A program made the translations under genes and the position numbers. The notes beneath the pieces were generated by a model. It did not search any database and was not told the origin of the DNA. It saw nothing but the letters and a program-made list of their open reading frames with translations. 64,000 nucleotides of DNA from an uncultured Christensenella sp. GTDB taxonomy: Bacteria > Bacillota > Clostridia > Christensenellales > UBA1242. The DNA lies in NCBI GenBank assembly GCA_949841595.1, contig CATKZB010000001.1, forward strand, positions 170,418 through 234,417, written 5' to 3'. Of this stretch, positions 1-64,000 are shown in pieces; position 1 is the stretch's first letter; the number at the start of each line of letters is the position of its first letter.

Positions 1-1244
1 TTTGTTTTAATGTCATCTTTCATTTCATATGCAAAACGAAGTTTAGATTTTTTATCAGCAAGCGTCAAAACTTCATTGGCCAATTCCAAACATCCATCTC
101 CACCCTTGGCATATGCTTCACAAACAACAACTGGAGCTTTTTCTTTTTTACACAATGAAACCAATTTGTTTAATTCTTCAATATCGTCATCTTCATGTTT
201 ATTTATAGTCACAACGAAAGGCAATTTAAACACTTGCTTCAGATTTTGAATGTGTTTCTTGACATTTTCAAAACCTTTAACAATATCCCCATCACCATGT
301 TCTTTAACAACTTTCAAAACAATTACCAAAACCACAGCATCAGGATTTTTGTCAATCACTCTGCATTTTATATCCAAAAATTTCTCAGCACCCAAATCGC
401 TTCCAAATCCTGCTTCAGTCACACAATAATCAGCATGAGAAAGAGCAAATTTCGTTGCTGTCACACTGTTGCACCCATGAGCAATGTTTGCAAAAGGTCC
501 AAGGTGAACCAAAGTTGCAGTGCCACCACAAGATTGAACAAGGTTTGGTTTAATCGCTTCCTTCAGCAATAGTGTCATAGCATTTTCTGCTTTTAAATCT
601 TTGGCATAAACTGGTTTACCATTTTTATCTAAAGCAACCAAAATATTACCCAAGTTTGTTTTTAAAGTGTCCAAATCTTCACTTAAGCACAAAATTGCCA
701 TAACTTCACTTGCAGCAGTTATATTAAATCCTGTTGTTATTGTTTCCTTTCCAATCTTGTAAGTTATCTCTCTCAAGCTTCTTTCATTGACATCCAAACA
801 TCTTTTAATAAAGATTTTTTGAGTGTCTATATTAAGTGCATTTCCCTGAAAAATATGATTGTCAACAATTGATGCCAACAAATTATTTGCTTGTGCAATT
901 GCATGAAAATCACCTGTAAAATGCAAATTGATGTCATCGCTTGGTTCAATCCTTGACTTACCACCACCTGTTGCACCACCTTTAATTCCAAAAACTGGTC
1001 CCATAGATGGTTCACGAAGTGCAAGCATAGTATGTTTCCCCAACTTGTTTAAAGCATCAGCAAGACCAATTGAAGTTGTGGTTTTGCCAATACCTGTTTT
1101 GTTGGAAGTCATTGCAGTCACAAGGATAAGCTTACCATTTTTGTTTCCTTTGGTATTTTTTACTTTTGCAATATAATCTCCGTAACACTCAACATCTTTT
1201 GAAGATATTTCACTTTTTTTTGCAATATCTTTAATCAACTTCAT
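1..1244 (-). CDS. fhs: Formate--tetrahydrofolate ligase, N-terminal ~414 codons (C-terminus lies left of the window)
   Basis: Own minus-strand translation from ATG at 1244..1242 (GAGGTG SD just upstream): MKLIKDIAKK...VTAMTSNKTGIGKTTTSIGLADAL...REPSMGPVFGIKGGATGGG...GPFANIAHGCNS...TEAGFGSDLGAEKF. Missing from the ORF track because no stop falls inside the window. Confidence 0.9.
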   Translation of the reverse strand, partial: MKLIKDIAKKSEISSKDVECYGDYIAKVKNTKGNKNGKLILVTAMTSNKTGIGKTTTSIGLADALNKLGKHTMLALREPSMGPVFGIKGGATGGGKSRIEPSDDINLHFTGDFHAIAQANNLLASIVDNHIFQGNALNIDTQKIFIKRCLDVNERSLREITYKIGKETITTGFNITAASEVMAILCLSEDLDTLKTNLGNILVALDKNGKPVYAKDLKAENAMTLLLKEAIKPNLVQSCGGTATLVHLGPFANIAHGCNSVTATKFALSHADYCVTEAGFGSDLGAEKFLDIKCRVIDKNPDAVVLVIVLKVVKEHGDGDIVKGFENVKKHIQNLKQVFKLPFVVTINKHEDDDIEELNKLVSLCKKEKAPVVVCEAYAKGGDGCLELANEVLTLADKKSKLRFAYEMKDDIKT

Positions 1245-1299
1245 GCTTCACCTCAACTGTTTAAAATTCGTAAAAGAATTATAACATACAAAAAAAATA

Positions 1300-1331
1300 A
1301 AACAAAGAAAAAACACTTAGTTAACTAAGCA
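1300..1331 (-). terminator. Rho-independent terminator after the Nudix gene
   Basis: Perfect 14-bp palindrome CTTAGTTAACTAAG (1316..1329), followed on the minus strand by a T-rich run (tgttttttctttg). Confidence 0.55.
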
Positions 1332-1365
1332 TTTTATAGTATCATAAGTTTTTAAAATTATAAAT

Positions 1366-1884
1366 TTAAATATATTCCTTCAAAGTTTCACAAACCCAGT
1401 CTTTATATTCTCTTGCATGATCACAAAAATCTTCAGAATAAAACATCTTCACAAACTCATCGTAAGAAAGATATTTCACTTCAGAGACTTCTTCTTTTTG
1501 CAAAGTCATTTCGTCTATTTTATAATTTGTCTTAAGCAAATAAATTTGTGCCAATTCTTTACCTTTCAAATTTACCCATTCTTTCAGAAATATAAAATCT
1601 TCAGGTTTTGCAACAATACCCAATTCTTCTTGTGTTTCTCTAACACAAGTTTCCAAAACACTTTCACCTGCAGAAACATGACCTGCAGATGGCATATCCC
1701 ATTTGTTTGGACTTTTCTTTTTTAAGGCAGATCTTTTTTGAATTAATAAATTCCCCCCCCCGTTAACAATCCATATCCAAACAGCTTTGTGAAAACAATT
1801 TGCCTCTTCACTGTGGCAATAACTTCTGCTCTTCGCTCCTAAAAATTTTCCATTAATGTCAAAAGTATCCAAAAATTCTTCCAT
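1366..1884 (-). CDS. Nudix hydrolase
   Basis: 172-aa ORF with a Nudix box GHVSAGESVLETCVRETQEELGI (GX5EX7REUXEEXGU). SD GGAG lies upstream of the ATG. Contains a G9 tract (1753..1761) encoding GGG. Confidence 0.85.
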   Translation of the reverse strand: MEEFLDTFDINGKFLGAKSRSYCHSEEANCFHKAVWIWIVNGGGNLLIQKRSALKKKSPNKWDMPSAGHVSAGESVLETCVRETQEELGIVAKPEDFIFLKEWVNLKGKELAQIYLLKTNYKIDEMTLQKEEVSEVKYLSYDEFVKMFYSEDFCDHAREYKDWVCETLKEYI

Positions 1885-1947
1885 ATTTAAACTCCAATTT
1901 GATTATATCACAAAAAAATCGCTTCTACAAATAAATTTATTTATTAG

Positions 1948-1976
1948 TTGCATTGTTTGATAATTTGTGATAATAT
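1948..1976 (+). promoter_or_regulatory. Sigma-A-type promoter candidate reading toward tRNA-Ser
   Basis: TTGCAT (1948..1953), 17-nt spacer, extended -10 TGaTAATAT (-10 hexamer 1971..1976). The predicted TSS near 1983 coincides with the start of a pairing-rich segment (CGCCAC...GTGGCG). Confidence 0.45.
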
Positions 1977-2014
1977 TAACTTACGCCACACCATTATTAA
2001 TAAGAATTATTGCT

Positions 2015-2050
2015 TTGATAAAAAAGGAGAAGCAATTGTTAAGTGAGGTT
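2015..2050. repeat. Direct repeat copy 1 (TGATAAAAAAGG-AGAAGCAATTGTTAAGTGAGGTT)
   Basis: Matches 2196..2269 apart from a ~35-nt hairpin-forming insertion in copy 2 and a few substitutions. Confidence 0.7.
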
Positions 2051-2195
2051 CTCACACATTATTAATATTTAAAGCAGTGGCGCGTTATAGATAACCTTGA
2101 TTATATCTCACCTTAGTGGAGATAGCTTGGGAGAAGAACCGACGTAGTAGCTGTTAGAAAAACTTTTGTTTTTTGTGTCAGCGTTAAACTGAGTC

Positions 2196-2269
2196 GGTGA
2201 TAAAAAAGGGCATCCCAAAAATAAAATTATTTTTGGGAAAAAGGAGAAAGCAATTGTTAAGCGAAGTTT
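2196..2269. repeat. Direct repeat copy 2, interrupted by a hairpin (CCCAAAAATAAAATTATTTTTGGG)
   Basis: GTGATAAAAAAGG[gcatcccaaaaataaaattatttttgggaaaaagg]AGAAAGCAATTGTTAAGCGAAGTTT. The insertion is bounded by AAAAAGG on both sides. Confidence 0.7.
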
Positions 2270-2315
2270 TTGACACTAGGAAAAAACAAGCCAATCATGA
2301 AGCTTTCGACAATAT

Positions 2316-2405
2316 GCAGAGATGTCCGAGTGGTTTAAGGTGCAGCCCTGGAAAGGCTGTGTGCAAGAAATTGCACCAAGAGTTCGAATCTCTTTCTCTG
2401 CGCCA
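2316..2405 (+). tRNA. tRNA-Ser (anticodon GGA), encoded CCA
   Basis: Acceptor GCAGAGA/TCTCTGC. Anticodon arm CAGCC-CTGGAAA-GGCTG. Long variable arm GTGCAA-GAAA-TTGCAC. T arm AAGAG-TTCGAATC-CTCTT. Discriminator G followed by CCA. Confidence 0.9.
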
Positions 2406-2431
2406 ATTTTTTTTAATTTAAGGAAAAATAA

Positions 2432-2869
2432 ATGGAAATAAAACACTCAAAAAACTTTAAGACTTACAAAAAAGTTGAATCAAAGCTCATTGAATCTAAC
2501 TATCAAAAATCAAAATCAGAAAATCTCAATCCCTCAATATATAAACGCAAAATAAAAATTGAAGGATTCTATCTTTACGATGATAAAAATGTTGTTGGTG
2601 GTGCTGGTTTTTATGTTGACCACTACAATTGGATTTATGTTGACACTATGTTCGTATCAGAAGACTATCGTGGAAAAGATTATGGTTCAAAGCTTATTCA
2701 ATCAGTTGTTGCATATGCAAAGGAAATAGGATGCACTGGAGTAAAATTAGACACTTGGGATTTCCAAGCCAAACCTTTTTATGAGAAAAATGGTTTCACT
2801 CAATATGGTTTACTTGAAGATTATCCAAAAGGACACACAACATATTTGTTGGCATATAAAACCAAATAA
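2432..2869 (+). CDS. GNAT family N-acetyltransferase
   Basis: 145 aa with ...VDTMFVSEDYRGKDYGSKLIQSVVAYAKEIGCTGVKLDTWDFQAKPFYEKNGF (acetyl-CoA-binding R/Q-x-x-G-x-G/A-like core). SD AGGAAA lies upstream. Confidence 0.75.
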   Translation: MEIKHSKNFKTYKKVESKLIESNYQKSKSENLNPSIYKRKIKIEGFYLYDDKNVVGGAGFYVDHYNWIYVDTMFVSEDYRGKDYGSKLIQSVVAYAKEIGCTGVKLDTWDFQAKPFYEKNGFTQYGLLEDYPKGHTTYLLAYKTK

Positions 2870-2895
2870 AAAAGACCTAAAACAAGGTCTTTTTT

Positions 2896-2898
<3 letters not shown>
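2868..2898. terminator. Bidirectional terminator between GNAT and mnmA
   Basis: AGACC-taaaacaa-GGTCT, flanked by an A-run and a T8 run. Confidence 0.6.
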
Positions 2899-4454
<1,556 letters not shown>

Positions 4455-4487
4455 TAATTTAATTTTAGAATAAACACACACTCAAAG

Positions 4488-5942
4488 TCAAGCAACTTCT
4501 TTCAATTTTTCTGATGCTTTGTTGAAATAAACATAAGAGGGTTTATCATCTGGGACATAATGCAAAACATATTCAAAAATCTCTTTGGCTTCCTGATATT
4601 TTTTCTCGTTGTAAGCACGCACCCCTTCTTCAAACTTGTTTTTTAGTTTTTTAAGCTTTTCACGTTTGTTTTTTTGATAATAATTCAAACTTTCAAAAAG
4701 AGAAATTTGAGATTCTCCGTCCAATGACAAAGCTCCTGTGTAACGATAATCAAAATCAAAATTTTGTGGAAGTTCGTTTAGAGCCTGTTTGGATATCAAC
4801 AATTTTGTGCCAATATAAAGATTGATTTCCACCATTTTTGACGCCAGATTGACAACATCTGAGATGATAGTTGGGCTTTTTCGTTCTTCATCGCCAACAA
4901 TTCCAAAAATAATTTCGCCTGTGTTTATGCTCAATCTTGCATCTATTGCAGGAAGATCTTTTTGGCTTTTGTTTTTAACATCTATTGCTCTCAAAATTGA
5001 ATGAGCACATTCAATTGCATCTTGAGGCTTAGAAAAAACTGCAAGCACACCATCTCCCATATATTTATCAATAAAGCCTCCAAATCTTCTTATAAGTGGT
5101 GCAACGACTTTAAGATAAGAGTTAATATAGTTGAAATTGGCTTCCAAACTTAAAGTACGAGAAATATTTGTGGCACTTTTTAAATCACAAAAAAGAGTTG
5201 TGGCATTCTTTTTAACTTGATTTCCAAGTTCCAATTCTGCAATATTACTTTTCCCTAAAAACTTGAAAAATTGTTTAGGAATAAACTTTTGAGCTTCCAA
5301 ATTTGTTTGTCTGATTTTGTTTTCTTTTTCTTTATAATTATAATTAATCTTGTTTAAAGAATTCTCAATTTCTTTAAATTGCTTGCCTCCACCGACTTTA
5401 AAATCATCAAATTTCATCCTTCCATCACCCAATTTTTCAGTAATTTTTTCCACTTTAGAAAGAGGACGACAAGAGAAAAGAATGATAACAAAAACCAAAA
5501 TCAAATAAATTAAAGTTGCAAGCCCTGCCCAGAGATAATTGTTGTAAGAATTTTCTTGTGTAACAATGTTGAGTGTTGCACGAATTGATTCAGCTGTGAC
5601 TCCTGTCATATTTTTAACAGCCGTAATATAAACCATGAATGCGCCATAGGCCAAAGTGAGTGGAGCTAAAGAAAAGAATATAACATTTGAAAGTCTTTGC
5701 GTTTTCAAAAATCTAAAAAACAATATACTGAAAAAAACATTGTTTAATATTTGAAATACAAGTGCCACCCAAGCAAGAGCAGTGAAACGCAGTTCAAAGC
5801 CATTCCCCGTCGGCACAATGGTTTGCAAAAGATATTTTGTCAAAAATATCCCTGGAATAAATGTGGCGATAGTAAGTCCTATCAAAATTTTTGTTGAAGT
5901 TCTCATACGAATATTTTGAGAAAAAATTTTCTTTGTATGCAA
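4488..5942 (-). CDS. Membrane-bound class III nucleotidyl (adenylate) cyclase with a TPR-like tail
   Basis: N-terminal polytopic membrane region. Catalytic core is TLFCDLKSATN...GGFIDKYMGDGVLAVF...RLSINTGEIIFGIVG...TIISDVVNLASKM. The K...D specificity pair suggests ATP as substrate. The annotated start is TTG; alternative ATG at 5906. Confidence 0.75.
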   Translation of the reverse strand: MHTKKIFSQNIRMRTSTKILIGLTIATFIPGIFLTKYLLQTIVPTGNGFELRFTALAWVALVFQILNNVFFSILFFRFLKTQRLSNVIFFSLAPLTLAYGAFMVYITAVKNMTGVTAESIRATLNIVTQENSYNNYLWAGLATLIYLILVFVIILFSCRPLSKVEKITEKLGDGRMKFDDFKVGGGKQFKEIENSLNKINYNYKEKENKIRQTNLEAQKFIPKQFFKFLGKSNIAELELGNQVKKNATTLFCDLKSATNISRTLSLEANFNYINSYLKVVAPLIRRFGGFIDKYMGDGVLAVFSKPQDAIECAHSILRAIDVKNKSQKDLPAIDARLSINTGEIIFGIVGDEERKSPTIISDVVNLASKMVEINLYIGTKLLISKQALNELPQNFDFDYRYTGALSLDGESQISLFESLNYYQKNKREKLKKLKNKFEEGVRAYNEKKYQEAKEIFEYVLHYVPDDKPSYVYFNKASEKLKEVA

Positions 5943-6049
5943 AATTTGTTTTTAATTGAAAGTCAAACTTTGTCTAATTTTGTAGAAAAATGTCTGTTAA
6001 AGCGTATATTCAAATCATTTTGAAACAAACTAAGCACAAGGAGAAAAAA

Positions 6050-6499
6050 ATGGATCAAAAAGAACAACTCACAAAGTATCTTAATGCAGTATATCAAAAC
6101 ACAAGGACTGCAGTTCAATCAATCGAGGATATAATCTTGAAAGTGCAAGATAACGAACTTATCAACGAGCTTTCAAAAGAGCAAGATGAATATTCTTGCC
6201 TTGCAAAAGAGTGCGAAAACTTTGCAAAAGCAGAAAAAATCGAAGATTTAAAAGACAACAACTGGATAGAAAAAACAAAGCTTTGGACAAGCATCAATCT
6301 CGGAACAATGATGGACAAAAGCACCAGAAATATTGCTGAAATGATGTTACTTGGGACTTTCATGGGCATTGTCACCTGCATTAAGGACAAAGATGACCAC
6401 AAAAATATCTCGCCAGAACTTGATGAAATTCTTGATAAATTATATAATTTTGAAAGAAATAATATTGACAGATTAATTCCTTTTTTAAAAGAAAACTAA
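6050..6499 (+). CDS. Hypothetical helical protein
   Basis: ORF 5990..6499 trimmed to the ATG at 6050, which is preceded by AAGGAG. No motif recognised. Confidence 0.5.
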   Translation: MDQKEQLTKYLNAVYQNTRTAVQSIEDIILKVQDNELINELSKEQDEYSCLAKECENFAKAEKIEDLKDNNWIEKTKLWTSINLGTMMDKSTRNIAEMMLLGTFMGIVTCIKDKDDHKNISPELDEILDKLYNFERNNIDRLIPFLKEN

Positions 6500-6523
6500 A
6501 AACGCTAAACTCCATATAAAATC

Positions 6524-6553
6524 AGAGAGAAAATTATTTCTCTCTATTTTTTT
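6524..6553 (+). terminator. Rho-independent terminator
   Basis: AGAGAGAAA-atta-TTTCTCTCT followed by T7. Confidence 0.7.
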
Positions 6554-7382
6554 ATTTGGCAAAAATTTCTTTAAGTTTTGTTTCATAAAAATATTTTAAA
6601 GACAAATTTATCACCATTTTTTCACTTAAATTTATTATTCTTCCATTTTCAAGTACAAGGCAAAAAATATGAGTTTTTGAAGATTGGATTTTCTCAATCA
6701 ATTGTTTCAAAGTTGTATCTCCATTCACACAACAAAAAACAGGCTTAGCAAAATTTTTTGTTTGTTTATTAAAAATGTTTATCTTTTCATAACGACTAAC
6801 AAATTTCAAATCCAACATGCCAGCAAACAAAAAGATTGCAAACAGAAAAAGACTTGGATTGAAATTAAAATAGGTGCAAACAACAAAAAGCATTAAAAAA
6901 CCAATTGCTAAAACCAAATTAAAAATTACAGTGATTTTCTTTGCCGTCTTTTCTTTAAAAAAGAAAGAGGATAAACAAACAAAAATTCTTCCCCCATCCA
7001 AAGGATAAGCTGGAAGCAAATTAAACAGTGCCAAAAGCAAACTTATTGAGACAAAACTTTCTGTGAAAAAATAGGTTGTGGGAAAAATCCACCAAATTGA
7101 AAAGATAAAAAATGCTGACAGCAAGTTTACACAAGGTCCAGCAAAAGCAATTTTCAATTCGTCCTTATAATCCAAATTTTGTCCATAATAACAAAGTTCT
7201 GCACCATAAGGCGAAAGAGAAAACTTGTTTAATTGATAGCCTAATCTTTTTGCAACTAAAAAATGACCAAGTTCGTGCAACAAAATAGCAAAAAAATAAT
7301 TCATTGCAACAATAGGGCCAAGCACAACAATAAGCCAAAACCAAACAATCAAACCTACAGGATGAATGGAAAATTTTTTCAT
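6552..7382 (-). CDS. M50 site-2 metalloprotease, SpoIVFB-like
   Basis: HELGH zinc motif (LLHELGHFLVAKRLGY) and NLLPAYPLDGGRI second motif in a polytopic membrane protein. Start trimmed to ATG 7382 (MKKFSIHP), which has an AGGGA SD. Confidence 0.75.
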   Translation of the reverse strand: MKKFSIHPVGLIVWFWLIVVLGPIVAMNYFFAILLHELGHFLVAKRLGYQLNKFSLSPYGAELCYYGQNLDYKDELKIAFAGPCVNLLSAFFIFSIWWIFPTTYFFTESFVSISLLLALFNLLPAYPLDGGRIFVCLSSFFFKEKTAKKITVIFNLVLAIGFLMLFVVCTYFNFNPSLFLFAIFLFAGMLDLKFVSRYEKINIFNKQTKNFAKPVFCCVNGDTTLKQLIEKIQSSKTHIFCLVLENGRIINLSEKMVINLSLKYFYETKLKEIFAK

Positions 7383-7576
7383 AAACAAGTCCCTATGCAA
7401 ACAACACAAATCACAATTGCAACCACACAGCAAACAAGTGTTCCAAGCAAAAATTTCAAAGAAAATTTATGCTTTAATTTGGTTTGATTATAATTTTTTC
7501 CATATGATTTTTGCTTGTCCATAAAATATTTATATGTGAAAAAAAGTTTGAATACAACAAAAAAAGCATAGTTTGA

Positions 7577-8248
7577 CTATGCTATTTCATCGTTTCCACT
7601 TATAGTTTCAATCCCTGCTTCATTTTTCAAAAAGTCAGGCAGTTCTTCTTCATCTGGAAGTTTAAATTCATTATAAAGACTGTCACTTTTTTCTTCTTCA
7701 CCAGTTTCAATAACTTTGATTCTTTCAAGAAGTCCTTCATAATCAGGAAGTTCTGCCAAATCTTGCAAATTAAATCTTTTCAAGAAATTGTCAGTTGTTC
7801 CAAAAAGAAGTGGCTTTCCAACTGCATCTTTACGCCCAACAACCTCAATAACATTTTGGTCAATCAAAATCTGAACAGCGTAATCAGCGTTGTTAACTCC
7901 CCTTATCTCTTCTATTTCAAGTTTTGTGATAGGTTGTTTATAGGCAATGATCGCCAATGTTTCAAGGGCTGCTCTTGTCAATGTTTTTTCTCTTATTGGA
8001 TTTAAGACTTCACTGATATAATCTGCATAAGCTGGATTTGAAGCAAGTTGCACTTTGTTTTTATATGTGATTAAGTGAATCCCATTATCACCTTGATATA
8101 TTTCTTGAAGTTCTTTCAAAGCTTTTTCGAGTTCTTTATCTGTGATATTAAGTTTTTCTGTGATAAAAGACTTTTCAATCCCCTCACCTGCCACAAACAG
8201 TATTGAAAAAACAATATCTTTTAAGTTTTTTTTGTTTTCAACATTCAT
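7577..8248 (-). CDS. scpB: Segregation and condensation protein B
   Basis: ...ILFVAGEGI...LAIIAYKQPITKLEIEEIRGV... winged-helix pattern of ScpB. Lies directly after scpA. Start trimmed to ATG 8248. Confidence 0.85.
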   Translation of the reverse strand: MNVENKKNLKDIVFSILFVAGEGIEKSFITEKLNITDKELEKALKELQEIYQGDNGIHLITYKNKVQLASNPAYADYISEVLNPIREKTLTRAALETLAIIAYKQPITKLEIEEIRGVNNADYAVQILIDQNVIEVVGRKDAVGKPLLFGTTDNFLKRFNLQDLAELPDYEGLLERIKVIETGEEEKSDSLYNEFKLPDEEELPDFLKNEAGIETISGNDEIA

Positions 8249-8249
8249 T

Positions 8250-9038
8250 TCACACCTCATTTGCAGTGATAACGATATTTCCAAAAGTTCCACTTTGAAT
8301 AACTTGAACAGTTTGTAATTTCAAAAGTTCCAAAAGTGCCAAAAATGTGTTTATAAGTTCACTTTTTGTCATTTGATCATCAAAAAGTTCTTCAAATTCA
8401 AAGCGTTTACGCTCCTTGGCAAAATTTCTGATGGAAATAATCTTCTCTGCCACAGTAAATCTGTCTTTAACAATTTTTTTAGGTTGTTCATCTTGAACAG
8501 CCTTTTTAAGTTCTTCACGAGTAAGAAGCTTGGCAAAAGCATCAAGCAGTTGATCCAAAACCATATCTTTCATCACGACTTTAACTTTTTCAGTTTCTTT
8601 TCCCGGCATTCTGTAAAGCTTATTGACATCTTCAATGTCTTTAAGCTTCTTGCTAGTTTCCTTGAAAAGCTCATATTCTTTAAGTCTCTTCAAAAGCAAA
8701 GCTTCATCTGACTCTTCATCAAAAGTTTCTTCTTGCTCAACTGGAAGAACGCTTTTTGATTTGATCTCAATCAATGTGGCTGCCACTGTGATAAACTCAC
8801 TCGCCTTGTCCATGTCCACGCTTTTAATGTCTTGCATATATTCAAGATATTGTTCAGTAATTTCTGCCAATTTCACTGTTGCAATGTCAAGTTTTGCATC
8901 CTTAATCAAATGCAACAACAAATCAAGAGGCCCCTCAAAATTGTCAAGTTTGAAACGATAGACATCAGAAGACAAAAGTATATCACTGCTTTCTTCTGTG
9001 ACAACAGTCTGATTGATGTTTTGTTCAACTTCTGTCAT
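8250..9038 (-). CDS. scpA: Segregation and condensation protein A
   Basis: FEGPLDLLLHLIKDAKLDIATVKLAEITEQYLEYM is the ScpA signature. Start trimmed to ATG 9038, which is preceded by AAGGAG. Confidence 0.88.
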   Translation of the reverse strand: MTEVEQNINQTVVTEESSDILLSSDVYRFKLDNFEGPLDLLLHLIKDAKLDIATVKLAEITEQYLEYMQDIKSVDMDKASEFITVAATLIEIKSKSVLPVEQEETFDEESDEALLLKRLKEYELFKETSKKLKDIEDVNKLYRMPGKETEKVKVVMKDMVLDQLLDAFAKLLTREELKKAVQDEQPKKIVKDRFTVAEKIISIRNFAKERKRFEFEELFDDQMTKSELINTFLALLELLKLQTVQVIQSGTFGNIVITANEV

Positions 9039-9161
9039 GGTTTCTCCTTTCTTGAAAGTCTTTCCTATTATACCAGATAAAGTATATAAAAACAAGCAAA
9101 ACACAACAAATAGAAACAAAAAAAGATGTCTCAGTTCAAACATCTTTTTCAATTACAATTC

Positions 9162-9686
9162 TTATTTTGTTTTTTCTTCAGCATTTTTTGTTTTTTGAGT
9201 TTTTATTTTTTGTCTGTTGTTGAAGACCACTCTCTTAGAACGCAAATAATCTTTTATTTCTTTAACAACTTGACTATTATATTTTTGATTGATTTGTTTT
9301 AAAGCTTCCTCATCACCACGAGTCTCTTTTTCTTCTAACAATTTTGATAAACAAAGAGTGTTAATCATAGCTTTTTCGATATTTTTATCAGCCAAAAATT
9401 TTAAGTCTTTAATCTTTTCCAATTTTTTAACTATATCTGGTTGAGAAACCAAATATACTAAAAAACCTTCCATAGTTGCATTCTTAAAATTTGCTGGAAA
9501 TCTGTGGATGATTTTCACTTCATCCGAAAACAACAATGTTTCATTTTTGTCAGTCTTTGCAAGATAATAACCTTCAAATTTTGGGTCATTTTCAACTTTA
9601 ATAATGCTATCATTAACAAATGATCTTTTTCTTTCGTCATCAAAAATTTTATAGATTTTCTTATCTGTGTAATATTCTTTTATCAT
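9162..9686 (-). CDS. Hypothetical protein
   Basis: 174-aa ORF with a GAGGTG SD and an upstream TTATAAT -10 element. No motif recognised. Confidence 0.5.
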   Translation of the reverse strand: MIKEYYTDKKIYKIFDDERKRSFVNDSIIKVENDPKFEGYYLAKTDKNETLLFSDEVKIIHRFPANFKNATMEGFLVYLVSQPDIVKKLEKIKDLKFLADKNIEKAMINTLCLSKLLEEKETRGDEEALKQINQKYNSQVVKEIKDYLRSKRVVFNNRQKIKTQKTKNAEEKTK

Positions 9687-9755
9687 TTTTCACCTCAATA
9701 CGCCACATTATAACATATGAAAAACAAAATATCAATAGTTCTTATAAATTTTTTT

Positions 9756-9790
9756 GAAAAAAAGAGTGAATTTTTCACTCTTTTTGTTTT
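9756..9790. terminator. Bidirectional terminator
   Basis: AGAGTGAA-ttt-TTCACTCT, flanked by an A-run and a T-run. Confidence 0.6.
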
Positions 9791-9799
9791 CTTTTTTTA

Positions 9800-10960
9800 T
9801 TACCATTTTTCAAGTACTTTGTGTGTTGTTTCAAACCAAGAAAGATGTTTAATTTCTTCTTTCACAACAAGAGAAATTTTCTTTACCACATTGCCATTTT
9901 TTGTTACAGTAACCGTACCCACAACATCTCCTTTGTGAGTTGGTGCTTTAACAGAATTTTGAAGTTCTATTGAAGTTTCATATCCTGATTTGTCACCTTT
10001 TTTCACAACAGCTGCAAAACTTTCTTGTGCAAAAATGTCCACATTTTCTGTTTTACCTTTAACAACTGGAATTTGCGAAATTGCAACATCTGAATCTACA
10101 AGTTTTTCACTTTCAAAATTTGAAAAACCATAATTGAAAAGAGTGGCACTTTCATTAAATCTTGTTTTACTATTTTCTGCTCCCACAATAACTGAAATAA
10201 GTCTCATATCTCCACGTTTTGCAGAAGCTCCCAAACAACAACCTGCTTCATTGGTTGAACCAGTTTTTCCACCATCACAACCTTGATAATAACGAATAAG
10301 TCTGTTTGTGTTTACAAGTTCTGTTTCTCTTCCAGATGGATGAACAAGTTTGTCCATCCAAATTGTGCTGTAGTTGTGATATATTTCATGTTTTAAGATT
10401 TCTTTAAGAAGGATTGCAGTGTCCTTTGCTGAAGAATATTGTTCTGGTGCTGGAAGCCCTGTGCAGTTTGAATAATGAGTGTCAACCATGCCAAGTTCTT
10501 TGGCACGTTTGTTCATTCTGTTTGTGAAAGCTTTTTCGTTTCCATTGAAATATTCAGCTAGTGCCACACTCGCGTCATTTGCAGATGCCATGATAACTGA
10601 TTTCAACAAATCTTCAAAAGAATATTCAACATATGGATCTATAAAAACTTGAGAACCACCCATGCTGGAAGCATTTTCTGTGGTTGTTATCATTGTGTCA
10701 AGAGTGACATTCCCTGCTTCCAACTCTTCCAAAGAAAGCAAAATTGTCATCATCTTAACCATGCTGGCAACTGGCAAATGCTTTGTTTCATCTTTGGAAA
10801 ACAAAACTTCTCCACTGTCATATTCCATAAGAATAGCACTTTTGCTGGTGAGATCAACATCATTTGTTGCACTGACAGGAACAGCTACATTTCCAACGCC
10901 AATAACAAGCAGAGCAAATGCCAACAAACATAAAATCGAACTTTTAAAAATCTTGCTCAT
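9800..10960 (-). CDS. D-alanyl-D-alanine carboxypeptidase (S11, DacB/DacF-like)
   Basis: Signal peptide. SxxK motif in LPVASMVKMMT, and KTG motif in DGGKTGST. Start trimmed to ATG 10960, which has a GGAG SD. Confidence 0.85.
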   Translation of the reverse strand: MSKIFKSSILCLLAFALLVIGVGNVAVPVSATNDVDLTSKSAILMEYDSGEVLFSKDETKHLPVASMVKMMTILLSLEELEAGNVTLDTMITTTENASSMGGSQVFIDPYVEYSFEDLLKSVIMASANDASVALAEYFNGNEKAFTNRMNKRAKELGMVDTHYSNCTGLPAPEQYSSAKDTAILLKEILKHEIYHNYSTIWMDKLVHPSGRETELVNTNRLIRYYQGCDGGKTGSTNEAGCCLGASAKRGDMRLISVIVGAENSKTRFNESATLFNYGFSNFESEKLVDSDVAISQIPVVKGKTENVDIFAQESFAAVVKKGDKSGYETSIELQNSVKAPTHKGDVVGTVTVTKNGNVVKKISLVVKEEIKHLSWFETTHKVLEKW

Positions 10961-11020
10961 AAAAAAACTCCTTTTCGCTTTAGTTTTTTGCAAAAAAGAG
11001 TGTTTTATACCTATTGAAAA

Positions 11021-11644
11021 TCAAATAACCAAAATCACTTTTCCATTCAAAATAAAAAGCAAAAGAGTTTCAACCAAATTGATAAGCAGCAAAATCAAAA
11101 TCCCTATAAGCACAAACAAAAATCTGTTGCATTCACAATGTCCAAATTTATGACAATTGTTGTTTATTCTTGAGAAAATAAAGTAAAACATGATCAGCAC
11201 GAACAATGTCAAAAGTTGACAAGGCAAAACAATGATTACGGCAGTAAATATTCCACCTATTCCATAAAAAATGAAAATCAAAGCAAAGTTTAGTCCAAAC
11301 AAATAGCCCCTATACACAAACAATATTTGTGCCAATGGAAGCAAATAAACCGAAAACGAAAGTCCTGTCAAAATCACAATATTGACGCACAGTGAAAGGC
11401 TACGAGAAAAGAAAGCTGATGACGAAGCTACAAAACCAGAATAGAAATCTCCTAAAGAAATTTCCGTCAATTGGCAAAGCTCAAAAGCTCTGTTACTTTT
11501 TATTGCAATAAAAACTCCTGTGCACATTGCAATCAAAACAAATGTCAATGTCAAAATAATTTTTAATTTGTTTGCTTTGATTGCATTTACACAAGAAAAT
11601 CTTAAACCGTTAAAAAACGAATGTGTTTTATAGGATTTTATCAT
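11021..11644 (-). CDS. Polytopic membrane protein, SpoIIM-like (tentative)
   Basis: 207 aa with about 5 TM helices. Segments FVYRGYLFGLNFALIF and VLPCQLLTLFVLIM line up by eye with B. subtilis SpoIIM (LFLKGVVVGFTVGFL, VMPQNLILIPAYII). Confidence 0.4.
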   Translation of the reverse strand: MIKSYKTHSFFNGLRFSCVNAIKANKLKIILTLTFVLIAMCTGVFIAIKSNRAFELCQLTEISLGDFYSGFVASSSAFFSRSLSLCVNIVILTGLSFSVYLLPLAQILFVYRGYLFGLNFALIFIFYGIGGIFTAVIIVLPCQLLTLFVLIMFYFIFSRINNNCHKFGHCECNRFLFVLIGILILLLINLVETLLLFILNGKVILVI

Positions 11645-11668
11645 AAGATATATTTATTAAACAAGCCA

Positions 11669-11696
11669 TAAAAAAAGAACACAAGCCTCGTGTTCT
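11669..11696 (-). terminator. Terminator after miaA
   Basis: GAACAC-aagcctc-GTGTTC, followed on the minus strand by T7. Confidence 0.65.
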
Positions 11697-12604
11697 TATT
11701 TCAAAAATTCTTCAACCAATTTTTTGAGCTGTTTATAAGCAAAATCTTTATCTTCCACATCCACAAAATTCACATTTTCCATGCCACGCAAAAACGTAAG
11801 TTGTCTCTTGGCGTAATTTCTGCTGTGTTGCTTTAGCAATTCAACCATTTTGTGAATATCATATTCACCATTTAGGTAAGAAAGAACTTCCTTATAACCA
11901 ATTGCTTTCATACATTGATTTTCAAAAGTAAGTCCCTTTTTTTTAAGATTTTCAACTTCTTTAATCAAACCCTTTTCAAGCATGATGTCAACTCTTTTAT
12001 TGATGTCTTTATAGAGCATTTCTCTATCCCTATTCAGTGCAATAATCAGAGGCTCAATGTCCACTTCGTTTTTTTGTTTTTCTCCCGAAGAAAGTGCTAT
12101 TTCGACTGCTCTTACAAGTCTAACAGTGTTGAATTTGTCAGTTTTTTCTGCCATTTTGGGGTCTTTTGTTTTCAACATTTCAAAAAGGTAATCATTTCCC
12201 TTTTCTTTTGCCAAATTTTCCAACTCATTTCTTAAATTGTCGTCTTTTGAAATTCCACCAAAATTATAACCCTGTGTAAGCGCCTTAACATAGAGCCCTG
12301 TTCCACCCACAACGATTGGCGTTTTACCTTTAGCATAAATTTCATCTATTTTTTGCTTTGTATATTCAACAAAGTCATAAACAGAAAATTCTTCTTCTGG
12401 CTCTAATATGTCAATCGCATGATGAACGACTCCCTGCATCTCATCTTTTGTCACTTTTGCAGAACCAATGTCAAGTCCCTTATAAATTTGAACTGAATCT
12501 GAAGATATAATCTCTCCACCTATTTCTTTTGCCAATTTAACACTGAAATAAGTTTTCCCAACGGCAGTAGGTCCTAAGATGAAAATAACTTTTTTCTTCA
12601 TCAC
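11696..12604 (-). CDS. miaA: tRNA dimethylallyltransferase
   Basis: P-loop VIFILGPTAVGKT, then ...SSDSVQIYKGLDIGSAK... and ...HHAIDI... Confidence 0.92.
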   Translation of the reverse strand: MMKKKVIFILGPTAVGKTYFSVKLAKEIGGEIISSDSVQIYKGLDIGSAKVTKDEMQGVVHHAIDILEPEEEFSVYDFVEYTKQKIDEIYAKGKTPIVVGGTGLYVKALTQGYNFGGISKDDNLRNELENLAKEKGNDYLFEMLKTKDPKMAEKTDKFNTVRLVRAVEIALSSGEKQKNEVDIEPLIIALNRDREMLYKDINKRVDIMLEKGLIKEVENLKKKGLTFENQCMKAIGYKEVLSYLNGEYDIHKMVELLKQHSRNYAKRQLTFLRGMENVNFVDVEDKDFAYKQLKKLVEEFLK

Positions 12605-14571
12605 AAAGTCCTTTTAAACATTTTTTCAAGTTCTTTTCTTGAAATTCTGACAACAATAGGTCTTCCATGTGGACAAAGTGCCACTCCACCTTTCATCTCA
12701 TCAATAAGATAATAGATCTCTTCTTTTGTGACATCATCGCCAGCACGTATTGCATGTTTGCAAGCTGTTTGACAAAGTTTTTCGTTGATAAGACCACTTG
12801 CTGACTTTTCGTTGTAATTATCACCAGCTAATATCTCTTCAACAAATTTGTCCAGTTTTATACCAGAAAGAACAAATGGAATGCTCTTGATTTCAAAAAC
12901 ATCGTTTCTGTTTGTGATTTCAAAACCTAATTTTTCCAGATTTGAAAGTTTTGTTTCAAACAAATCTCTATCTTTTGCAATCAAGCTAAATGAATATGGC
13001 ACAAGCAAATCTTGCTTTGCAACATTGTTGTTTTCAACTTGTTTTTTAAGTTTGTCATAAAGTTGTCTTTCGTGCATAGCATGTTGATCAATAACATAAA
13101 CACTGTCCTCAAATTCGGTGATGATGTATGTCTTGAAAACGACTCCCAAAATTTTTATCTCTTCAGCTTTGATTTTTAAAAACTTTTCTTCAACAAACTT
13201 TGGCGTAACAAATTCTTGTTTTTCTTCCAAATCTTTTTTTACACTTATTTCAACTTCATGCAAAAGACTTTCACCAGAATGATCAAAAAAGATGTTTCCA
13301 CCAGATTTATTTTTGTTTCTTGCATCTGACTTCACACTTGAAAATTCTGGCATATTGATGATGTCTATGCCTTTTTGTTGGTATTCGCTTGGAGACGCAA
13401 TTTTTTCTTTGACAGTATCGTCATCAACAGAAACTTTGTAACTTGCTCCTTCTGTCTCAGACATTTTATCAAATTTTGATTTTTCAAACGCATCAAAACT
13501 TGTTTGTTGTGGATGTGCGTCGTTTTTTATATCAAATTTGCTCCAATCATCTTCATTTTTGCTTGTAAATTCAAAATTTGCAATAAGATTTGTTGAAATC
13601 AAAGCTCTTTCAACTGCTCTTCTAATTATTCCAAAAACTTTTGAAGAATTTTCAAACTTAACCTCTTTTTTGTTTGGATGAACATTGACATCCACTCTGT
13701 CAAAAGGCACTTCAAGCTTAATCACATAAATTGGAAATCTTCCTTTCATCAAGAGTGGCTCGTATGCACCTTGAACACAAGCCGAAACCATATAGTTTTC
13801 AACATATCTTCCATTAACAAACAAAGTTTGATATGTTCTATTTGGACGTGAAAACTTTGGAGAAACAACATAACCACAAACTTTCAAACCATCTTCTTCA
13901 TAATTCAGTTCAAGCAAATTATCGAAAACTTCTCTGCCATAAACCAAATAAATCACTTCGTTAAGATTTCCCGAAGCGTGGTTATAGATTGTTTTTCCAT
14001 CCACAACATATTCAAAATCCACTTCAGGATGAGCCATCATAAACTTTTCAATCAAATGAGTTATTTCACTCTCTTCTGATTTTGGTTTTTTGAGAAATTT
14101 TGCTCTTGCAGGAGTGTTGTAAAACAAATTTTGAACAACAAGTATTGTTCCATCAAGCCTTGCAACTTCTTTGACTTTTGATATTTCTCCACCATTAGCT
14201 TCAATTTGATATCCTGTGTCACTTTCTTTTGTTTTTGTGCTCAAACTAACCATTGAAACAGATGCAATGCTGGCAAGTGCCTCTCCACGAAATCCCAATG
14301 TGGCAATTTCATCCAAGTCATCAATATCTGAAATTTTGCTTGTTGCATGTGGCATAAAAGCAAGAGGCAGATCTTCTTTTGAAATTCCAACACCGTTGTC
14401 AGAAACAGAAATCTTTTTGATTCCACCTTCCACTATTTCCACTTTAATCTTTGATGCTTTTGCATCAAGACTGTTTTCCACAAGTTCTTTAACAACAGAC
14501 GCAGGCTTTTCAACCACCTCTCCTGCTGCAATACGATTATAAATTCTTGGTGACAAGACATTGATTGCCAT
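12601..14571 (-). CDS. mutL: DNA mismatch repair protein MutL
   Basis: N-terminal GHKL ATPase IAAGEVVEKPASVVKELVENSLDA...DNGVGI. C-terminal ...QHAMHERQLY...CPHGRP motif. Confidence 0.95.
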   Translation of the reverse strand: MAINVLSPRIYNRIAAGEVVEKPASVVKELVENSLDAKASKIKVEIVEGGIKKISVSDNGVGISKEDLPLAFMPHATSKISDIDDLDEIATLGFRGEALASIASVSMVSLSTKTKESDTGYQIEANGGEISKVKEVARLDGTILVVQNLFYNTPARAKFLKKPKSEESEITHLIEKFMMAHPEVDFEYVVDGKTIYNHASGNLNEVIYLVYGREVFDNLLELNYEEDGLKVCGYVVSPKFSRPNRTYQTLFVNGRYVENYMVSACVQGAYEPLLMKGRFPIYVIKLEVPFDRVDVNVHPNKKEVKFENSSKVFGIIRRAVERALISTNLIANFEFTSKNEDDWSKFDIKNDAHPQQTSFDAFEKSKFDKMSETEGASYKVSVDDDTVKEKIASPSEYQQKGIDIINMPEFSSVKSDARNKNKSGGNIFFDHSGESLLHEVEISVKKDLEEKQEFVTPKFVEEKFLKIKAEEIKILGVVFKTYIITEFEDSVYVIDQHAMHERQLYDKLKKQVENNNVAKQDLLVPYSFSLIAKDRDLFETKLSNLEKLGFEITNRNDVFEIKSIPFVLSGIKLDKFVEEILAGDNYNEKSASGLINEKLCQTACKHAIRAGDDVTKEEIYYLIDEMKGGVALCPHGRPIVVRISRKELEKMFKRTL

Positions 14572-14585
14572 TGTTTTTCTCCTTA

Positions 14586-17207
14586 TTATTTTTCTTCTTT
14601 AGCTCTTGAAATCAAATCATTCAAAACTTCAAAACTTTCAATTGGAGACATTCTGTTTATGTCCATGTCTCGCAAAATTGAAAGCAGTTGTTGCCCAAGT
14701 TTGTTGTTTTTTTCTTGTTTAGAGCGTTCTTCATCTTCTCCAAAGATGTTCATATCAAGTTTTTGATTGACCTTTTCAAGATTTAAACTTATCTCTTTTG
14801 CTCTTTCAATAACTTTTTCAGGAACACCAGCAAGTTGAGCAACTTCCACTCCAAAACTTCTGTTTGCATGCCCTCTGATGATTTTTCTTAAAAACACGAT
14901 AGTGTCATTTATTTCTTTGACTGTGACTTTATAGTTTTTCACGCCTTTAATGACACCTTCAAGTTCTGAAAGTTCATGATAATGTGTTGCAAACAATGTT
15001 TTGCAGTTAAGATTTTTTGAGATATATTCCACAACAGCCCAAGCAATTGAAAGACCGTCAAAAGTAGAAGTTCCTCTTCCAATTTCATCAAGCACAACTA
15101 AACTTCTGTCTGTTGCATTTGCCAAAATGTTTGCGACTTCACTCATTTCCACCATGAAAGTGCTTTGTCCAAACGCCAAGTCATCACTTGCCCCCACACG
15201 GGTGAAAATTCTGTCAGTTAAAGCAATTTCTGCACTCTTTGCAGGCACAAAACTGCCAATATGTGCAAGAAAAGTGATGATTGCAACTTGACGCATATAT
15301 GTGCTTTTTCCTGCCATGTTAGGGCCAGTGATTATCATCATTTTATTTTCATCGCAATCCAAAATCGTGTCATTTGTGATGAAACTGCCATCTTTAACAA
15401 ATTTTTCAACAACAGGATGTCTCCCTTCTTTAATGTCGATCTTTTTGACATTTTTGTTTATAACTGGTTTGCAAAAATTGTATTTTACGGCAACTTGTGC
15501 AAACGAAAGCAGTGCATCAATTTCCGAAATCTTTTTTGCACAGTCAGAAAACGCTCCCAGATAGTTTGAAAGGTATTCAATAAGCATTTTATACAGTTTT
15601 TCTTCCAATTTAAGTGCATTTTCAACAGAATTGAAAATTTTATCTTCAATTTTTTGCAAATCTTCCGTTGTGTATCTTTCAGAATTTGCAATTGTCTGTT
15701 TCCTTATGTAACGAAGTGGAACAAGATCTGTTTGTCCTTTGCTGACCTCGATGTAATATCCAAACACACTGTTTGACTGAATTCTCAAATTTTTTATGCC
15801 AGTCTTTTCTCTTTCAAGTTCTTCCAATTTCTGGCATTCTTTCTTGCCTATTTCTTTTGCATGTCTAAGTTCATCCAACTCTTGGTTGAATCCATCACGA
15901 ATATAACCACCGTCTTTCAAAAGTGCAGGTGGATTATCCACAATGGCAGTTTGCAAAAGTTTGACAATTTCACCAAAATCAACAATTTCATCTCTGTTTG
16001 AAACCAACTTCTTTGTCTTAACATTTGACAAAATACTTTTGATGTTTGGAAGTTCTGCCAGCGAATCTTTAAGCAAAATCAAATCTTTCGGCATGATGTT
16101 GCCATATGCAATTTTACCACTTATTCTTTCAATATCTTTGATTTTTGTCAAACTTTCTGAAAGTTTATCACGCATAATCAAATTTTTTGAAAGTTCTTCC
16201 ACACTGTCAAGCCTCTCGTTAATCTCTGTTGAACTTTGAAGTGGTTGATCAAACATTGACCTAAATTTTCTTGCACCCATGCTTGTTTTGGTGTTGTCCA
16301 TAAGCCACAAAAGTGAACCATATTTTTTTCGTTCTCTGATTGATTCCACAAGTTCGAGATTACGTCTTGTGTTCATGTCGATTATCATAAACTGGTTGTT
16401 TTTCACTTTAGTGATTTTATAGATATTTTTAAGTGATCTTTTTTGAGTCTCTTGCAAATATTCCAAAAGTCCACCAATTGCAGGAATGTCTTGTTTGTTG
16501 GTTTTAAGTTCAAACACATTCAAAGCATTTTCGCCAAATTGGTTTGTTATGTTTGCAACTGCCTTTTCATTGCCAAAAGCATATTCCATATATTCTTCAA
16601 ACTTTGGATAAACTCCAAAACGAAGCATTGGAAGAGAATTGTAAAATTCTTTTGCCTTGGCATTTCCAATAACTTCAGAAGGCATCACACGATTCAATAA
16701 ATCTGCAAAATTACTTTCAAGTCCACCATCAATGTGACAAAGATTGAATTCACCAGTTGTAATGTCACAATAAACAACAGAAAGCTTTTCGTTGTCCAAA
16801 AACATGGACATAATAAAGTTGTTTTTTCTTTCTTCAAGCATAGAGTCATCCACAACTGTTCCTGCTGTAACAACTCTCACAACATCTCGTTCAACAACTT
16901 TTACACCCTTCTTTGGTTCTGTCAATTGCTCACAAACGGCAACTTTATAGCCAAGCTCAACCAATTTTGCTATGTAATTTTCTGCAGCATGATAAGGCAC
17001 TCCACACATTGGAGCTTTTTCATCAAGCCCACAACTCTTTCCAGTTAAAGTCAAATCCAAAACATTTGAAATTTCAATTGCATCATCATAAAAAAGTTCA
17101 TAAAAGTCGCCCAAACGATAAAACAAAACGCAATCTTTATATTGCTCTTTTGTCTGTAAATAATGTTTCATCATTGCTGATGGTTCTTTCACATTTGTTT
17201 TGACCAT
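14586..17207 (-). CDS. mutS: DNA mismatch repair protein MutS
   Basis: 873 aa with MMKHYLQTKEQY...FYRLGDFYELF, Walker A TGPNMAGKST, and ...LDEIGRGTSTFDG...THYHEL. Confidence 0.96.
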   Translation of the reverse strand: MVKTNVKEPSAMMKHYLQTKEQYKDCVLFYRLGDFYELFYDDAIEISNVLDLTLTGKSCGLDEKAPMCGVPYHAAENYIAKLVELGYKVAVCEQLTEPKKGVKVVERDVVRVVTAGTVVDDSMLEERKNNFIMSMFLDNEKLSVVYCDITTGEFNLCHIDGGLESNFADLLNRVMPSEVIGNAKAKEFYNSLPMLRFGVYPKFEEYMEYAFGNEKAVANITNQFGENALNVFELKTNKQDIPAIGGLLEYLQETQKRSLKNIYKITKVKNNQFMIIDMNTRRNLELVESIRERKKYGSLLWLMDNTKTSMGARKFRSMFDQPLQSSTEINERLDSVEELSKNLIMRDKLSESLTKIKDIERISGKIAYGNIMPKDLILLKDSLAELPNIKSILSNVKTKKLVSNRDEIVDFGEIVKLLQTAIVDNPPALLKDGGYIRDGFNQELDELRHAKEIGKKECQKLEELEREKTGIKNLRIQSNSVFGYYIEVSKGQTDLVPLRYIRKQTIANSERYTTEDLQKIEDKIFNSVENALKLEEKLYKMLIEYLSNYLGAFSDCAKKISEIDALLSFAQVAVKYNFCKPVINKNVKKIDIKEGRHPVVEKFVKDGSFITNDTILDCDENKMMIITGPNMAGKSTYMRQVAIITFLAHIGSFVPAKSAEIALTDRIFTRVGASDDLAFGQSTFMVEMSEVANILANATDRSLVVLDEIGRGTSTFDGLSIAWAVVEYISKNLNCKTLFATHYHELSELEGVIKGVKNYKVTVKEINDTIVFLRKIIRGHANRSFGVEVAQLAGVPEKVIERAKEISLNLEKVNQKLDMNIFGEDEERSKQEKNNKLGQQLLSILRDMDINRMSPIESFEVLNDLISRAKEEK

Positions 17208-18331
17208 TATTTCTTTCCTTCTTCCTTTTGTATTTTCTTTTCAAGTACCAAAAGTTCGTTAACTCTTTTTTGTTTGATTTTTTGTGGAATTTGTCCTTCC
17301 ATTTTGCTTGCAACAGTTCCTTCCCTTGGAGAATACATAAATGCAAAAATGCTGTCATATTTCACTTCGCTCACCAAGCTCATGGTGTCCAAAAATTCTT
17401 CTTCTGTTTCTGTTGGAAATCCCACAATAAAATCCGAAGTAATTCGGCAATTTGGCATTTTCTCACGAATTTTTTTGATTATGTCAAGATATTTTTCTCT
17501 TGTATAACGTCTGTTCATCAAATGCAAAATTCTGTTGTTTCCACTTTGTGCAGGCAAATGTATATCCTTCAAAATCTTATCTTCACTTGCGATGACATCA
17601 ATAACTTCATCTGTCAAATCTTTGGGATGAGATGTCATAAACCAAAGTTTGAAATCCCCTTCAATTTGACAAATATCTTTCAAAAGTTTTGCAAACGAAA
17701 CACTTGGATTTAGGTCTTTTCCATAAGAATTTACATTTTGTCCCAAAAGAGTGATTTTCTTATATTTGCCTTCAGCAACAATCTCTCTTATCTCTTTTAA
17801 GATGTTCTCTTCTTTTCTGCTTTTTTCTCTTCCTCTCACATAAGGCACAATGCAATAAGTGCAAAAATTATTGCAACCTTGCATGATATTCACCCAAGCA
17901 TTATCTCCACTTGTTCTCTTATAAGGGATTGTTTCATCAATTTCGCCTTCTTCCAAAAGCTCCAACTGACGACCTTTTTTCACTGCATTGACATAAGCTT
18001 CAAAGTTTGGCAAATTAAAAGTTCCAATCACGATATCCACAAAAGGAAAAGTCCTCATAAAATGATTTGCAGTTGTTTCTTTTTGAGTCATACAGCCACA
18101 AACTGCAATAATAAGATTTGGTCTTTGCTTTTTTAACTTTTTCAAAGCCCCAACATTTCCAAAAACTCTATCTTCTGCCCCTTCTCGGATTGCACATGTG
18201 TTGAAAATGATAAGATCAGCCTCTTCCCTTCTGTCAGAAAGGGTATAGCCCATCTTTTCGCAAATAGCTGCAAGTTTTTCTGATTCATGCACATTCATTT
18301 GGCATCCGTAAGTAACTATGTAATATTTCAT
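17207..18331 (-). CDS. miaB: tRNA (i6A37) methylthiotransferase MiaB, apparently lacking the C-terminal TRAM domain
   Basis: YYIVTYGCQMNVHESE (MTTase N-domain) and CNNFCTYCIVPYVRG (radical SAM CxxxCxxC). The ORF stops at ...LEKKIQKEEGKK, 1 nt into the mutS ATG (TAATG). Start trimmed to ATG 18331; the track start is TTG 18346. Confidence 0.85.
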   Translation of the reverse strand: MKYYIVTYGCQMNVHESEKLAAICEKMGYTLSDRREEADLIIFNTCAIREGAEDRVFGNVGALKKLKKQRPNLIIAVCGCMTQKETTANHFMRTFPFVDIVIGTFNLPNFEAYVNAVKKGRQLELLEEGEIDETIPYKRTSGDNAWVNIMQGCNNFCTYCIVPYVRGREKSRKEENILKEIREIVAEGKYKKITLLGQNVNSYGKDLNPSVSFAKLLKDICQIEGDFKLWFMTSHPKDLTDEVIDVIASEDKILKDIHLPAQSGNNRILHLMNRRYTREKYLDIIKKIREKMPNCRITSDFIVGFPTETEEEFLDTMSLVSEVKYDSIFAFMYSPREGTVASKMEGQIPQKIKQKRVNELLVLEKKIQKEEGKK

Positions 18332-18337
18332 AACCCA

Positions 18338-18366
18338 ATTATACAAAAAAATAAAATTTTTAGCAA
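18338..18366 (-). promoter_or_regulatory. Promoter candidate abutting the miaB ATG (leaderless candidate)
   Basis: Minus strand reads TTGCTA-17 nt-TATAAT-tgggtt-ATG. No SD is present. Confidence 0.45.
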
Positions 18367-18374
18367 GTCAAAAA

Positions 18375-20648
18375 ATGAATTTTTACCAAATAATCACACA
18401 TAATAGGGAAATGAAGAAATTTGTCAAAATATGTCTAATTTCATTTGCATTGCTTGTCACTTTCACTTTTGTTTTCAGTGGAACATTTGTGACAATCAAT
18501 TATATCAAATATCAATCAATCCCACTTGATGCAGAAGCATTGAGCAATCCTTCACTTTCAATTGAGATTTACACCAAAGAGAACAAACCTATGAAGGAAG
18601 AAAATCAATTTAATGGCGATTTTTGCAAACTTGAAGACTTAAATTCATATACAAAACAAGCATTTTTGTCAATTGAGGACAAAGAGTTTTACAACCACAA
18701 TGGACTCAACAAAAAGCGTATTGCCAAAGCATTCCTCACAAACTTGAAAACAATGAGTTTGAAAGAAGGCGCATCAACTATAAGCCAACAACTTATCAAA
18801 AACACTCATCTTTCCAACGAAAAAACTTTTGAAAGAAAACTCAAAGAAATGGCACTTACAAGAAAACTTGAAAAAAACTACACAAAAGATGAGATTTTGG
18901 AATGCTATTTAAACGTGATTTTCTTCGGAAACAACTGTTATGGGCTTGAAAATGCTTCAAAATATTATTTCAACAAAAATGCAAAAGACTTAACTTTGTC
19001 TGAAAGTTGCACTTTGGCAGGAATAATCAAATCCCCAGCAAAATATTCCCCAATTTCAAATTATGAAAATTGTTTGAAAAGAAGAAATCTGATTTTAAGC
19101 GAAATGGAAAAAGATGGACATATTTCTGTCGATGAAAAAATAACGGCACAAAATCAGCCAATAAAGCTTGATATAACACCAAGAAGTGTCAACAAAATAA
19201 ACACTTACTCTCAAGCCAGCATTGATGAAGCGTCAAAGATTTTAGGACTTCCGGCTAAGCAATTGGCAATTGGTGGTTACAAAATTCACACCTATTGCAA
19301 TGAAGAAAAACAAGAAAATTTAAAACAGGCTCTTGAAAAAAATCAACTTGAAGACATTGACAGTGCAGGAATCGTCATTGATGCCGACACGTATGGAGTT
19401 TCAGCTTATTATGGAAACAGCAGTTATAAACTTATGGACATAAAACGTCAACCTGCTTCTTGCTTAAAACCAATCATGGTCTATGCTCCTGCATTAAATG
19501 AAGATGTGATTTCCCCTGCAACACAAATTTTGGACGAACCTATCAAAATAGGAAATTACGAACCCAGCAATGTAAACAAAAAATTTGTGGGCTATGTTTC
19601 GGCTACTGAAGCAGTCAAAAATTCAATGAACATACCAGCAATCAAAGTTCTAAGTTACATTGGCATTGACACTGGCAAACAATATGCTGAAAAAATGGGA
19701 ATATCTTTTGATGAAAAAGATGACAGTTATTCTCTTGCTTTGGGAGGAATGACCTATGGCGTCAATTTAAAAGATTTGACAAGTGCCTACACAACTTTTG
19801 CAAACAAAGGTGAATATGACAAAACAACTTTCATTCAATACATAACTGACAAAAACAATAAACTCGTCTACATTCACCGTCCACAACCTAGAATGGTGCT
19901 AAGAGAAGACAGCTCTTATCTTATGACAAACATTCTTCAAGAAGCTGCAAAAACAGGGACTGCACGAAAATTATCAGATATTTCAAACACAGAAATTGCT
20001 TCAAAAACCGGAACAGTCGGCAAAAAAGATGGAAACACAGACGCATATAACATCACCTACACCCCTGAAGAAGTTGTTGGCGTTTGGTATGGAGATTTAA
20101 CAAATCAACCTGCACCTATCACAAGTGGAAATCAACCAACAGAAGTTGTGAAAAGTTATATCTCATCTCAAGAATATGAAACAAAATCTTTTGACATACC
20201 TTCTTCTGTCACAACAGTAAAAATAGATGCTCTTGAAAAGGAAGAAAATCACAGACTTGTGCTTGCCAGTCCATATGCACCAGAAAGATATACAGAAACT
20301 TTCCTTTTCTCAAGATTTAACACTCCAACAGAAGTTTCACAAAACTTTGTTGAAAAACCACAAATTTCAGCCGAATGTAAAACAGAAAACAACCAAATTG
20401 TGATTTCTCTTCGCCCACAAAGACATCTGGAATATCAAATTTACAAAGATAACATCCCTTATCAAACAATAAAAGACAAACAAGAATATTTGACCATTCG
20501 TTTGCCTTTCAATGAAAAAGAAACCAACATCAAAATAACAGCAAACTATGCAAACTTAGCAAATTCGGATTTTGAAACTGAAAAAAACTTTACTTTGTCA
20601 AACACAAAAACAACAAACCAATCAAACAGTGACAAATGGTATATCTAA
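18375..20648 (+). CDS. Class A penicillin-binding protein (glycosyltransferase plus transpeptidase)
   Basis: GT51 motifs AFLSIEDKEFYNHNGLN and GASTISQQL. Transpeptidase motifs SCLK (SxxK) and KTGT. The likely true start is ATG 18411 (MKKFVKICLISF signal anchor). Confidence 0.88.
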   Translation: MNFYQIITHNREMKKFVKICLISFALLVTFTFVFSGTFVTINYIKYQSIPLDAEALSNPSLSIEIYTKENKPMKEENQFNGDFCKLEDLNSYTKQAFLSIEDKEFYNHNGLNKKRIAKAFLTNLKTMSLKEGASTISQQLIKNTHLSNEKTFERKLKEMALTRKLEKNYTKDEILECYLNVIFFGNNCYGLENASKYYFNKNAKDLTLSESCTLAGIIKSPAKYSPISNYENCLKRRNLILSEMEKDGHISVDEKITAQNQPIKLDITPRSVNKINTYSQASIDEASKILGLPAKQLAIGGYKIHTYCNEEKQENLKQALEKNQLEDIDSAGIVIDADTYGVSAYYGNSSYKLMDIKRQPASCLKPIMVYAPALNEDVISPATQILDEPIKIGNYEPSNVNKKFVGYVSATEAVKNSMNIPAIKVLSYIGIDTGKQYAEKMGISFDEKDDSYSLALGGMTYGVNLKDLTSAYTTFANKGEYDKTTFIQYITDKNNKLVYIHRPQPRMVLREDSSYLMTNILQEAAKTGTARKLSDISNTEIASKTGTVGKKDGNTDAYNITYTPEEVVGVWYGDLTNQPAPITSGNQPTEVVKSYISSQEYETKSFDIPSSVTTVKIDALEKEENHRLVLASPYAPERYTETFLFSRFNTPTEVSQNFVEKPQISAECKTENNQIVISLRPQRHLEYQIYKDNIPYQTIKDKQEYLTIRLPFNEKETNIKITANYANLANSDFETEKNFTLSNTKTTNQSNSDKWYI

Positions 20649-20680
20649 AAAAAACATGCTTAAAACAGCATGTTTTTATT
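20647..20680. terminator. Bidirectional terminator
   Basis: AACATGCT-taaaac-AGCATGTT, flanked by an A-run and a T-run. Confidence 0.65.
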
Positions 20681-21074
20681 TAAAAAATTCATCTTCAAGC
20701 AAAAGCCAACCAGCACCATTGCTCCTTGGAACTTCAACAGGAGAAATTTTTTTGACATTCTTAAGCCAAATAAGCGTGCAATATCTTTTATTTCTTGTTG
20801 TTTCCCAGTCTTCAAACTTATCTATGCCAATTTGCTTACCAAAATCTTTTCTGATTTGATCTGCCATTTCTGGCGTTAGTTGATAATATTGCACTTTATC
20901 AACTTCTGCTTTCGCAGTTACTTGTTTCCCCGTTTGTTTAAGATATATCTCATCCCCTATTGACACTTTATTGAAAGGAACAATTTTGTTCATTGAAAAT
21001 CTGCTTTCAATTGTCTTCTCTCCAGACAAAATCATATCAAAAAAAGGTTGTTTTAAAATTGCCACATGTTTCAT
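20676..21074 (-). CDS. ASCH domain protein
   Basis: 132 aa. MKHVAILKQPFFDMILSGEKTIESR... resembles the ASCH/PUA-like N-terminal pattern. Confidence 0.55.
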   Translation of the reverse strand: MKHVAILKQPFFDMILSGEKTIESRFSMNKIVPFNKVSIGDEIYLKQTGKQVTAKAEVDKVQYYQLTPEMADQIRKDFGKQIGIDKFEDWETTRNKRYCTLIWLKNVKKISPVEVPRSNGAGWLLLEDEFFK

Positions 21075-21080
21075 GAAATG

Positions 21081-21109
21081 AATATAACATAAAAATAAAA
21101 ATTAATCAA
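21081..21109 (-). promoter_or_regulatory. Promoter candidate abutting the ASCH ATG (leaderless candidate)
   Basis: Minus strand reads TTGATT-17 nt-TGtTATATT-catttc-ATG. No SD is present. Confidence 0.45.
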
Positions 21110-21172
21110 ATTTTCACAATAATAATTATTATTTCATATATTAATTTGACAAAAATTATAAGGAGAAATGAT

Positions 21173-21415
21173 ATGAATAAAAACATTTTAAAAGCAGATT
21201 CAAAAAATGGCGTTGGAAGAATTTTGTTTTACATCTTTGAAATTTGTGCACTGATTGTTGGAATAATAATGTTTATCATGGCAATCTATAATGCTTGCAA
21301 AACAGAATCTTTCATGGTTTTCTTAAACGCTTTTGCATCTGTAATTTTCACTGTTTTGGCACTTTACGGAATTGGAAAAATAATTGATTTACTTTGTTAT
21401 AGAAATGAAAAATAA
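21173..21415 (+). CDS. Small membrane protein (80 aa, 2 TM)
   Basis: ATG 21173 is preceded by AAGGAG. Two hydrophobic helices are present. Confidence 0.5.
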   Translation: MNKNILKADSKNGVGRILFYIFEICALIVGIIMFIMAIYNACKTESFMVFLNAFASVIFTVLALYGIGKIIDLLCYRNEK

Positions 21416-21451
21416 AATTATAAAATAATAACCAAACAACAAAAAACACAC

Positions 21452-21688
21452 TTATTTAAGTGTGTTTTTATTTTCTTTTTTATTCTTTTTTGAAACCCAA
21501 AACAATATACAGATTGCAAGTGGAACTGATGAAACTGCCACAATAGGAAGCGCTGTAAAAATCAACAATCCTCTGAGTGCAAAAACATCAACTCCAGCCC
21601 ACACCATTACTGGAATATGAAGAAATCCTATAATCAAAATTGCTATAGATATAATTGTGAATATGATTAATATAATTTTCTTTTTCAT
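21452..21688 (-). CDS. Small membrane protein (78 aa, 2 TM)
   Basis: Starts 6 nt after the recA stop. Strongly hydrophobic, with a basic C-terminus. A hairpin ACACACTT/AAGTGTGT lies at its 3' end. Confidence 0.45.
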   Translation of the reverse strand: MKKKIILIIFTIISIAILIIGFLHIPVMVWAGVDVFALRGLLIFTALPIVAVSSVPLAICILFWVSKKNKKENKNTLK

Positions 21689-21696
21689 ATTCAAAG

Positions 21697-22731
21697 TTAT
21701 TCTTCAACATCTTCTGAAGAAAGAATTTCATTGCCCGAAAGTTTTTCTCTTATTGTGGTTTCAAGTTCTGTCAAAATTTCAGGATTTTTTTCCAAATAGA
21801 GTTTTGTATTTTCTTTTCCTTGTCCGATTTTTTCGTCATTATAAGAGAACCAAGCACCAGATTTTTTAATTAATCCCAATGTAAGAGCCATATCCAAAAT
21901 GCAACCAGATTGAGAGATTCCTTGTCCATACATAATATCAAATTCTGCAGTTTTGAAAGGTGGAGCAAGTTTGTTTTTAACAACTTTAACTTTTGTTCTG
22001 TTTCCTATCAAATTTGATCCATCTTTGATAGTGTCGGCTTTTCTTACATCAAGTCTTATGCTGGCATAAAACTTCAATGCCTTTCCACCTGTTGTTGTTT
22101 CAGGATTTCCAAACATAACGCCGATCTTTTCACGTAATTGATTGATGAAAATCACAGCTGTGTTGCTCTTGCTGGAAACTGAAGTCATTTTTCTTAAAGC
22201 TTGGCTCATCATTCTTGCTTGAAGTCCAACATGGTTATCTCCCATTTCTCCATCAATTTCTGCTTTTGGTGTAAGTGCAGCAACAGAATCCACAACAATA
22301 ATATCAAACACACCTGAACGAATAAGAGTGTCACAAATGTTGAGTGCTTGTTCTCCATTATCTGGTTGAGAAACATAAAGTGCCTTTGTATCTACACCAA
22401 GTTTTTCTGCATAAACAGGGTCAAGAGCATGTTCTGCATCGATAAAAGCAGCTCTGCCACCCATTTTTTGTGCTTCAGCCACCATGTGAAGCGAAACAGT
22501 TGTCTTACCAGAAGATTCTGGTCCATAAATTTCAATAATTCTTCCTCTTGGGATTCCTCCAATTCCAAGAGCCATATCAAGCGTCAAACATCCTGTTGGA
22601 ATAACATCCACTTTTTGATAAGGGCTGTCACCCAATTTCATAATTGCACCCTTTCCAAAATCTTTTTCAATTTTCAAGAGTGCTTGCTCAAGAGCTTCTT
22701 CTCTTGGATCTTTCTTTTCTTTTTCAGCCAT
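21697..22731 (-). CDS. recA: Recombinase RecA
   Basis: Walker [10 protein letters not shown], then ...[11 protein letters not shown]... and ...VVDSVAAL... Confidence 0.97.
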
Positions 22732-22805
22732 AAATTTCTCCTATATGTTTATATTATATCAAAATTTGTTGTGGTTTCAAAATGAAATCAAAACAAATCG
22801 ACAAA

Positions 22806-23843
22806 TCAATTTTTTAAATTAGTTTTTTGTTTAAGGTAAATATAAAGTCTGTATAATATGTAATCGCAAAATTCAACTAAACTTTCTTGTTTATCCTTCC
22901 CCAAACGAACAAACCCATATTGATAAAATTTTTCTTTATCCCCTAATGTCACATAACTTCTCTTGTCATTATTTTCAGAGTATTCTTCTTCAAAACTTGC
23001 AGTGACAACAATGTCGCTTTTAGAAGATTTTAAAAGATTTTTCGCCATATCAAACAAAACTTTATGATTAACAGCCTGTTGCTCATCTATTAAATCATCA
23101 CAAACTCCAAAATCTTTTATTTGATCGGTATTTAAAAACAACAAAGATTGTGTTAAGAGAGGTTTTAATTCATTTTCGTTTGCAAACATTCCAATCAAAT
23201 GTCCATTTAAACAATGCTCTGCAACAGAAATTGACAAATCATTATCTTTGAGCAAAATCGCACATCTTTTTGCCAAAGATTCATCCTTATCTGAATATAA
23301 ACAATCTCCAAATTCAAACTCCAATCTTTCTTGTTCCAAAAATTTGGAAAAATAAACTTTATGTAAATCTCTGGTTTCAGAAATAATTTTGTATTCCAAA
23401 TCGAAGCCATTTTTCAATATATCAAACTTTTCTTTTATCTTTTTTCTGCTAATCCAATATAAAGAACATACAAAAACTTCATTTTTAGGCAAAAATTCTT
23501 CCAAAAAGTCTTCAAAAGCAAGTTCTATAGGGACAAAAATCATATTCTTCAAGCCACTATTTCGTTCCAGTTTAACAGCTTGTTCCTTCACCAAAGTAAA
23601 ACTGTCGCCGTCTGATTTAATATCTTCCAAAAGTGCATCGATCTTGTTATTTTCGCAAAGCACCACAGTGAAACCCTCACGATCCTTTTCATCTTTACAT
23701 TTCTTTTCAAATTCTTGAAAATCAGAAAAGTAATTAAACGAAAAATCGAAAAGCCCTCTTGATAAGAGAAACTTTTCCATTTTCTGAATTTTATCAATAA
23801 ATAATCCATTTTCTGTGTAAAATAAAACTTTATTTTGCTTCAT
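22806..23843 (-). CDS. Highly divergent CinA-like protein
   Basis: Occupies the conserved pgsA-cinA-recA position. The C-terminal half aligns by eye with CinA_C/PncC (LSISVAEHCLNGHLIG vs L-T-I-A-x-AES-x-TGG-L). The N-terminal half shows only traces of the MoCF-like domain. Confidence 0.5.
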   Translation of the reverse strand: MKQNKVLFYTENGLFIDKIQKMEKFLLSRGLFDFSFNYFSDFQEFEKKCKDEKDREGFTVVLCENNKIDALLEDIKSDGDSFTLVKEQAVKLERNSGLKNMIFVPIELAFEDFLEEFLPKNEVFVCSLYWISRKKIKEKFDILKNGFDLEYKIISETRDLHKVYFSKFLEQERLEFEFGDCLYSDKDESLAKRCAILLKDNDLSISVAEHCLNGHLIGMFANENELKPLLTQSLLFLNTDQIKDFGVCDDLIDEQQAVNHKVLFDMAKNLLKSSKSDIVVTASFEEEYSENNDKRSYVTLGDKEKFYQYGFVRLGKDKQESLVEFCDYILYRLYIYLKQKTNLKN

Positions 23844-24459
23844 CTTTAAACACCTGTCTGTTGTTTGTTATATATTTGATGCCTGACACAATTGTCATAA
23901 TCACTGTGATTGCCAAAAGCACATACCCCACAAGACTTAACACTGTGTTGGCAGTCCCTGCAATTGCATAATAAAACTCTTCAACAATAAATGCATAAAT
24001 GAAATAGAAAATAAGTGTTATAAACTGAAAAACAGCTTTAACTTTTCCATATATATCAGCTGCAAGCACAACATTCTTTGTGGCAGCAATTTGACGAAAT
24101 GCACTGATAAGAAGTTCTCTTGCCAAAATTATTATTCCAGCCACAATCCCCACATAAGTTGGGAAGATTATTGGTTCAACAACTGACCCACCATTTGGCA
24201 CAATAGGACAGGCAATCACAAGCAAAATCCCTGACATAACAAGCACTTTATCTGCAATTGTATCTAAAAATTTCCCTAAGTTTGTTACAAGATTTCTGCT
24301 CCTTGCAATTTTGCCATCTAAGAAATCCGTGAAACATGCAGTTGCAAACACCAAAGTGGCAACAAGTTTTCCATAAGGGATGAAATCAGCCATGTAGAAA
24401 AACACAAACAAAGGAATCAAACATATTCTGCAAACTGAAATTTTATTTGGTAAATTCAT
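23830..24459 (-). CDS. pgsA: CDP-diacylglycerol--glycerol-3-phosphate 3-phosphatidyltransferase
   Basis: CDP-alcohol phosphotransferase motif DFLDGKIARSRNLVTNLGKFLDTIADK. Confidence 0.9.
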   Translation of the reverse strand: MNLPNKISVCRICLIPLFVFFYMADFIPYGKLVATLVFATACFTDFLDGKIARSRNLVTNLGKFLDTIADKVLVMSGILLVIACPIVPNGGSVVEPIIFPTYVGIVAGIIILARELLISAFRQIAATKNVVLAADIYGKVKAVFQFITLIFYFIYAFIVEEFYYAIAGTANTVLSLVGYVLLAITVIMTIVSGIKYITNNRQVFKDEAK

Positions 24460-25774
24460 AATACTCTCCTATATAATTTTCTCCGTCAAACCCAATGAAT
24501 TTGACATTGACAATTTTGCCCACATCTATATTTTTATTATCTTCAATTGTGACTCCAAAGTCAACTGTTGGAGATAAAAATTCAGTGTGTCCAACATAAT
24601 TTCCTGTTTCTTCATCGAAGTAGTCAATCAAAACTTTAAAGATTTTTCCCAACTTTTCTTTTGCCTTGGTTTCAGCAATCTTTCTTTGAAGTTTTTGTAT
24701 TTTTTTGAGTCTTATCTTTTTTGTACGTTCGCTCACCTGCTTATCCATGAAATAACTTGGGGTGTTTTCTTCTCTATAATAAGGGAAGAAACCAGCATAA
24801 TCAAATTTTTCACTTTCCACAAAATCACAAAGTTTTTTGAAATCTTTTCTTGTTTCACTTGGATAACCAACAATAAATGTTGTTCTCATAGCTATTTCTG
24901 GATAATTTTTATGAATTTTTTCGATAAGTTCTCTTGTCTTTTCTTCATCAAGATGTCTTCTCATACTCTTTAAAATTCGGCCATCAATGTGTTGAAGAGG
25001 TATATCAAGATATTTGCACATTTTTGGTTCTTTTGCAATTAATTCCAAAAGCTTGTCATCTGTTTTTTCTGGGTATGCATAGTGCAAACGTATATATTCA
25101 ATTCCATCAATTTTAGCAAGTTTTTTGCATAGATCTATCAAACAATTTTTGCCATATAGATCTTCACCATACCTTGTGACATCTTGTGCGACCAAGACCA
25201 ATTCTTTTATTTTGTTTTTAGCAAGATATTTTGCCTCTTCCAAAATTTTTTCCATTTCATAACTCTGATATCTGCCCTTAATTCTTGGAATTGTGCAATA
25301 AGAACAAACATTACTGCAACCTTCTGCAATTTTTAAATAAGCATAAGAGCCACGACATGTAAAAATTCTTCCTTTAACGTCTCCACGCTTAGATGTCTTA
25401 ACTCCATAAAGTTTTTCAATAATTTCACAAATATTTTCATTGTCACTTACAGACAAAACAGCATCAACTTCAGGGATTTCTTTCAAAACCTCATTTTTGT
25501 ATCTTTGTGCCAAACATCCACTTACAATCACTTTTTCAAGTTTTCTGTTATTTTTCAAAAGACACATTTCAAAAATATTGTCAATTGCTTCTTTTCTTGC
25601 TGGAGAAATAAATGCACAGGTGTTGACAATAACAATTTGAGCATCATTTGCATCTTCAACAACTTCAAAACCGTAGTTACTGAGCTTAAACAGCATTTTT
25701 TCAAGGTCAACTCTGTTTTTGTCACAACCAAGTGAAATTGCAGAAACCTTTTTGTTTTTCAATTTTTCGTCCAT
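24443..25774 (-). CDS. rimO: Ribosomal protein S12 methylthiotransferase RimO
   Basis: ISLGCDKNRVD N-domain, CSNVCSYCTIPRIKG radical SAM motif, and a C-terminal TRAM-like beta domain (GKIFKVLIDYFDEETGNYVGHTEF...). Confidence 0.88.
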   Translation of the reverse strand: MDEKLKNKKVSAISLGCDKNRVDLEKMLFKLSNYGFEVVEDANDAQIVIVNTCAFISPARKEAIDNIFEMCLLKNNRKLEKVIVSGCLAQRYKNEVLKEIPEVDAVLSVSDNENICEIIEKLYGVKTSKRGDVKGRIFTCRGSYAYLKIAEGCSNVCSYCTIPRIKGRYQSYEMEKILEEAKYLAKNKIKELVLVAQDVTRYGEDLYGKNCLIDLCKKLAKIDGIEYIRLHYAYPEKTDDKLLELIAKEPKMCKYLDIPLQHIDGRILKSMRRHLDEEKTRELIEKIHKNYPEIAMRTTFIVGYPSETRKDFKKLCDFVESEKFDYAGFFPYYREENTPSYFMDKQVSERTKKIRLKKIQKLQRKIAETKAKEKLGKIFKVLIDYFDEETGNYVGHTEFLSPTVDFGVTIEDNKNIDVGKIVNVKFIGFDGENYIGEYYEFTK

Positions 25775-25800
25775 GTCTTTCCCTTCATTCGTTTTCTTTT

Positions 25801-28596
25801 TTAGTCATATTGATCACCAAACAACTCTCTAAATTCTTCTTCAGTGGTATAAACAGTTCTTCCTTTGACTCCATCTGCACTTGAAATATATCCAGCAGCT
25901 TCCATTTGATCAATGATCCTTGCAGCTCTTGGATAACCAATTGCAAATCTACGTCTGATCATTGTTGCAGAGGCTTGCTTGCATTCTATTGAAGCTTTCA
26001 ATGCTTGTGGCAACAATGGATCCATTTCATTGTTATAGCCTGCCCCTCCACCATTGTTGTTACCACGATTTGGATTGTTTATTTGGTCTTCAATATCTTT
26101 ATCAAAAATAGGTTTGTTGTTGTCACGAGTGTAATCAACAATATTGTTGATTTCGTTTGTGGAAATAAAGCAACCTTGAACACGCATAGGATCTTTCGCA
26201 CCATTTGGGAAATAAAGCATGTCACCCTTACCCAAAAGTTTTTCTGCACCCACTCTATCCAAAATTGTCATAGAATCAACTGCACTTGTAACGGCAAATG
26301 AAATTCTTGAAGGGAAATTTGATTTGATAAGACCTGTGATGACATCAACTGAAGGTCTTTGAGTAGCCAATATCAAATGAATTCCAGCAGCACGTGCTTT
26401 TTGGGCAAGACGACAAACTTTTTCTTCAACTTCTTTCTTTCCTGTCATCATAAGGTCAGCAAGTTCATCCACAATAATCACAATAAAAGGCATTTTTTGC
26501 ACTTTTCCGGACAAAACATCTGGTGTTTGATTATATTCATCAATATTTTTCACTCTTGCATAACCCAAAGTTTCAAAACGCTTTTCCATTTCAGTAACTG
26601 CCCAAGCAAGAGTGTTGATTGCTTTTTGAGTGTCACACACAATCTGTGGCATAATCAAATGAGGCAAAGCTTCATAAGAAGAAAACTCAACACGTTTTGG
26701 GTCAATTAAAACAATTCTGACATCTTCTGGTGAAGCTTTATACATAATGCTTAAAATGATTGAGTTTAAGCACACACTCTTTCCTGAACCTGTTGAGCCT
26801 GCCACCAAAAGATGAGTAAGTTTTTGCATGTTGCAGCAAATTGTGTTTCCAGAAATGTCTTTTCCAAGTGCAAAAGTCAGTGGAGAAGAACCATTGACAA
26901 ATTCTTTTGAATTTAAGACATCTTTCAAACTTATTGTGGCGATAGATGTGTTTGGAACTTCAATTCCCACCACACTCTTTCCAGGAACAGGAGCTTCTAT
27001 ACGAATAGAGCCTTCTGCTGCAAGTGACAGAGCAATGTCATCTACCCTGTTTTTGATTTTACTCACTGAAATTCCCTGTGGCATTTCAAGTTCATATCTT
27101 GTGACAGCAGGTCCGACAACAACTCCCTGAACTTTGGCAGGAACGCCAAAAGTTTCAAGTGTGTTTTCCAAAAGCACTCTCTTTGTTGCAACATCTTCAC
27201 TTAAAGTTGAAAGGTCAACACTTTTTGTTGTGATGTAATCAATTGGAGGTTTTTCATATTCATAAGGCTCTCTAACTTCCGGTTGTTCTGGTTCAATCTG
27301 CATTTGTTCACGAGAAGCCATACCATTACGCATTGAAAGTCTTTCAAAATCACGATTGAAACTGTTTCTTGCATCCAAATCTTCTTGATTTGTCACTCTG
27401 TCATTTCGGTCAAAACTTGTTCTTTCAAAAGAACGTCTTTCAAAACTTCCACTGTTATTTCTTTCAGGAAGTCTGTTTAACAAGTTTTCTTCGGCAGACT
27501 CTTCCACAACATCTTCAAACATCTCTGGATTTTCATTCTTTTCTTCTTGTATCGCATTTCTCAAAATGTCATCAGCTTGTTCAACAAGCTCTTCACTTTT
27601 GACTTCTGGCAATGTTCTCTTAAAATATGCAGATGTGTCTGGCTTGAATTCGTCTTCATAATAAACTTGAGATGGATTTATGTCGTCTTCTTTAAGAGCT
27701 TGAATATTTGAATTTATCTCTTGCTTTTCAGGGACTTGTTCTTTTCTGACATCTTTGAAATATTCGTCTATGTCAATTTGTGGCGGCGTCAAAATAAGTT
27801 CTTTCAAACTTTTTGGTTTCTCTGATTCTTTCTTTTGTTGGGTTGGTTTAACAGGATTTGTTCCCCCATATTCATATGCGTTGTTTCTTTTTTTGTCCAA
27901 TCCCAAAATCTGTCTTGCAGTAAGAGGTTTGTTTTCCACCTTTTGCTCTTCTTTAAGATTTCCATTCAACACAACATTGACTTCTTCTGCAGGTTCTTTA
28001 ACAACAACTTCTTCTTTTACAATATTGTTTGATGCTTTTGCTTTTTTATCTTTAATTTGAACAGAAACTGGTTCTGTTGTTTCTTTGTTTTTCTTCATGA
28101 AATTTAGACTGTCAATCAAAAGAGCAACACAAATCACAAGTGCAAGTGCAAAGATGATATAAGCACCGTATATGTTTGCCATATACAAAAAGATTGTTGT
28201 GAAAATTCCTATGAAAAAGCCTCCTGCTGTCCATTTGTCATGATAGTTTTTTGCCATATAATCCCAAAACGACAATCCACCTTTATTTCCGACAATCGCC
28301 AATTGCAAAATGCAAAGAGCAAAAAACACCGACAAAATCAAACATATGCAATATTTTTTCGACATCACATATCTTCTGTTGTTTAAGAGTGCAAGCCCCA
28401 CAACAAACAAAACAATGCAGAGAGGAAAACCAAACACTCCCAAAACACCCAATAAAAAGGTTTGAATTGGAGCAACAATTCCTGTCAAAAACAAGAAAAT
28501 AACCGAAGCAACGCCAATCAGAGAAAATCCCACTATTTTTTTGACATTTGGATTTTTATCTTTTTTCTTCTTTGAATTAAGTTTGTAAATCGCCAT
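25801..28596 (-). CDS. ftsK: DNA translocase FtsK/SpoIIIE
   Basis: N-terminal TM helices, a long low-complexity linker, a motor domain with LLVAGSTGSGKSV and ...IVDELADLMM, and a C-terminal gamma winged helix. Start trimmed to ATG 28596, which has a GGGGGA SD. Confidence 0.93.
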   Translation of the reverse strand: MAIYKLNSKKKKDKNPNVKKIVGFSLIGVASVIFLFLTGIVAPIQTFLLGVLGVFGFPLCIVLFVVGLALLNNRRYVMSKKYCICLILSVFFALCILQLAIVGNKGGLSFWDYMAKNYHDKWTAGGFFIGIFTTIFLYMANIYGAYIIFALALVICVALLIDSLNFMKKNKETTEPVSVQIKDKKAKASNNIVKEEVVVKEPAEEVNVVLNGNLKEEQKVENKPLTARQILGLDKKRNNAYEYGGTNPVKPTQQKKESEKPKSLKELILTPPQIDIDEYFKDVRKEQVPEKQEINSNIQALKEDDINPSQVYYEDEFKPDTSAYFKRTLPEVKSEELVEQADDILRNAIQEEKNENPEMFEDVVEESAEENLLNRLPERNNSGSFERRSFERTSFDRNDRVTNQEDLDARNSFNRDFERLSMRNGMASREQMQIEPEQPEVREPYEYEKPPIDYITTKSVDLSTLSEDVATKRVLLENTLETFGVPAKVQGVVVGPAVTRYELEMPQGISVSKIKNRVDDIALSLAAEGSIRIEAPVPGKSVVGIEVPNTSIATISLKDVLNSKEFVNGSSPLTFALGKDISGNTICCNMQKLTHLLVAGSTGSGKSVCLNSIILSIMYKASPEDVRIVLIDPKRVEFSSYEALPHLIMPQIVCDTQKAINTLAWAVTEMEKRFETLGYARVKNIDEYNQTPDVLSGKVQKMPFIVIIVDELADLMMTGKKEVEEKVCRLAQKARAAGIHLILATQRPSVDVITGLIKSNFPSRISFAVTSAVDSMTILDRVGAEKLLGKGDMLYFPNGAKDPMRVQGCFISTNEINNIVDYTRDNNKPIFDKDIEDQINNPNRGNNNGGGAGYNNEMDPLLPQALKASIECKQASATMIRRRFAIGYPRAARIIDQMEAAGYISSADGVKGRTVYTTEEEFRELFGDQYD

Positions 28597-28756
28597 TACA
28601 TCCCCCAAGAATAAGGTCAAAGGGCAACAAGAAAATATTTGCCCAATATATCTGTTTATATTGTATCACTAATCTTCCCTGTTTCCCAAACAGATTTAAC
28701 AAAAAACAAACATAATTTTGTCGTTTAATATTTTTAAATATTAATATAATTTTGTG

Positions 28757-29482
28757 TTATTGCAAATTTTCTGACACTGTGCAAAGTTCAAAGCCCTGTT
28801 GCTTTAGCGTTTTAATAATTCTATCCAAAGCATTTTTAGTTGCCTCTGTCGGATGCATCAAAACAAAATCTCCACCCTTGCAATTTTTGATGGCACGTGA
28901 ATAAATTACTTCACTGTCCTTATCTCTCCAATCTATAGTATCTCTTCCTTCTGTCCACATAATTGTCTTATAGCCAAGTTCGTTTGCCATTTCCACTGTC
29001 TTTTTGTTGTAAGAGCCACTTGGTGGTGCAAACAAATTCATGTCTATGCCCAAAATTTGTTTGACTAATTTGTGTGTGTTGACAATTTCTTCATAATTCT
29101 TGTCAGCTGTTAGTTTTCCTTGCTCTTTGTGATAATACCCATGATTTCCAATCTCATGGCCAGCTTTATAAATTTTTTCAAGCATGTCACTTTCTTTAAC
29201 AGCCCAAGTTCCACCCACAAAAAAGGTGGTTTTGACATCATTTTCTTCCAAAATCTGAAGCATGTCGTCCAAAAATTCAGTTCCCCAGTAAACATTTATC
29301 ATAAGAGAAACTTTTTTTGAATTTTCATTCCCACTGTAATACACACCATACACCATTTTTGAAGATGTCACAAAATTTATGCCATACATCGCCACACAAG
29401 ACACTGCAATAAGCATAATCGCAATAATTAAATTTGTTAAAACCCTGCGACCATTAATGGTCCATATATATGTCTTTTTCAT
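28757..29482 (-). CDS. Polysaccharide deacetylase (NodB homology), PdaB-like
   Basis: N-terminal TM anchor, then SLMINVYWGTEFLDDMLQIL...TFFVGGTWA...GHEIGNHGYYH, resembling B. subtilis PdaB. Start trimmed to ATG 29482. Confidence 0.75.
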   Translation of the reverse strand: MKKTYIWTINGRRVLTNLIIAIMLIAVSCVAMYGINFVTSSKMVYGVYYSGNENSKKVSLMINVYWGTEFLDDMLQILEENDVKTTFFVGGTWAVKESDMLEKIYKAGHEIGNHGYYHKEQGKLTADKNYEEIVNTHKLVKQILGIDMNLFAPPSGSYNKKTVEMANELGYKTIMWTEGRDTIDWRDKDSEVIYSRAIKNCKGGDFVLMHPTEATKNALDRIIKTLKQQGFELCTVSENLQ

Positions 29483-29553
29483 AGTATAAACTATGCTGGA
29501 CAAGCAGAAAAATTACTTCAAAAAGAAAAAATCATGTTCAATTTACATGATTT

Positions 29554-30360
29554 TTATTCTTCTTCACTTTCACCTGCCAAAAATTCATAATAATCATAGA
29601 TTAAATTATTTAAATCATTGACAAGATGTCTTATATTTTTAAATTTTTTTGAAGTGTAATTAAGTCCAATGACAAGTCCATTAATCACCATCAAATCTCT
29701 TTTTTCACAAGCTTGGAAAATTGAATTGACAATAAATTCAACATCATCCAAATTGTCTGTTCTCTTCTTCTCAAATTTCAAAATTGCCAAAATTTGGTTT
29801 CCAACTTTTACAACTTCATCCAAAAGTTCATTCAAGTGAGGAAATTGTTCTTCTTCCACCCTTTGCTCTTCTTCTTTTTGAAGAAGCCTTTCCGATTCAA
29901 TTTGTCTTTTTATATCATCAGCTGTGATGTTTGTGTCAAGTCCAAAGATTTTGCAAATTGTGTCTCTGTAAGGTTTGATTATCTTTTCCAAAAAGTTTTG
30001 TGTTGGAGTAAGTTTTTTGTCTTGAAAATATGTTTCCAAAAATTGATTTGCATTCAATTTTTCATTGATAATATCATTGAAAATTGTCACAGAAAGTGCA
30101 AGTTTTTTCTTGTCATCAGAAGGAATTGCCACCTTAATACTTCCCGTTTTTCTGTCTACAGAAAAAGCTTTGGCAAATTCTGTTTCTTCATCAAAATTTT
30201 CTAAACATTCACTCAAAAGATCAAGAATATCTTCACTTTGAGTCATCACGGAAAGAAACTTGTCCAATTTTTTGTTTATATCAAGAAATTTGCCTGTCAA
30301 AATATCATTGCAAGCAAGCACAAATTTTTCAACATCCAAAATATTCTTAACATCTACCAT
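29554..30360 (-). CDS. Hypothetical helical protein
   Basis: 268-aa ORF with an AGGAG SD. No motif recognised. Confidence 0.5.
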   Translation of the reverse strand: MVDVKNILDVEKFVLACNDILTGKFLDINKKLDKFLSVMTQSEDILDLLSECLENFDEETEFAKAFSVDRKTGSIKVAIPSDDKKKLALSVTIFNDIINEKLNANQFLETYFQDKKLTPTQNFLEKIIKPYRDTICKIFGLDTNITADDIKRQIESERLLQKEEEQRVEEEQFPHLNELLDEVVKVGNQILAILKFEKKRTDNLDDVEFIVNSIFQACEKRDLMVINGLVIGLNYTSKKFKNIRHLVNDLNNLIYDYYEFLAGESEEE

Positions 30361-30497
30361 TCTCCAATCTCCTACTTTAGTTCATTTTAGCATATATTTG
30401 AAAAAAAACAAATTAATTTACAAACAAGTTGAAAAAAATTGATTTTTTGCTATTTTAATGTTATTATCATATGTAATCAATGAAGTTTGGAGAAAAA

Positions 30498-31031
30498 ATG
30501 GAATACGATGCTGTCACAAATAAATTGATAATCATGTTTGTCATGGAAAAAATGGAAATGCCATTGACAGAAAACTCTATCATTGAAATTTGTTCCGTTA
30601 AAAATAATTGGGTCAATTATATGGATTGTCTTGACCTTCTCTATCAACTGTCAGAAGCCAAACTTGTCTACAAAACCGAGTGCAAAGAAGGAGAGATGAG
30701 ATATAACCTCACTTTTGAAGGCAGAGAGTGTTTGTCATATTTCTACACCCGAGTTCCTTCTGATATGCAAACAGAAATCACAGAATTCAGCAAAGCAAAC
30801 AGACTTTCCATCAAACAAAGCCAAGAATATTATGCAAATTACACAGATGCTGATGACGGATCTTACCTTGTAACAATGAGAATTTACGAAAGTTTGATAA
30901 CTTCACCTCTTTTTGAAATTCAAATCAAGGCACCAACCCGTCAAGCTGCTGAAGAAGCTTGCAAAAAATGGCGACAATCAGCTCCAAACATATATGAATA
31001 TATTTTTGAAAATCTTGTAAACACAGACTAA
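30498..31031 (+). CDS. DUF4364-like (PadR-like winged-helix) protein
   Basis: NKLIIMFVMEKMEMPLTENSIIEICSVKNNWVNYMDCLDLLYQLSEAKLV fits my recollection of the DUF4364 N-terminal pattern. The ATG at 30498 is preceded by GGAG. Confidence 0.5.
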   Translation: MEYDAVTNKLIIMFVMEKMEMPLTENSIIEICSVKNNWVNYMDCLDLLYQLSEAKLVYKTECKEGEMRYNLTFEGRECLSYFYTRVPSDMQTEITEFSKANRLSIKQSQEYYANYTDADDGSYLVTMRIYESLITSPLFEIQIKAPTRQAAEEACKKWRQSAPNIYEYIFENLVNTD

Positions 31032-31060
31032 ACTCACACAAACATGAGTTTAGTTTTTTT
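31028..31060 (+). terminator. Rho-independent terminator
   Basis: CTAAACTCA-cacaaaca-TGAGTTTAG followed by T7. Confidence 0.7.
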
Positions 31061-31103
31061 ATTAAATTCAAAACTTATAGCTATTTAATTTTAAAAAATC
31101 CTC

Positions 31104-31132
31104 TTTACTTTTAACTTTATGTTTGATATAAT
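31104..31132 (+). promoter_or_regulatory. Promoter candidate abutting the ABC ATPase ATG (leaderless candidate)
   Basis: TTTACT-17 nt-TGaTATAAT-gactcc-ATG(31139). No SD is present. Confidence 0.5.
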
Positions 31133-31138
31133 GACTCC

Positions 31139-32068
31139 ATGGAAAAGAAAATAATTTTAGAAGTCAACAATCTTTCCGTTTTGATAAAAGAACGCTTTCT
31201 TGTGAAAAATGTAAGTTTTTCAGTTGAAGAAGGCTCTTGTGTTGGAATTATTGGTGAAGATGAGTCTGGAAAAACAAGTCTTATTAAAGCTGTTAGTGCA
31301 GCACTTCCAATAAGCGATGGACAAGTTTATTATTGTGGTAAGGATGTTAAAGCAAAAGGTCTTGAAGCAGTCCGAGACATTGGACTTTGTCTTGACCCAC
31401 CAGTTTTTTTCAAATATCAAACTGTCATGGACAATATGCAATATCTTTCTATGCTCAGTGAAAAAAATGACAAAGAAAATATAATAAAAGTGTTAAACAA
31501 ATTTAATATTGCTCACAAAATGAAGAAAAAAGTTTTGTTTCTATCTTATTATGAAAAAAAACTTATGGCTCTCGCCCTGGCTTTTTTAACTGAACCAAAA
31601 CTTTTGATTTTGGACGAACCTTTCAAAAGCCTACCACCTGAAAGAGTGACTGAGATAAGAACTTTTATCGAAGAAATAAAAGCTAAAGGCACAACAATTA
31701 TTATTTCTTCAAGAAATTATGAAAGTGTTGAGGACCTTTGTGACAAATTCATCTTTATGGAAAACAAAAGCATCAAAGAAACTCTAACAAAAAAAGAATG
31801 TAACAAATATAGCAATTCAAACACCTATGCATTTATTAAGGTTAAATATCCACACTATTGTGGAGAACTGGTCATCAATAATTTCGGTTTAAAAGTGAAA
31901 GTGCTCAACAAAAGAATTTTGTTTGAAGCTGATGAAGACACTGTTGCTGACATTGTTAAGTTTTTAACTAGAAACAGAATTGCAATCTATAAAGCAGGCT
32001 ATTTAAGCAGAAAAACTGAAAAGATTTTTGCCAGTCTTGCCCCTTATTTCAAGGAGGAAGAGCAGTGA
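31139..32068 (+). CDS. ABC transporter ATP-binding protein (ABC-2/CcmA-like) with degenerate signature and H-loop
   Basis: Walker A GEDESGKTS and Walker B LLILDEP are present. The signature position reads LSYYEKK (vs LSGGxxQ) and the H-loop position reads SSRN (vs SSH). Confidence 0.75.
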   Translation: MEKKIILEVNNLSVLIKERFLVKNVSFSVEEGSCVGIIGEDESGKTSLIKAVSAALPISDGQVYYCGKDVKAKGLEAVRDIGLCLDPPVFFKYQTVMDNMQYLSMLSEKNDKENIIKVLNKFNIAHKMKKKVLFLSYYEKKLMALALAFLTEPKLLILDEPFKSLPPERVTEIRTFIEEIKAKGTTIIISSRNYESVEDLCDKFIFMENKSIKETLTKKECNKYSNSNTYAFIKVKYPHYCGELVINNFGLKVKVLNKRILFEADEDTVADIVKFLTRNRIAIYKAGYLSRKTEKIFASLAPYFKEEEQ

Positions 32069-33750
32069 GAAAAATTTTCCAGATAGCAAATTATGACTTT
32101 AAGCGTCTTGCACTCAACCCAATTGCTTTGATTGTTATGGCAGTGGTGTTGGGAGTTTGTTTAATTTTAGGTTTTGCCTACAAAATTGAACCAGCATTCC
32201 TTTACACTGCAACCATCTCTGGAGAAACAACTCAAGAAATTTATCAAAATTTCATGTCAAACAACTCAAATTTAGATTCTAAAATGAAATTGGACGGAAT
32301 TTTGGCTGAAGCAAAATATTATCTTGCAGTTCAAGATAGTGCTGAATGTCCAGAATTTGAGCAACTTGAAGATGTAAACAAACAATTTCAAAATATCTAT
32401 TTTGAAATTGAAAAATTTCACTCAACAGGGAGTTGCACCTACACAACAAACAACAATATCAACGCAATTAAAACAGCAGCATATGACTTGAACAATTTTC
32501 TAACAAATTACGATAAACTTGATGAATTTCAAAGCAGATTAATTTTCAAAACAAATCAGTTTGAAATATTAACAGAAATATCTAACTATTTCAATGCCCA
32601 AGTCAATTCAAATGCAAGCGTCACAAGAATTTTACAAGAATTATATAAAAATTTAAATAAAATAAACTCTTTAAAAGAAATTGTCAATGACGTTTTTACA
32701 TGGACAATTGACGATGAAATAATCTCAGAATTTCAGGAAAAATACATAAACAAAGCTCAAGCAAAACTCAACAAAATCACAGTTGAAATTCAACAAGTTG
32801 CAAAAAACAACACACAAGATCAAGACAAAATTGAATACATAACAAGTTTAATAACAAACTACAAGCTTATGTGTGAATCAGCAAAATATTCAATCAAATT
32901 TGAATTGCAACTTTTGCTTGAAACTTATCCAGTGACAACAAAGGATCTCTACAATTACACAGTCATTCCTGTTGAAGACACAAAACTTGAACTTGTTAAA
33001 ATGAATTTTTATCTTGACAAAGAAGATTTAAATTACACTCAATATCAAGCACCTTTAAATTTCAATAAGGCATCCTACAAGGTAACCACCTTTGATCATG
33101 CATATTTCATTATTAGCATTGTCGGCTTTTTGATAATCTTGTTTGGGATTTTCTGTGCATACAAACTGTTTGGTATTGACAGAAAAAATGGAAAAATCGA
33201 CTTGATTTTGTCTCAAAATGTCACCTTCAACCAAGTGTTTGCTGGAAAATTTTTGGCAATAGTCTATTCAACATCCTTCTTCTTGGCAATTTTTGCTGTT
33301 GCCAGCACAATTTTTGGTGCAATCTTCTATGCAATTCTGCCAAACAGCATCTTGGCAATTTTCAACTTGACAACAGCATACACAATTCATCCAATGCTTT
33401 TCCTGTTAATCAAAATTGCAGGCATTGAAATGCAAGTTATGTTCTATTCAGTTATAACCTTATTTTTGATGAATGTTTCCAGAAAATTTAATTTGTGGTT
33501 TGGAATTTCGCTTGGCTTGTTTGTCATTGCAACCATTTGCAATATTTTCCTAAACAATGCTTTATGGTATTGCTTATTCCCATTCATCCATGCAGATGTC
33601 ACCTCCTTCCTTGATGGTGGAACAATGCAAGCCGGCTTCTTAAAAACAGCACTTTACACTTCAGGAAGTTTCTTTATTTCAATTGTTTATTATCTTGTCG
33701 TTGTAGCACTTCTTTACAACTTGACAAAACAATTATTCAAGAAGAATTAA
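32065..33750 (+). CDS. ABC-2-type permease with a ~300-aa extracytoplasmic domain
   Basis: Overlaps the ATPase stop by 4 nt. One N-terminal TM, a large soluble region, then about 6 C-terminal TM helices. Confidence 0.6.
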   Translation: MRKIFQIANYDFKRLALNPIALIVMAVVLGVCLILGFAYKIEPAFLYTATISGETTQEIYQNFMSNNSNLDSKMKLDGILAEAKYYLAVQDSAECPEFEQLEDVNKQFQNIYFEIEKFHSTGSCTYTTNNNINAIKTAAYDLNNFLTNYDKLDEFQSRLIFKTNQFEILTEISNYFNAQVNSNASVTRILQELYKNLNKINSLKEIVNDVFTWTIDDEIISEFQEKYINKAQAKLNKITVEIQQVAKNNTQDQDKIEYITSLITNYKLMCESAKYSIKFELQLLLETYPVTTKDLYNYTVIPVEDTKLELVKMNFYLDKEDLNYTQYQAPLNFNKASYKVTTFDHAYFIISIVGFLIILFGIFCAYKLFGIDRKNGKIDLILSQNVTFNQVFAGKFLAIVYSTSFFLAIFAVASTIFGAIFYAILPNSILAIFNLTTAYTIHPMLFLLIKIAGIEMQVMFYSVITLFLMNVSRKFNLWFGISLGLFVIATICNIFLNNALWYCLFPFIHADVTSFLDGGTMQAGFLKTALYTSGSFFISIVYYLVVVALLYNLTKQLFKKN

Positions 33751-33764
33751 TATTGATTAAAAAG

Positions 33765-33797
33765 CTTTTAAATAAAAAAATTATTTAAAAGTTTTTT
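33765..33797 (+). terminator. Rho-independent terminator
   Basis: CTTTTAAATA-aaaaaat-TATTTAAAAG followed by T6. Confidence 0.6.
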
Positions 33798-33883
33798 ATT
33801 ATTTTCTTTATTTTTATTTTGAAATTTATAATATCTTTTGTTAGAATAAATTATATTTAAGATGTCAAGGAGAAAAATTTTAA

Positions 33884-34720
33884 ATGAACTACAAAATCGT
33901 TACTGAAGCTTCCGTTGATATGCCACAAACATTTGCAAAAGAAAATGATATATCAATTTTGCCTATTGAAGTGAATTTTAATGGAGAACTTTATCCTGAA
34001 GGCTTGCCTAATGATGAATTTTATGAAAAACTTAAAACTACGGGCATAATTCCAAAGACCAGCCAACCAAATCAATATAAATTTGAAACTGCTTACGGCC
34101 CATATGTAAACAAACCCGATTGGTTTGTTTTGACAATCGTAATCTCTTCAGATTTAGCTGGCACAATTGCACAAGCAAAAAATGCTGTTGAAAATTTAAA
34201 CATGAAAAATGTTTATATTTGTGACTCCCGTGTGACAACCTTTGCAGAAGGCGCTCTTATCATTGAAATTGTCAAGTATATAAAAGCTCATCCAAATGCA
34301 CAACCACAAGAAGTTATTGACGAACTTGAAAGACTGAAAAACAAAGTGAAGCTTCTTGCTGTTGTTGGTGACTTGAAATATCTTAAACAAGGTGGAAGGC
34401 TTTCAACTGCTGGATATATTGCAGCAACGGCTTTAAAAATCAGACCTATCATCAGTCTTGAAAATGGAAAAGTCAACAATGTTGCAAAGAAAGTTGGTGA
34501 AAAAGCCAATGAATTTATGGTTGAATATGCAAACAAAAGAGACAAAAATTATCCAATTTATTTTGGTCATTCTGCAAATCCAAAACTTATTGAAAATTTT
34601 ATAAACAAATATGCAACTCAACTTGGAGTCGACCCTAACAACACTGCTATTCATGAAATTGGTTGTGTTGTAGGCACACATGCCGGTCCAAATTGTTATG
34701 GTCTTGTTTATTTCGAATAA
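33884..34720 (+). CDS. DegV family fatty-acid-binding protein
   Basis: 278 aa with ...IVTEASVDMP..., ...TSQPN... and ...SSDLAGT..., the pattern typical of DegV. Confidence 0.8.
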   Translation: MNYKIVTEASVDMPQTFAKENDISILPIEVNFNGELYPEGLPNDEFYEKLKTTGIIPKTSQPNQYKFETAYGPYVNKPDWFVLTIVISSDLAGTIAQAKNAVENLNMKNVYICDSRVTTFAEGALIIEIVKYIKAHPNAQPQEVIDELERLKNKVKLLAVVGDLKYLKQGGRLSTAGYIAATALKIRPIISLENGKVNNVAKKVGEKANEFMVEYANKRDKNYPIYFGHSANPKLIENFINKYATQLGVDPNNTAIHEIGCVVGTHAGPNCYGLVYFE

Positions 34721-34752
34721 AAAAACACCAACAACTATGTTGGTGTTTTTAT
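34719..34752. terminator. Bidirectional terminator (DegV / minE)
   Basis: ACACCAACA-acta-TGTTGGTGT, flanked by an A-run and a T-run. Confidence 0.7.
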
Positions 34753-34753
34753 T

Positions 34754-34969
34754 TTAAAACAATCTGCTCCCAAAAGGTTTTATTCTACTTGCTGGAATTT
34801 CAACATTAAAAACAAAAGTGTCTCCTTCTCGTTTATATCTAACAACCAAATCATCAGAAAGCAAAAAGAAATTTCGTGCAATTGGCGTTATTTCTTCTTT
34901 TAAAATTTCAGCAACTTGTTCCAAATTTGTAAACTTATCTTTTATTATCAATTCATTTATTCTGTTCAC
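34754..34969 (-). CDS. minE: MinE-like topological specificity factor lacking the N-terminal membrane-targeting helix
   Basis: GTG start with AAGGAG 5 nt upstream, 9 nt after the minD stop. NRINELIIKDK resembles the (K)ERLxLILxxDR contact helix. DLVVRYKREGDTFVFNVEIP resembles the C-terminal beta-region. Confidence 0.6.
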   Translation of the reverse strand: MNRINELIIKDKFTNLEQVAEILKEEITPIARNFFLLSDDLVVRYKREGDTFVFNVEIPASRIKPFGSRLF

Positions 34970-34978
34970 AATCGCTCC

Positions 34979-35770
34979 TTAAATATATTTTTTGATATTT
35001 CGTTTGAAATAGCCCATGAGCCCACGATATTTGTAAGTGCAATCATAAATCTTTTTACATCCGTTATGTATGTTTTCTGATAACAGTGTAAAAGCTCTTG
35101 CACTTTCTCCATCGGTCATAATTCTTCCATCCGACGACATCTTCGACACCGTGTCATCTTCTGGAATTACGCCCAAAAGAGGTATATTCATAGCTTTAAC
35201 TATACTTTCGATATTCATCATTTCGCCAGAAAGAAGAAGATCTCCCCTCATTCTGTTGATAACAAGACCTTTACTTTCAATGTTATATTCACTTAAGAGT
35301 CCAACGACCTTATCTGCATCTCTGATGCTTGAAAGGTGTGGCGTGACAACAATCAAAGCTTCATTTGCAGGAAAAACTGCTCGATGAAAGCCCAACTCAA
35401 CTCCTGCAGGGCAATCAATCAAGATATAATCAAAAGAATGATCGATGATGTCGATGATGTTTTTTATATGTTCGCCTGTGATTCTGCTGGATGAATAAGT
35501 GTGAGATGAAGGCAAAAGATAAAGGGAAGGATAATTTGGATCTTGAATAAGAGCTTGTCTCACCCGACACTTCCCTGACACAACATCAGTTACATCAAAA
35601 ATGACCTGTCTTTCCAATCCCATGATAACATCAAGGTTGTTTAAACCAATATCAACATCCATCAAAACCACACGAAAGCCCAACCTTGAAAGATAGACTC
35701 CCAAATTTGCACAGACGGTTGTTTTTCCAACACCACCTTTGCCACTTGTTACAACAATTTTTCTTGCCAT
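34979..35770 (-). CDS. minD: Septum site-determining ATPase MinD
   Basis: Deviant Walker A SGKGGVGKTT, and a C-terminal amphipathic helix GLMGYFKRNIKK. Start trimmed to ATG 35770, which has an AGGAG SD. Confidence 0.9.
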   Translation of the reverse strand: MARKIVVTSGKGGVGKTTVCANLGVYLSRLGFRVVLMDVDIGLNNLDVIMGLERQVIFDVTDVVSGKCRVRQALIQDPNYPSLYLLPSSHTYSSSRITGEHIKNIIDIIDHSFDYILIDCPAGVELGFHRAVFPANEALIVVTPHLSSIRDADKVVGLLSEYNIESKGLVINRMRGDLLLSGEMMNIESIVKAMNIPLLGVIPEDDTVSKMSSDGRIMTDGESARAFTLLSENIHNGCKKIYDCTYKYRGLMGYFKRNIKKYI

Positions 35771-35861
35771 AAACATTCTCCTGCAATTATTATAAAATGG
35801 CAAAGAAACATTCTCAAAACAACAAAGATAGCATAATTTACGAAAAATGTCTGATATTGTA

Positions 35862-35887
35862 AAAACAAAAAAAGACCAAATGGTCTT
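35862..35887 (-). terminator. Terminator after the serine hydrolase gene
   Basis: AGACC-aaat-GGTCT, followed on the minus strand by TTTTTTTGTTTTT. Confidence 0.55.
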
Positions 35888-36429
35888 TAAATATATTTCA
35901 ACAATTCAGGAAAAGTTGTATATCCTGCTGCTTTGTTAAAATGTCCTGCCTCACCTATGCAAATTTGTTTTCCTTCAACTAAGTCAGCAAACTCTTTTAA
36001 TTTTTCAAACTTAACATATGGATCAGTTTTTGAATAATAGCAATATGTTTCTGTGGCATGAGACTTAAATTCCGAAAGTCTTGTTGTATACATAGTGCAA
36101 TTTACTTCATCAAAATCTTCATCAAGATTTAAATATTGATTAAATCCTGCAACAAACACAACTCTTTTCACTTTCAAATCATTTTTAATCAAATATTTTG
36201 CCAAAAACACACAAGAAATTGAATGGCAGAAAAACACACTGTCTTCATTAATAAATCTTTTGACTGAATTTAGAACCATCTCCCAATTATAATAATTCTG
36301 TTTGCCACAACCAATCGGGAAATCTAAATTGAAGACCTCTTTATTCCCCCCCCGTAAGGTTTTTTCCAGCCAAGGGAACCAATTTTCTTGGCTTGAACCG
36401 AAACTGCCATGAATGATGAAATAATTCAT
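35887..36429 (-). CDS. YdeN/RBBP9-type serine hydrolase (alpha/beta fold)
   Basis: IIHGSFGSSQENWFPWL, nucleophile region FFCHSISC, SKTDPYV, and GHFN. Contains a G8 tract (36346..36353). Confidence 0.7.
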   Translation of the reverse strand: MNYFIIHGSFGSSQENWFPWLEKTLRGGNKEVFNLDFPIGCGKQNYYNWEMVLNSVKRFINEDSVFFCHSISCVFLAKYLIKNDLKVKRVVFVAGFNQYLNLDEDFDEVNCTMYTTRLSEFKSHATETYCYYSKTDPYVKFEKLKEFADLVEGKQICIGEAGHFNKAAGYTTFPELLKYI

Positions 36430-36438
36430 ATTATTCTC

Positions 36439-37440
36439 CTATAATTTTTTCAAAATACTATCCAAAAGTTGTTGATCAGACAAAAGTTTTCCAGCACCCA
36501 AAATGGTCACATTTTCCAAATCTTCACTGATTTCAACAGGATAATTCAGATTTTTTCTTAAATATTCTTCCAACCCTTGCATTTTTGCACAACCACCAAC
36601 AATCAAAATTTTGTTGTTGATGATGTCAGCCACAACTTCTGGTGGAAGAGTGTTTATTGTGGTGTCAATTGCTCTGACAATTTCACTATAAAATGGCTCA
36701 ATAGCTTTTCTTAAATCGGCAGACAAGATAACCACTGACTTTGGAGACTTGGTTCGTGCATCCACCCCAGTAACTTCCATATTAAGGGTGTCGTTTGAAT
36801 ACAAGCTTCCCACTTCGTTTTTAAGAGTTTCTGCTGTAGGCAGTCCTATAACCAGTTCTTGTGTATAAGCCAAAAAGTTGACAATTGAAGCATCAATACT
36901 TTTTCCACCAACACCTAAGGTTGCACCTTTAAGGATGTTTGACATGTTTATAACAGCGATTTCTGTGCCAGTTCCACCTATGTCAACAATCATGTTAACT
37001 TTTGAACTATCAATATTTCTTCCTTCACCCACACAAGAGCAAAGCACTGAAGGAACAAGCTCAACATATCCCAAATTTGCACCTTCGCAAACACTTAATA
37101 TGTTCTCTTTTTCCCTTGCAGAAAGTCCACAAGGTACAATAAAAATTGCATTGTCCTCATGTTGTTTATATCCAACTTTGGTTAAAAAGTGCTTTAAGAG
37201 AATCACAGAATATTCATAATTTGAATGTTCTCCACTTGCCATAGGCGTGAAAATTTCCACATTATCTTTGGTTTTTCCAACCAATTTCTTTGCATCAATT
37301 CCCATAGCAATAACTTTATAGCCATCATCTGTTGGCTCTGCAGCAATCAAAGTTGGTTCTTTGAGTGCCAACCCCTCATCTTTGACATAAATGCAAGTGT
37401 AAGCTCCACCCATTTCAATCGCAAACTTAATTTTTTTCAT
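36439..37440 (-). CDS. mreB: Divergent MreB-family actin-like protein
   Basis: By-eye alignment to B. subtilis MreB along the whole length: IEMGGAYTCIYVKDEGLALKEPTLIA, MIVDIGGTGTEIAV, ILIVGGCAKMQGLEEYL. The phosphate-1 motif DLGTANT is changed to EMGGAYT. Confidence 0.75.
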   Translation of the reverse strand: MKKIKFAIEMGGAYTCIYVKDEGLALKEPTLIAAEPTDDGYKVIAMGIDAKKLVGKTKDNVEIFTPMASGEHSNYEYSVILLKHFLTKVGYKQHEDNAIFIVPCGLSAREKENILSVCEGANLGYVELVPSVLCSCVGEGRNIDSSKVNMIVDIGGTGTEIAVINMSNILKGATLGVGGKSIDASIVNFLAYTQELVIGLPTAETLKNEVGSLYSNDTLNMEVTGVDARTKSPKSVVILSADLRKAIEPFYSEIVRAIDTTINTLPPEVVADIINNKILIVGGCAKMQGLEEYLRKNLNYPVEISEDLENVTILGAGKLLSDQQLLDSILKKL

Positions 37441-37452
37441 AAGCATCCCCTT

Positions 37453-38673
37453 TTAAAGAGTTATTGTAATACTTTTTAAAGCAGAACATTCTCCACTTTG
37501 AATTTCTTTATAGTTAAATGTCACTTCTTTGCCTTGTTTCAACTGATAAATATTATCCAAAAGAGTTATTTTGTCTAATATTTCTATTAGACCATCATCA
37601 TAGCTCACAGACACAATAACACTGCCAGCTTTGATAATTTGATCATCATAAGAAAAATCATCAAACAAAAACAAACCCGACATCTCTGAAGTGGAGAAAT
37701 AAGTTATATTTTCGTTATAAGGATGCCACGCATTATTAAAATAGAATTTATCTTGATTGGTTGTGCTTGTTTCTGAACAATCCAAATAATAACTAAGCTC
37801 TATTTGGTCAAAACCAATCAGGTTTTCTTTAATTGGATTTGTGTAATATTTGTCAGCATAATAATTGTTTACCACATCATCAATAAAGTCTTTTGCACCT
37901 TCAGCATTCATAACAAAATAATAACCATATTCAAGTTCTTCTGTTATAGTCAATTCATAAGAAAATCCGAGCAAATTCGCTTGTCTATCAAACACTGCAC
38001 CACCATTGTAAGCAGTTGCATCCATGTCAAGATCAACAACAAAACCATCTTCATGAACAAAATCTATCGCCTTTGTTCCGTCAACTGTTTTTGAAACTCC
38101 CAGTGCATAATCAGCGCCATAAATAGTGCCAATCCAAATCTTTTTGTCAGAAACAGGATTAGAAACCGAAATAACTCGCTCATCTTCCCTTGAAGCAAGA
38201 AAATTTTCATTGACATTTACAAAAGGAATCTTGATTTCTTCCCCTTCTTTTGCAACACTTTCGCACTTTAAAATCGCAAGATTATAATCCTTCTCAGCAA
38301 AAAGCAACTTTCCTGAATAAATCCTTCCTGAAGTTGTAAGAATCTTGATGACAGTGTCTTCTTTACAATCCCTAAATTCACTGTAAGGTGCAACAACGAA
38401 ACCATCTTGCCTTATATTGACACCAACAACACTTTTTTCTTCTTCATCAAAATTTTCGTTCTGAATTTTAAAATTTATTTCGACAGTGGCTTCAGCATAC
38501 ATATCTCCAACTGCCACATCTGAAGAAAATGGCCAAAAGCTCAATTTTAATGAAATGTTATATGGAGAGATGAAATAAAAATAAACCACTGTAAAAAGAT
38601 AGCACAAAATAACTGCTATCACAGTAAACAGTATTATCCAAATGATTTTAGAATTATTTTTTTTCTCTTCCAT
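37453..38673 (-). CDS. Membrane-anchored trypsin-fold (HtrA/S1C-like) protein, probably non-catalytic
   Basis: N-terminal TM helix. GFVVAPYSEF...GRIYSGKLLFAEKDYNLAILK...DATAYNGGAVFDRQANLLGFS aligns by eye with HtrA segments (IVTNNHVV, DLAVLKI, GNSGGAL). His, Asp and Ser are replaced by Ser, Asn and Asn. Confidence 0.55.
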   Translation of the reverse strand: MEEKKNNSKIIWIILFTVIAVILCYLFTVVYFYFISPYNISLKLSFWPFSSDVAVGDMYAEATVEINFKIQNENFDEEEKSVVGVNIRQDGFVVAPYSEFRDCKEDTVIKILTTSGRIYSGKLLFAEKDYNLAILKCESVAKEGEEIKIPFVNVNENFLASREDERVISVSNPVSDKKIWIGTIYGADYALGVSKTVDGTKAIDFVHEDGFVVDLDMDATAYNGGAVFDRQANLLGFSYELTITEELEYGYYFVMNAEGAKDFIDDVVNNYYADKYYTNPIKENLIGFDQIELSYYLDCSETSTTNQDKFYFNNAWHPYNENITYFSTSEMSGLFLFDDFSYDDQIIKAGSVIVSVSYDDGLIEILDKITLLDNIYQLKQGKEVTFNYKEIQSGECSALKSITITL

Positions 38674-38684
38674 AAAAGTCCTTT

Positions 38685-40166
38685 TTAGATGATTTGCAAA
38701 CTCTTTTTAAAAGTTTTCTTGAAATCATCTGAAAGTTTCATGCTTTGGATAATTTCAAAAGATGGGTCAGAGTTGACAATTGTCTTCATAATTATAGAAT
38801 CCCCCAAAATGTCACAAACAATGTCATTAATTACATTTTTTCTTGAAGCATTCAAATTAACAGCCAAACTAACCAAAACACCAAGTTTTCTGATTGCATC
38901 GACATCTTCATCAGACAACAATTCTTTATATTTCATAATTTCTGCCAAATTGAAATTGTCGAGATTTTGACATGTGCATGCCAAAGCTGCAATAAGCAAT
39001 TCTTTTTGAGATGCTCCAGCAATGTTGGAATTTAAAATTGCATAATAACTATGTTTTTGATGATTGTCAAAATTGATAAACTTTCCACAATCAAACATAT
39101 AAGAAGCAATTTTAAGTGACTTAACATACATTCTTGGCAATTTGTGAACAACTTTAAGTTGCTTGAAAAGCAAAATTGCCATGTCATAAACCTGACTGTT
39201 GATTGCAAGCCCCTCTTTTTTAAATTCATAATAATTGTCAAGGCTGTTTTGCAACAAATCAGAATATTTTTCATTGGCAGTGCCCACAAGGTTTGAAAGC
39301 ACAACGCCTTCCAAAACATTTGCAACAGAAACATTTATAGTTGAAATTTTCAAAGCATCATAAATGGCACTTACGATTGCAAGTCCACCATTTAAACTTT
39401 CAGCTCCGTCAGAGCCTAATCCTTTGATTTTTTTGATTTTTTGAGAATCTAAGTCCTTAGCAAATTCAGCAACTTTTCCAACTGAAGAATCTGACAATTC
39501 ATAATTATTGTCAATGTCAAGTGGATATCTTGTCAATTTTTTTGCAACCCGGGCTATGTCGATAAATGAAGGTCCACATCCAATAACCATATCTTCATCA
39601 TATGACTTAACTAATGAAGCTTTTTTAAGTTCTTTCTTAACAGTTGCAACCATATCTATTGTGCTCATTCCAGAATTTGACAAATTGCTGTAACCATAAG
39701 GAATTGTATTATATTCAACAACATTTCTTCTGTTAAACTTCAAAATGTAAGTTGCATAAGAGCCTATGTTTACAATGTAACCCTTTGAAGCGTCAATTTC
39801 AGCCATACAAGACAAATAAACATTGCGAACAACATCTTCGTCAGTTGCAATAAGAAAATTCATGCCTGTGTTTGTGTAAATTTCATCCAAAAATCCACGA
39901 TAATTTCTTGCTTTCACAATAAGACTTGAGCAAACTGCAATCATTTTGCCCACTTTGAAAGTTTCAATCGTATAACGATAAATATTTAAAATTTTAAGCA
40001 AATCATTTTTAGACTTAGGGCTCAACAAACAATCTTTTGTTATGTCGTTTGTAAGATCATAGTCATTTTCAACTTCTTCCAAAATTCTATATCTGCCATT
40101 TCTGCTTTGAACAATCATCAACTTTACCTTTTTCTCATCAAGTTGGATGTATGCAATATTTTCCAT
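38685..40166 (-). CDS. Ppx/GppA-family protein with degenerate nucleotide-binding motifs
   Basis: Colinear by eye with E. coli PPX: AYIQLDEKKVKLMI vs AAVDLGSNSFHMVI; YIVNIGSYATYIL vs LVIDIGGGSTELV; C-terminal NHQKHSYY vs HKHSAY. Confidence 0.6.
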   Translation of the reverse strand: MENIAYIQLDEKKVKLMIVQSRNGRYRILEEVENDYDLTNDITKDCLLSPKSKNDLLKILNIYRYTIETFKVGKMIAVCSSLIVKARNYRGFLDEIYTNTGMNFLIATDEDVVRNVYLSCMAEIDASKGYIVNIGSYATYILKFNRRNVVEYNTIPYGYSNLSNSGMSTIDMVATVKKELKKASLVKSYDEDMVIGCGPSFIDIARVAKKLTRYPLDIDNNYELSDSSVGKVAEFAKDLDSQKIKKIKGLGSDGAESLNGGLAIVSAIYDALKISTINVSVANVLEGVVLSNLVGTANEKYSDLLQNSLDNYYEFKKEGLAINSQVYDMAILLFKQLKVVHKLPRMYVKSLKIASYMFDCGKFINFDNHQKHSYYAILNSNIAGASQKELLIAALACTCQNLDNFNLAEIMKYKELLSDEDVDAIRKLGVLVSLAVNLNASRKNVINDIVCDILGDSIIMKTIVNSDPSFEIIQSMKLSDDFKKTFKKSLQII

Positions 40167-40225
40167 TTTCTTCTCCTTAATGCAAATATTCTAAAAACAA
40201 AAAGATGCTTTTGTGAAAAAAGCTC

Positions 40226-40396
40226 TTATTTATCAAGATCAATAGCTTCCACTGGACAACTTGCTTGACAAGCTCCACAGCGTATACATTTTTTTCTGTC
40301 AATAACTGCCTTTCCGTCAGTACCAAAAGAAATAGCTCCAACTGGACAAATTGCCACGCATGTTCCACAACTTATACATTTGTTTTTGTCAACCAT
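40226..40396 (-). CDS. 2x[4Fe-4S] ferredoxin (56 aa)
   Basis: Own translation: MVDKNKCISCGTCVAICPVGAISFGTDGKAVIDRKKCIRCGACQASCPVEAIDLDK, with two CxxCxxCxxxCP motifs and an AAGGAG SD. Below the 60-aa ORF-track cutoff. The track ORF 40177..40368 is its off-frame shadow. Confidence 0.9.
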   Translation of the reverse strand: MVDKNKCISCGTCVAICPVGAISFGTDGKAVIDRKKCIRCGACQASCPVEAIDLDK

Positions 40397-40451
40397 CTTT
40401 TTCTCCTTATTTTATGTACTAAATAATAACATAAAAATAAGATTTTGTAAA

Positions 40452-40814
40452 CTATTTTTTGAATACTTTTATAAATTCCACAACTGCCAAACAACACAAG
40501 AATCCACCAAAAATCATTTTTAAAATTTTGGAAGGCAAAAATGACATCAAAACTGCTCCCAAAACTGAGAAAATAACTCCAAAAAAAATTATCCAAAAAA
40601 GGTTTTTTGTCACAATATATCCATTGCGATAATGGATGTAAATTGAAAATATTGCCATAACCAAAAAACTTAATAAATTAAGTCCTTGAGAAAGTTTTTG
40701 ATCAAAGCCCAAAAATATAGTCAAAATAGGGATAAGAAGCGTTCCACCTCCCATGCCTAAACCACCGAAAATTCCTGACAAAAAGCCAGCTAGCATATAA
40801 AAAAAATAAATCAT
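40452..40814 (-). CDS. Half-size TauE/SafE (TSUP) family membrane protein
   Basis: 120 aa with about 4 TM helices. LAGFLSGIFGGLGMGGGTLLIPIL is the family N-terminal motif. Start trimmed to ATG 40814, which has a GGGAG SD. Confidence 0.7.
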   Translation of the reverse strand: MIYFFYMLAGFLSGIFGGLGMGGGTLLIPILTIFLGFDQKLSQGLNLLSFLVMAIFSIYIHYRNGYIVTKNLFWIIFFGVIFSVLGAVLMSFLPSKILKMIFGGFLCCLAVVEFIKVFKK

Positions 40815-40884
40815 TGTTTTCTCCCGAAAATTTATTATTATTTTCTTCAAAAAACAAAAAATTATCTAAGAAAAAAATTTATTT

Positions 40885-41118
40885 TTAATATGCTTCATTC
40901 ATCAAAATTTTTAATAAAAATTCTATTAACAAAATTGAATGTTTTTTGACAATTTCCATATAAAAAATTTCCAAATCAAGAAACATATTTCGTTGATCTT
41001 TGCTTAAATTTTGAACAAATTGTTGTTCAAGATTTTCAAATTCTTGTGGCTGTTCAACTTTTTCTTTTGACTCACTTTCTTCAAAAATTTTGTAAAACAT
41101 TTCTGCAACAGTTTTCAC
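40885..41118 (-). CDS. Hypothetical 77-aa helical protein
   Basis: GTG start with AAGGAG 8 nt upstream. No motif recognised. Confidence 0.45.
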   Translation of the reverse strand: MKTVAEMFYKIFEESESKEKVEQPQEFENLEQQFVQNLSKDQRNMFLDLEIFYMEIVKKHSILLIEFLLKILMNEAY

Positions 41119-41161
41119 TTTTTAGTCTCCTTTTTTTCTTTTGTTTTATCGTTAAAAATAA

Positions 41162-41178
41162 AATTTTTTCGACTTAAT
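41162..41178. repeat. 17-bp perfect direct repeat, copy 1 (AATTTTTTCGACTTAAT)
   Basis: Identical to 41262..41278, exactly 100 bp away. Contains a near-0A box (TTCGACT). Confidence 0.85.
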
Positions 41179-41235
41179 TCATCAACACTTCGACAATTTT
41201 CGTCATTTTTTCTCAACAATCTTCAAACATCGTCT

Positions 41236-41263
41236 ATTCTACATAAAAATTTTATCAAGTCAA
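41236..41263 (-). promoter_or_regulatory. Sigma-A-type promoter candidate for the 77-aa gene / TauE-half operon
   Basis: Minus strand reads TTGACT (41263..41258)-16 nt-TAGAAT (41241..41236). It is flanked by TGNCGAA-like heptamers. Confidence 0.45.
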
Positions 41264-41278
41264 TTTTTTCGACTTAAT
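41262..41278. repeat. 17-bp perfect direct repeat, copy 2
   Basis: Identical to 41162..41178. Confidence 0.85.
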
Positions 41279-41335
41279 GTTACATGCATAAAACATTTTT
41301 CGACAAAAAAGGATACAAAACACTGTTTCTTATCT

Positions 41336-41740
41336 TTAAAACAGCAATCTTATGCCACCTGCCAGCATGACAAAAACAAAAATTATTCTGACAATTTTTT
41401 CGGGCAAAAATTTGAGTGCAAATGAGCCTACAATTCCACCCAAAAGCACACCTGTTCCCACAGTTAAAAAAGGAATTGTTTCAAGGTTTCCACTCAAAAG
41501 ATAAATGACTGCACTTATGAAGGAAATTGGAAGAATAACCACGATTGCTGTCGCATGAGAATATTTGTTGGGTAAATGTAGAACCTTTTCTAGTAAAGGA
41601 ACGCAAATCATTCCCCCTCCTCCACCAAAAAAACCATTGATAAATCCAATCAATGCACCACACAGTGCCAAAATAAATTTCTTCTTTGCAGGCAACTTGT
41701 TTTCTTTCTCTTTTTTCTTGGTTGTTTTCTTTGTTTTCAT
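41336..41740 (-). CDS. Half-size TauE/SafE (TSUP) family membrane protein
   Basis: 134 aa with a basic N-terminus, then GALIGFINGFFGGGGGMICVPLL and about 4 TM helices. Confidence 0.7.
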   Translation of the reverse strand: MKTKKTTKKKEKENKLPAKKKFILALCGALIGFINGFFGGGGGMICVPLLEKVLHLPNKYSHATAIVVILPISFISAVIYLLSGNLETIPFLTVGTGVLLGGIVGSFALKFLPEKIVRIIFVFVMLAGGIRLLF

Positions 41741-41772
41741 AATAATATTGTCTTTAAAATTTGAGAAATTAT

Positions 41773-41801
41773 TTGATTATTTATATTAAATGTATTATAA
41801 T
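41773..41801 (+). promoter_or_regulatory. Sigma-A-type promoter candidate for the 1281-aa gene
   Basis: TTGATT-17 nt-TATAAT. The ATG lies 33 nt downstream of the -10 element, with an AAAGGGA SD. Confidence 0.5.
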
Positions 41802-41834
41802 AAGAAAGTTAAATTTATATAAAGGGATTCAGAT

Positions 41835-44800
41835 ATGAAAAAACTTAAAAAATTCAAAAGCAAAATATTGATGTTTATCTTTGCACTTGTGTTGCCTTTG
41901 TCTGCAACTTCAGTAGTTTATACAGTAAGTGAAGTTAAGAATGCAAATGCAGATAATGCTGCATCAAATTATTATTCTGGGTATATGAAAGAAGTTTCAC
42001 TTTCAAACAACAACTTCAATTCTGGTTCTTCAACCTATTCAATCAGCACATCTCTTTCTGGTTGGACTGGCCTTATGAAAGACAGAAAGACCACTGCTGG
42101 AATAATCAACACTGGAAACACCTTTCAAAACTACATGACAGGCACTTATCGCCTTTCAAACAACCCTCTTGCCAAAGCAAACGACAAGAATATTTTGATG
42201 ATAAATTCTAAGACTGCAGATTCAAATGATTATTCAACTGCAAGACAAGGATATAAATCAAATATAGTGAATTTGGAAGCAAATTCATTCTATTCTTTTC
42301 AAGTCTCTTTCAAGAGCGACACAAATTACAATTCTTACACAACTTATGTTCAACACGGAACAGTTGATGAAGATTTAAATTTGACAAAATCAGCTTTTGA
42401 AGAAAAGAAAGATGGAAAAATCAAAAGTTTTGGAGACCATATTTCATTCACATACAAAAGCAAAACTTATTATCTCCACAAAGAACTGATTGATGGTGCA
42501 AACACAACACAAAATCTCACAGATGTATCTTTCTTCTATGAAGATGATGAATATGTTGGTTTGATGTATAATGACTCTCCTGTTTATGTTGCCAAATCAG
42601 ATGTTGAAAAAGTGGAAGTCAATGAAGAAACACAATACAATATAGCTTCTGGCAAAAAAACATACACTTGCAACATTGAGTATGACACAGCAAATTCTAG
42701 ATATAATGTGAAAGCTGGAACAGCTTATTACACAACAAAAACAGAATATTCTTCACTAAACGACTATGTTTTTGGCTCAATTTATTTGTCAGGTCTTAAA
42801 GACAGTGAAGGAAATGCAGTAAAAGCAGATTATGTTCAAGTGACATCAAAAGAATGGGTAACTTTCTATTTCTTTGTTGCAACAGGAAACCAAGCCCAAA
42901 GTGTGACATTGGATCTTTGGCTTGGAACAAACCAAACTGGCCATGACAGCAGTGGCGTTGTGTTCTTTGACGATTGCCATGTTTATCAATACAGCGAAAA
43001 CACTTTCTGGAAAACATACAAATCTTATTTCGGAAAAAATTATACTCAAGAAATAACAACTTCAAGTGGCACAACAACTCAAGTTTTTGATTGCACAAAC
43101 TTGGTTGATCTTAGAAATGCAACAAATATTGAATACCCAACCCACAACTTTGACTTTGAAGAAGGAATCTTCAATAATGATGGTTCTGCTCTTAAAAACT
43201 GGACAAAGAGTGGAAATGGAAATGCTCAAATTTTTGACTCAAGAAATCCTCAAGCTTTTAAAAGCGCAACAGGTGGATATGATTTTGTAGGCTCAAATCT
43301 CTCATGTGAAGTAAACATCAATGGAGAAGCAATATCAATCACCCCAAACAACTATGTCTTAGGTTTATGGTCAAAAAATGGATATGTTAAAGTAAAATCA
43401 AATGCTGTTAGCATAGATGCAAATCAAGTATGCAAAATCAAAGCAACCTACAAAATTTCTGAAATAACCAGTGGAAATGTATATATGTTTGTAGAAGAAA
43501 ATGACAACATTCTGACTTCTTACAACCTTACAAAAGATCAATATACACTTGCAGAAGAAGCTTCAAGCACTGCAGTAACAACAAATGGATCAAGCAGTTT
43601 CTCAAACAGCTATGGAACAATAGAATTCTATGTTAAAGGTGGAAATCTCTATAATTCTTCCGTTAACATCTCACTTGGACTTGGCAAAAGCAATGAAACT
43701 GCAACTGGTTGTGTTGTGTTTGACGATATTACTATAGAAAAAACAGCATCATCAGATTTTGATAATGCATCAAACAAACTTGAACTTGACACATACACAT
43801 CATCCCTTTCAATTGCAAATGGAAACTTTAACAAAGTAACTTCAGAACAAGACAGCACCTATCCTCTTGCCCCTCAAAACTGGAAGATTGAAAAAGGAAC
43901 TGGCTTCACCTTTGGTGGCGTTGTCAACACAGAAGCCAAAGAATATGCAAAATATGTTGAAAAATACAATCAACTAAAAGCTGATAATGTGGATGATTTG
44001 AAAAACAACTATTATTGGGCAAGCTATGCAAATCCAAAAAACAGCTACAACTCTACTTCCGAACCTGACAATGTTATGATGCTTGCAAACATAACAAGTG
44101 CTTGGCAAAAATTGACTTCTGACAATTTCACACTTTCTGCAAACAGCACAAACAAGCTTACATTTAAATATAAAACTTACAACTCAAACAATGGAATTAT
44201 TGCGACCTTGTATAACAAAGATGGCGTAAAACTTTTTGAATCACAAAAACTAAATTCAAATGGACAGTGGAATGATTATGAAATTTATCTCAAATCATTC
44301 TCTGGAGCAAGTGAAGTTTATTTAACAATAGATTACGGCACTGAAACAGACAAAGCTGAAGGTTTTGCTTATTTCGACAATTTTGATATAGAATCAATTG
44401 ATGGAAGCGTCTTTGAAAACAAATCTAGCACTTCTGAAGGAAATGGAGACGCCTTTGCTGTTGTAGATATGTCAGATTTCTATCTAAAATTGCCTACAAA
44501 CAACATCACTAATGACTTAACAACTTCTAATACTCCTGCATTTACTGGAGCTTACGGCAGTGGAAACTCAAGCATTGGTGGTATTATCAAAAGTGAAGGT
44601 CTTGGAGAAATCTTTAAGTTGGATGAAGAAAACAAAAACGTTTTCTACATCACAAATCATGGTGTTGGCTCTTACACACTCCAATCAAATTTCAACTTGG
44701 ATTTGGAAGCAAACAAATACTATGAATTGTCATTCAAACTTAAAACAAATTTCAACTACACAAATGCTGATGTGAGTTTGGATAAAGATAAAACATACAA

Positions 44801-45680
44801 TTATGGTGCAACCTTTGGTTTGACAGGTTTTGATTTTATGAAACAACTTGTAGCAAACGAAGAAACTTATCAGACTTACACAATGTATTTCAACCCTAGT
44901 GAAGCTGCTTCTGCAAAACTCTATTTAGCACTTGTAAGTGACAGCATTGAAACTACAGGTTCTATGGCAATCTATGACATTGCATTTGCTGAAGTTGAAG
45001 AATCAGTTTACACAAGTGCTGTTGAAGCTTGTGCTGCAACAGATTATGACATCAACAAAGACAAAATCATGATTTCAAAAGCTGAAGGCAAAACTGATGA
45101 CGACAACGACGACGATAACAATGGTGACAACACAGACACCACCCCAAGCACAAATGGAGATCTCAATTGGTCAATTTTGATTGCATCAATAATCACTGGC
45201 GCTGCAATTGTAATAGCATTAATTGGCTGGGCAATGAGCAAAGTTAAAATCAAAAAAATAGAAAGAAAGAGAAAAGAATCTTATGACAGAAAAGAAAGCT
45301 TGCATGTTGATGCCATAAAGATCAAAGCAAGAAAACAAAGAGATTCTGACATCGAAGCTGTAAAAACTGACATTGAAAAGTTCCAAAAAGAACTTGACAA
45401 AATGGAAAAAGAACACAAACAAAAAGTGCTTACTCTCAGAGAAAAAGATAAAGGCACAGTTTCAAAAGAAACAGACAGAGAATTTAAGCAATTTGCAAAG
45501 AAGAGAACTGTTATTGCAGAAAAGATTGACTCTTTAAACAAACAAATTGAAGAAATAAATTCACCTGAATATCTTTTGAATCTTGAAAGAAAAATTTTCG
45601 CTCAAGATGAAATGAAACAAAAAGAACTTTCAAAGGTTTCAAAAAAATCTAAAGATGAAAAAGATTCTTCTAAAAAATAA
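41835..45680 (+). CDS. Giant type-I membrane surface protein with CBM_4_9-like jelly-roll repeats and a basic coiled-coil cytoplasmic tail
   Basis: Signal peptide (MKKLKKFKSKILMFIFALVLPLSA). At least four modules open with NxNF(N/E)xG...W and close with hydrophobic-FDD/FDN motifs (VVFFDDCHVYQY, CVVFDDITIEK, FAYFDNFDIESI, MAIYDIAFAEV). These are followed by a D/N-rich linker, the TM WSILIASIITGAAIVIALIGWAM, and a ~150-aa K/E-rich tail. Confidence 0.8.
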   Translation: MKKLKKFKSKILMFIFALVLPLSATSVVYTVSEVKNANADNAASNYYSGYMKEVSLSNNNFNSGSSTYSISTSLSGWTGLMKDRKTTAGIINTGNTFQNYMTGTYRLSNNPLAKANDKNILMINSKTADSNDYSTARQGYKSNIVNLEANSFYSFQVSFKSDTNYNSYTTYVQHGTVDEDLNLTKSAFEEKKDGKIKSFGDHISFTYKSKTYYLHKELIDGANTTQNLTDVSFFYEDDEYVGLMYNDSPVYVAKSDVEKVEVNEETQYNIASGKKTYTCNIEYDTANSRYNVKAGTAYYTTKTEYSSLNDYVFGSIYLSGLKDSEGNAVKADYVQVTSKEWVTFYFFVATGNQAQSVTLDLWLGTNQTGHDSSGVVFFDDCHVYQYSENTFWKTYKSYFGKNYTQEITTSSGTTTQVFDCTNLVDLRNATNIEYPTHNFDFEEGIFNNDGSALKNWTKSGNGNAQIFDSRNPQAFKSATGGYDFVGSNLSCEVNINGEAISITPNNYVLGLWSKNGYVKVKSNAVSIDANQVCKIKATYKISEITSGNVYMFVEENDNILTSYNLTKDQYTLAEEASSTAVTTNGSSSFSNSYGTIEFYVKGGNLYNSSVNISLGLGKSNETATGCVVFDDITIEKTASSDFDNASNKLELDTYTSSLSIANGNFNKVTSEQDSTYPLAPQNWKIEKGTGFTFGGVVNTEAKEYAKYVEKYNQLKADNVDDLKNNYYWASYANPKNSYNSTSEPDNVMMLANITSAWQKLTSDNFTLSANSTNKLTFKYKTYNSNNGIIATLYNKDGVKLFESQKLNSNGQWNDYEIYLKSFSGASEVYLTIDYGTETDKAEGFAYFDNFDIESIDGSVFENKSSTSEGNGDAFAVVDMSDFYLKLPTNNITNDLTTSNTPAFTGAYGSGNSSIGGIIKSEGLGEIFKLDEENKNVFYITNHGVGSYTLQSNFNLDLEANKYYELSFKLKTNFNYTNADVSLDKDKTYNYGATFGLTGFDFMKQLVANEETYQTYTMYFNPSEAASAKLYLALVSDSIETTGSMAIYDIAFAEVEESVYTSAVEACAATDYDINKDKIMISKAEGKTDDDNDDDNNGDNTDTTPSTNGDLNWSILIASIITGAAIVIALIGWAMSKVKIKKIERKRKESYDRKESLHVDAIKIKARKQRDSDIEAVKTDIEKFQKELDKMEKEHKQKVLTLREKDKGTVSKETDREFKQFAKKRTVIAEKIDSLNKQIEEINSPEYLLNLERKIFAQDEMKQKELSKVSKKSKDEKDSSKK

Positions 45681-45683
45681 AAT

Positions 45684-45718
45684 GAAAAGAGATGTTTGAA
45701 AAAACATCTCTTTTTTAT
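45684..45718. terminator. Bidirectional terminator shared by convergent genes
   Basis: AAGAGATGTTT-gaaa-AAACATCTCTT, flanked by A-runs and T-runs. Confidence 0.75.
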
Positions 45719-45735
45719 TAAAAAAAAGAAGATGA

Positions 45736-46254
45736 TTAAAAATCATCTTCGTCATCATCGTCCATATCATCATCTTCTTCGTCGTCATCAAAATCTAAAT
45801 CATCGTCATCTTCTTCATCAAAATCAGTTTCAATATCTTCATCATCAAGTTCATCCAACCCATCGTCATCAAGTCTGTCATCAAAGCCGATTCCCGAATC
45901 AAGATCATCATCGTCCAAAACTTCATCGTCAATATCAGAAGTCACTGTCACCATGTCTCCCGTTTCTTCATCATCGTAAATCACTTCTTCTTCGTCACGA
46001 TTTACATATTCTTCCCAATCGGAAGAAATTTCACCATCTTCTGTTTGGTGTTCTTTCAAACAAGTAGAACACATGATCTCATCTGGTTGAATATAATTAG
46101 TCTTGCAAATTGGGCAAAGTTCCAAATCTAAGTCACTTACATAATCTTCTTTCTTCGCAGAAAGTTCTGCTTTGCACACACTGCAAAGTTTATCTTTCTT
46201 TTCAATATAATTAAGTTCACATCTAGGGCATCTAACATAAACAGGTTTTTTCAT
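45736..46254 (-). CDS. Double zinc-ribbon protein with an extremely acidic C-terminal tail
   Basis: CPRC...CSVC and CPIC...CSTC pairs in the first ~70 aa. By my count 57 of the last 94 residues are D or E. The His-rich plus-strand ORF 45696..46067 is its antisense shadow. Confidence 0.7.
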   Translation of the reverse strand: MKKPVYVRCPRCELNYIEKKDKLCSVCKAELSAKKEDYVSDLDLELCPICKTNYIQPDEIMCSTCLKEHQTEDGEISSDWEEYVNRDEEEVIYDDEETGDMVTVTSDIDDEVLDDDDLDSGIGFDDRLDDDGLDELDDEDIETDFDEEDDDDLDFDDDEEDDDMDDDDEDDF

Positions 46255-46278
46255 AATAACTCCTTTTTGCTGTTATGT

Positions 46279-46307
46279 ATTCTACATACATTTATATTTA
46301 ATGTCAA
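46279..46307 (-). promoter_or_regulatory. Sigma-A-type promoter candidate for the acidic zinc-ribbon gene
   Basis: Minus strand reads aaatttagTTGACA-17 nt-TAGAAT. It shares the AAATTTAGTTGAC upstream context with the greA promoter. Confidence 0.55.
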
Positions 46308-46316
46308 CTAAATTTA

Positions 46317-46964
46317 TCAATCTTTTTTAGCTTTTTTCGCCAGCATATCTTCTGCTTGTGAAAGCCTTAAATACATTGGTGACAACTCTTCAAGTGTAAC
46401 GAATGCATTTTTCTTTTCTTTTTCAAGGGCAAAATTCAAAACATCTTCGCAAGAAATTTGGATTTCAACGACATCTTCTGCCTTTAAATCATCTTTCAAT
46501 GCAAATTTTGGCACTTTAATTGCTGAAAATTCTGCTTTATCTATCATTCTCTCTTCTTGTAATTTTATTCCATTTTTATCAAAATTTGCCACAAAAAACA
46601 AATCGGACAATGCATTGATCACGCAAAGAAAATCTCCATCAATTTTGTTATGTTTAGTCAGTGTATATGCCATAAGTTCCAAAGATGACAACGCAACAAA
46701 TTTCAAATTGTCATTGACACACCCCAATGCCTTTGCAATTGCTGTGCCTATTCTTAGTCCCGTGAATGAACCTGGTCCAACCACAACAGCAACTGTTTCA
46801 ACATCCAAAATATTTGTTTTTGCTTCTTGGCATATTTCATCTATCGTTTTTAAGACGTTTTCAGAGTGTTTGCTCTTCGCGTCAATATCTTTCAAAACTA
46901 TTTGTCCTTTTGGCGTTTTAAGTGCCAAATTTGCCGTCATAAAGGCTGTGTTAATTGCAAGCAT
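46317..46964 (-). CDS. tsaB: tRNA t6A37 biosynthesis protein TsaB
   Basis: VVVGPGSFTGLRIGTAIAKAL motif. Start trimmed to ATG 46964, which has a GAGGAG SD. Overlaps the tsaE 3' end. Confidence 0.85.
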   Translation of the reverse strand: MLAINTAFMTANLALKTPKGQIVLKDIDAKSKHSENVLKTIDEICQEAKTNILDVETVAVVVGPGSFTGLRIGTAIAKALGCVNDNLKFVALSSLELMAYTLTKHNKIDGDFLCVINALSDLFFVANFDKNGIKLQEERMIDKAEFSAIKVPKFALKDDLKAEDVVEIQISCEDVLNFALEKEKKNAFVTLEELSPMYLRLSQAEDMLAKKAKKD

Positions 46965-47394
46965 CACTGCACTCCTCAATTATTATTGTTCTCTCGTTAT
47001 CAGATTTCTTTTGAATATCAATCACAAAATCAACTTTTTTAATCAATCCTTCAACATTTTCAGACCATTCAACAAAACAAACTCCATCCAATGAGCGTTT
47101 GTCAAAATATTCTTCAAACCCAACATTCATAGCTTCTTCTGCAGAAGAAAGCCTGTACATGTCAAAATGATAAATTGGAAATTTTGCTTTATATGTGTTG
47201 AGCAGTGTAAATGTCGGACTTGTCACCAAATCTTCACACCCCAAAGCTTTCACGACACTTTTAACAAAAGTTGTTTTTCCACTTCCCAAATCACCGTTCA
47301 AAAGCACCACCATCGGTGGCTGGATCACTTTTGCAAAGGCAAATGCAAGTTCTTCAGTTTGTTTTAAATTATTTACTTCCATTTTTAACTTCAT
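46951..47394 (-). CDS. tsaE: tRNA t6A37 biosynthesis ATPase TsaE
   Basis: LNGDLGSGKTTFVKSVVKALG Walker A, then ...SPTFTLLNTY... and ...YHFDMYRL... Start is uncertain (47394, 47382 or TTG 47418). Confidence 0.85.
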   Translation of the reverse strand: MKLKMEVNNLKQTEELAFAFAKVIQPPMVVLLNGDLGSGKTTFVKSVVKALGCEDLVTSPTFTLLNTYKAKFPIYHFDMYRLSSAEEAMNVGFEEYFDKRSLDGVCFVEWSENVEGLIKKVDFVIDIQKKSDNERTIIIEECSDACN

Positions 47395-47935
47395 TAGTTT
47401 TTTTCTTCCTTTCAACAAAATATTTCAACAACAATCCCAAGGCACAGATCACAGCCGAAACAAAAACTCCTCCAAGCACATCTGTGAGATAGTGTTTCCC
47501 CAAATACATACGAGACAGGCAAACTAATCCAACATATAAAACACATGACAAAACGATATAAACACGAGACGATTTTTTCTTAAACATTCCAAACAAAAAA
47601 TATGCCAAAAATATTGCCAAAGCCGTTGCACAGGCTGCATGCCCACTTGGAAAACTAAATCCATGAACAACATCACCTATGTTTGCAATGTTTTCTGATA
47701 AATTAAATGGTCTTATTCTTTGGCAAGTTGCTTTAAGCGTGCTTACTGCCAAATAAACAAATCCATAAGAAAACAAATACCAAAAACAAAGTTTTCTTTT
47801 AAACAAAAGCAAAACCAAAGAAAAAACAACAACTCCTACCACACTTGCAAGTGCAGATATGACTTGAAAAGATACATCAAAAAATGTACTTCTTCCTGCT
47901 TGCAAAAATTCGATTAGTTTGATTTCAAAATCCAT
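47369..47935 (-). CDS. PAP2 family phosphatase (BcrC/undecaprenyl-diphosphatase-like)
   Basis: The three PAP2 motifs are present: KATCQRIRP, PSGH, and SRMYLGKHYLTD. Confidence 0.8.
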   Translation of the reverse strand: MDFEIKLIEFLQAGRSTFFDVSFQVISALASVVGVVVFSLVLLLFKRKLCFWYLFSYGFVYLAVSTLKATCQRIRPFNLSENIANIGDVVHGFSFPSGHAACATALAIFLAYFLFGMFKKKSSRVYIVLSCVLYVGLVCLSRMYLGKHYLTDVLGGVFVSAVICALGLLLKYFVERKKKTNEVKNGSK

Positions 47936-47941
47936 AAATGT

Positions 47942-47970
47942 ATTTTATCAAATTTTGACAAAAAATACAA
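47942..47970 (-). promoter_or_regulatory. Promoter candidate abutting the PAP2 ATG (leaderless candidate)
   Basis: Minus strand reads TTGTAT-17 nt-TGaTAAAAT-acattt-ATG. No SD is present. Confidence 0.4.
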
Positions 47971-48026
47971 ATAAATCTCACAATATCAAAAATCTTTAAA
48001 AATAAACAATAAAAAAGAAAATGCTT

Positions 48027-48614
48027 TCACATTTTCTTAACACTTACGCTCATTCCATTTTCAAAATCGTATATAACTGTCTCTAGGTCTTTATCATTCT
48101 GCAAAACTTCAAGAAATTTTCTTAAATTATTGACCAACGACCTATGCTTATGCTCAATCTTTTGTTGAGAACGCACCAAACCATAAAACAAGATATCATC
48201 TGCCACAAGCACACCACCTTCATTCAACATATTTTTCAAATAAGGTAGATATCTGACATATTGCCCTTTTGGACCATCCAAAAAGATGAAATCAAACTTT
48301 TTATTTTGATTTTCAATCAGAAAGTCTGAAGCATCTGCATTGACAACCTCAAATCTTCCCTCAAATCCCAATTCTTTCAAATTTTTGACAGCACACTCAG
48401 CATTTTCTTTGTTTTTTTCAATTGTTGTCACAAAACTGCCTGAAAAAGATGCCAACATAACAGAAGCCGAATAACCAATATACGTCCCAATTTCCAAAAT
48501 TTGTTTAGGCTTATGTTTTTCAATCAAAGAACTTAAAAGTTTTATGCTCTCACTTCTCACAATAGGATTATATTCATGATCTTCAAAACCAAAAAACTCT
48601 TCTTTGCTTTTCAT
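48027..48614 (-). CDS. Class I SAM-dependent O-methyltransferase (YrrM/TrmR-like)
   Basis: ILEIGTYIGYSASVM (motif I), ...DFIFLDGPKGQY..., ...VLVADDILFYG... Confidence 0.7.
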   Translation of the reverse strand: MKSKEEFFGFEDHEYNPIVRSESIKLLSSLIEKHKPKQILEIGTYIGYSASVMLASFSGSFVTTIEKNKENAECAVKNLKELGFEGRFEVVNADASDFLIENQNKKFDFIFLDGPKGQYVRYLPYLKNMLNEGGVLVADDILFYGLVRSQQKIEHKHRSLVNNLRKFLEVLQNDKDLETVIYDFENGMSVSVKKM

Positions 48615-48618
48615 ATCC

Positions 48619-50274
48619 CTAATCCAACAAACAAATCGTCAAAATCATAGGTCTACGTTTTGTACGTTTGTAAATAAAGTTTGAAACGTTTTTTCTTATT
48701 GTGTTTTTAATGATTGTTGGATCACAACCTCTTAAGTCTTGTTCTTTCAAAGATGCAACAATCATATTCTTTGTGTCTTGAACAAAAGATTCTGCTTCAT
48801 CTTGATAAACCACACCTCTTGTGATTATAAATGGATCACCAACAACATCTCCAGAAACATTGTTTATTGTCATAACAACAACACAAATTCCATCTTCAGA
48901 AAGTTGTTTTCTTTCTCTCAAAACATTGCTGTCCATATCGCCGATTCCATAACCGTCAATTAGTCTTTGTCCTGCTGTGACAATCCCCACTCTCTTTATT
49001 GAATTTGGAGTCATTTCAATTTGAGCACCAATCGTTGGAAGCAAAATATTTCTTTCTTCCATACCAAGATTCATTGCAAGTTGTTTATGCATTTTCAGAT
49101 GTCTATATTCACCATGAATAGGCATGAAAAATTTTGGTTTAACAAGCGAATGAATGGTCTTTATTTCTTCTTGGCAAGCATGTCCTGAAGCATGCACTTC
49201 AGAAAGTTCGTCATAAATTACATCTGCTCCTTTTTGGAAAAGGGAATTGATAACATTATAAACACTTTTTTCATTTCCAGGAATTGGAGATGAAGAGAAG
49301 ACAATCAAATCGTTTGGACCAATCTTAATTTGCTTGAAATCACCAGTTGCCATTCTTGGTAAAGCACTTCCTGGTTCTCCTTGACTTCCTGTTGTCACGA
49401 TGAGAAGTTCTTTGTCAGCATATTTGTCTATTTTATCGATATCAATCAAAATCTCTCTGTTAAAAGAAATTTCTCCAATCTTCATTCCAACATCTGTGAT
49501 ATTCACCATGCTTCGACCAGTGAAAGCCACTTTTCTTCCATATTTTTCTGCCAAATTTAAAATTTGTTGAAGTCTGTGAATGTTTGAAGCAAATGTCGCA
49601 ACAAAAATTCTGTTTTCAGTGTGATTTTTAAATATCTCTTCCAATGCCCTTCCAACACTCTTCTCACTCATAGAATATCCCGGACGGCAAACATTGGTGC
49701 TTTCACACATCAAAAGATTAACTCCTTTTTTGCCCAGTTCGCCAAATCTTTGAAGATCTGTCATCACTCCGTCAATAGGCTCAAAATCTATCTTAAAATC
49801 CCCTGTGTGTACAACATTTCCAGCTGGCGTTGTTATGCACAATGCAAGAGCTCCTGCAATGGAGTGAGAGACCTTTATAAATTCCACAGAAAAAGCACCA
49901 ATTTTTAAAACATTTTTAGGCTTAACTGTGATCGCTTTATAATTAACTCTTGGATGCTCTTTCATTTTGTTTTCAATCAAAGCAAGAGTCAATCTTGAAC
50001 CATAGATTGGAGCTTTAATTTGTTCCAACACAAAAGGAAGTCCACCAATATGATCTTCATGTCCATGGGTAAGGATAATCGCCTTAACTTTATCTTTATT
50101 ATTGATTAAATAAGTGAAATCTGGTATAACCACGTCAATACCCGGCAGATCTTCTCCCGGAAAAGTGAGCCCTGCATCAACAACAATGATTTCATCATTA
50201 TATTCAAATGCAGTCATATTTTTTCCGATTTCACCCACTCCACCAAGAAAGGTGATTTTAAGTTTGTTATTCAT
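48619..50274 (-). CDS. rnj: Ribonuclease J
   Basis: KITFLGGVGEIGKNM...VVDAG...THGHEDHIGG metallo-beta-lactamase/beta-CASP pattern. Start trimmed to ATG 50274, which has an AAGGAG SD. Confidence 0.92.
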   Translation of the reverse strand: MNNKLKITFLGGVGEIGKNMTAFEYNDEIIVVDAGLTFPGEDLPGIDVVIPDFTYLINNKDKVKAIILTHGHEDHIGGLPFVLEQIKAPIYGSRLTLALIENKMKEHPRVNYKAITVKPKNVLKIGAFSVEFIKVSHSIAGALALCITTPAGNVVHTGDFKIDFEPIDGVMTDLQRFGELGKKGVNLLMCESTNVCRPGYSMSEKSVGRALEEIFKNHTENRIFVATFASNIHRLQQILNLAEKYGRKVAFTGRSMVNITDVGMKIGEISFNREILIDIDKIDKYADKELLIVTTGSQGEPGSALPRMATGDFKQIKIGPNDLIVFSSSPIPGNEKSVYNVINSLFQKGADVIYDELSEVHASGHACQEEIKTIHSLVKPKFFMPIHGEYRHLKMHKQLAMNLGMEERNILLPTIGAQIEMTPNSIKRVGIVTAGQRLIDGYGIGDMDSNVLRERKQLSEDGICVVVMTINNVSGDVVGDPFIITRGVVYQDEAESFVQDTKNMIVASLKEQDLRGCDPTIIKNTIRKNVSNFIYKRTKRRPMILTICLLD

Positions 50275-50370
50275 ATTTTTCTCCTTAATAATTATTATCA
50301 TAAAACAAAAACATAACACACACTTTATGTGGCGTTTATCACAACAAAAAAGTTGTAATTCGCAGAAAAA

Positions 50371-51294
50371 TTAAAGAATATATGCTGTTTTGTTTATATT
50401 GTCAACTTCTTCAAGTTTTTTTGGTGTCAAGATTTTGTTTGCATTGATATAGAATCTCATTCCTTGACTTGTGAAAAATGCTGTCATATCAAAAACACAG
50501 AGAAGTGCTGTCACAAGTGGCACAAGCACTGTCATTGTGTAGACACCAAAGATTAAAACCAAAACCCAGAAAATAGCAAAGAAAGTCAAAATGCTTGCAA
50601 AGAAAGACCAAAAATGACGTTTTGTTGATTTCATGCCCTTTCTGTTTGCTGCAAAAACATTGCAACCAAAAACAATAAGAGCTGGTGTCCAACCAAGCAT
50701 CAACATTTGATACAGTGCAAACAAAAGCACCAACACGATGCATTCAACAAGTGGCAAAAGATATTTTATGAAATATACATTTTCAATAAGCCCTATTCCA
50801 TAAACAGTCACAAGTGCAAAAGCAGAGAACAAACAGTTGTAGATTGTTCTGCACAAAGCATAAAGCAATGATTTTCTCAAACTTCTCACCAAAGCACTAA
50901 AAAATCCCAATTTGTTTTTGCTTGCCATGTAAGAATATAACATTTCATTTAAAACATATTTTCCAAGATTGACAAAAAATGGCAAAAACACAAAAAGGAC
51001 AATCAAGCCATAAATGGCAAGCCCTAAATTTGCATTAAAAATCTCAACACAAGTGCTGTAAGAGGTGTGGATTAAATTATGCAAGTTTAGTCCTAAAGAG
51101 CCTTGAAAAACCCCTGCAAAAGCATTTTGCAAATTAGCTTGTTGAAAATTTGAGATAACCAAATCTTTAAATTCAAAAAACACAGGCAAAAACAAAGCAA
51201 AACAAAGCCCCCAAATGCAAATATAATATAGGAAAAATTTGAGGACTTTTGACCAGTTTGAGCCAAAAAGCTTTAAAGAATTTAAAAATACCAT
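50371..51294 (-). CDS. Polytopic membrane protein of unknown function
   Basis: 307 aa with about 7 hydrophobic helices and an AAGGA SD. Confidence 0.5.
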   Translation of the reverse strand: MVFLNSLKLFGSNWSKVLKFFLYYICIWGLCFALFLPVFFEFKDLVISNFQQANLQNAFAGVFQGSLGLNLHNLIHTSYSTCVEIFNANLGLAIYGLIVLFVFLPFFVNLGKYVLNEMLYSYMASKNKLGFFSALVRSLRKSLLYALCRTIYNCLFSAFALVTVYGIGLIENVYFIKYLLPLVECIVLVLLFALYQMLMLGWTPALIVFGCNVFAANRKGMKSTKRHFWSFFASILTFFAIFWVLVLIFGVYTMTVLVPLVTALLCVFDMTAFFTSQGMRFYINANKILTPKKLEEVDNINKTAYIL

Positions 51295-51400
51295 ATAATC
51301 ATCCTTTTTTCAAAGTCAAAACAAAATTGTTACACAAGGATATTATAACAAAAAGACAACAAAATGCAAAGAAAAATAATACAAAATTTAAATCTTCAAA

Positions 51401-51871
51401 TTAAACTTGAATATCAACAATTTTGTAAGAGGTTGTTCCACCAGGTGTTTGAACAGAGATAACTTCCCCTTTTGAATGCCCAATAAGAGCCTTTCCAACA
51501 GGAGAAACATTGCTTATAAGTCCATTTCTTGGATCACTTTCAGAAGAACCAGTTATTGTATACACAACTTCTTCGTCAAATTCTTCATCATAAAGAACAA
51601 CTTTGCAACCAACGCTCACTTTATCAGCATTTATCTTCTTTTTATCAATAACTTCTGCGTTGAGCAAAATTCCTTCCATTTCAGCGATTTCAGCTTCGAT
51701 TTGAGCTTGTTCGTCTTTGGCTGCGTCATATTCAGAATTTTCTGAAAGATCCCCAAATTCTCTTGCTATTCCAATACGTTTTACAACGTCAGGTCTTTTA
51801 ACTGTTTTATAAAAATTCAATTTCTCTTCAAGTTGAGTTTTTCCCTCAGGTGTCAAATAGTGTTTTTCCAT
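51401..51871 (-). CDS. greA: Transcription elongation factor GreA
   Basis: LTPEGKTQLEEKL...AREFGDLSENSEYDAAK... coiled-coil tip, plus a C-terminal FKBP-like domain. Confidence 0.93.
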   Translation of the reverse strand: MEKHYLTPEGKTQLEEKLNFYKTVKRPDVVKRIGIAREFGDLSENSEYDAAKDEQAQIEAEIAEMEGILLNAEVIDKKKINADKVSVGCKVVLYDEEFDEEVVYTITGSSESDPRNGLISNVSPVGKALIGHSKGEVISVQTPGGTTSYKIVDIQV

Positions 51872-51978
51872 AACTTATCTCCTTTATACGCAATAATCTA
51901 GTTTTCATCATAAAATTAAAAAAATCGACCTTTGTGGTCTATTTCGGTGAAATTGAACCTTTGACTTTAAACGGCTTA

Positions 51979-52007
51979 ATTATACTTAAATTTGCACTTA
52001 AAGTCAA
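51979..52007 (-). promoter_or_regulatory. Sigma-A-type promoter candidate for greA
   Basis: Minus strand reads aaatttagTTGACT-17 nt-TATAAT, giving a leader of roughly 100 nt. Confidence 0.6.
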
Positions 52008-52158
52008 CTAAATTTCAACTTTTCTTGTGTAATATATTCACCACAAGCATAAAATATTCATATTTTTTCGTTAAAAATTAAAAATAAATTAAAAAAATGG
52101 TGTTTTTTCTGAATTTTTCCAAACAATAATTCAAGAAATTAACAAAAAGGAGAACTAT

Positions 52159-52572
52159 ATGATAACTTTTATTGCTTTTATATTAACAATTTTGGGATGT
52201 ATAGACTGGCTTCTTGTAGGGCTTTTGCAATATGATTTTATTGCAGGGCTTTTTGGGTTTCAAGCCAGCATATTTTCAAGAATAATTTATATTCTTTTTG
52301 GCGTTGCTTCAGTGTATTTGGTTTTGAGAGTAATCATAAACAAAGGCACTTTCAAAGTGTATGAAAAAAAGAAAAAAAAGGAAAAACAACAAAACTCAGC
52401 CCCTGCATATGCAAATGTGGAAGCAGGCAAGGAGCACATCTCTGATAAAGAAGAAAAACAAGAAGATTTTTCAGATATTAAAGAATATAGAGATCAATAT
52501 CGTGACATTGATGAAGAAGGCTATTATTCTTCTCATGACAATCTTTTTGATGAGCATTTCAGAGACAGATAA
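52159..52572 (+). CDS. DUF378 membrane protein with a charged C-terminal extension
   Basis: ILGCIDWLLVGLLQYDFIAGLFG is the DUF378 core, followed by a ~70-aa K/E/D-rich tail. Confidence 0.7.
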   Translation: MITFIAFILTILGCIDWLLVGLLQYDFIAGLFGFQASIFSRIIYILFGVASVYLVLRVIINKGTFKVYEKKKKKEKQQNSAPAYANVEAGKEHISDKEEKQEDFSDIKEYRDQYRDIDEEGYYSSHDNLFDEHFRDR

Positions 52573-52627
52573 AACAAATAATTGACTTTTTTTGCCAAAT
52601 AAATGTATTATTAATTAAGGAGAAATT

Positions 52628-54130
52628 ATGGTAACACTCGTAATATTGGACGGTTTTGGCGAAAACAAGCAAAAATTTGGAAATGCAATAAAAAGTCAAG
52701 GCACGCCTTATCTTGATAAACTAAAAAAAATGTATCCCCACACCCTTATAAATGCCAGTGGAGAAGCTGTTGGTCTTCCAGCTGGAATTATGGGAAACAG
52801 TGAAGTTGGTCATTTGACAATTGGCAGTGGAAGAATCATTTTGCAAGATTTACAACTTATAAACAGCGAAATTGAAAATCAAAAATTTTATGAAAATCCA
52901 GCTCTTATCAAAGCTTTGACACATGCAGAAAAAAACAAAAGCAATCTTCATTTGATGGGACTTTTATCAAATGGTGGAGTTCATTCCAGCATTGAACATC
53001 TGTTTGCAATCTTGGAATTTGCAAAAAACTTTGATATACCAAATATCTACATTCATGCAATCTTGGATGGAAGAGACACTGGTGTGCGTGACGGAATCAA
53101 ATTTATCGATCAAACTGAAGAGAAAATAAGTGGCACAAATGCCAAAATCGGAACTGTCATTGGAAGAATTTATGCAATGGACAGAGAAAAACGATATGAC
53201 CGTATTGAAAAAGCCTATAATATGCTCTTTTGTGGCAAAGGGACAAAATATCAAACTGCAGTTGAAGCTGTCAAATCCAATTACGAAAACGGAATATATG
53301 ACGAATATATGGAGTCTTGCATCATCGACAAAAATGCAACAATAAAAGATAACGACAGCGTTCTTTTCTTCAACTATCGCTCTGACCGTGCAAGAGAAAT
53401 CACATTTGCAATCACAGATGAAAACTTCAAACAATTTAAAACAAAAAAAGTTAACAATTTGTTGTTCACAGCAATGACACAATATGCTGATGAATTGAAA
53501 GACTTAAACACTCTTTATCCCCCAACAAGGATTGAAGATAACTTGGCTTGTGTTTTGTCAGAAAACAACAAAACACAATTTCATATTTCAGAAACAACAA
53601 AATTTGCACATGTCACATTCTTCTTTAATGGAGGAATTGAAAAACCTTACAAAGGAGAGGATCGAAAGCTTATTGACAGCATAAATGTTAAAGATTTTTC
53701 GGACTATCCAAAAATGAGAGCAATCGAAATCACTCAAGATGTTTTAGAAGCAATCGCATCAACAAAATATGATTTTATTTTGGTCAACTATTCCAACCCA
53801 GATATGCTTGGTCACACAGGAAATTTCAACAGCACAAAAGAAGCCATCGAATGTGTTGATAAACAAGCTTATGCTGTGGCTTTGGCGACACTTATGGCTG
53901 GTGGAGAATGCATCATCACTGCTGACCACGGAAATGCAGAAGAAATGATTGACAAAGACGGCAACAAACTCACAAAACATACCACAAATCCAGTTCCTTT
54001 GATTTTGGTAAGCGAGAAAAACAAGAAAGTGCGCTTAAAAAAAGGAAAATCTCTGACGGCAATTGCACCAACAGTGCTCAAACTGCTTGACATAGAAATT
54101 CCTCAAACTTTTGACAAACCTCTTTTTTAA
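52628..54130 (+). CDS. gpmI: 2,3-bisphosphoglycerate-independent phosphoglycerate mutase
   Basis: LVILDGFG..., ...GNSEVGHLTIGSGR..., ...SNGGVHS..., ...LDGRDT..., ...ADHGNAE... Confidence 0.95.
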   Translation: MVTLVILDGFGENKQKFGNAIKSQGTPYLDKLKKMYPHTLINASGEAVGLPAGIMGNSEVGHLTIGSGRIILQDLQLINSEIENQKFYENPALIKALTHAEKNKSNLHLMGLLSNGGVHSSIEHLFAILEFAKNFDIPNIYIHAILDGRDTGVRDGIKFIDQTEEKISGTNAKIGTVIGRIYAMDREKRYDRIEKAYNMLFCGKGTKYQTAVEAVKSNYENGIYDEYMESCIIDKNATIKDNDSVLFFNYRSDRAREITFAITDENFKQFKTKKVNNLLFTAMTQYADELKDLNTLYPPTRIEDNLACVLSENNKTQFHISETTKFAHVTFFFNGGIEKPYKGEDRKLIDSINVKDFSDYPKMRAIEITQDVLEAIASTKYDFILVNYSNPDMLGHTGNFNSTKEAIECVDKQAYAVALATLMAGGECIITADHGNAEEMIDKDGNKLTKHTTNPVPLILVSEKNKKVRLKKGKSLTAIAPTVLKLLDIEIPQTFDKPLF

Positions 54131-54156
54131 ATTTGTTAAAAATTTTTAAATATCAC

Positions 54157-54187
54157 TTGACAAACTCCCCCCCCCGCAATTTATACT
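54157..54187 (+). promoter_or_regulatory. Promoter candidate with a C9 tract in the -35/-10 spacer
   Basis: TTGACA (54157..54162), then a 19-nt spacer aactCCCCCCCCCgcaatt, then TATACT (54182..54187). An AAGGAGG SD and ATG 54219 follow. Confidence 0.5.
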
Positions 54188-54218
54188 TTATTTAAGAATA
54201 AAAAAAGGAGGCTTACAA

Positions 54219-54443
54219 ATGAAAACAGCAGCAAAAGTGTTTATCATATTGAGTATGGTTTTCGGTTTTTGGGTTATTCTTCCATTGATTTTCGGTGGAA
54301 TAGCATTGGGAAAACTTAAAACTGCAACAACAAAATCAGAACTCACCACTTCAGCAGTGCTTGTATTGTTGTTCTGCAGCTTACTTGGTGGAATCTTCAT
54401 GCTTTGCATTTCAGAAGAAGAACTTGCAGCAAACAAGCAATAA
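54219..54443 (+). CDS. Small 2-TM membrane protein (74 aa)
   Basis: Strong AAGGAGG SD. Two hydrophobic helices are separated by KLKTATTKSE. Confidence 0.6.
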   Translation: MKTAAKVFIILSMVFGFWVILPLIFGGIALGKLKTATTKSELTTSAVLVLLFCSLLGGIFMLCISEEELAANKQ

Positions 54444-54472
54444 GAAAAAGAACCAAATTGGTTCTTTTTTTA
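54444..54472. terminator. Bidirectional terminator
   Basis: GAACCAAATTGGTTC palindrome, flanked by an A-run and a T8 run. Confidence 0.6.
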
Positions 54473-55156
54473 ATTGTTGATAACTTCACCCTCTTGCAAA
54501 TCAGAAGTTGTTTTCATGCCAGATATGTTTGATAAAAGCCCAATTCTTTGGCAAGAAACTTCATATGCTGTTTTGGTTTCAGTTTCATTTTCGCTCACAG
54601 CTTTGATATATTCTCTTGACTGAATCCTTCCAATTATTTCCACTTTGCAGCCTATTGTCTGATTTGCCATAAATCTTGCATTTCTTCCCCACATAATGCA
54701 AGGGATGTAATCTGATTTATGATAATTAGTCCTGTTAACAGCAAGCAAAACATCACAAATTTCTCTGTTAAATGGTGTTTTGCGATAAATTGGTTCTTTG
54801 CAGATAAATCCAGTAAGTTTAACCTCGTTAATAAATTCATCATTTTGACATAATTCAATCTCTTTGGCAAACAAGTGCAAAACTAATTTGCTCTTTTCTT
54901 GCATGAGTTTGTTATAGCTTCGATATTCGCCTGTAACTTTGAGAAAATCACCTGCATGGAGCTCTTTTCCCATAAGAGTTCGTTCAGAAACAGTCACTGG
55001 GATTGTGTCTTTGATTTTTGAAAGCCTGTCAACTTCCACTTTAAACTCATAAAAGTTTTCTCCTTCAACCTGATGAGAGAGTTCTGGTGCACCAATAATT
55101 TTACCTGAAATTTGTGCATAATTTGTGTTTTCTTCCTTTAAATTTGTGTAATTCAT
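54470..55156 (-). CDS. SSB-family protein with two tandem OB folds and no acidic tip
   Basis: The second half, NEVKLTGFICKEPIYRKTPFNREICDVLLAVNRT...DYIPCIMWGRNA, matches the SSB pattern N-x-V-x-L-x-G-R-x-x-x-P-E...LAVNR...D-F-I-x-C-x-x-W-x-x-x-A. The first half, YAQISGKIIGAPELSH...ENFYEFKVEVDRLS..DTIPVTVSE, is a second OB-like copy. Confidence 0.5.
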   Translation of the reverse strand: MNYTNLKEENTNYAQISGKIIGAPELSHQVEGENFYEFKVEVDRLSKIKDTIPVTVSERTLMGKELHAGDFLKVTGEYRSYNKLMQEKSKLVLHLFAKEIELCQNDEFINEVKLTGFICKEPIYRKTPFNREICDVLLAVNRTNYHKSDYIPCIMWGRNARFMANQTIGCKVEIIGRIQSREYIKAVSENETETKTAYEVSCQRIGLLSNISGMKTTSDLQEGEVINN

Positions 55157-55164
55157 ATTTCCTC

Positions 55165-55929
55165 CTAATTTTTGTGTTGAACGCCATTTCTGTCTATTGT
55201 ATAGTCACTTTCATAAACCAAATCTGAAATTGCAGTAACTTTGTAACCTGCCACTTTAAGTCTGTTTAAAGTCAGTCTTAAAGCATCCAAAATATGATCA
55301 GAATTGTTGTGCATCAAAATTATTGAACCATTTTTAACTCTCGACATCACCCTGTTTGTTATCTCAGAAGCAGAAAGCCCTTTCCAGTCAAGACTGTCCA
55401 CGTCCCATTGAATTGTTTTCAAGTTCAAACTTTCAGCAGTCTCAAGAAGTGCGTTGTTGTAAGAACCAAATGGTGCTCTAAACAATTTGACATCTTTGTT
55501 TGTCACAGCCTTGATTTTTGAAATAGATGTTTCAAGTTCGCTTTTCATTGTTGAAGCTGAAAGTTTAACCATGTCAGGATGAGTGTTTGAATGAGTGCCA
55601 ATCTCAAATCCAGCATCATCAATCGCTTTGGTCATTTCGGTGTAGTCATCCACCCAAAAGCCAACAAGAAAGAATGTCGCCCCCACATCATATTCCTTCA
55701 AGATGTCCAAAATACCCTGTGTTTTGTCAGCACCCCAAGCAGCATCAAAAGAGATGGCCACTTGTTTTTCCTCTGTTTCAACATTGTAAATTGGAACTTT
55801 TCTGGTCGAATATCCAAAATAGACTTGTGCAGAAGTCGAACCATTAACAGAAATTGACAACAACACAGCCACAAGCACAACAGCAACAAAAATTTTGATT
55901 GTTCTTGATTTGATAACGCAGAAATGCAT
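55165..55929 (-). CDS. Polysaccharide deacetylase (NodB homology), PdaB/YlxY-like
   Basis: Signal anchor, then ISFDAAWGADKTQGILDIL...ATFFLVGFWV...GFEIGTHSNTHPDM. Start trimmed to ATG 55929, which has a GAGG SD. Confidence 0.8.
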   Translation of the reverse strand: MHFCVIKSRTIKIFVAVVLVAVLLSISVNGSTSAQVYFGYSTRKVPIYNVETEEKQVAISFDAAWGADKTQGILDILKEYDVGATFFLVGFWVDDYTEMTKAIDDAGFEIGTHSNTHPDMVKLSASTMKSELETSISKIKAVTNKDVKLFRAPFGSYNNALLETAESLNLKTIQWDVDSLDWKGLSASEITNRVMSRVKNGSIILMHNNSDHILDALRLTLNRLKVAGYKVTAISDLVYESDYTIDRNGVQHKN

Positions 55930-56095
55930 ACAAACCTCGCTTTTTATTTTAAAGTTTATTTGCATTTTCAACAATGACAATTTTGACTGAAATAATCTAT
56001 TATTGTTTTAAGTTGTCGAAAATACATGAATTTGAAATTGCTTTCTAAAATAATGTACTTTTGATAACAAAAAAATAGAACATCAATTTGGACAA

Positions 56096-56129
56096 TAAAA
56101 AAGAATGCAAATTCAATGCATTCTCTTTT
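56096..56129 (-). terminator. Terminator after the GLUG-repeat gene
   Basis: AGAATGCA-aattcaa-TGCATTCT, with a T-run on the minus strand. Confidence 0.7.
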
Positions 56130-59100
56130 TTAGCACCAATAGAAAACTTTTAATGTCCATCTGCTATTTACCTGTAGCCATATATCTTTATCTAAGTTGT
56201 TTATGTTTGCTCCATAATAATTATTATCAGAATTGCTCGAAGCTCGATAATAGCAATTTTCAGATGTTACATAATCACTATCACCACATGCCAAATCATG
56301 TGTAAAATCGGGATTAGCTGTTATCTGACATTCAGCATAACATTGGCTAAATTCGGTAGATGACAAAACTTCTCCTACAATACCTGCAACTTCACTTAAA
56401 TCTTCACAAATCATGTTTGTTTTTGAAGACACAGCAAAGAATTTACAGTCTTTTGCAAGTCCCACTATACCACCAAAACGTGATCTATATTTTTGACTGT
56501 TTTTAATAGACTTACCTTGCAATTCAACAACATTTTCTGCATAATCAAAACTTCCGTTGTCTTCATCATTATAAATATTATGATAAGTTATTTTATTCGT
56601 TTGCAATGTGCAATTGAAGGTGTGAACATAAGAGAATTTAGTATTTTCTGCCTCTGCAACAACTGCCCCCACATTTCCAAATCCAGTGAACTTACAGTCT
56701 TTTATTGTCAAGTTTTTGATAGTTGCGCCGTTGGTATAACCAAACAAACCAATGTCAGAGATTTTGTCTCCATCATTGTCTCCACCAATAAATTTAAGAT
56801 TTGAAATCATATGGTGATTTCCGTCATAAACACCTTTGAATGGGTGAGCTTCGCTTCCGATTGGATTGAAGATTTTGCCAAACATATTAATATCTGCAGT
56901 TTGCCTAATTAAACAACTTTCAAAAGTTTCGCCACCATTAACCATTTGACTTAACTTTATCAAATCATCAGCATTGTTAATTTCATAAACACCATTCACA
57001 GCAGTTAAATTTCCAGAAACGTTTGTATAATCTTTTAAATATTTAGCAGTTATTGTTACATCTGAAAGTGAGCCATTATTAGCAAATTTGTATTCTTTGT
57101 TTAATGTCAGCAACTTATCGCCATCACTACCACACACGTAAAGACCTATGTATCTATATCCCTCTGGTACATTTTCTGATTCTTTTACAGTTACTGTAGC
57201 AAAATAGTATGGTTTATCGTAATTTTTATAATCACACTCAAATGTTGGCTTATATCCACCAACACTCGACTCCAAGTTTACTGAATAATTACTTACACTA
57301 AAGAAATAATATAGATCAATTGTGTTATTCCAATCTGAAATATTATTTCCTTTAATTTCTGATACATATTCGGTCAATAGATCTCCCGACCAAACTATAG
57401 ATTCAATATTTTGTCCATTTTGTTTTCTCCAATCATTAAGATAGCCTTTAAAGTCTGCACTTAAATCAGTAAATTCAAAATATCCTTGATTTGCTTTTCT
57501 TTCAACTTTAATATCTCTATTATCAACTGTAAATTTAATAGCAGTTGGAGTTACAGTTCCACCTAAATGGTTTTCATCAGATTTAAAGTCATATTTGCTA
57601 TCAAATTTATCAACATATGTATAGATATTGACAGTATATTCAATAGCTTCTCTTGAAATCTGCACAGTAAATTCATTGACATCTATTAATCTAAATTCTA
57701 ACAATTTATCAAAAGGATCAACTTGTTTATCGTCTCCTATTGAAATAATCCATCTAAAATCAGGATTTGTTGAATCTCCAAAATTTACACACTCAGGTTG
57801 TAATCCAACCTTTAACTCAGAATCACCATCCGACAAAGTCACATTTTCTTCATTGGATTTTAAATTTGTAATTTTAAAACTATATTTATATCCCAATTCA
57901 AATTTGTTTTCAAAGTCGACAGTTTTGTGCATATCATTTGTAACTAGAAAATCAGTCCATGAATCAAAACCACTCCCAGTACCATCCCAAAAAGAAACGT
58001 GTATTTTATAATTTACTTTCTTAAACAAGAAAACCAATTGACCAGCTTCACCATCTTGATATTCATATGAAAAAGTATCATAAAAATAAACTCCTAAAGG
58101 TTCTTCTCTAGGTTTAAAACCATGACGAAGTTTAGCTTCCGTTGCACTATCTTCATATGCAATACCTGCAAATTGATAACCAAATTTTGGCGTAACTTTA
58201 TATTTAATATTATCTTTATAATATATTTCATCGATTGAACAATCATTTATTTCCACTGTTCCAAAATCAGAACTAGAACCGTCAATCAACTTCGTTTTAA
58301 TATCTAAAGAAATTGATTTGTTTTCTAATGTAAACCTTACTACAAATCCATTAACTTGTTTTGTGAAACTAAGATACAAACTATCAGCTTGTGGCACGAC
58401 ACCACCAAAAGATTGAAAGCTAGTGTTATATGATTTACTAATTTCTGCAGAAATATATTTAAGCTTTTCTGTGTTGTAAGTTAGATTTAACAGCTGTTTG
58501 TATCTCAGTTCAATTCTATAGTTAACTCCTCTTAAAAAGTAAATATTTTTAGAGTCAAGGTTTTCAAATTTAGATTTCCATTCTATCTTACCTTTATTAT
58601 CACAAAATCTAACAGATGTCTTTATATTAAATTTTTCTTTTTCTTCTTCAGATAATGTTATGGTTCTATTTGGAAGTTTAACTTGGATAGTATTTATATC
58701 AGCGTCTGAAACGGCAGAACTAGGGACTAACAAACTATTGCCACCTTCTGTCTGTGAAATTTCTTTTGAAACTGCCGAGCTATTATCAAAATAAAAATTT
58801 ACGATTGGAGACATAAACCATGTCTTTTCAGTGCCTTTATGGGTTTCTGGATATGTGTCACCATCTTCGTCAGTATATTCACTTTCATACATCTTATGAG
58901 TGCCAATTTCATTTGACCATGTCAAAACTCCTCTATAAGAAGAATTGTTATTGTAGTTCCATCGCCCCAAATACCAATTGTTATAGTTGTTTAAAAAACT
59001 ATACTCAATTAAATCACCTCTCCATGTTTTATAGCCAAAATGTTGAAAAGAAACCGATACAGATTTTGAATCGTGATTTAAACATTTGTCAATTGGTTTG

Positions 59101-60578
59101 TTATAATCTGTGAAATAATTATTTTTCAAAACATTATTAACAAGGTCACTTGAATCTGTTGTTATTCTGCCAATTATTCTTCCATAAAGGGAATTTGTTT
59201 CTCCTTGCATTTTTCCAGCATTAATGCAATTTGCAACAAGATAGTGAGAATAGTATTCTGTCCAAGAACCTATACCTAAAACTCCCATATGCCATTCAGA
59301 GCCACCAATTTTACCTACAATGCCACCAACATTATTTCCTTGCACATTGATTGTGGCATAATTTAAACATCTGAATATAAGACTATGGTTTGTAACTGAT
59401 CCAACAATTCCTCCGACATTTTCAATTGATGCATTTGAATTTGTTATATTTCCGTAATTTACACAATCATTGATAATTAAAGGGTTGCTATCATTAGTTG
59501 CAGCTGTGCCTATTATTCCTCCTATTGAAGATGTACTATTTAAATTTTTATATTGGACTATTTCAATATCCCCAAAATTAGAACATCCAGTGATAGTTTT
59601 GGTTTTATAATCCATTGCATTTGAAACTAACCCAGCCACATAAAAATGGTTAACTCTCGATATTTTTATATCTGAATAATTATGTGAATTCGAAATGTTT
59701 AAACTGTTTCTTGAAAGACCAATCAACCCACCAAAATAAGCAGTGTCCCAAATTTCAAATCTTACATCGCTTCCAGTGCTATAAAACCTAAATTCATCAC
59801 CATAATACGCGCATGAATATACTGTACAGTCAGATGCAATTCCTAAAATTCCACCAGCATATATGTAATCTAAATTCCAATTGTCCCAAGCTGCTGCACG
59901 AATAATCACATAAGAATAGCAATAACGCATTGTTGTAGACTTTGCATTCCCCACAAAACTTCCAATATGCAATTCATCTGTTCCGTTACCTTCATTAGAA
60001 TATTTAAAAAACTCATAACATCCATCTATTATAAGTGAGTCAATCAAAGCATTTTCTGTTTTTCCAAACAAACCATATGCATTATTATAACGATTTTGGG
60101 AAAGATCTGTTGCTGTTTTATGCATGAAAATCCCAGAAATAGTATGGCTATTTCCATAAAAGCTGCCAGTAAAAGAAAAATCATTTCGCCCTGAGCGACT
60201 TCCTATTGGAGTCCAATAATGAGAAGATAAATCTATATCTCTTTGCAAATAAACACTAGCATTAGAATAATATGCATCTCCAATCTTGCTTCCGTTATTA
60301 ACACACCTTGCAAATTCTGACAATTCTTCAGCAGTCACAATATCGACTCTCATATACGATCCAGAAACACTAATTTGATTTCCCACTTCCAAATTGGCAC
60401 CATAATCACTCCAGTCTCCACTTGGAGTGGCTTTGACTTCTGTTTCTTGTTGATCTTGATCTGAACCTTGATTTTGAAAAATATCTGATGAATTGTCAAC
60501 AAAAAACGCTGTGCCACAAACAAACGAAAGTGACAAGAAAAAAGCCATGATAATTGAAAAAATTATCTTTTTCTTCAT
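56130..60578 (-). CDS. Giant secreted GLUG-motif beta-helix protein (~1482 aa)
   Basis: Signal peptide MKKKIIFSIIMAFFLSLSFVCGTA. Many GLUG-type repeats (IGGIIGTA, VGGIVGSV, VGGIVGKI, FGGLIGLS, AGGILGIA, FGGIVGLA, VAGIVGEV) lie in N- and C-terminal modules, each preceded by ...PIG...F.G.f.GN.H.ISG/N... The central ~700 aa match no family. Start trimmed to ATG 60578. Confidence 0.8.
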   Translation of the reverse strand: MKKKIIFSIIMAFFLSLSFVCGTAFFVDNSSDIFQNQGSDQDQQETEVKATPSGDWSDYGANLEVGNQISVSGSYMRVDIVTAEELSEFARCVNNGSKIGDAYYSNASVYLQRDIDLSSHYWTPIGSRSGRNDFSFTGSFYGNSHTISGIFMHKTATDLSQNRYNNAYGLFGKTENALIDSLIIDGCYEFFKYSNEGNGTDELHIGSFVGNAKSTTMRYCYSYVIIRAAAWDNWNLDYIYAGGILGIASDCTVYSCAYYGDEFRFYSTGSDVRFEIWDTAYFGGLIGLSRNSLNISNSHNYSDIKISRVNHFYVAGLVSNAMDYKTKTITGCSNFGDIEIVQYKNLNSTSSIGGIIGTAATNDSNPLIINDCVNYGNITNSNASIENVGGIVGSVTNHSLIFRCLNYATINVQGNNVGGIVGKIGGSEWHMGVLGIGSWTEYYSHYLVANCINAGKMQGETNSLYGRIIGRITTDSSDLVNNVLKNNYFTDYNKPIDKCLNHDSKSVSVSFQHFGYKTWRGDLIEYSFLNNYNNWYLGRWNYNNNSSYRGVLTWSNEIGTHKMYESEYTDEDGDTYPETHKGTEKTWFMSPIVNFYFDNSSAVSKEISQTEGGNSLLVPSSAVSDADINTIQVKLPNRTITLSEEEKEKFNIKTSVRFCDNKGKIEWKSKFENLDSKNIYFLRGVNYRIELRYKQLLNLTYNTEKLKYISAEISKSYNTSFQSFGGVVPQADSLYLSFTKQVNGFVVRFTLENKSISLDIKTKLIDGSSSDFGTVEINDCSIDEIYYKDNIKYKVTPKFGYQFAGIAYEDSATEAKLRHGFKPREEPLGVYFYDTFSYEYQDGEAGQLVFLFKKVNYKIHVSFWDGTGSGFDSWTDFLVTNDMHKTVDFENKFELGYKYSFKITNLKSNEENVTLSDGDSELKVGLQPECVNFGDSTNPDFRWIISIGDDKQVDPFDKLLEFRLIDVNEFTVQISREAIEYTVNIYTYVDKFDSKYDFKSDENHLGGTVTPTAIKFTVDNRDIKVERKANQGYFEFTDLSADFKGYLNDWRKQNGQNIESIVWSGDLLTEYVSEIKGNNISDWNNTIDLYYFFSVSNYSVNLESSVGGYKPTFECDYKNYDKPYYFATVTVKESENVPEGYRYIGLYVCGSDGDKLLTLNKEYKFANNGSLSDVTITAKYLKDYTNVSGNLTAVNGVYEINNADDLIKLSQMVNGGETFESCLIRQTADINMFGKIFNPIGSEAHPFKGVYDGNHHMISNLKFIGGDNDGDKISDIGLFGYTNGATIKNLTIKDCKFTGFGNVGAVVAEAENTKFSYVHTFNCTLQTNKITYHNIYNDEDNGSFDYAENVVELQGKSIKNSQKYRSRFGGIVGLAKDCKFFAVSSKTNMICEDLSEVAGIVGEVLSSTEFSQCYAECQITANPDFTHDLACGDSDYVTSENCYYRASSNSDNNYYGANINNLDKDIWLQVNSRWTLKVFYWC

Positions 60579-60584
60579 GTTTTT

Positions 60585-60612
60585 ATTATATACAAATTTA
60601 GACAAAAATCAA
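60585..60612 (-). promoter_or_regulatory. Promoter candidate abutting the GLUG-gene ATG (leaderless candidate)
   Basis: Minus strand reads TTGATT-16 nt-TATAAT-aaaaac-ATG. No SD is present. Confidence 0.4.
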
Positions 60613-60703
60613 AATAATTTGGCATTTTTTTCGAATTACTGTAAAAATTGATAATTGATAGTAAATTAAAGGCAAAAATTTGGATTAACTTTACCAAAAA
60701 ACA

Positions 60704-60731
60704 CAAAAAAATATCTCTTAAAAAGAGATAT
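60704..60731 (-). terminator. Terminator after parC
   Basis: ATATCTCTT-aaa-AAGAGATAT, with T7 on the minus strand. Confidence 0.7.
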
Positions 60732-60737
60732 TTTATT

Positions 60738-63458
60738 TTAGTCTTCAAAAGCATAAATTCCCAAGAATTTTTTCTTAACAACTTCTTCTCCAACACTTAA
60801 TCTGTCGCTTGAAACTTTAAGTTTTTTCTTTTCCAAAATTGCAAATTTAAGACCGTGGTCAACAACAACTTTGTCCCCTGTTCCTGCATAAGAAACAAAC
60901 TTGCCAGAATTTTCAAAATTGATAAACTTAACACCTTTTCTGTTTCTTGCACAAATTGGAATCTGCATTGAACTCAGTCGTTTTGCAAAACCATTGTTGG
61001 TCACAATCAAATAGTCATCACTGACATTCTGTCCTGCAAACACAACTGCATCTTTTTCTTCAATATTGATGCCTTTCACTCCACCAGAAATTCTGCCTTG
61101 AACTGCAACTTCACTTTTTTCAAAATTGACACAATTTCCTGATTTGCTCAACATAACAAAAGTTTTTCCCTTGATTTCATGCTCCACATTGATAACCTTG
61201 TCATCATCAGAAAGTTTCATAACTTGATAATAACTTTTTGAAACTACCAAATCTTTTTCAGTGCTTCTCTTGACCATACCATTTTGTGTGAAGAAAACAA
61301 TTTCTCCATCTCCTTCCACTTTCAAAACTGCAACTGGAGTTTCCATAATATCAGCTGTTTTATCGATTTGTTTAAGTGAAATTCCTTTATCTCTCCACTT
61401 ACATTCAGGCAGTTTGTCCACCACTGATTTCAAACAATTTCCCTTGTCAGTGAAAATCAACACAGTGTCAGTTGGTTTGACATGAACCAAAGTTGTGTGA
61501 ATGTCAAACAAGGTCGAACCATCTGAAATGGTCTTTTGAGATTTTGAATAATTCTTCAAACTAACTTTTTTCAAAGTTTTTCCAGCTGAAAGAGCAATCA
61601 AATAATCTTTTGTATCTTCCACTTCTTCAATCTTTGCCAAAACAATTTCTTCGCCTTTTGCTTCTATCGAGCGTCTTGGCGTGTTAAACTTTTTCTTAAT
61701 TTCCAAAATTTCTTTCTTGACTACTTCAAGTTGAAGCTTTTTAGAACCCAAAATTGCTTCCAGTTCTTTAATCCTAGCTTTCAAACCTGCCAATTCTTCG
61801 GTCAGTTTTGTTACTTCCAAATTCACAAGTCTTGCAAGTCTCATATCCAAGATTGCCTGTGCCTGTTTTTCTGACAAGTTGAATTTTGCACGTAATTTTT
61901 GTCTTGCTTCTGAAACATTGGAAGAAGTTTTGATGATTTTGATAACTGCATCTATGTTTTTGATGGCAATCAGCAAGCCTTCAACAATATGTGCCCGATC
62001 TTTCGCCACATTTAAATCAAATTTTGTTCTTCTGACCACAACATCTCTTTGGAATGCCGTATAATAAGAAATGATTTCCATCAAATTTAAAAGTTTTGGC
62101 TTTCCCCCAGCAATTGCAACCATATTGATTGCATAAGATGTTTGCAAATTTGTTGATTGAAACAAATAGCCCAAAATCTTCTTTGCATTTGCTTCTTTTT
62201 TAAGACGAATGACAGCTCTCATTCCATTCCTGTCACTCTCATCTCTGATTTCACTAATCACAGAAAGTTTATCTTTATTCTTCTCTTTAAGTTCAGCAAT
62301 TTTTTGCAAAAGTTGAGCTTTGTTAACCTGATAAGGAAGTTCTGTGATAACCAAACTTTGCTTATCGCCATTTTGTTCAATCCCCACCTTTGCACGGATG
62401 ATAATCTTTCCTTTTCCTGTTTCATATGCACTTTTAATGCCGTCACCCAAAATAAGTTCTCCACCCGTTGGAAAATCAGGACCTTTTATGATTTTCATCA
62501 TGCTTTCAAGCTTGATATTTGGATTTTCAATATAAGCAACCACACCGTCAATAACTTCTCCCAAGTTATGTGGTGGAATGTTTGTTGCCACACCAACTGC
62601 AATTCCCGAAGCACCATTCACAAGCAAGTTTGGAAATCTTCCCGGCAAAACATCTGGCTCTTTCAAAGTGTCATCAAAGTTAAGTCCCCAACGAACAGTA
62701 TCTTTTTCCAAATCTCGCAAAATTTCCATTGCAAGAGGAGTCATTCTAGCTTCAGTGTAACGCATTGCTGCAGCACTGTCACCGTCAATCGAACCAAAAT
62801 TTCCATGACCGTCAACTAACGGTGCTCTCAGCACAAAGTCTTGAGACATACGCACCATGGCATCGTAAACAGAACTATCGCCATGAGGGTGATATTTACC
62901 CATACAATCACCAACGATACGTGCCGATTTTCTGTAAGGTTTGTCTGGTGTAAGTCCAAGTTCCAACATCGAATACAAAATTCTTCTTTGAACAGGTTTA
63001 AGTCCATCTTCCACTCTTGGCAAAGCTCTGTCCATAACAACATGTTCTGTGTATGGAATCATGGAATCATGCAAGACCTCTTCAAGTGGCTTAAACAAAA
63101 TTCCACTGCCATCAAAAGTCCCACCACCATTTCCATTTGAACCATTTCCAGAATTATCTTGTTCTTCTGACACTTCTTCCAGAATATCCTCGGCTTTAAC
63201 TTCAGTTTTTAACGAACTTTCAACACTTTTTCTTGGTTCTGCATTTTTGGAAGCATTTTTAACAGAACTAATCTCATTTTTTGTTGCCATGCTCCAAATG
63301 TCAAGTTGTCCTTCCACTGCAGACTCCACAACCTTCTTTTCTTCTTCCTTTTGTGGAACAAGAAGTTCGTCATAACACATCTGTCCTTCAATAGGTTCGA
63401 TAATATTAGGTTTAAATTCATCGTTGTTTTTCTTGTTGTTATTCACATTAACCCCCAA
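60738..63458 (-). CDS. parC: Type IIA topoisomerase subunit A, ParC-like (no GyrA box seen), with a ~115-aa low-complexity N-terminal extension
   Basis: [20 protein letters not shown]..., ...[18 protein letters not shown]..., and active-site region [10 protein letters not shown]. The C-terminal beta-pinwheel has no QxRGGKG motif. Confidence 0.85.
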
Positions 63459-63479
63459 ATATGTCTAAACAAATTAATC

Positions 63480-64000
63480 TTAATTTTCTATGTTTTTATA
63501 ATCTCTCATAAATGTATCTTCACGGTCAAAGTTTGCATGCTCGCTGATGTATGCCTTTCTTTCTTCAATGTCATCTCCCATAAGAGTCGTTATCATCTTT
63601 TCAGCTTGAGCTGCATCTTCAATCGTCACTTGAACAAGAGTTCTGTTTGCTGGATCCATAGTTGTTTCCCAAAGTTGTTCAGGATTCATCTCTCCAAGAC
63701 CTTTATATCTTTGAATCATATATCCTTTTCCTGCTGCAGCCACGGCTTCAGAAAGTTCAGCATCTGAATAAACATATTTTTCATAATCTTTCTTATAAAC
63801 TTTGTAGAGTGGTGGAAGTCCAATGAAAACATGTCCATCATTGATAAGTGGTTTCATATAGCGATAAAAGAAAGTCAAAAGAATTGCACGGATATGAGCA
63901 CCATCTTGGTCGGCATCCGACAAAATGATAACTTTGTTATATCTAAGTGACGACAAATCAAAATCTTCGCCAAATCCTGTGTCAAGAGCAGAAATAATCG
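63480..64000 (-). CDS. parE: Type IIA topoisomerase subunit B (ParE/GyrB), C-terminal part; N-terminus lies right of the window
   Basis: Toprim/tail motifs ILSDADQDGAHIRAILLTFFYRYM, LPPLYK and RYKGLGEMNPEQLWETTMDP. The reading frame stays open to the window edge. Confidence 0.85.
   Translation of the reverse strand, partial: IISALDTGFGEDFDLSSLRYNKVIILSDADQDGAHIRAILLTFFYRYMKPLINDGHVFIGLPPLYKVYKKDYEKYVYSDAELSEAVAAAGKGYMIQRYKGLGEMNPEQLWETTMDPANRTLVQVTIEDAAQAEKMITTLMGDDIEERKAYISEHANFDREDTFMRDYKNIEN

Follow-up and report, generated by a model that had tools for sequence, protein, structure and literature searches.

Does a run of nine cytosines in a promoter spacer act as a length-dependent switch for the small membrane-protein gene behind it? 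Here we consider this question for one locus of the window (the whole 64-kb stretch of DNA that was analysed), drawing on the sequence itself, on assemblies of the same species and on homologous loci in related genomes.

Architecture of the locus

Direct reading of the plus strand gives a consensus −35 hexamer, TTGACA, at 54157–54162 and a −10 hexamer, TATACT, at 54182–54187, the latter without a TGn extension. The spacer that separates them (54163–54181, plus strand, also by direct reading) is 19 nt long here and reads AACT-CCCCCCCCC-GCAATT; within it, the poly(C)/poly(G) tract, which is C9 in the window, occupies 54167–54175. The −10 hexamer lies 31 nt from the ATG of a gene of 74 codons (54219–54443, plus strand), which encodes a predicted two-helix-hairpin membrane protein of no known family. 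A Shine–Dalgarno sequence, AAGGAGG, is read at 54205–54211 (plus strand), 7 nt 5′ of that ATG. All of these elements, from TTGACA and the 19-nt spacer with its C9 to TATACT, AAGGAGG and the 74-amino-acid gene, had been put forward in the initial annotation, and its coordinates and letters proved exact throughout.

The upstream neighbour on the same strand is gpmI (52628–54130, plus strand; iPGM_N and Metalloenzyme domains). The terminator scan found no terminator-like structure between gpmI and the small gene, and without one a baseline of expression by read-through, independent of the tract, may exist. Downstream, a bidirectional intrinsic terminator (54443–54471; stems of 13 and 11 pairs with a T run after each, one per strand) is common to the small gene and to a convergent SSB-like gene (54470–55156, minus strand), and the small gene is thus the final gene of its transcript. 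A search of Rfam over 53800–54700 returned nothing but sub-threshold matches, which lie on the terminator, and a riboswitch or small-RNA reading was dropped for this reason.

The pattern TTGACA-N15–20-TATAMT has a single match in the 64-kb window. Shuffled sequences gave an expectation of 0.27 matches each and at least one match in 23% of cases; by itself, the hexamer pair is not statistically significant. The promoter call therefore depends on its position before a conserved gene and on its conservation, not on the hexamer match. The scan for terminators and promoters accepted spacers of 16–18 nt only, which is why the 19-nt promoter is absent from its output. Other pairings of hexamers were considered and rejected: with C9, the hexamer found 17 nt before TATACT is GACAAA (2/6 as a −35), which was discarded by inspection, and TTTATA, the candidate −10 at 17 nt, has neither the key A2 nor the key T6. 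We likewise set aside a G-quadruplex or i-motif, as a lone G9 run cannot build an intramolecular quadruplex and, relative to the gene, the G run is not always on the same strand.

Long C runs are rare at the base composition of the window, which has a GC content of 33%. A first-order Markov model predicts 0.016 C runs of at least 9 nt and 0.07 of at least 8 nt per window; three of at least 8 nt were observed on the plus strand (C9 at 1753–1761, C8 at 36346–36353 and C9 at 54167–54175). The tract at 54167–54175 is well beyond chance, and its earlier description as the third long C tract in an AT-rich window is correct, three runs of 8–9 nt being counted. The same 64 kb hold no C6 or C7 run and, on the plus strand, no G run of 6 nt or more. 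In the window, long G/C tracts are over-represented relative to base composition, and in the window and in related species they have a narrow modal length.

Tract length within the species

To sample the species, the exact 74-amino-acid protein and a 97%-identical variant were looked up in public assemblies, which yielded 18 sequences including the window. Lengths were all read from consensus assemblies, some of the ENA scaffolds and Logan contigs possibly deriving from the same runs, and fell into four classes: C9 (19-nt spacer) in 12 of the 18 assemblies, C10 (20 nt) in three (L003, L148 and L151), C7 (17 nt) in two (L004 and L007; SRR32965977 and SRR32965978, adjacent run accessions that are possibly not independent) and C6 (16 nt) in one (L006; SRR34312787). 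C9 is therefore the majority allele in the window's species, and no C8 allele occurs among the 18 assemblies. The end of one more contig (L005) falls within the tract.

The surroundings of the tract are stable. The 120-nt upstream region is otherwise identical in the contigs that span the tract, and L005 differs by one G-to-T change in the Shine–Dalgarno sequence. In L003, L004, L006 and L007 the tract is the sole indel across 2.3–4.2 kb. L006 has no mismatch to the window over 2,858 nt, yet three C fewer; L007 has none over 2,325 nt, yet two C fewer. These four contigs also contain A/T runs of 7–8 nt (4–11 per contig), every one of which is unchanged. The intact A/T runs argue against generic homopolymer miscalling, which we rejected on these grounds. 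Single-sample values such as C6 could still stem from sequencing error specific to G/C homopolymers.

Tract length is thus polymorphic between close genomes with stable flanks, and by this comparison of lengths between assemblies the tract at 54167–54175 is hypermutable. An invariant C9 in related strains had been named beforehand as the finding that would speak against phase variation, and loss of C residues had been predicted to give an allele at optimal spacing. The tract is not invariant (C6, C7, C9 and C10), and C7, with its 17-nt spacer, is present in two samples.

Contigs that end in G/C tracts (L005, L036, L143 and L144) would agree with mixed populations. Look-ups with gpmI and GreA as anchors added hardly any samples because the contigs end short of the tract. 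We also observed that the assemblies derived from ERR3199641 (ENA ERZ17810326 and GCA_948504575.1) are interrupted at about 53816 and about 54415, with the approximately 600 nt around the tract missing from the long contigs; strain mixture around the variable tract may be the cause of these gaps.

Another homopolymer lies close by. An A7 run at 54200–54206, just 5′ of the Shine–Dalgarno sequence, is A6 in most contigs of a 98%-identity sublineage (drawn from L128, L145, L146 and L148–L154) and carries an A-to-G change in L147. On this distribution, the A7/A6 difference looks like one fixed between lineages rather than hypervariation.

Two further tracts in coding sequences

The remaining long C runs of the window lie within genes on the minus strand and appear as poly-G on the coding strand. 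The run at 36346–36353 falls near codon 26 of a gene for a serine hydrolase (35887–36429, minus strand). As G8 it is in frame and specifies a product of 180 amino acids (four sequences); as G9, the majority form (seven sequences), it creates a frameshift, and the gene caller takes an alternative start to give 174 amino acids. From these sequences, the gene is a candidate for translational phase variation in a housekeeping-type enzyme.

The run at 1753–1761 encodes Gly-Gly-Gly in a Nudix gene (1366–1884, minus strand). Both the window and GCA_948504575.1 have G9 and a product of 172 amino acids, and GCA_948647925.1 has G8, with a frameshift that leaves 109 amino acids called; two contigs end at this tract. 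GCA_948647925.1 is 100% identical to the window over 51219–57443, and it is the G9 versus G8 state of the Nudix tract that identifies the two as different assemblies.

Tract combinations differ by sample (C10 with G9 in SRR36555100; C10 with G8 in ERZ28570253), and all three tracts of the window vary independently: C8/C9 at 1753, G8/G9 at 36346 and C6–C10 at 54167. Since both coding tracts vary besides the promoter tract, the window comes from an organism with several independently varying polyG/C tracts.

The small membrane protein family

The 74-amino-acid protein has 380 database homologues, all of them small (70–130 amino acids) and from metagenome-assembled genomes (MAGs) of gut Clostridia labelled Oscillospiraceae, Ruminococcaceae, Christensenellaceae, Coproplasma and similar. 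Some of the longer homologues carry an extra SHOCT domain. An alignment of 41 sequences contains 14 invariant columns, the N-terminal MKTAAKVF among them, and the protein is strongly conserved by this measure. The AlphaFold model is a helical hairpin with a mean pLDDT of 87. Pfam, NCBIfam, PHROGs and PADLOC gave no significant match to the family, and neither a profile search nor a Foldseek fold search of the PDB returned anything above noise for the protein.

Recurrence of the promoter design in related genomes

A survey of homologous loci in one genome per species gave 80 loci, none from the window's own species (best match 74%), and in 68 of them a start codon could be placed. The organism is placed among gut Clostridia by way of its relatives and of co-occurring samples that resemble mouse gut. 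Exactly G9 stands between TTGACn and TATACT or TATAAT in 10 of these 68 loci (L040, L041, L051, L060, L061, L062, L065, L088, L097 and L114). Seven of them are orthologous and share the arrangement TTGACn-N5-G9-TATGn-TATACT. L051 and L065 (Pumilibacter muris CLA-AA-M08, cultured) have TTGACA-A(A/G)C-G9-TTCGTTT-TATAAT, and L088 has TTGACA-AAAATC-G9-TGC-TATACT. With the window counted, in which the coding strand carries poly-C, the tract promoters fall into no fewer than four flank contexts that are unrelated to one another.

All 11 tract-bearing promoters retain TTGAC, as do most of the 51 tract-less ones. The tract is followed by TATACT or TATAAT, with a TGn extended −10 in 8 of the 11. Among orthologous promoters the flanks within the spacer have diverged (GGTAC, GCAAT, GTTAT, TTTAC, TGTAC and TGCAT) and TTGAC and the G tract are retained. 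The closest relatives of the window's protein (P0002, 79%; L057 and L110, about 74%) have ordinary promoters without a tract, so the tract in the window is most simply an independent gain.

The 234 kb of homologue loci contain 13 G/C runs of at least 7 nt. Ten of the 13 are located in the spacer slot of about 19 nt (binomial p ~1e-20, shared ancestry ignored), and 12 of the 13, all from representative genomes, are exactly 9 nt long. Within two of the related species the length varies. In the species of P0011 the tract is G9 in six cases, G10 in one and an interrupted GTG7 in another (L034), with one contig break; in the Pumilibacter-like species of P0073 it is G10 in eight and G9 in two. The genes associated with such tracts include the focal membrane protein and, in relatives (L040 and L065), lipoproteins, but in the window also the Nudix and serine-hydrolase genes.

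Several individual loci deserve mention, the first three of which hold the three long runs outside the spacer slot. In L040, a G9 at 578–586 sits in a second promoter, TTGACA-N10-G9-TATACT, whose 19-nt spacer lies upstream of a gene for a 229-amino-acid lipoprotein. In Pumilibacter muris (L065, 3188–3196), G9 is found in the coding sequence of a lipoprotein, directly after the lipobox Cys. L071 has a C8 run 25 nt upstream of a −35. In some strains of the species of P0011 (L029 and L032), an rve-family transposase (461–1705) has entered the DNA immediately 5′ of the G9 promoter; sequence beyond about −60 is replaced, and the promoter and tract are intact.

Spacer lengths and the modal length of nine

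Spacer lengths were taken from one uniform scan over all homologue promoters. Tract-less promoters (n = 51) have spacers of 17 nt (31 promoters) or 18 nt (15), with five of other lengths. Tract-bearing promoters (n = 11) have 19 nt in ten cases and 18 nt in one (Fisher p = 6.5e-9 for the contrast, shared ancestry ignored). In their reference state, tract promoters hence exceed the usual spacer of the family by 1–2 nt, and the C7 allele brings the window's promoter to 17 nt again. This contrast is the pattern expected if the common state were weak and contraction raised the activity of the promoter. As the window promoter has no TGn extended −10, it should depend more on its −35 and on spacing.

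Nine is also the most common length of polyG/C tracts in Campylobacter jejuni, where G8 mostly gains and G11 mostly loses residues, and this mode has been ascribed to the mutational pattern and not to selection for a given switching rate (PMC3401435). Such an explanation also fits the tracts described here. The flanks, in turn, appear to be set such that an attractor length of nine yields a spacer of 19 nt.

A putative promoter-spacer switch and its alternatives

In our judgement, the C9 tract is probably a promoter-spacer slippage switch and would belong with the porA/opc/fetA promoters among transcriptional contingency loci. The initial annotation had read the promoter as a candidate for phase variation, and both the natural variation and the comparative sequence evidence lend support to that reading. 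Slipped-strand mispairing at replication would add or remove C:G pairs in the spacer of a sigma-A-type promoter. The change in tract length would alter the distance between −35 and −10 (16, 17, 19 and 20 nt occur in nature) and, through it, the rotational and linear fit to RNA polymerase, and the outcome would be heritable yet reversible variation in transcription of the small gene within a lineage. C9 and C10 (19–20 nt), the common state, would probably be low or off, and C7 or C8 (17–18 nt, the spacing of tract-less homologues) would probably be the high state. We infer that tract length alters promoter strength, and which length corresponds to the on state; frequent, reversible switching within a clone is likewise presumed. 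The benefit would presumably be a form of bet-hedging on a membrane protein, with phage or host factors as examples of what it would guard against.

Some observations count against a switch. The dominant natural alleles (C9 and C10, with G9 and G10 in relatives) all give 19–20 nt, and a plain off state at 19 nt would leave the gene silent in most populations despite the strong conservation of its protein. Read-through from gpmI may provide expression whatever the state of the tract. In relatives, the TGn extended −10 found in 8 of the 11 tract promoters lessens reliance on the −35 and on the spacer.

The first alternative is that the tract is a neutral hotspot: any G/C run of nine slips, and expression is unaffected, either through read-through from gpmI or because the promoter tolerates 16–20 nt. 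Read-through would be permitted by the lack of a terminator between gpmI and the small gene, and the other tracts of the window lie in housekeeping-type enzymes (Nudix, serine hydrolase) and not in classic surface genes. A mode of nine, too, suits a mutational attractor rather than a selected state (PMC3401435). We nevertheless regard neutrality as unlikely. If the tract were neutral, point mutations would erode it, as they have in the GTG7 of L034, and it would not recur, whereas here it is retained in the same slot of orthologous promoters with diverged flanks, one gene family has it in four or more promoter contexts, and 10 of 13 long G/C runs in 234 kb are inside the spacer slot. Moreover, the flanks consistently give 19 nt with nine repeats and not a random spacing.

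A second alternative, which we consider quite unlikely, takes the G9/C9 block to be a functional element in itself, with 19 nt as the intended active form and length variants as deleterious noise. Either a protein might bind the block, or the block, as stiff poly(dG)–poly(dC) of A-like form, might alter the geometry of the spacer. Among representative genomes its constancy would agree with this (12 of 13 runs are exactly nine long, and 10 of 11 promoters have 19 nt), but nine is not strictly maintained, G10 being in the majority (8 of 10) in the Pumilibacter-like species. C9 is the majority allele of the window's species and strong conservation of the protein suggests normal expression, both as expected of an active form; against this, poly-C on the coding strand in the window and poly-G in relatives leave no strand-specific structure conserved, and we know of no regulator for the tract. 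Tracts of similar composition in porA and opc act as plain spacers (PMC2791445), and the mode of nine is also found in coding tracts of C. jejuni, where spacer geometry is irrelevant (PMC3401435).

The last alternative holds that the tract is in truth invariant and that the length differences arose when a G/C homopolymer was sequenced or assembled. It draws on the use of consensus contigs only, many of them automated Logan assemblies with platform and depth not given, on the breaks of L005, L036, L143 and L144 at tracts and on the single sample behind C6. It is highly improbable because differences of 2–3 nt exceed typical miscalls, both C7 and C10 are found repeatedly, in separate runs and with different assemblers (Logan, ENA scaffolds), the same contigs have all 4–11 of their A/T runs of 7–8 nt correct and no other indel, and frame-changing variation at both coding tracts extends across NCBI MAGs, ENA scaffolds and Logan contigs.

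Relation to known systems

The slippage switch favoured here resembles the promoters of Neisseria meningitidis porA (poly-G), opc (poly-C) and fetA in having a G/C homopolymer between −35 and −10. In Neisseria, homopolymers between the −10 and −35 of porA, fetA and opc alter expression via sigma-factor binding: slippage changes the spacing, the spacing changes the sigma-factor fit, and transcription of a membrane protein becomes graded or on/off (PMC2791445, PMC3960869). By contrast, the host here is a Gram-positive-type, AT-rich, uncultured gut commensal and not a proteobacterial pathogen, and the product is a 74-amino-acid inner-membrane hairpin instead of an outer-membrane porin or adhesin. 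The tract is also shorter, with a mode of nine, Neisseria promoter tracts being about 9–14 nt long. The resting state here is supra-optimal, at 19–20 nt, and the effect on expression is putative.

Repeats in the spacer also set promoter activity in Mycoplasma hyorhinis (the vlp poly-A tracts) and in Haemophilus influenzae (the hifA/hifB TA repeats), and vlp shows that the mechanism exists in a Firmicutes-related lineage. Unlike the tract described here, those repeats are poly-A or dinucleotide rather than poly-C/G, and their targets are surface lipoproteins or fimbriae.

Tracts in C. jejuni are overwhelmingly intragenic and act by translational switching, whereas the focal tract here is in a promoter spacer and the phylum is different. 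The window is like the C. jejuni contingency loci in its AT-rich genome, its multiple G/C tracts and its mode of nine (PMC3401435), with three G/C tracts in 64 kb, all of them variable between samples.

A further case comes from the gut commensals themselves. The pilus tract of Bifidobacterium breve, an actinobacterium, reportedly lies within coding sequence and acts on sortase-dependent pilus clusters. Replication slippage at a G tract is described as the ON/OFF switch of this pilus (PMC9187656). Literature searches, incomplete in coverage, returned no earlier description of homopolymer promoter switches in these taxa.

Implications for gut Clostridia

To our knowledge, repeat-mediated phase variation has been documented almost entirely in pathogens, and in the literature searched, phase variation in gut commensals consists mostly of invertible promoters and methylation. 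The mechanism proposed here is already known; what it would extend is the reach of repeat-based contingency loci, to commensal gut Clostridia. The 64 kb of this AT-rich genome hold three candidate loci of the slippage type, one transcriptional and two translational.

On a wider reading, whose chances we see as evenly balanced, an uncultured, non-pathogenic group of gut Clostridia (Christensenellaceae-, Oscillospiraceae- and Pumilibacter-like lineages, together with the cultured Pumilibacter muris CLA-AA-M08) would run a Campylobacter-like multi-locus polyG phasome, in which one family of membrane proteins of 70–80 amino acids has repeatedly and independently gained G9 at the same promoter slot, with a 19-nt 'off' state as the default. 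If this were true, fluctuating selection would have the small protein as a major target, for instance because phage use it as a receptor or because the host recognises it as an antigen. One and the same uncharacterised small membrane protein has this promoter design in several species, which marks that protein as a repeated target, and the homologous G9 promoter of the cultured relative Pumilibacter muris CLA-AA-M08 provides a testable handle.

There are also practical consequences for the use of MAGs. Genes with such tracts are prone to miscalls in annotation, as in some assemblies where the Nudix and hydrolase genes are 'split' or 'truncated', and assemblies tend to break at G/C tracts of this kind.

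Strand orientation of the tracts

A minor observation concerns the strand on which the tracts are found. In all 10 tract-bearing homologue loci, which share ancestry, GC skew is positive (0.04–0.14) on the poly-G strand; the mean GC skew of the 70 tract-less loci is 0.02. On the plus strand of the window, where all three tracts are poly-C, the GC skew is −0.16. Judging from these skews, the orientation of the tracts may follow the direction of replication and not that of the genes.
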